From Eledone cirrhosa (taxonomy: Eukaryota): a stretch of 64,000 nucleotides of DNA. Location: assembly GCA_964016885.1 (NCBI GenBank), contig OZ024751.1, forward strand, positions 31,186,001-31,250,000. The letters run 5' to 3'. The notes under the pieces are model-generated. The model ran no database searches and was not told where the DNA came from. It saw nothing but the letters and a program-made list of their open reading frames with translations. The stretch's first letter is position 1. Every line of letters starts with the position of its first letter. Both the position numbers and the translations under genes were made by a program. Of this stretch, positions 1-64,000 are shown in pieces.

Positions 1-432
1 CTCTAACATCACTCCTTCATAGTCAGCCTATGAATGAGGTTTATTTTTCAACATAGTCCCTGGAAAGAAGTAATGCAGTTATTAATAAGAAGAGTTTAAA
101 TTAATGCATGTAAGATTTCCCAGCTCTAGCATCACTCCTTCATAGTCAGCCTTTGAACATTTCAGCCCACCCTCATACAAAACAGCACTAAATCGTTCCT
201 CCAATACTGTACATTTTTACAACAATCTGTCCACAAGTAAAAATACTATAAATATTTGAATTAACAAACCTGTTGTTAGATATTTTCTGCTAAATCATTA
301 CAGGATGTAAGTAATCAAAGAGCTTGGTTACTATAGTTGTAAGTAAAAGTTCACCAACTAGAAAGTGACTGTAGTATGTGTTCCCTCACAGAAAGCAAAT
401 GACATGAGTGATAATTATATCACTAACAAGTG

Positions 433-493
<61 letters not shown>

Positions 494-1075
494 GTGCATA
501 TATATATATATATATATATATACGTCTGTGTGATAAAATTAATCCTATGAAACAAGTGAAAATTCAATCTAAGTATTTTCTATAACAATTAATCTAAAAG
601 CTTTACAATCTAAATAAGTAGCTTAGAGTCTGGTATTGATCTTGAAAAGGGTCACCAGTAAAGCACGTAACCCAAACTACATCACATACATCCCAATAAA
701 TACATTATTCATTATCTGTAAAGCAATTTCATTTATTTATTTATCAGCAATTTTTTTTTTTCAGCCTGTGGCATTTGAGATATTTATGGGAGCTGGACAA
801 TGAAGTTTTTATCATTGTTGGTGGATCATCTAACTGACATATTAAATGATGCCCTCAACTGTGCTTGGTTATTCCAGTGTCTTAGCCTCGCTATCACCTG
901 TAGCAATGCAGCAAGTGTATTGGTTTGCTTCAAAAATTTATCAAGCAAAACACCAACATCCCTTCTTCTTGTTATGTGGCATATGACTGAGTGTGTTGGT
1001 TTTTCACACTTTTTTGTTATTTTCTCTATATCTCTTTTTTTCTTTTTTGTATAAAATAAATTGTGTTTCATCATC

Positions 1076-1256
1076 TGGCAGTAACAGTAGAGGGTCGGAC
1101 GCCATGCTTTGACGCATAGAGTTACGGCCCTTGCCATTCTGAGTTCAAATGCCGCCGAGGTTAACTTTGCCTTTCATCCTTACAGGGTCGATAAAATAAA
1201 GTACCAGTAATGTACTGAGTAATTGCTGGCCTTGTGCCAATAGTAGAAACAATTAT
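1076..1256 (+). mobile_element. SINE family 1
   Basis: Near-identical to 47405..47587. Confidence 0.85.
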
Positions 1257-2022
1257 TTTAACATCCACTTTTCCAGCTAGCAAGACTTATTTATTTATTT
1301 AATGAAGACATGAATGTTGAATCTAAAAATCAGATTCCTTTTCAGGTTTAATTTATATCGAAAGAGGCAGTGATTTGGCAGGTCATCAGATGGAATGTTT
1401 TGCTGTATTCAAATCAATTCTCTACAAACTGAGTTCAAATCCTGCCAAGATCAATAAAAAAAGTTCCAGTCAAATACAGGGGTTGATTCTTCCTCTATAT
1501 TTCTTTCTCAAATCCTCTCTCCTCCTTCCCTAGAAATTGGTTGTATTCAGACCTGAAGAGGGGATGGCCCACACCAGGTTTAAAGCACCTAAGACACCTC
1601 ATATATCACTACATCACTACAGTGCCCATAAGATTCTATTGGGAGTTACCGGTCTCTCTCTCTCTCATATATATCATCATCATCATCAACGTTTAACGTC
1701 CGTGTTCCACGCTTGCATGGGTTTGGACGGGGGTAGTCCCACTTGAGGCAAGAGTGATTGTCTTGCTCGCATAGGACTGTCTGGCAGGTTTTCTACAGTT
1801 GGATGCCCTTCCTAACACCAACCACATTTACAGTGTGGGTCTGGGAGGTTTTTACCGTGTTGCCTACACGGCCACATTACAGCGTGGACTGTGTGTTTTT
1901 TTGTCGTGACACCTACACGATCTCATTTGTTTTGGCCTGGATGGCGCGGCACCAACATAACTTTACATAGAACGGGGTGGTGTGGATGGGGTGGGGGTGG
2001 TGGCGGGACGGGGTGTATTTTG

Positions 2023-2292
2023 TTAGAGATGCCTACTGGCAAGGCGGGTCTTCTCTGTTACTGAGTACCGCCAAAGGTCTCGGTCCAGTGACATTGTCTT
2101 GGAGAGGTGTAAGTGTGTGAGGTCGGAGTTTATCAGCTCATCCCATGTTTTTCTAGGTCTGCCTATTCCGTGGCTACCGTCTATCTTTATTGCCCTGCAT
2201 TTTGTTATACAGCTATCGACTTTCATGCGCATCACGTGTCCATACCAACGCAGCCTTCTCTCGAGTAAACAACATCTGATCCCTCTTATCAT
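2023..2292 (-). mobile_element. RTE LINE 3' fragment
   Basis: RRLRWYGHVMRM..GRPRKTW. Confidence 0.85.
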
Positions 2293-2511
2293 ATAATGTA
2301 TAAGATCAAAATATATATATATATATATACGAAGGTAGGCTGAAAAGTTCATAGGCTGACTATGAAGGAGTGGTGCTAGAGTTGTGAAATCTTTGATGCA
2401 TAAATTTCAACTCTTTGTAGCATTGTTTCTTTCCAGGGATTAAGATGAAAAATAAACCTCATTTGGTCATTCCATAAGAGTATCTTGGTCAGGCTATGAA
2501 GTTTTAAGCTC

Positions 2512-2564
<53 letters not shown>

Positions 2565-3154
2565 TATATATACACACACACAGAGTGAAAGTTGCATGTG
2601 TCTTTCTTTTCCCAGTTACTGAGAACATGTACACCTGTGTCATTTGAAATTCACTTCACAGCCACACCAACACCCACTTGTGTTGATGGCATTAAAGAAA
2701 TAAGACAAAGCCTGTATGATTCAGACTTATAATTACAGACAGTACTACTCTAGACCACACATACACACAAACACATATACACACAGAGACACAAACACAT
2801 AAGTTTATACACAGACACATACATACACACAAACATATACTCTTTTACTCTTTTACCTGTTCCAGCCATCCGGCTGAGGACATGCATATATACGCACAAA
2901 CATATACACACAGAGACACATACACACACATACATATTACATACACAGAAGTATATACACATACATACACACAAACATATACACATACACACAAATATAC
3001 ACGCATATACACACACACACACCAATCTACAATAGAGCTGAAGTTTACATACAATACAATGGCACATTGGATTGCTGATTACCATGGATATTCAAATGTT
3101 TGTATAAGATCTGAATGGTTAAAATAGCACAGATTCCTTTAAAGTAAAGAAAAT

Positions 3155-3210
<56 letters not shown>

Positions 3211-3213
<3 letters not shown>

Positions 3214-3401
3214 GAAGGAAATGTGGTAAGGAACCAGATGGACCATAACGCACCAAAGTACTCAATACTTAGGGTAGTAGAGTGGGTAATAGGAACGAGT
3301 AGGACCCCGACGGCTGAGCTCAAGCCGTTTCGACGACTAATTTTGGACTCAGAATTAGCCGTCGAAACGGCTTGAACTCAGCCGTCGGGGTCCTACTCGT
3401 T

Positions 3402-3406
<5 letters not shown>
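3211..3406 (-). mobile_element. Fold-back 'hairpin+tail' mini-element family A
   Basis: Inverted repeat 3289..3406 plus ~80 nt tail, (TA)n on both sides. Contains GAAACGGCT..AGCCGTC. Confidence 0.8.
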
Positions 3407-3440
<34 letters not shown>

Positions 3441-3724
3441 CATGAACTTACTAGTTGTTTCTTTAAGCAGGTAGAGCTCCAGTTCCAATGTTTCTAACCA
3501 GAGATACTGTGATAGCTCAATAATGTTTACAACATCGATATACTCTGACTGTTCAGTTGTTTACAACATTGGATATAGAAGTATATTAGGAGGTGAAGTG
3601 GGAGAATTTTCTTCCCTTCAATAGGGAAATAGTTGGTAAGCAATTGAACAATGTTTATAACAGGTTCTGAATCAAGGGATTGTCTTTAGTCTATTGTTAT
3701 ATACAGATGTCTGGACAAACACAC

Positions 3725-3901
3725 ACACAAATATATACATATATATAATATATACATACATACATTATATTATACATATATACATACATATATATATATA
3801 TATACATACATACATACATATATATATATATACATACATATATATATATATATATACATACATACATATATATATATATACATACATACATATATATATA
3901 T

Positions 3902-3932
<31 letters not shown>

Positions 3933-4171
3933 CATACATATATATATATATATATACATACATACATATATATATATACATACATATATATATATATATA
4001 TACATACATACATATATATATATATACATACATACATATATATATACATACATACATATATATATATACATACATACATATATATATATACATACATACA
4101 TATATATATATATACATACATACATATATATATACATACATATATATATATATACATACATATATATATAT

Positions 4172-4212
<41 letters not shown>

Positions 4213-4215
4213 TAT
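3725..4215. repeat. (TA)n/(TACA)n microsatellite
   Basis: Seen directly. Confidence 0.95.
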
Positions 4216-4329
4216 GAGTGTGTGTGTGTGTATACTGGCGGAGTGGGGAGGAGGGCAGTGGAGAAACAAGGATGGGCTTAAAGCCAATTTATGAAGCATA
4301 CGCATGCAAATGTGTGTGTGTGTGTGTGT

Positions 4330-4374
<45 letters not shown>

Positions 4375-4623
4375 CGCTTGTGTGTGTGTGTGTGTGTGCA
4401 TGTGTATAGAAAGAGATAAATGCATCTAGTTTGTTTTGTGTGTACTGTATACAAATACACACACGAATGTATGTAGACACACACATACACACACGCATAT
4501 ATAGATATACACATATATAGAGAGAGACACTCACACGCACACATATATATGTGTGTGCGTGTGTGTGTACATGTTACGATCACATATAGATACATACACA
4601 CATATATACACACATATATATAT

Positions 4624-4816
4624 ATAGGAACAAGTATGACCCCGACGGCAGAGCTCAAGGCGTTTCTACGGCTAATTCAGTCCAGATTTAGCCGTCGAAA
4701 CGGCTTGAGCTCTGCCGTCGGGGTCATACTTGTTCCTATTACCCACTCTACTACCCTAAGTATTGAATACTTTGGTGCGTTATGGTCCATCTGGTTCCTT
4801 ACCATATATCCTTCGT

Positions 4817-4818
<2 letters not shown>
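4624..4818 (+). mobile_element. Fold-back mini-element family A
   Basis: Hairpin 4624..4739 plus tail; reverse-complement match to 3211..3406; (TA)n flanks. Confidence 0.8.
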
Positions 4819-4848
<30 letters not shown>

Positions 4849-5014
4849 CATATATACACACATATACACACAACAAAGTCTTTACAATCGAGAGCTGAAA
4901 GATTAAACTGTAGAAGGTGGGGGGGGGGGTATAATTAATTAAGATAGAACAGAGGAAAATGTTAGACAATTTCCAACACAACCTATATTTCTATATTTCC
5001 ATTTTTATATTAAT

Positions 5015-5188
5015 AACTGCATGTCAACTGCCATGTCAACTGCCATGTCAACTGCATGTCAACTGCCATGTCAACTGCCATGTCAACTGCATGTCAACTG
5101 CCATGTCAACTGCCATGTCAACTGCCATGTCAACTGCCATGTCAACTGCCATGTCAACTGCCATGTCAACTGCCATGTCAACTGCCAT
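5015..5188. repeat. 12-bp tandem repeat (aactgccatgtc)
   Basis: ~14 units, some 11 bp. Confidence 0.95.
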
Positions 5189-5345
5189 TTTATCATTGTT
5201 ATGATCTTTGTTGAAGTCGTTAGTAAAGTTGGCAAATTTGGTCAAGTTTCTGTGTCATGGGAACATAACAGTACTGAAGTTTTCACCATCATCATCATCT
5301 GTGTATGTGTGCGCATGTATGTATATACATATATATGTGTATGTG

Positions 5346-5682
5346 AAGGCGCATGGTTTAGTGTTTAGAGCATTGGGCTTACAATCGTGAGGTTGTGAGT
5401 TCAATTCTTGGACCGGACTTTGCATTCTGTTCTTGAGCAAGACACTTTATTTCACGTTGCTCCAGTTCACTCATCTATAAAACTGAGTTACGACGTCACT
5501 TGTGCCAAGCTGTATCAGCATTTACCTTTCCCTTGGACAACATTGGTGGCATGGAGAGGGGAGGCTGGTATGTATGGGTTACAGCTGGTCTTCCACAAAC
5601 AATACCTTGCCCAGACTTGTGCCTCAGAGGCGAACTTTCTAGGTACAAATCCCATGGTCATTTGTGACCGAAGGTTTTTTTT
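5346..5682 (+). mobile_element. tRNA-derived SINE family 2
   Basis: ggcgcatggtttagtgtttagagc (A-box), gagttcaattc (B-box), cttgagcaagacactttatttcac. Copies at 35659 (+) and 46150 (-). Confidence 0.8.
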
Positions 5683-6749
5683 ACATATGTGTGGATGTAT
5701 GTATATTGATCATCATCATCAGCAGCAGCATGTATGTGTATCTTTATGTAATTATGTATGTATGTGTGTATTGATCATCATCATCATCAACGCCATTATA
5801 AGCATTATCATCACTTTACTTTTACTTTTGGTTCTCTGCACTCTCTGTGTTCAAATCTTACTGAGGGCAACTTTTAAAACTTTATTTGTCTGCCTGCTCT
5901 ATCATGGCTGACCTAGGGCTAAACAACAACAACAATCTGACCTATATATAGACTACAAAGCTCAATGACATAAATGATAATAACTGTGAAATAAGAGTGG
6001 AACCAGACGTCAGCCATGCAAACTGAGGCAAGAAGATCAAAGATCAGATTTAAACCTTTTGTTACCATATTTCTAATGAAAAACACTGCTTGTAATTTTC
6101 AAAGAATTTGGAGGGATTTAGTGATATAACTAACTTTCTCATTATTAAGCTGATATTTGCAACATAATTTAACAAAATTTCTTACATAAAATTATGGTGA
6201 AAGGTTTTTAGATAAATATAAATATGCGGGACTGCATACGGTTTATTTCTTTTAATCCAGTTAGTAAAATAAGTTGGATTACTTTGAATAAATAATGTAT
6301 GAATATGACATAATTTATGTACTAAATTTCGCAATTTTTTATTAAAATTCAATATAAATAATTTTATTGCTTATTTAAAATTGACTTCTTTTCAAAGTTT
6401 CAAATTATAACACTTCCCATATATCGCCGCCACCACCACCACCACCACTTCAACTACCATATATATATAGAAAGAGAGAGTGTGTGATGAGAGAGATACT
6501 GATAGAGTGATTATGATTTTCTACATGCTGACGCGTATGTGTGTGTATGTGCACATACATACATCTATATGTATGAGTATATAACTATAATCGCGCAAAC
6601 ACAAACTTATAAAAATACACGCTGACGGACAAACATTCACACAAATACACATACTTTCACACAAACACATACTTACATTCACACATATACATTTACACAA
6701 ACACACACATAGTCATGATAGCAGCATTCGATGAGTTGGAAATGGGAGA

Positions 6750-7105
6750 GTAAAATAAAGTACGTTTTATTTATTTATTAACAACACAGTTTAACTCTTT
6801 TTTTAAAAATTCATTTGTATAAAATTTGTCTCGAACGCCACAGGCTGGATAACGTAGCTAGCTGACAGAAAACGCTATTTTCGGATTTTGTTCCATTCAG
6901 CTGCGGATGCTGTAGCTCTCGCCCTTACTGCTGCATCCAGGATGTGGGAAGAAGCAAAAGAGTCACTAACTGTGACGTCCCAGGTAAGGCACCTGCCTCT
7001 TGACCAGGAGCACAGAGTAAGACCGGCAAGTCTTTTCCCATCAATTCTAGACAATCCAGACGGTTCCAAAATTGAGGGGATGTTTGCCCGGGCCAAAGCT
7101 CTTAA
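6750..7105 (-). mobile_element. CRE-like non-LTR fragment (restriction-like endonuclease region); related pieces at ~760-1060 and 9040-9830
   Basis: EPSGLSRIDGKRLAGLTLCSWSRGRCLTWDVTVSDSFA resembles the DGKRPDG..PW..G..L.WD.T motif. Confidence 0.7.
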
Positions 7106-7269
7106 GTAGTAATAGGACAGTGTGTGTGTATGTGCACGCGCGTGATTTTGTCAGCGTTCTTAAATTAGAGACATGTGTGTGTGTGTCACTGTTTTTTAAG
7201 TTAGAGACATATATGTGTGTATCCCTTGCCTTCCTTTTACACACACATACACATTGCGTGATGGACGGG

Positions 7270-7930
7270 TGGACAGATGTCCCTCAAATGTATATACATG
7301 TGAATGGAGTTCTACTGAAGCAGTTAGAGAAGTTCAAGTATCTTGGAGCCGTGTTCATGAGTGATGGAATGCAGGAGGCTGAATTAAATGCAAGAATTGC
7401 AAAAGCTGATGCAGTAATGCTCCAGCCTCAGCAATCAGAAGAAGGGGGTAGGTGTAAAAGCCAAACTCGCTGTCTTCCTGGTATTCCTGCCAACTCTTAC
7501 TGAGGATCATGAATCTTGAGTAATGACCAAAAGAATACAATTGCAAATAAAAGCGGCAGAAATGGAATTCCTCCGAAGAGTCTTCGGAGTAACGTTACTC
7601 GATAAAGTGCATAGCTCAGAGAGTCACTCCTGGTAGAGCCGCTACTTCTCCGAATTGAGAGATCACAACTACGATATTATGAGCATGTGGTTAGAATGTC
7701 TCAGTAAAGAATCGCTGGACACATTTTACAGGCAAAACCAACCGGCAAGGGACCCAGAGGTAGACTCTAAGCAAGATAGTTGGATAACATCCATGAGCTT
7801 GGCTGTTCACGCTTTGGGATCCAGCTGGATCAGTTAGAGATGTTTGCTTCTGACAGACTCGCTGGAAGGAGTGTTTGAGAAGGACTCTGCCCCCATGACC
7901 CTCTCAGAAATAAGTGGACGAAGTAGAAGA
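7270..7930 (+). mobile_element. Degenerate RTE-like LINE 3' fragment
   Basis: LKQLEKFKYLG..ELNARIAKA; eroded downstream RT C-terminus. Confidence 0.7.
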
Positions 7931-9180
7931 TATTGTCAATTTACTTTTCAATTTACATATATATATTTGTGTATGATACCAATATGCACACTACATATGC
8001 TAGCAGAAAACCGCCCTCGGGCAGTTTTTCTGTTAGTATGTCTAATGAAAGACACATAAAATTATCCTGGAAGATTTTTAAGATAAATATAAATACCATA
8101 TTTCTAATGAAAGACACTGTTGGTGTTTGAAACATAACTTAACAAAGGTTCTTACATAAAATTATGGTGGGAGATTTTTAGATAAATATAAACAATTTAA
8201 CCCTTTCATTACCATATTTCTAATGAAAGATACTGTCACTAATAATTTTGAAGATATTTAGTAACATAACTAGCTTTCTCATTATTAAACTGATATTTGG
8301 AGCATAACTTAACAAAGGTTCTTACATAAAATTATAGTGGAATGTTTTTAGATAAATATAAACAATTTCAAATAAACAGTTTTCTATCATAGAATCAGGG
8401 ACAGTGTTAGATCTGTGTTATGGTTAATATCACAAACATTTTGCACACTCTTCTGTGTGTGTATGTATGTGTGTGTGTGTGTGTAGTGATGTGTACACAT
8501 GTATGTGCCTGTACATGAGTGTATATGCATGTATGTGTATTTTGTCTTTTGATATGCATATATAAATTTCTAATAACACAGCTGACATCTTAAGCAGTTA
8601 CATGTGTAGTAGTAGTAGTAGTAATAGTAGTAGTAATGGTGGTGGTGGTAGTAGTAGTAGCAGCAGTAGTAGTGGTGGTGGTGGCAGCAGCAGCAACAGT
8701 AGTAGTAGTAGTAGTAGTGCCACTCTATATATTTCAATAGAATCTACAGAAAGGTTTATTGATTATTTTCATCAATATAAAACAACTTCTTTGTATGTAT
8801 ATTATATTATTATAGTATATATATATATATATAAATATATAAATATATATATATATACATATATATATATCTTCATTATTATGATCGTCACTATCACCAT
8901 GATCATCACCTAGGTGTATTTTATTGTGGCATAACACTACCTTCCATTATTGGCATGGTTCATAATGTCACCTACTTTACAGAGTGTACTGGGTGTATTT
9001 TATTGTGGCACCAGCACTACCTTCCATTTTAGATGCCTCTCCTAGTGCCAGATAGTTTTACTTCTTGTCCCAGGGGTAAGGGGTAGATATCTTATTTGGT
9101 ACGTCACAGTCAGTGACTTTTTTGCTCCTTCCCACATTCTGGTGAGGGTCACTGCGTCAATAGACAAACAGAATAACATT

Positions 9181-9398
9181 TTAACCCTTTAGCATTTACA
9201 TTACTCTACTATTATATTTTCATGGTAAAGACTTTATCTCACATAATTATCTCACATAATGTGGAATCTACGAGATTTTGATGATGATATTATTTATTTT
9301 GAGAACAATACCTTAACATCAGTATAGGTGCGCTTTGAACAGAAAGAAGTAAGAGAATTCTGGCTGGATATGGCCAGTTTAAATGTTAAAGGTTTTAA
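9181..9398. mobile_element. TTAA-flanked MITE (piggyBac-like ends); relatives near 6050, 8197, 24256, 34270-34450
   Basis: ttaaccctttagcattt ... aaatgttaaaggttttaa. Confidence 0.6.
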
Positions 9399-9911
9399 AA
9401 TACCAAGAACTATTTGCAAACTATTTTTTCTTCAGCCTGTGGTGTTTGAGATGTTTGGGGAAGTTGGGCCATTGACAATGAACTTCTTGTCATTGTTGGA
9501 GGTTCACCATATCATTGTATCAAGTGCTACTCATGGTGATAGTACTTGGTTATTCCAGTTCTTAGTCTCGCTACCACTCAGCCATATCATTGTATCAGGT
9601 GATACTCCTGGTGAGAGCACTTGGTTATTCCAATGTCTTAGCCTCACTACCACTTGCAGCAATGCCTGCAAGTGTGTTGGTTTACTTCAAACATTATTAG
9701 AAGAAAAACTCCACTAAACCTTGTTGTGGGATGTCATCTATTTCTGCTTGTCTTTTTTTCTCTTTATTTTCTCTCATTACATTCTTCCTGTGAATTTTTA
9801 ATGTTTTGAGAATTTATATAAATAAAATCCTAACCCGCCACTTCTTTTGCTGTCGTCAAATTCACCACATTCCTTCCTGTCGGTCAAAAGGGAAAAGGCA
9901 CATTGACCACT

Positions 9912-10060
9912 TAATAATTATTTCTACTTTTTGGTACAAGGCCAGCAATTATTCCAGTACATTACTGGTACTTTATTTTATCGACCCCGTAAGGATGAAA
10001 GGCAAAGTCAACCTCGGCGGGATTTGAACTCAGACCATAAAGGGCGGTAACTCTATGCGG
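9912..10060 (-). mobile_element. SINE family 1
   Basis: Reverse-complement match to family 1. Confidence 0.8.
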
Positions 10061-10337
10061 CAAATGCCGAGTGTACAAGACAGCTGTGTGTATTTCTGTA
10101 ACTGTGTCAGTGTATGTATTTGGCATGAGATAGTTCAGTTTTTACATATACTACCACCCTGTCAACCCACATGTCTACCTATCTACCCCACAAACTACCA
10201 CCCCCACTTATCAATCAACCCACCTGCTTGAATAATATATTCCTCCATGTTAGCTACAAATACAAACACCAATGGCGTCATCTTTCCATCGTGTTTATTT
10301 ATTTATTTTAGACTATTATGAATTCCTGTAGGAATTT

Positions 10338-10371
<34 letters not shown>

Positions 10372-11161
10372 CATACGTCTAACTTAGAAATGTCAATTCC
10401 TCGAAATGAGTCTTTCCCTTCCCTCCCAATTTGTGTAAATCAGAAACAATTATCCCCATCCCCCTTTTTTTTACCCTATACGAGGTAAGGCGGCGAATGG
10501 CAGAGTCGTTAGAACGTCAGATAGAATGGCAGAGTCGTTAGAACGTCAGATAGAATGGCAGAGTCGTTAGAACGTCAGATAGAATGGCAGAGTCGTTAGA
10601 ACGTCAGATAGAATGCTTTGTAGTGTTTTTCAGGCTCTGTGCACTTCTGAGTTTAAAACTCGCTGAGGTCAATTTTGCCTTTCATCATTTCAGAGGCCGA
10701 TAAAAAATAAACACCAGTCTAGTACTAGGGATCGATTCTTCTCCACCTCTCTCTCTCTCTCCAAGAAATCAGCTGTGTTCCGACCTGGGGATGGGATGGG
10801 TTCGGTCAGTTTTAAAATGCCCAAGACAGGCTGTATGTCACTACGACTTCCTCGGGAATTACGGGTCCATACATACATATACGTGAAACAAATATATATA
10901 TTTATTTTTTAACGATAATAAATATAGTTTTCAAGTATAATATAATTAAAAGTAATGATACTTAATTCATGTCTTCGTTAATTCCAAATGATTTATTAAT
11001 AAAAGAAACTGAAACATCGCAACAGTGAATAGAATGAAAATAAGTTATATGACTTTATTGTTTGATTACATACAAGACAGATTTTATAAAAGAGGAGGAG
11101 GAAAATCGACTGAATTACCAGTTTATTACTTGTATATATTTAACAGCAATATCATTTTTGA

Positions 11162-11345
11162 ATTGGCAGTATCAGTAGAGCGTCAGACACCATGCTTTGC
11201 AGCATAAAGTTATGTCCCTTTACGTTCTGAGTTCAAATCCCGCCGAGGTTAATTTTGCCTTTCATCCTTATGGGATCGATAAAATAAGGCACCAGTAATG
11301 CACTGGAGTAATTGCTGGCCTTGTGTCAAAAGTAGAAACTATTAT
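11162..11345 (+). mobile_element. SINE family 1
   Basis: Match to family 1. Confidence 0.85.
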
Positions 11346-11778
11346 CACGTAACTGGTATTTATCTTATATACCCGGAGAGCAATGGCGCACCTACTAACT
11401 AGATTTCTATAGATTATTTAGCTTATAGCTATGTCTAGCACTAGCTAAACTGAGACCCCCGAGGGTGGGTAGCCCTAAGCTACACCTGATAAATGAAAAT
11501 GTTAACGAATGTTAATCTTTCCACTTTGGAAATATCAGGTTTCCTTCCGGATATTTTCTGAGTCCTGATATTTCCCCTCAGATTAAGAATGGCTGAAGTA
11601 GAGTTTTACAACCGATAGTCAACCAGTTGTATAAGGAGGTTCGTTCGGCTAAATAAACGTTAAATTTCATTGAAAGGGGTCGACCAAATAGAGAGATGGT
11701 TTTTATTATATAAACATAGTGTATTCTAGTCAACAGCAATACACACACACACACATATATACACACACATACACACAC

Positions 11779-11821
<43 letters not shown>

Positions 11822-12280
11822 CACACACACATATATATACACACACACACATATATACATACACACACACATATATATATACATACACACACACACATAT
11901 ATATAAATATATATTGTGGAGCAATATATATATATATATATATATATTGTCTTTAAGACATCTCTCTAGGAGAAGGCCACTCTGATATAAAAACCTGCGA
12001 CTTTGTTTGCATCCAATGATGTAGACCAGTTCTTCTTTTTAGGTAAATGCGTTCGATGTTCAGAGAGTGGGATTGGCCCCGTGCAAAGCCTTTCCTCGCT
12101 TAAAAAAGCTTCAAGCACAGGCATCGCTTGATATGTGACATTTTTTGCGAAGCATGACTCTGCTGGCCATAGACAAGTCCCTTACTGGACTAAAAATCCA
12201 CGTCCGTAATGCTCATACTTAAGAATCAAGCAATGGCATTACTCGAAATCGAGTTGCAGCCATCATATATATATATATAT

Positions 12281-12479
12281 AACGAAGGAAGTGTGGTAAG
12301 GAACCAGGTGGACCATAACGCACCAGAGTACTCGATACTTTGGGTAGTAGAGTGGGTAATAGGAAAATAGTCAAGACGCCGACGGCAGAGCTCAAGCGGT
12401 GTTACGGCTATCTCTGAGTCCAGAAATAGCCGTCGAAACGGCTTGAGCTCTGCCGTCGGAGTCTTGACTCTTTTCCTAT
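12281..12479 (-). mobile_element. Fold-back mini-element family A
   Basis: Tail plus hairpin 12359..12479; (TA)n flanks. Confidence 0.8.
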
Positions 12480-12581
12480 ATATATATATATGTATATATA
12501 GTAATAATAATAAATTTGAAGACTAAAATCCAAAGAGGGCTCGATAAGGATAAATATATATCAAATATATAAGAACCGTAG

Positions 12582-25750: not shown

Positions 25751-26277
25751 GAATTTTGTCTAAGACAATGAAAGAAACACTGGAAAAAACAGACAGTGCC
25801 TTCTCAGTCAATCTCTAGAAATCACTATAGTTTCAGTAAAATCAAGGTTAATACCATCCTAATGCACAAAACACGTAGATACAAGAGGAGTTGTGACTTT
25901 TGGCAAATTACACGGATAAAGAGAAAAAACGCTACAAACCAAAATACATCAACCGAAAAGGAACAGATCGAGATAGAAATGGTGCACGGTAGCTTATATA
26001 TATATATACATACATACATACACACATATATATATAATTATCATCATCATCACTTTACGTCCATTTTCCATGCTAGCATGGTTAGACGAGTTGTCCTGTT
26101 GTGGGCAATGCTAGGTCAGGTGACCATGTCTTGCTTATACAGAACTGAACCTGGCTTGGTTTCTACAGCTGGATGCCCTTCCTAATGCCAACTTCATTTA
26201 CAGTGTGGGCTGGATGTTTTTTGTTGTGACACTTACATGACCACTTTACAGAAATTATTTATATATATATATATATA

Positions 26278-27165
26278 ATAATAATGAAAATATTGTGTAC
26301 AGTGCTCAGGTGCACTACAACTCATCAAAAGTGTATGTATAGTACATAGGGTAATGTACAAACGTGTGCATGTGTATGGAAGGGGGACATTAGGTGTAGT
26401 TTAGGCGAATTTCGGGAAGCATGAGGGTTTTAAAGGATGCAGTGTCTCGACAGCTAACAACTGACGCAGGTAGTTTGTTCCATGCTTCAGCAACTCTAAG
26501 CGTGAAAAAATGTTTCTGAAAGTCATGGGAGCTGTGCTGTTTTCTGACTTTGTAGGCATGTCCACGTGTGTTAGACACATGGAGACAAAAAGGTGCTCAG
26601 GGTTGTTGTTGGCGAGACGGTTAATAACTTTGTGGATGTTTACCAAGTCCATTGCCAGACGTCGGAGGTTCAATGAATCCATACCCAGGGAAGCAAGGCT
26701 TTCAGAATATGGTAGGTGTCTGATGGAGGGTATGCGCTTGATTGCACGTCCCTGAACAGTTTCCAGGAGGTCAATGTTCTGAGCAAGATAGGGGTTCCAG
26801 ACTGATGATGCGAATTCCAAGTGTGGTCGTACCATAGCTGTATACAGCTTTAAATAGATGGCTGGAGAGCGGCTAACAAAGGTCTTGCTGAGTTATGCCA
26901 AGACACCCTCGGCCTTCTTGACAATTTTTAGAGATGTGCTTTGTCCAACGCAAATCGCTGCTGACAGTAATGCCCAGGTCTCGTTCACAAGAGGACTTCT
27001 TGATATCAGTGTTGTGGAGGGAGTATGTGGACGGTGGATTTTTCCTCCCAAAATGAAGGTGGTACACTTGTCCACAGCCAGCTTCAGTTGCCAGTCTGTG
27101 ATCCATTGCTGCATTGTGTCCAGGTCTGATTGTAGGAAAGAGTTATAGATTTCAGGATCTGTCCT
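26278..27165 (-). mobile_element. CR1-clade LINE 3' fragment (frameshifted)
   Basis: LQSDLD..WQLKL..KC, ERDLGI, VRPHLEF, TRGH; same family as 20310. Confidence 0.9.
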
Positions 27166-27207
27166 ATAATTACAAAGACCAAAATCTAAAGAGGGCTCAA
27201 TAAGGAT

Positions 27208-27243
<36 letters not shown>

Positions 27244-29643
27244 ATAAAATAGTATGTATAAACCCATAGAGCAAATATTTGTTATTAGTACAGATTAAAA
27301 TTTAAGCAAAGAATCTAGATCCTGTAATAGAGTGAAAGCAGCGATTCTTTGCTTAAACTTTAATTTGTACTACTACTAATATATATATATATATATATAT
27401 ATTATTAGTAGTACAAATTATATATATATATATATATAACATTAATTATAGCTATGTATAATAATAAACATCTTTCAATATTCACAAACAACCTCCACAG
27501 TAAAATATTCAATGATTTACAAGACTATCATCATCAACAACACCAATTGACACTAAATAAAAAGAAATAATTGAAATCAAAATAAAAAAAAAAGCTCCAG
27601 AGGTGGAAGGATTTTCAGTTTTATTTATTTAATTTATATATTTTACATATGAATAATAATAACAACAGCATTAAACAAAATAATAAAAATAATAGTGATA
27701 ATATTTCTGTTTTTTAAACAACAGTTGCAATATTTATAAAAACTGCCATTCATTGAAATATTAACTGCTAGTATTTTTAAGATAAATATTACAAATATTG
27801 ATTTATTTAACAACCAATCAATTATAGAAACCAATCAATTTATTAAGTAATAATTTTTTTGTTTGTGTTTATATTTAGTTGATTTAGTATTTTGTTGTTG
27901 TTATATTGTTTAGAAATATTTCTGAAGTTGTCATTATACAATTGTTTGTGTATCTGTCTCTGTCTCATTGTTCATATTTCACTGTCCACAGAGATCTTTG
28001 TGTAACTCTTTCTTTTTCTGTTCACATTTCACTGTCTATATTAATTCCTTTAGAAAGATGGACAGCGATGTTTGTGAAATTGTCTCTCTGTTCATATTTC
28101 ACTGTCTATATTAATTCCTTTAGAAAGATGGACAGAGATGGTTGTGTAGCTGTCTCTCAGTATCTCTGTTCATATTTTACTGTCCATAGAGATGTGTGTG
28201 TAACCCCCTCTCTCTCTCTGTTCGTATTTCACTGTCCACGTTAATTCTTGGATAAAGATGGACAGAGAAATTTGTGCAACTGTCATACTGTTTATACTTC
28301 ACTGTCTATGTAATTTCCTGAAGTTGGACAGAGACGTTTGTGTATTCTGTCAAAAGAAAGTGACTTCCACTCCCTTATTAATCCGAGTTACTGTGCTTAA
28401 TATATTTAATTTTTGCATTCTTTTAAAGGGAAGCAGACAGGCAGATAGATAAATAGGTAGATTGACAAACAGAGACAAATAGATACATAACAGATAACAA
28501 AAAGATGATGGTGGGAGACAAAATAGAAGATATACACAAGAAATTCTTGATTTAGAAACATAAGATCAACATAAACACGGTCGATAACTCGTACATTTTT
28601 ACTGAAATTGTCTCCCTTGAATTACAGACCTAATTGTGAGGTACAAGTATTTTCAGTGTATTGAAAGTTTTAGTTGTGTCTGTGTAAATTATATTTTTCA
28701 TATTGTTCGGGGAAAATGACACTGTATCCCATTTTGACAACACAATAATTGTGCTTTATTTCATAAATTTATCATTAAAAAAAAGATTTTGCCAATGATA
28801 TCACACTTCGCACCAGTAACACTTTTATATGTAGTGTATGTATGTGTATATATATCACTGAATGCATTAGTAGAGAAAATAGACATTTAATTCATATAGA
28901 AATGACTTATACATGACTTCATTTTAGTCTTGAAGAAGCTGTTTCTATATGAAATAATATATATATATATATGGTGGTTATATATATATATATATATATA
29001 TATGGTGGTAATATATATATTATATATATATATATATATTAGTGTCTTTAAAAATGACAACAGTTTTATTATAATTATTGTTATTATTACTATTATTTAT
29101 TATAGAGAATGCTTTTTTTTTCAATAGGAACAACAGAGTTTTTTCTGTAATGTTTCATGCAATATACTATGTAGGGTATACTACAAATATACACTAGAAA
29201 ACTCTATATGCACTACACTAGGTGGTTCAACTTGCCACTCTAACAGTGGTTACAACAAGCACACTCCAATACTCCAACCCACTCTTCCATATTCGTTTCC
29301 AGTTTTGCCACTCCAGTCAAGCCTGACAGGTAAACACCTCAAACTGTAACTCTCCTAATGTTTTGCTTCTCTCACTGTCACTGATTCACTCTCTATTTGT
29401 CATATGACAGCTTCTTACTCCTCCCACCCCCACCCCAGCCATCCTATTAACCATGTTATGTCTACCACCCAAAGGCCCCACACTAAATATTAAGCCATCC
29501 AAATTATTGGCCCTCTCAAGCCCTGCTCATATCTTTTCCAAACACGAGTGGAGCTACAACAACTTAAATAGAACATGAATGGTGTATTGATATCTTGGAG
29601 GTTCTGTGTAGGCTAAGGGCACTGTCTCTTCCTCCATACCTAC

Positions 29644-29687
<44 letters not shown>

Positions 29688-30149
29688 AATGGTATGGTGG
29701 TGGTAGCAGTGGTGGTGATGGTACTGGTGATAGTGGTGGGGGTTCCAGTAATAGTGGTGATGGTGGTGGTACTGGTGATAGCAGTAGTGGTTGTGGTAGT
29801 GGTGGTTGTATTGGTTGTGGTGGTGGTGGTAGCAGTTGGGGTGCTAGTAGTAGTGGTTGTGGTTATAGAGGTTGGGGTTCCTGTAGTAGTGGTTTTGGTA
29901 CTTGAGGTAGTACTGGTAGTGGTGGTGGTACTGGTGATAGCGTTAATTGTAGTGGAAATTGGAGGTATTTTAATAACAGAAAAATATTTTAACAATATTG
30001 TTGGAACCTCAATACACTACTCATGATTGAATTAACTGACACAGTCCATTTACTCTAAGGTAGATTGAACAGTGTTCACTGAGCAAACAGAATTATATGT
30101 TCACCAAACAAACGGATTGAATAGTGTTTACCAATCAAACAGAATGGTT

Positions 30150-30450
30150 GGTGTTCACCAAACTACTATATGTTCACCAAACAGTACTATATGTTCACCA
30201 AACAGTACTATATGTTCACCAAACTACTATATGTTCATCAAACAGTACTATATGTTCACCAAACAGTACTATATGTTCACCAAACAGTACTATATGTTCA
30301 CCAAACAGTACTATATGTTCACCAAACAGTACTATATGTTCACCAAACTACTATATGTTCATCAAACAGTACTATATGTTCACCAAACAGTACTATATGT
30401 TCACCAAACAGTACTATATGTTCACCAAACAGTACTATATGTTTACCAAA
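30150..30450. repeat. 21-bp minisatellite (tgttcaccaaacagtactata)
   Basis: Seen directly. Confidence 0.95.
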
Positions 30451-31189
30451 CCAACATTGAGTGATGATCACCAAACAGAATTATATGTTCACCCACCCAA
30501 TCACAGATATTTCAATCCATGAACAATGTAAATACTATTCATTTTGTTTTCTGTGTTAGTGATTTCAAATCCAGAAGCTGCCATCTAATAACACATCATT
30601 TCAAAATTATAGTTTTTTTATAACAATAATTTTTTTAAAATTAATTACATTTTTTTCCCCCCTTCCCACCAATCACTGAATTCATGTTTTAAATTTCCTA
30701 TCTTATATTTCTCATCAGTCTTCAAATCAAATTTCATCAATTTCATATTGTTATTATTAATGCCACACTGTTTTGCTGCTGGAAAGACTTTTAAATTTTG
30801 TTTATATTTTGTCAACAATCGTGACAAAATTTTGACAACCGATAACGCTGTGTTTTATCTGCCGAAAAAATATCCTTTTAGTAACCCTCATGGAACGGGC
30901 TATTATTGTCCACTTAAAAGTAAGTACTAATAATATAAATATATATTCAATTTTTTTTTTTTCACATCAACTCAAAATGTTTACACTATATACACTTTTA
31001 CACCACACACCCACACCCACCCATCTTCTGATCCTAAATTCGAAGGATCCAGAATTCATTATTATTATTATTATTATTATTATTGGGGAAGAGGGAGCCA
31101 TCAATTTTATATCAACCCAAGACATCACTGGTATTTATTTTATTGCATCTCCGACCCCCATCCCAAACTCTTAAAAAATATATAGCATA

Positions 31190-31966
31190 ATATATTCTGG
31201 TACAAGGCCAACAATGTGTGGGGAGGGGGGGGGGGGGGGGTCGAATACATCAACCCCCAATAGTTAACTGGTTCTTTATTTTACTGACCCCTGGAAGGAT
31301 GAAAGGCAAACATAATCCTGGTGGGATTTGAACTCAGAACATAAAAAGTTGTAACTAATTAGCGAAAAAGTATTTTGTCTGATGCTCAACCGATTCTGCC
31401 AATCCATCATATATTAAAATAATAATAAGTTGTTTATTATTTAGCAACAAAAGAACCACCCTCTCTCTGTCGACATTCACTCCACCGGTGTGTATTTAGA
31501 TATTAGGTACTAGAAGAAGAAAAATAATGAGATAAGCAGTGACCAACACATACAGATATATATATTTCCACCCCACAACTATTCCACCCCCTCCTGGCCT
31601 TACCACTATTAGCCCCAACACCACCACCACCACCATCACCAAAACTACCAAAGCATTAATAATAATAATTGTTTCTACTTTTGGCACAAGGCCAGCAATT
31701 ACCCAGTGTATTACTGGTACTTTATTTTATCGACCCCGTAAGGATGAAAGGCAAAGAATAATAATGGTTTCTGATTTAGGCACAAGGCCAACAATTTTGG
31801 TGGGAGGGGCAAGTCAATTAAATCAACCCCAGTGCATTACTGGTGTGTTATTTTATTGAACCTGTAAAGATGAAAGGCAAAGCTTAATCTCAGCAGGATT
31901 TGAACTCAGAATGTAAAGTAACTATGCCACAAAATATGGCGTCCAACACTCTACCGATACTGCCAA
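31190..31966 (-). mobile_element. Cluster of SINE family 1 copies/fragments
   Basis: Three overlapping matches at ~31190-31410, 31665-31755 and 31765-31966. Confidence 0.75.
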
Positions 31967-32589
31967 TAATAATAATAACAATAATGATAGTAAACTTAAG
32001 TTCCTCGTTTATTTTTTTGTTTTTGTATCTTGTATTTATTACCACATGTATATTTTTTGTGGTAAAAATTGTGTTGAAGTTGTTATAATATCAAAAATAT
32101 ATACAGTGAGTTGCAGGGAATGGAGAATAATTAATAATATAATAAACAAACAAACAAACATTCAAATTACAAAAAAAACAAAACGAGAAAAGAAAATCCA
32201 TGTTGACTGTAATAATAATAACAACAACAACAGCAGAAGTTCAAAAATAGAATTGCTACAAAAATGTGAACAAAATTCCTTAATTTTACTGTTTTTAGTT
32301 TTTAGTGAAATATTTTTTAAAATAGTAAGGAAAAAATTGTGTTTATTTAAAATGAAAATTGTTAATTTTTGTGTGTGTAAATATAAAGAAAATTATCACT
32401 CTCCCTTTAATTGTTATTGTTGTTGTGACAATTGTACTCCACCTGTTGTTGTCATTGCTACTGCTACTCCTGTGGTTGCTGCTTCAGGTGCTACTGTTGG
32501 TGATGGTGATGATGATGAAGCTTCTGCTGTTGATGGTGATGGTGATTGTGGTGGTGGTGGTATTCTTGCTGTTCTCTCTTTTGTCGACA

Positions 32590-32765
32590 TCATTCCATTT
32601 TCTCATTACTTCGATGTCTGCATATGAGAAGCTTCAGCTCACCTTCAGGCAGAACCTTGAGATGGTTCCAAGCATTGAAATGGCGTTGCTTTCGAAAATC
32701 TTCACCATTTACCTCCAAGATCTCATCCCCAACTTTCATCTCCCCGCCTCTGTCAGCACTGCCTC
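32590..32765 (-). CDS. Multi-PDZ gene terminal coding exon G (176 nt incl. TGA)
   Basis: Not in the ORF track; read manually. Acceptor tttgcAG|GA. Encodes GGSADRGGEMKVGDEILEVNGEDFRKQRHFNAWNHLKVLPEGELKLLICRHRSNEKME*, resembling IL-16 GDEIL...FEAWNIIKALPDG. Confidence 0.92.
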
Positions 32766-33183
32766 CTGCAAATCAAAAGAAAAGTTTTAAAAAAATACAA
32801 AAGAGGAAAAAAAACTAAAATTCCATTATAACAAATTTTTCCGAATAACAACATTTTTTTCGATCCCCGAGGTAATATCAAATAAATGCTCGATTTATTT
32901 CGGTCGATCTCATAAAAAATTTTTCGTTACAACAATTTTTTTTTATAGCCCGTGAATTTCATTATAACGGAATATTTCTGTATTTCAAAAATATAGATAG
33001 TTAGCACAATTTTGATTGAAGCTGACATTGATCATAACGAACGCATCTGACAGTGCAGGCCACACTCATGTATTTAGTTTATTTATATACATATATATGA
33101 TATAGTATATATATATAAGCATTAACCTAATATACCCCTTCCATATACTGTACCGATTGTGTTGTTATTTCTGTTTACCTTTT

Positions 33184-33252
<69 letters not shown>

Positions 33253-33421
33253 AAATGTGTGAGATCCTTGGTACAGTTAGGTATATTTGAAAAAAAGGAA
33301 AAGAATGACTTCACTTGTAGTGTTAAACATTTTATGATTTAATTCTATAATATTATAATATTATAAAATTAAATCAAAATTTTTTTAACACTACAAGTGA
33401 AGTCATTCTTTTCCTTTTTTT

Positions 33422-33460
<39 letters not shown>

Positions 33461-33876
33461 TAAACAAAGTTTCTTACACTTAACATGTATGAGTTACCAT
33501 TGGTTTTGGGGTTCAGCACATACATGTTAAGTGTATGAAACTTTGTTTATACTAAATAAGCTCTTTTCCAACAGAGCACTGTTTTGCTTGATCTTTCAAC
33601 TATGGATTTCTACCAACGTATATATATTATAAATATATATATATAATAAATATATATTTATAAAGAGTCAGGCCCCTGACAGTTGAGCTCTTGCTATTTT
33701 AACAGCTAGTTCCAGACTATTTATATATATGAACTCCTGATGGTGTCATTAGGGGTGCTATACTGGCATACAGTGTGTCTTGGGTATTTTAAATCTGACA
33801 GAGCTTATCTCCTCTCCAGTTCTGAACACACCTGATTTCTTAGAGAGAAAGGGAGAATAAAATATGGGGTACCTAC

Positions 33877-33996
33877 CTCTGAATATTCGCTTCACAGAAA
33901 TGGGTCGATCTCCAAGAGGGCAGCCGACCCCTCCACCCAGGCTAAACCCTAAACCAGTTACTCCTTTATACAAAATGATCTCAAATGTCTCAGAAT
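33877..33996 (-). CDS. Multi-PDZ gene exon F (120 nt), first half of C-terminal IL-16-type PDZ
   Basis: Acceptor ccttcAG|AT, donor AGAG|GTaggt. Encodes FEIILYKGVTGLGFSLGGGVGCPLGDRPISVKRIFR (GLGF loop; resembles IL-16 [25 protein letters not shown]). Confidence 0.92.
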
Positions 33997-34470
33997 CTGA
34001 AGGAGAAATAAATTTTTTAATGAACATTATATATAGTACATGAGATATATATCTACTAAGTGAAATATCATATATATATATATTATTAGTACATGAGATA
34101 TATATCTACTAAGTGAAATATCATATATATATATATATTATTAGTACATGAGATATATATCTACTAAGTGAAATATATATATATATATATTATTAGTACA
34201 GATTAAAGTTTAAGCAAAGAATTCTTTGCTTAAACTTTAATCTATACTAATAATAAATATTTGCTCATCAGTATGAGCAGCCAGTTACAGCCGGTTTGAA
34301 GAGAAAGAGGTAAGAGAATGCTGGCCAGATATGGCAGGTTTAAATGCTAAAGGGTTAACATAAGTATGAGCAGCCAGTTACAGCCGGTTTGAAGAGAAAG
34401 AGGTGAGAGAATGCTGGCCAGATATGGCAGGTTTAAATGTTAAAGAGTTAAAATAAGTATGGACACTGAC

Positions 34471-34651
34471 CTTCACTGACAAATGGCCTGGCTAATAGAA
34501 GTAAGATTCTTGTGTCACTGGTTTGTAGCCAGACTTTCACATCCATCACAGTCTGGTTCCATGCTGCTTTGTTATCAATATAGAGCAGTAAATCTCCTTC
34601 ACAGATAAACTGTTGTCTTATAGCAGCGCCATCTTGTTCCAATAAAGAGAT
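34471..34651 (-). CDS. Multi-PDZ gene exon E (181 nt), rest of penultimate PDZ
   Basis: Acceptor ttgtAG|ATC, donor GAAG|GTcagt. Encodes ISLLEQDGAAIRQQFICEGDLLLYIDN...ILLLLAR. Phase 0->1. Confidence 0.88.
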
Positions 34652-34754
34652 CTACAACAATTCAGATACAAACAAAGAGAATAAGTTTTATTTATAGTTA
34701 TATTGCTGATTTCTGGAACTGTTGGTTTATAAAGGAAGGAGGACTATATATATA

Positions 34755-34930
34755 TAATTGTTTCTATTTTTGGCACAAGGCCAGCAATTATCCCAGTGTA
34801 TTACTGGTACTTTATTTTATCGACCCCGTAAGGTTGAAAGGCAAAGTTAACCTCGGCAGGATTTGAACTCAGACCATAAAGGGCCGTAACTTGGCATGGC
34901 ATCTGACCCTCTACTGATACTGCCAATCGA
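34755..34930 (-). mobile_element. SINE family 1
   Basis: Reverse-complement match to family 1. Confidence 0.85.
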
Positions 34931-34957
34931 CCACCCTATATATATATATATATATAT

Positions 34958-35592
34958 ACTAGCAGATTTACCCGTCGTTGCCCAGGGTTTGAAATTATGC
35001 TAAGAATATACAGCTAGGAAGTAAAAGAAAAAATTATTTGTCCCCAACCTGTCAAATAAGCAGAAGTTTTCAATAATTAATGTAAACGAATATTTAATGC
35101 AATCTTTGTACACATAAAACTATGCTGATAATGAAGGAAAACACTGAACAGGATGTAGTTATACAAATGATTAAAGACAATACACGTTGCAAATCTGTAA
35201 AAAAAACAGGCAGTTTTGCTAAAGTACAAAAAGTTGTAATGAAAGAAGAGTTGTATACAAACAAAAAAACAATGAGAGTAGAATAAGAGAAGATGTATTC
35301 TTTGAGAGCATCCTTTGCTGTGTATGGTTACATTTTGAACTTATAATCCAAAATATCCTGCATGACATATTCATTGAAAGTCCCATAGGGATTTTGTTTT
35401 GATTGATTTCTACCTTACATCATGCACTTTAGAAAAATTAATTTTTCTATCGATTTTTTATTGATCAATGTGGGTCGATTTGAACAATTTTTGTGATGTG
35501 ACCATCTTAGCGACAGGTGCAACGTGCACAGAAAATTTGGTCAAATTCGGTTGGGAATTGTAAAAGCCTTAGCTGTCCAAAGTTGTCCACAG

Positions 35593-35637
<45 letters not shown>

Positions 35638-35655
35638 CCTCGCTTATATATATAT
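34958..35655 (+). mobile_element. Helentron/DINE-1-like non-autonomous element
   Basis: Starts actagc..acccgtcgttgcccagggt (subterminal hairpin), ends aaatttggtc..(CA)n..cttatatata. Confidence 0.55.
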
Positions 35656-35658
35656 ATG

Positions 35659-35995
35659 GAGGCATGTGGGTTAGTGGTTAGAGCATTGGCCTTGCAATCG
35701 AAAGGTTGTGAGTTCAATTCTCAGACCAGGTGATGTGTTGTTTCCTTGAGCAAGACACTTTATTTCACATTGCTCCAGTTTACTCAGCTGTAGAAATGAG
35801 ATGATAGGACTGGGGTCCATATCATTCCACTGTAAAGTGGACGTGGAGGCGCCATGGAAAAAAAGCACCCAGCACTCACTGTAAATGAGGTTGGTGTTAG
35901 GAAGGGCATCCAGCTGTAGAAATCAAGCCAGAATCAGTTCTCGTCCCACCCTTGCAAGCAGGGAAAAGCGGATGTAAAATTATGATGATGATGAT
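35659..35995 (+). mobile_element. SINE family 2 head with RTE-like tail ending (gat)n
   Basis: Head matches 5346; tail gttaggaagggcatccagctgtagaaa...gatgatgat. Confidence 0.75.
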
Positions 35996-36004
35996 ATATA
36001 TATA

Positions 36005-36169
36005 TCAGATAGGGTGTGGTAAAAACCAGCTAGACCATAATCCACCAGAGTACTTGATACTTGGGGTAGTAGAGTGGGTAATATGAAAAGATTCAGAACT
36101 CCAGTGGCTGAGCTCTGGCTGTTTCGACTGGCCAGATCTCAGCCGTCGGGGTCCTGAATCTTTTCATAT
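36005..36169 (-). mobile_element. Fold-back mini-element family A (diverged)
   Basis: Tail gaccata..ccagagtacttgatacttggggtagtagagtgggtaat plus hairpin 36081..36169. Confidence 0.75.
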
Positions 36170-36297
36170 ATAATATGGTCAAGAGATAGAAGACATATAT
36201 AATATGGTCAAGAAGTAGAAGACACGTGGTCAAGAGTTAGAAGAAAGTAAAGAGAAAATGGTGAGACAGAATTTAAAAGAATTACTTCAATACCTAC

Positions 36298-37967
36298 CAA
36301 CAGTTCCTGTTTCTCTCCTTTTTTGAGACGCATTCCAACTTTTTCCGTGGAATCTTTTTCAACAATACAAATGTGAATGGAATAATGTTCTGAAAGACCC
36401 AGTTTGTCTAAAGCAAAGTTGGCTTTATTCACCATATCTTCCACAGTATCTTCATCCAGTAATGCAAGTTTCAAGACAGATTCAGCTGAATCTGGATCAG
36501 ATGGGAAAGCAAAATTTGTCTGACCAAATTTGGTACTTATGCACCATTTTCTCTTGCTGAATACTATAGGTGGCTCTATGCATGATTTGGTGCCTTCCTT
36601 TCTATGTTGTAATGACATTGATTTTGAATTACTCTCAATTAATTTTGGGCCTGAGCTGAACATCATTGACTTTTCAGAGATCAACTCACTCCTAGCGTTA
36701 CGCATTCTTGTTGGAGATATTTCTGAACGATCTTTACTCCTTTTCATCACTACATAAGAATCATCTTTAGTATTTGAAGGTTGCTTGGTATTTTGCCTTG
36801 GTTCTCTATTGAGTGTGGTTGGCGGGATATATTCTTTATGTTTACTGTGTTCTTCTGATGGCAAATCATCACCAGTTGTTGTTGGAGTTACTCTTCTGTC
36901 CACTTGACATATTGAATCAGGAGTTTCCCTTTTTGGTGAAGTTATTTCTTTGCCTAATTCTGGAACTTCATTGTCAGTTTTGAGCAAAAGTGTGTCTACT
37001 TTTGCCAATAATGAGGTTTGAAATCTATTTTGTGAAAGAGCATCATCCATGGGAACGGTAACTTGAGAGGAATCTGTGTTATCTATTTTTACAAGATCTT
37101 TTATATATTTTGGCACTGTTTTTATTGATTCTGATACAGCAAACTCTGTTTTAAGAACCCCAGGAAAACCAGGTTTAGTCAGACCTTCTATGACAGGTGA
37201 GACATTTGGTGTTCTTGGTGTGTAGTCTGAGAACAGAATTTCAGATTTAATAGGTGAAGCAACTGGACTAATATTTGTATTTGTGCGGGAAGAAGATTTA
37301 AATATATCTGGAAGTTTACGACTGGAGGAAACTCTAGGAGAAACCGGTGACTCTAGATCTAGCATAACCAGTTGACTGGAACCTACTTCAATCTCTTGAC
37401 TCTTTGGTGCTGAAAACAATGATGACATCGAATGAGATTTCATTGATTCTTCCTTCTGCACAATATTTAAAGATGTCATGGAGCTTTCAGGAGAGATTGA
37501 AATCAAAGAACTTGTTGTAGGGGTCAATGGTTTAGCTAATTCTAGAGGTAATGGCAAGCTTGTTGAATACTCCATCTCTGATTCTTTCTGAAGTGGCATT
37601 TGTGGTTTTTCTCTAATGGTGACAAGTGACAAATCTGGAACCTCTACAAGCTGAACTGATGTTTTCCCATTAAAAGCTTTAGATAATGATTCGCGTGCAC
37701 AAGGGACCTCTTCAACAGCATTCTTCTGTGTATAATCTGACGTTTTGTCTGACAATGGAGAGACACTGATCAGTTTATCTGATGGCTCTGAATCCCAACA
37801 CATAGAACTGTTTAGTGAAGACACAACACTGTTATGATTACCATTCTTCATATCACAGATTTTCGGCTGGTTTTCAGAGAAGCAGGAATTGATGGAAACT
37901 ATCTTTGGAGATGATGGAATAATTACTGGACTCTTTTCTGAACTGGGAACAGTTTTGTGGGGGAACT
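36298..37967 (-). CDS. Multi-PDZ gene exon D (1670 nt), Ser/Pro-rich linker and start of penultimate PDZ
   Basis: Acceptor ttttaacAG|AG in frame with ORF 36208..37851, donor TTG|GTaggt. Ends ...HYSIHICIVEKDSTEKVGMRLKKGEKQELL. Phase 1->0. Confidence 0.88.
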
Positions 37968-39113
37968 CTGTTAAAAAAAGAAAAAAAAAAAAAAATCAAT
38001 CAAAATCAATGAAAAAAAAAATATACTGAACAGTCAGATGAAATATTTCATTCAATGACAAGTAGAGTTTTCTTTATAATTGTATTATTTATTTTTTCTT
38101 TTGCATTAAATTCAAAAGCCTTCATTCCTTACACAGTATCCATTTTATATTGTGAATGTTACAAGATGGCTGTTATGTCAAGGGACATAACTCTCTCTTA
38201 CTCACGCTATCTAGCTGACAAACGGGCTTCAATTGTAGCTTCAAAATTCAGTAATTATCATCATTAGACGAAGGATTAAGTAATAAAAATATCAACAACA
38301 ACAATTATTTCTTCCAAAAGCATACAAATGTTTAAAATTTGTAACAACAGGAAAATTAGATAGAAAAATGAAAACATCTTATCTATGCTAGTATATTAAA
38401 AAAAAAAGAATGGAAAAAAAGAAAGAGGGAGAAAACGAAAAAAATTATATAAAAAAAGTTTTAGAAAGAAAACTATAAATAGCTATATATAAAAATATAA
38501 ATATGCATATATAAATATATAATTATCTATATATAAAAATATAAATATGCATATATAAATATAAAAATATCTATATAAAAATATTTTATTGTGATTAAAT
38601 ATGACTGAAATATATAAACATATATGTAAAAAAAGTTAATAAAAGTAAATAAATTAATACATTAAAGAAAAACAAATCAAAAGAAAACATTAAATCAAGC
38701 CCAAACATTATGATGATGGTGGTGGTGGTAATGGTGATGGTAGTGGTGATATTTTAGAATCCTTCTAACAGGTAATAATATGCAAATAGAAAGTGCAGGT
38801 GCAGTTTTAAGACAGACTTGAAAGCTCTCCAGTAAAAAAAAGCATTGCCAAAGCCAGTTGGTAAAATATTTTTAAAAAATATAAAATGAAAAAAAAAACA
38901 GTAAAAAAACAAAACAAAACATAACAAATATTGAAATGAAATTAGTGTAACAGAGAGAAAAGCTTGAAAGATATAAATTTGTCAAATATGATAAGAAACT
39001 CTCAAAAGAACTGGACTGAAGAAGGGCTTCAGAGAAGAATGCCTCACCCCACTCAAGCAAGGATTTCGGCTCTTCATTGGTCAGAAATGTTTTGTGTCAT
39101 AAAAAATGTAATA

Positions 39114-39281
39114 CTGTATTGCCCGGCGTCGAAGATGCTACTTTTTTCCTAAAACAAGTCTAAAAAATCAACGATGCATCCTAGAGGCCGAAGGTTGTTT
39201 ATTATTTTTTTTCAAATTTTTGGTTGTCAAAATTAGGGTGTGTCCTCGAGGATGAAGCGTCTTCAGCGCCGGGAAATACGG
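39114..39281. mobile_element. pogo/Tc1-like MITE
   Basis: TA|ctgtattgcccggcgtcgaagatgc ... gcgtcttcagcgccgggaaatacgg|TA. Confidence 0.75.
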
Positions 39282-39377
39282 TAATTAAAAGTACTTCTAA
39301 GGACAAGAGAACCTATACGTGCGGGTCTGGCCTGCTAGAAATAGCAGCCAAATCTTCCTATTTATATATATATATAT

Positions 39378-57680: not shown

Positions 57681-58073
57681 AAAATAGTAATACTGGTGAC
57701 CTGGGTATGTCCAATTGGTTTGCTTGATAGACATATAAATATACAAATATATATATATTTATTTTTTCAGTTTATATATCACATAAGAAATGGAGAATCG
57801 GTGGTGCGACGAATAAGATTTATTAGATATGTTACAATCGTTTCTCTGGCGACCAGCTCGAGGCACGATCGATGCAGTGATCAAACCTGACTCTGAAATC
57901 GCAAGAACCTCGGATATGTCTCGATTCTACGAAGCAGAGTTTCCCAATTTGGAAACTCTGCTTCGTCGCACCGCCGATTCTCCGTTCCTTGTGATATTAT
58001 ACTCTGCTCTGTAAGAGTATCGAGTGCTCAAACGGCCCACCGCTTACGGACGCTTTAAGCATCCCACACCAAT

Positions 58074-58108
<35 letters not shown>

Positions 58109-58419
58109 TTTTTCAATCGACTTTTTCAAATTGCTGGCCTTGTGTCAATGTTAGAAATAGTTATATTTTAATCATTGTGATGATACACACACATACATAT
58201 ATATGTATGTGTGTGTGTATTATCACAATGATTAAAATATAACTATTTCTAACATTGACACAAGGCCAGCAATTTGAAAAAGTCGATTATATCAACCCTA
58301 GTACTTTATTTTTTTCGACCCTGGACAGATTTAAGGCAAAGTAGACCTGAGAGGGATTTGAAACTCCCAATTAAGACATAACAAATGAAAAAGAAAACAT
58401 AGGTACATAGCTTACTTAC

Positions 58420-58571
58420 CTGTAAAATATTGTTTCCAATCAGTCATAGGTGAAACAGAGGCAACAACGGTAATTAAACCTCTGGGAAGAACTCGAAGGA
58501 TTTGTTGAACTCGAGAATCAGTTACATTCACTAAGTCATTGTCATTGATAGCAAGTATATAGTCTCCAACC
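58420..58571 (-). CDS. Multi-PDZ gene exon B (152 nt), completes PDZ
   Basis: Acceptor ttttccAG|G, donor ACAG|GTaagt. Encodes (K)VGDYILAINDNDLVNVTDSRVQQILRVLPRGLITVVAS. Phase 2->1 matches neighbours. Confidence 0.9.
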
Positions 58572-58792
58572 CTGGAAAATTGAGAGAAATAAAAAAAGAA
58601 TATATATATATATATATAATGGCAGTGCCCCAGCATGGGGAGATGCAGAGAGGGTGTAGAGATAGGTAAAATCCTGATTGCGACCCTTCAAAAATTCCTA
58701 CACACTTGAAAAGACTTGCTGAACACACAAACTGAAAAAGCTTGGTGCCGCAGTTGGGATTTTACCCCTACTCTCTCCCTATGTGTACATAT

Positions 58793-58833
<41 letters not shown>

Positions 58834-59097
58834 GAAGTTCTATTTAGATTGTTGGGATACAACAAGCAAATATTTTTATAACTGATATAAAGCACTCAAC
58901 AAATATTTTGAGTAAAAATACGATATTAACAAATGGAAACTATATTTATAAAACCATATTTATTTCATTATACATATTTCAAGGACACCAAGTTAAATTA
59001 TGGTGTGCTTTCATCAGATAAAATATAATATAGATCAGTTTTATAAATAAATATTGACATACCCTTAAAGAATGCAACCATTACTGTTGGAAGCTCC

Positions 59098-59146
<49 letters not shown>

Positions 59147-59263
59147 GAAAGTGCATTAGACTCAAGCGGGATTTTTTCGACGGGGAAAAATTGAAGATTA
59201 TTGTTTGGATTTGAAATATTTTCTTTGTAATCCCAGTCCTGTTTCTCTTCTGACAAACTTCAT

Positions 59264-59306
<43 letters not shown>

Positions 59307-59625
59307 ATTGTTTCCACTTTTCGCACACGACCAGCAATTATCCCAGTGCATTACTAATGCTTTATTTTATCGACCCCAATAGGATAAAAGGCAAAGTTAA
59401 ATTCCAGACAAGATAACAGTCATTAGGTTCGTATTTAGAGAAATAGAAAATATATTTAGTGTTTTGGATGTAAGTCTTGATATGCAACATGACTGGCAAA
59501 CAAAGATAACCTTGGTGGTTATGCCTGCACCCATAGAAAAGTAATAAAAGACGAACTTTAAAAAAAAACAACAACAAAAAATCAAAATTAAAAAGAAAAA
59601 AGGGATGGAACCCAGAAAAACTTAC

Positions 59626-61604
59626 TTAATGTTTCCGTTTTTTCCAATTGTACTTTGGTTTTTGATTTCTGATACTTTGGCAAATCCTTTATCGTCGACA
59701 CTCAGGCACATTCCTAGACCAAGAATTCCCTTTAGTACTTCCACTTGAAAAGGTTTATCTTCAGATCTAGTTTTGTTCTTGTTTTTCCTATCCTGATAAG
59801 AACTTGAGAAAAGTCTCTTTGATAAAATTAGTTTGTCCTGATTCTTTACAGGAAAGGCGTTACTAGTGGGTAGATATCGTTCATTAACATCCCTCAATAA
59901 ACTACTATCAATGGCATATCTATTCATAGACTTTAACTGACCATCTTCAAAAGATTTAGTCATATAGTTGGACATCATGTTTCTTGGTAGAGATTTTGTA
60001 TCCTTTAGTTTCAGATAGTTTTGAGAAACTGTCATGTTTTTCAATGACTTGGAATATTGGTCAGTCTCATGGTCGCCATCGTTACACATATCAAACGACG
60101 ACTCGGACGTTTTACAGGAATCTGCAGATTCAAAGTTATCGGAATGGTTACTCTTTTGAAACTTGTCACCAGGTTCTGTGGATATTTCTGATAAATCCTG
60201 ATAAGTTGTTGCATCATCATCATCCGTCTTTACATCATGGTATACTGTAGAGGAATCATCTTCGGATTTTAAATCATCGGACATATTGGAATTTGGGGAT
60301 GTAGTGTCTCTTTTGTGGGAAATCTTTAGCGTGTTAAGGTAGTTGTTTTTCTGAAGACTCGGAGAATCAGGACGTCCAGAATCTGGGGACCTCACCGAGG
60401 TTTCTTCAACACCATAATTCCGAGAATGTATTAATGATAATTGTGTATTAATATCTCCATCTTCATCAGTTGGTTGTGCTCCAAAAGAGCTTGGAAGGCT
60501 GCCATCAGTAGAGAAAGGTGATTCTAAATCATCATCAAGCAGTTCATTGTAAGAAGTTAAATTTTTCAGATTATTATTTGATTGAAAATTCAGAATATCA
60601 TTTGATTTACTTGTAATTTCAATTTGTTGATATCTAATGGGCAAGTCTGTTGTATTGGTATTGAAGCTGTTGTGGTTGTGCTCCGATATGTAGTTGTCGT
60701 CTTGCTGGTCAAGGAAAGGATCATTGAGGATATCATTCAAATCAGATTTACTTTCTCCAGCAGCTTCACGAGGGGCAACGATAGTACTTTGAAATGTAAC
60801 GTCAGCTTTGTGAGGAGGTGGGCTATCAAAACCTAAAGAAATCAGGTCTTCATTTGAGTAACATGGGTAGATGTTGCTGAGGTTGTTGTTCAATTCGTTT
60901 GAAATTAAGGAATCATCGGAACCGTTTGATGAAAAAACTTCTTTAGTGTTTCTGTATTCTGTCATATTTATTTCCCCTTCTGAATTATTTGGCACACTGC
61001 TGTGTTCACCCACAACAATCTGTTGAACACAAGAATCTTCAATGACACCTTTTGTAAGATTCTTGTTTTCTAAGTCGTCTAAGTCTTCAGTTTCACTGGA
61101 TACATTAGGGGTATCAGTGGCAGAGGAATTTTCTAGTGGTGCTTTGTTGGTAAGGCTTTGCTCGGCATAGCTTATACTTGTTGATTCTTCTACCAGAGGA
61201 GAATCTTCCGACTCAGTGTTCAACAAATCTAATGATGGCTGATAATCTTCTGTACTCAGCTCTTTAAAACTTAATAATAATTCCTCATTTTCACAAAATT
61301 CCTTTGATTTGCTTTCAATGATTTTATTTTCTAGTTCTATCTCAGGATTCCACGTGTTGTTGTTGTTGTTGTTGACCTCTGGTTCTTCATTAATGTTTGT
61401 TTCTGCTTCAATATTTTTGTCTGCTGGGATAGCATCCTTGCGCAAAATTTCGAAAGTCAAGGACGGACCTTCAGAATTTATTATATTCAAACATTGGTTA
61501 AATGGAATCTTATAGAGAGAATTCCCATTACAGGAAACCAAGCAATCTCCTTGCTTCAACAATTCTGACTTGGAGCAAAGTCCGTCTGGCTCTAAGCTTT
61601 TGAT
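59626..61604 (-). CDS. Multi-PDZ protein (pro-IL-16/PDZD2/big bang-like), internal exon A (1979 nt): end of one PDZ, long acidic linker, start of next PDZ
   Basis: Acceptor ttcatttgcAG|ATC, donor ATTAA|GTaag. Encodes IKSLEPDGLCSKSELLKQGDCLVSCNG...FEILR and FQVEVLKGILGLGMCL. Phase 0 in, phase 2 out. Upstream exons lie outside the window. Confidence 0.9.
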
Positions 61605-62024
61605 CTGCAAATGAAAAAAGCAAAAACAAAATAAAAAGATAATATCAGATACATTATAATAAAATGTTAGAAATCACCACACCACCACCACCATTACCAC
61701 CTCTATTACCATCATCATCATCCTCACTACCATCACCACCACCATCATAATCACCACACCACCACCACCACCATCATAATCACCACACCACCACCACCAC
61801 CACCACCACCACCATTACCACCTCTATTACCATCATCATCATCCTCACTACCATCACCACCACCATCATAATCACCACACCACCGCCACCGCCACCATTA
61901 CTACCTCTATTACCATCGTCATCATCCTCACCACCACCACCATCATAGTCACCACACCATCATCCAATTTACTCACAAGACTTGGGTGAATCCAAGGTTA
62001 TTGTAAAAGACACTTGACCAATAT

Positions 62025-64000
62025 GCCACAGTGGGACGAAGTGGTTATATATAGGCAGTGGGACCAGGGTGTTATATATAGGCAGTGGGACCAGGGTGTT
62101 ATATATAGGCAGTGGGACCAAGGTGTTATATATAGGCAGTGGGACCAAGGTGTTATATATAGGCAGTGGGACCAAGGTGTTATATATAGGCAGTGGGACG
62201 AAGTGGTTATATATAGGCAGTGGGACCAGGGTGTTATATATAGGCAGTGGGACCAAGGTGTTATATATAGGCAGTGGGACCAAGGTGTTATATATAGGCA
62301 GTGGGACCAAGGTGTTATATATAGGCAGTGGGACCAAGGTGTTATATATAGGCAGTGGGACCAGGGTGTTATATATAGGCAGTGGGACCAGGGTGTTATA
62401 TATAGGCAGTGGGACCAGGGTGTTATATATAGGCAGTGGGACCAGGGTGTTATATATAGGCAGTGGGACCAGGGTGTTATATATAGGCAGTGGGACCAGG
62501 GTGTTATATATAGGCAGTGGGACCAGGGTGTTATATATAGGCAGTGGGACTAGGGTGTGATATATAGGCAGTGGGACCAAGGTGTTATATATAAGCAGTG
62601 AGACCAGGGTGTTATATATAGGCAGTGGGACCAAGGTGTTATATATAGGCAGTGGGACCAGGGTGTTATATATAGGCAGTGGGACCAGGGTGTTATATAT
62701 AGGCAGTGGGACCAAGGTGTTATATATAGGCAGTGGGACCAGGGTGTTATATATAGGCAGTGGGACCAAGGTGTTATATATAAGCAGTGGGACCAGGGTG
62801 TTATATATAGGCAGTGGGACCAGGGTGTTATATGTAGGCAGTGGGACCGGGTGTTATATATAGGCAGTGGGACCAGGGTGTTATATATAGGCAGTGGGAC
62901 CAAGGTGTTATATATAGGCAGTGGGACCAGGGTTTTATATATAGGCAGTGGGACCAAGGTGTTATATATAGGCAGTGGGACCAGGGTGTTATATATAGAC
63001 AGTGGGACCAGGGTGTTATATATAGGCAGTGGGACCAGGGTGTTATATATAGGCAGTGGGACCAGGGTGTTATATATAGGCAGTGGGACCAGGGTGTTAT
63101 ATATAGGCAGTGGGACCAGGGTGTTATATATAGGCAGTGGGACCAGGGTGTTATATATAGGCAGTGGGACCAGGGTGTTATATATAGGCAGTGGGACTAG
63201 GGTGTCATATATAGGCAGTGGGACCAAGGTGTTATATATAAGCAGTGAGACCAGGGTGTTATATATAGGCAGTGGGACCAAGGTGTTATATATAGGCAGT
63301 GGGACCAGGGTGTTATATATAGGCAGTGGGACCAGGGTGTTATATATAGGCAGTGGGACCAAGGTGTTATATATAGGCAGTGGGACCAGGGTTTTATATA
63401 TAGGCAGTGGGACCAGGGTGTTATATATAGGCAGTGGGACCAGGGTGTTATATATAGGCAGTGGGACCAAGGTGTTATATATAGGCAGTGGGACCAGGGT
63501 GTTATATATAGGCAGTGGGACCAAGGTGTTATATATAGGCAGTGGGACCAAGGTGTTATATATAAGCAGTGGGACCAGGGTGTTATATATAGGCAGTGGG
63601 ACCAGGGTGTTATATATAGGCAGTGGGACCGGGTGTTATATATAGGCAGTGGGACCAGGGTGTTATATATAGGCAGTGGGACCAAGGTGTTATATATAGG
63701 CAGTGGGACCAGGGTTTTATATATAGGCAGTGGGACCAAGGTGTTATATATAGGCAGTGGGACCAGGGTGTTATATATAGACAGTGGGACCAGGGTGTTA
63801 TATATAGGCAGTGGGACCAGGGTGTTATATATAGGCAGTGGGACCAGGGTGTTATATATAGGCAGTGGGACCAGGGTGTTATATATAGGCAGTGGGACCA
63901 GGGTGTTATATATAGGCAGTGGGACCAGGGTGTTATATATAGGCAGTGGGACCAGGGTGTTATATATAGGCAGTGGGACCAGGGTGTTATATATAGGCAG
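62025..64000. repeat. 27-bp intronic minisatellite (ggtgttatatataggcagtgggacca[g/a]), runs off the window
   Basis: Seen directly, >70 units. Confidence 0.97.

What the first reader, a model, noticed from the sequence alone, without database searches (positions are those of the whole stretch)
3211..3406. Family A: ~195-bp hairpin+tail elements in (TA)n, with copy-specific arm matching and a hammerhead 3' half
Seen: five copies (3211, 4624, 12281, 36005, 56575), each a long hairpin (~55-bp arms in the first three) plus ~80-nt tail in TA-rich context. The two arms within a copy match each other at positions where copies differ: aggaacgagtaggacccc vs aggaacaagtatgacccc vs aggaaaatagtcaagacgcc. 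The inversion was therefore made per insertion or per subfamily, or is homogenised. In the first three copies the arms read GAAAC-GGCT-tgagctc-(A/T)GCC-GTC, a hammerhead stem III with GUC triplet and near-palindromic loop, and the fold-back centre is a stem-II-like hairpin. The CUGANGA half is missing. Inference: non-autonomous Penelope termini made by fold-back at the ribozyme.
Basis: partly seen in the sequence, partly recalled or inferred. Interest (0 to 1): 0.75.

Follow-up and report, generated by a model that had tools for sequence, protein, structure and literature searches.

The report
Mirrored Penelope stumps with half ribozyme
These hairpin repeats in TA microsatellites are real and are most likely short stumps of a known kind of jumping gene (Penelope-like, Hydra type); their central loop points either way relative to the one-sided tail, which suggests the enzyme probably copies one short RNA onto both ends of a DNA cut.

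Summary
Confirmed: five tail+hairpin copies in (TA)n, plus a sixth single arm (33658-33720). In copies 1-4 the arms group by copy (11 of 19 variable columns by copy, 0 by side); copy 5 does not fit. The hammerhead 3' half is real: the same motif retrieves 128 viral matches, 81 with CUGANGA beside it. No CUGANGA was seen in any copy or in the listed read extensions. New here: the 4-nt apex is flipped relative to the tail (GACT in copies 1-2, AGTC in 3 and 5) and junctions differ between copies. That argues against simple one-strand fold-back and for two cDNAs primed from both cut ends. The tail carries a bulged hairpin 5 nt past the short arm's end; published Hydra-clade consensus ends carry the same hairpin behind their hammerheads. 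A coding Hydra-type element next to copy 3 leaves similar stumps but shares no sequence with family A, whose coding parent was not found. The inverted-copy-plus-tail layout is published. This scan reported the same class, the tail hairpin and the two-ended idea before, on other pieces of this genome. Verdict: new member of a known kind, interest 0.4.

The parts
3211..3288 (-). Copy 1 tail (78 nt); RNA sense is the - strand
3289..3345 (-). Copy 1 tail-bearing arm; hammerhead 3' half at 3309-3331
3346..3349 (-). Copy 1 apex: AGTC in the sense of the tail-bearing arm (GACT read from the tail)
3350..3406 (+). Copy 1 tail-less arm, runs into (TA)n; hammerhead 3' half at 3364-3386
3258..3283 (-). 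Copy 1 bulged tail hairpin, starting 5 nt past the point where the tail-less arm ends
4624..4739 (.). Copy 2 hairpin; apex 4679-4682, same orientation as copy 1, junction 2 nt shorter
4740..4817 (+). Copy 2 tail; bulged hairpin 4745-4770 with a private G-to-A change at 4767 that 95-99% of reads lack
12281..12358 (-). Copy 3 tail; bulged hairpin 12328-12353
12359..12479 (.). Copy 3 hairpin; apex 12417-12420 is flipped (AGTC read from the tail, so the loop belongs to the tail-less arm)
36005..36080 (-). Copy 4 tail
36081..36169 (.). Copy 4 hairpin; arms of 52 and 39 nt joined near stem III, apex loop absent
56575..56670 (.). Copy 5 old hairpin; tail-less arm complete through the AGTC apex, tail-bearing arm short
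56671..56753 (+). Copy 5 tail; bulged hairpin 56682-56707
33658..33720 (-).

Best explanation
Family A copies are head-to-head pairs of one ~140-nt sequence in (TA)n with a tail on one side only, and they are most likely stumps of the terminal repeat of a Hydra-type Penelope-like retroelement, probably made when the element's enzyme cuts both strands of the TA run and copies the RNA onto both cut ends. Shown: the architecture, arms grouped by copy, the hammerhead 3' half, the flipped apex, the varied junctions and the tail hairpin. Inferred: (1) the two cDNAs start at two fixed sites, one at the tail end and one 5 nt before the bulged hairpin, which gives the one-sided tail; (2) one cDNA runs to or near the AGTC apex and the two 3' ends are joined at short complementary stretches, so the loop comes from either cDNA; (3) CUGANGA is lost because it lay upstream of the RNA's 5' end or of the junction. 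The RNA may start at the initiator-like TTAGTC in loop II (about 45%). The copies cannot self-cleave alone (no core).
For: Architecture matches the published PLE pattern of an inverted 5'-truncated copy with a tail at either end (PMC8557442 passages; PMC3846280 passages). A purified PLE protein cleaves AT-rich DNA and extends both strands from two internal start sites that delimit the tail (PMC11167929 parts 1-2). Apex GACT in c1, c2 and AGTC in c3, c5; c4 and c5 join elsewhere and c6 is a single arm. Of 16 listed X1/X2 contigs across the centre, 11 have gaps against copy 1 (7 of 5-7 letters). Both ends run into (TA)n in reads: 3774 reads behind 4739 and 1668 behind 4804 in run X6. Hammerhead half: 134 of 20000 shuffles; the motif pulls 128 viral matches, 81 with CUGANGA within 60 nt against 1 on the opposite strand, 24 of 46 clusters against 1. 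Tail hairpin: 38 of 40 cells paired in five copies; the G-C version occurs 3 times in the window against 0.13 expected, each in a tail next to TA-rich DNA; Hydra consensus records in the supplement of PMC8557442 carry it 38-43 nt behind their hammerhead cleavage site (25 nt in family A). A coding Hydra-type element in the window (12582-13583) leaves its own arm+tail stumps at 27243-27372, 34183-34270 and 51680-51839.
Against: No coding parent and no intact hammerhead were found. Family A has no significant match to the neighbouring Hydra element (best E 0.14) or to the searched supplement text. None of the 24 listed loose-end rows lies at the stem II boundary, where an intact core would branch off (86 rows not shown). 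The 30-letter extension seen in 39, 52 and 55 contigs (agreement 0.49-0.61) has no CUGANGA. The alleles that group arms by copy are common in the family (e.g. 4713 T>A in about 36% of X1 depth), so arm matching alone cannot separate per-insertion from per-subfamily. The tail is 78-83 nt, not the published 30-40. The tail hairpin shows no covariation within family A, and its A-T version alone is near chance in this window (3 found, 0.75 expected, 5 of 100 shuffles). Many reads extend at least 5 nt beyond AGTC (622 and 400 reads in X7), so the 5' end is not sharp. Read ends at 4674, 4688, 3342 and 3353 fall on AATT and are probably enzyme cuts. Only about a tenth of arm depth in X1 crosses the apex, so the share of true hairpins is unknown.
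Confidence: 0.62

Rival explanations
1. Same Penelope-type origin, but made by self-priming: one cDNA folds back at stem II and copies itself, and the flipped apexes and short arms arise later, by endonuclease resolution of a hairpin intermediate or by inversion and deletion within the palindrome.
For: Self-priming is the published reading of palindromes at inverted PLE junctions (PMC3846280 passage). Extended contigs offer an imperfect natural helix around the apex. Long palindromes are prone to deletion (own knowledge), which could explain c4-c6.
Against: Two of four copies with an apex are flipped, including the fairly young c3. A cDNA that starts at the short site cannot template a tail. 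The copied arm stops exactly 5 nt before the tail hairpin in all five copies.
Confidence: 0.2
2. The whole hairpin+tail is one master RNA (a SINE-like non-autonomous element); arms match because each subfamily master had matching arms.
For: The arm alleles are shared by many copies, the family is abundant (21420 of 12467656 reads laid in X6), and ends are discrete.
Against: Six copies show at least five different centres, contigs across the centre differ in length, and the apex is in both orientations.
Confidence: 0.1
3. A non-autonomous DNA element: a palindromic MITE with TA target duplication, or a rolling-hairpin replicon whose terminal hairpin flips like a parvovirus end.
For: Near-perfect 118-bp palindrome in TA; flip/flop loops are the mark of hairpin transfer (own knowledge).
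Against: The outer arm ends are the most variable part, the opposite of transposase-bound ends; the tail is on one side only; the arms hold a hammerhead half and the tail a Hydra-type hairpin; a coding PLE in the window leaves the same kind of stump.
Confidence: 0.05

Closest known systems
Hydra clade of C-terminal EN+ Penelope-like elements (Craig et al. 2021, PMC8557442; abstract, passages, section 11 and supplement search hits seen)
   Same: Insertion into (TA)n; hammerhead near the end; in the supplement's consensus records a bulged GCTC...GAGCAC hairpin follows the hammerhead.
   Different: Family A has no ORF, only the 3' half of the hammerhead, a 5-6 bp stem III, and an A-T first pair in the tail hairpin; its sequence was not found in the searched supplement text.
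EN+ PLE insertions with an inverted 5'-truncated pLTR and one-sided tail (PMC3846280 passages; PMC8557442 passages; PMC11167929 parts 1-2 of 4)
   Same: Head-to-head inverted copy, palindrome at the junction, tail on one end, AT-rich target, initiator-like motif in the pLTR.
   Different: Minimal size (165-200 bp), tail of about 80 nt instead of 30-40, junction inside the ribozyme, apex in both orientations.
Animal non-LTR retrozymes (bioRxiv 10.64898/2026.07.22.740005, part 1 of 5 read; PMC7229834, search listing only)
   Same: Short, non-coding, high-copy, hammerhead-related, thought to depend on PLEs.
   Different: Retrozymes are direct tandem units each with a complete type I hammerhead; family A is an inverted pair with no core.
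L1 twin priming (recalled; not read here)
   Same: Two primers from both target strands copy one RNA and join at microhomology.
   Different: In L1 it gives an internal inversion without duplicating the 3' end; here both cDNAs copy the same segment, giving a palindrome.

Membership tests
EN+ Penelope-like element insertion | Inverted 5'-truncated copy head-to-head with the main copy | tested here: met
   definition
EN+ Penelope-like element insertion | Tail extension on one end only | tested here: met
   5 of 5 hairpin copies have one tail; length 78-83 nt against the published 30-40
EN+ Penelope-like element insertion | ORF with RT and GIY-YIG endonuclease continuous with the repeat | tested here: inconclusive
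   none attached in 6 of 6 copies; the neighbouring PLE is unrelated in DNA; no genome held; collection scans empty
Hydra clade | Insertion into (TA)n | tested here: met
   definition
Hydra clade | Complete canonical hammerhead in the terminal repeat | tested here: not met
   3' half only; no core in listed read extensions. So filed as 'works like', a probable stump, not a proven member
Hydra clade | Protein motifs RWK, DKT, CxCx5C, no CCHH | not testable with these tools
   family A has no ORF; the neighbouring element has CxCx5C and its full-length relatives have RWR/RWQ and DKT
Non-LTR retrozyme | Two or more direct tandem units each with a complete type I hammerhead | tested here: not met
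   definition
Type-SGC or type II permuted hammerhead | CUGANGA block downstream of the GAAA and cleavage blocks | tested here: not met
   no core at 1 mismatch and no U3-A8 variant in c1-c3 with 60-nt flanks; definition
MITE / TIR DNA transposon | Conserved inverted repeats forming both ends of the element | tested here: not met
   one end is the unique tail; outer arm positions are the most variable

The most novel reading that the evidence does not exclude
Family A is a self-propagating ~140-nt RNA that starts at an initiator inside loop II of its own hammerhead, so it has discarded the catalytic core and kept only the signals for a Hydra-type reverse transcriptase, which writes it onto both ends of a TA break. 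The two orientations of the 4-nt apex then record, copy by copy, which of the two cDNAs finished first: a genomic read-out of two-ended priming by a telomerase-related enzyme.
Probability: 0.3. Interest if true: 0.62.

Novelty: new member of a known kind. Interest (0 to 1): 0.4.

Why it matters
How Penelope-like elements build inverted ends and one-sided tails is open: PMC8557442 calls for mechanistic work and PMC11167929 leaves the steps after first-strand priming unvalidated. A short, abundant family with a directional 4-nt apex separates two-ended priming from fold-back with a simple count, and gives a 140-nt template for an in vitro test. The copies also place 55-bp perfect duplexes in introns, likely substrates for RNA editing (not tested).

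Tried and rejected
Whole genome: none held. Rfam: no hammerhead among the 150 listed of 211 window matches, nor among 17 for copy 3; only generic hairpin (miRNA) hits below gathering score. Collection scans for the tail and arm motifs: 0 in metagenome, genome and viral contigs. Related loci for the Hydra ORF in viral contigs: none. No RNA holder listed, so expression and small RNAs are untested. My first idea that copy 3 is the 5' end of the neighbouring PLE was rejected: no shared DNA, and that element's own inverted tail (12500-12551) lies between them. My first clade labels for that ORF (Naiad, then Neptune) were replaced by Hydra. Permuted hammerhead (type II or SGC): no downstream core. 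Sharp read ends at AATT sites were set aside as probable enzyme cuts; the GANTC site at the apex could likewise bias runs X1/X2, whose library is not on record. RNAalifold of the five tails gave a different, weakly supported fold; one search used a mis-registered structure and was redone. Sequence and relatives look-ups in earlier findings were empty. Literature: no paper held 4 of 5 terms; three papers held 'Penelope-like' and 'twin priming' (listing only), none on PLE ends by title. The Octopus vulgaris repeat library (PMC13282606; part 1 of 3 read, supplement listed but not read) and Repbase/Dfam could already hold this family.

Full report
Observation. Each has a 76-83 nt tail on one side and a hairpin on the other, with TA-rich sequence at both ends. 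A sixth relative at 33658-33720 is a single arm without tail. The hairpins of copies 1-4 fold far better than shuffles (z -19.0, -21.0, -15.0, -9.9); copy 5 does not (z -1.7). Copies 4-6 lie between long minus-strand ORFs of a probable PDZ-domain gene (weak Pfam PDZ hit, E 0.00086), so they are probably intronic. An earlier scan note calls this genome an octopus; I did not test that.

Arms. Within-copy identity is 54/57, 52/56, 52/59 and 33/39 for copies 1-4, and each of those 8 arms is closest to its own partner. Of 19 variable columns in the shared segment, 11 group by copy, 0 by side and 8 neither. Copy 5's arms are only 66% alike and match other copies better. The grouping alleles are common across the family (4713 T>A about 36%, 4726 A>C 19% and A>T 27%, 4731 T>C 23% and T>G 22% of X1 depth), so this result alone does not separate per-insertion from per-subfamily.

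Centre. The palindrome closes on a 4-nt loop. Read from the tail it is GACT in copies 1 and 2 and AGTC in copies 3 and 5. Copy 2's junction is 2 nt shorter than copy 1's; copy 4 joins near stem III without the loop; copy 5 has a short tail-bearing arm; copy 6 begins at AGTC. In reads laid on the inner 79 nt of copy 1, 20 of 24 listed loose-end rows lie at 3343-3353, around the apex, and 4 at the outer edges (86 rows not shown). Of 16 listed X1/X2 contigs across the centre, 11 have gaps (X1 and X2 are one sample, and the list favours long pieces). Junctions therefore vary while one arm tends to end near AGTC. Caveats: molecule ends at 3342, 3353, 4674 and 4688 fall on AATT in RAD libraries and are probably cuts; the apex also holds a GANTC site; and apex-spanning depth is only about a tenth of arm depth.

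Hammerhead half. The arms read C-GAAAC-stem-palindromic loop-stem-GTC. A half of this quality arose in 134 of 20000 shuffles (motif chosen after seeing it). A stronger control: the family's motif retrieved 128 matches in viral contigs, of which 81 have CUGANGA within 60 nt, against 1 on the opposite strand; after clustering, 24 of 46 against 1. The fourth stem III pair is T-A in copy 1 and A-T in copy 5, with the 8-nt palindrome kept; a palindromic loop 3 is typical of PLE hammerheads (PMC4209133, parts 1-2 of 4). The other half is absent: no core in any copy, none at one mismatch in copies 1-3, no listed loose end at the stem II boundary. A longer 5' extension exists in 39 contigs and 52 and 55 contigs. 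Its 30-letter consensus (agreement 0.49-0.61) ends in TTT before AGTC, holds a GGCTA that could pair with TAGCC, and shows no CUGANGA. TTAGTCC fits the initiator consensus YYANWYY (recalled, low information).

Tail. Five nt past the point where the tail-less arm ends lies ACTC-TACT-loop-AGTA-TY-GAGT-AC: 38 of 40 cells paired, no covariation within the family. The listed read variants in this stretch fall in the loop and bulge, except 4767, where 95-99% of reads restore the pair broken in copy 2 (17 rows not shown). The G-C version occurs at 23498, 33560 and 55907 (3 found, 0.13 expected), each in the tail of an unrelated TA insert; the A-T version alone is near chance. I took this lead from earlier scan notes and then checked it against print: in the supplement of PMC8557442 the two records that precede Hydra-1_Obim and Hydra-1_Crog end with a complete hammerhead followed 43 and 38 nt later by the same hairpin, and Hydra-1_Ajap starts with two copies. 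The passages I read in that paper do not describe the hairpin.

Neighbour. Copy 3 shares its TA run with a 5'-truncated RT-to-GIY-YIG ORF (12582-13583) that has 110 longer relatives and Hydra marks. Its 3' end (14524-14600) recurs as arm+tail stumps at 27243-27372, 34183-34270 and 51680-51839, and its own tail sits inverted at its left end. So a coding PLE in this window produces the same layout. Family A shares no sequence with it (best E 0.14), and family A motifs were not found in the searched supplement text (line breaks and cut runs could hide a match).

Abundance. 21420 of 12467656 reads in run X6 were laid on copy 2 at 80% likeness; both ends run into (TA)n. RAD and contig depth cannot give a copy number; six copies in 64 kb suggest many thousands. 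One contig from a second organism carries the tail (X5, depth 2; weak).

Mechanism. A purified PLE protein cuts AT-rich DNA and extends both strands from two internal RNA sites that delimit the tail (PMC11167929). Applied here: one cDNA starts at the tail end, the other just before the bulged hairpin; one runs to about AGTC; their 3' ends join. Either cDNA can supply the loop, which gives both apex orientations, and other joins give copies 4 and 5. These steps are inferred. The two-ended idea and the RNA-start idea were also proposed in earlier scan notes for other pieces of this genome; the flipped apex is my own evidence for them. The published alternative is self-priming (PMC3846280), which needs an extra step to flip the apex.

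Novelty. The inverted copy with a one-sided tail in TA repeats is described. I found no paper on such minimal head-to-head stumps or on two-ended priming for PLEs (searches; listings only for papers not named above). Family A fails the complete-hammerhead test and has no known ORF, so it works like a Hydra terminus but is not shown to be a member. Verdict: real, most likely PLE-made, new member of a known kind; interest 0.4.

Noticed in passing
window 12500-14600 (+): 5'-truncated Hydra-type PLE: ORF 12582-13583, two ~140-bp tandem units that begin with TTAGTC (14168-14445), a degenerate hammerhead-like 3' end, and its own inverted tail at 12500-12551.
   Followed up: partly
window 27243-27372, 34183-34270, 51680-51839: Arm+tail stumps of that coding Hydra-type family; at 27175-27270 and 51770-51800 a TA-rich run sits inside what looks like the tail hairpin loop.
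   Followed up: partly
window 33452-33620 and 55850-56063: Two more tail+hairpin inserts in TA, each with a GAAAC...GUH half-hammerhead in the arms and a GCTC...GAGCAC tail hairpin.
   Followed up: partly
window 23440-23570: Single arm plus tail of the same family as 55850-56063, with a perfect 7-bp tail hairpin.
   Followed up: partly
window 33250-33429: AT-rich 74-bp-arm palindrome with a 33-nt tail in (TA)n; no hammerhead half seen.
   Followed up: no
window 58115-58288: 174-bp palindrome without tail, with a microsatellite at its centre, made from a SINE-like sequence.
   Followed up: no
window 25040-25075: CTGATGA followed by GAAA and a later GTC; possible hammerhead-like motif, not folded.
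   Followed up: no
window 35655-35980: tRNA-like SINE (by eye) whose microsatellite tail hosts copy 4; a ~32-bp direct duplication follows copy 4.
   Followed up: no
window 33758-61673 (-): Exons of a large PDZ-domain gene, including ORFs of 595, 683 and 1031 codons.
   Followed up: partly
L001-L124 (viral contigs): Many phage-like contigs carry type II hammerheads with the same GTCGAAACGGC...GCCGTC block; one cluster holds 49 of 128 matches.
   Followed up: partly
run X4 laid on window 4624-4818: Small run (88 million letters, kind unknown) in which the tail is about three times deeper than the arm, unlike X1.
   Followed up: no
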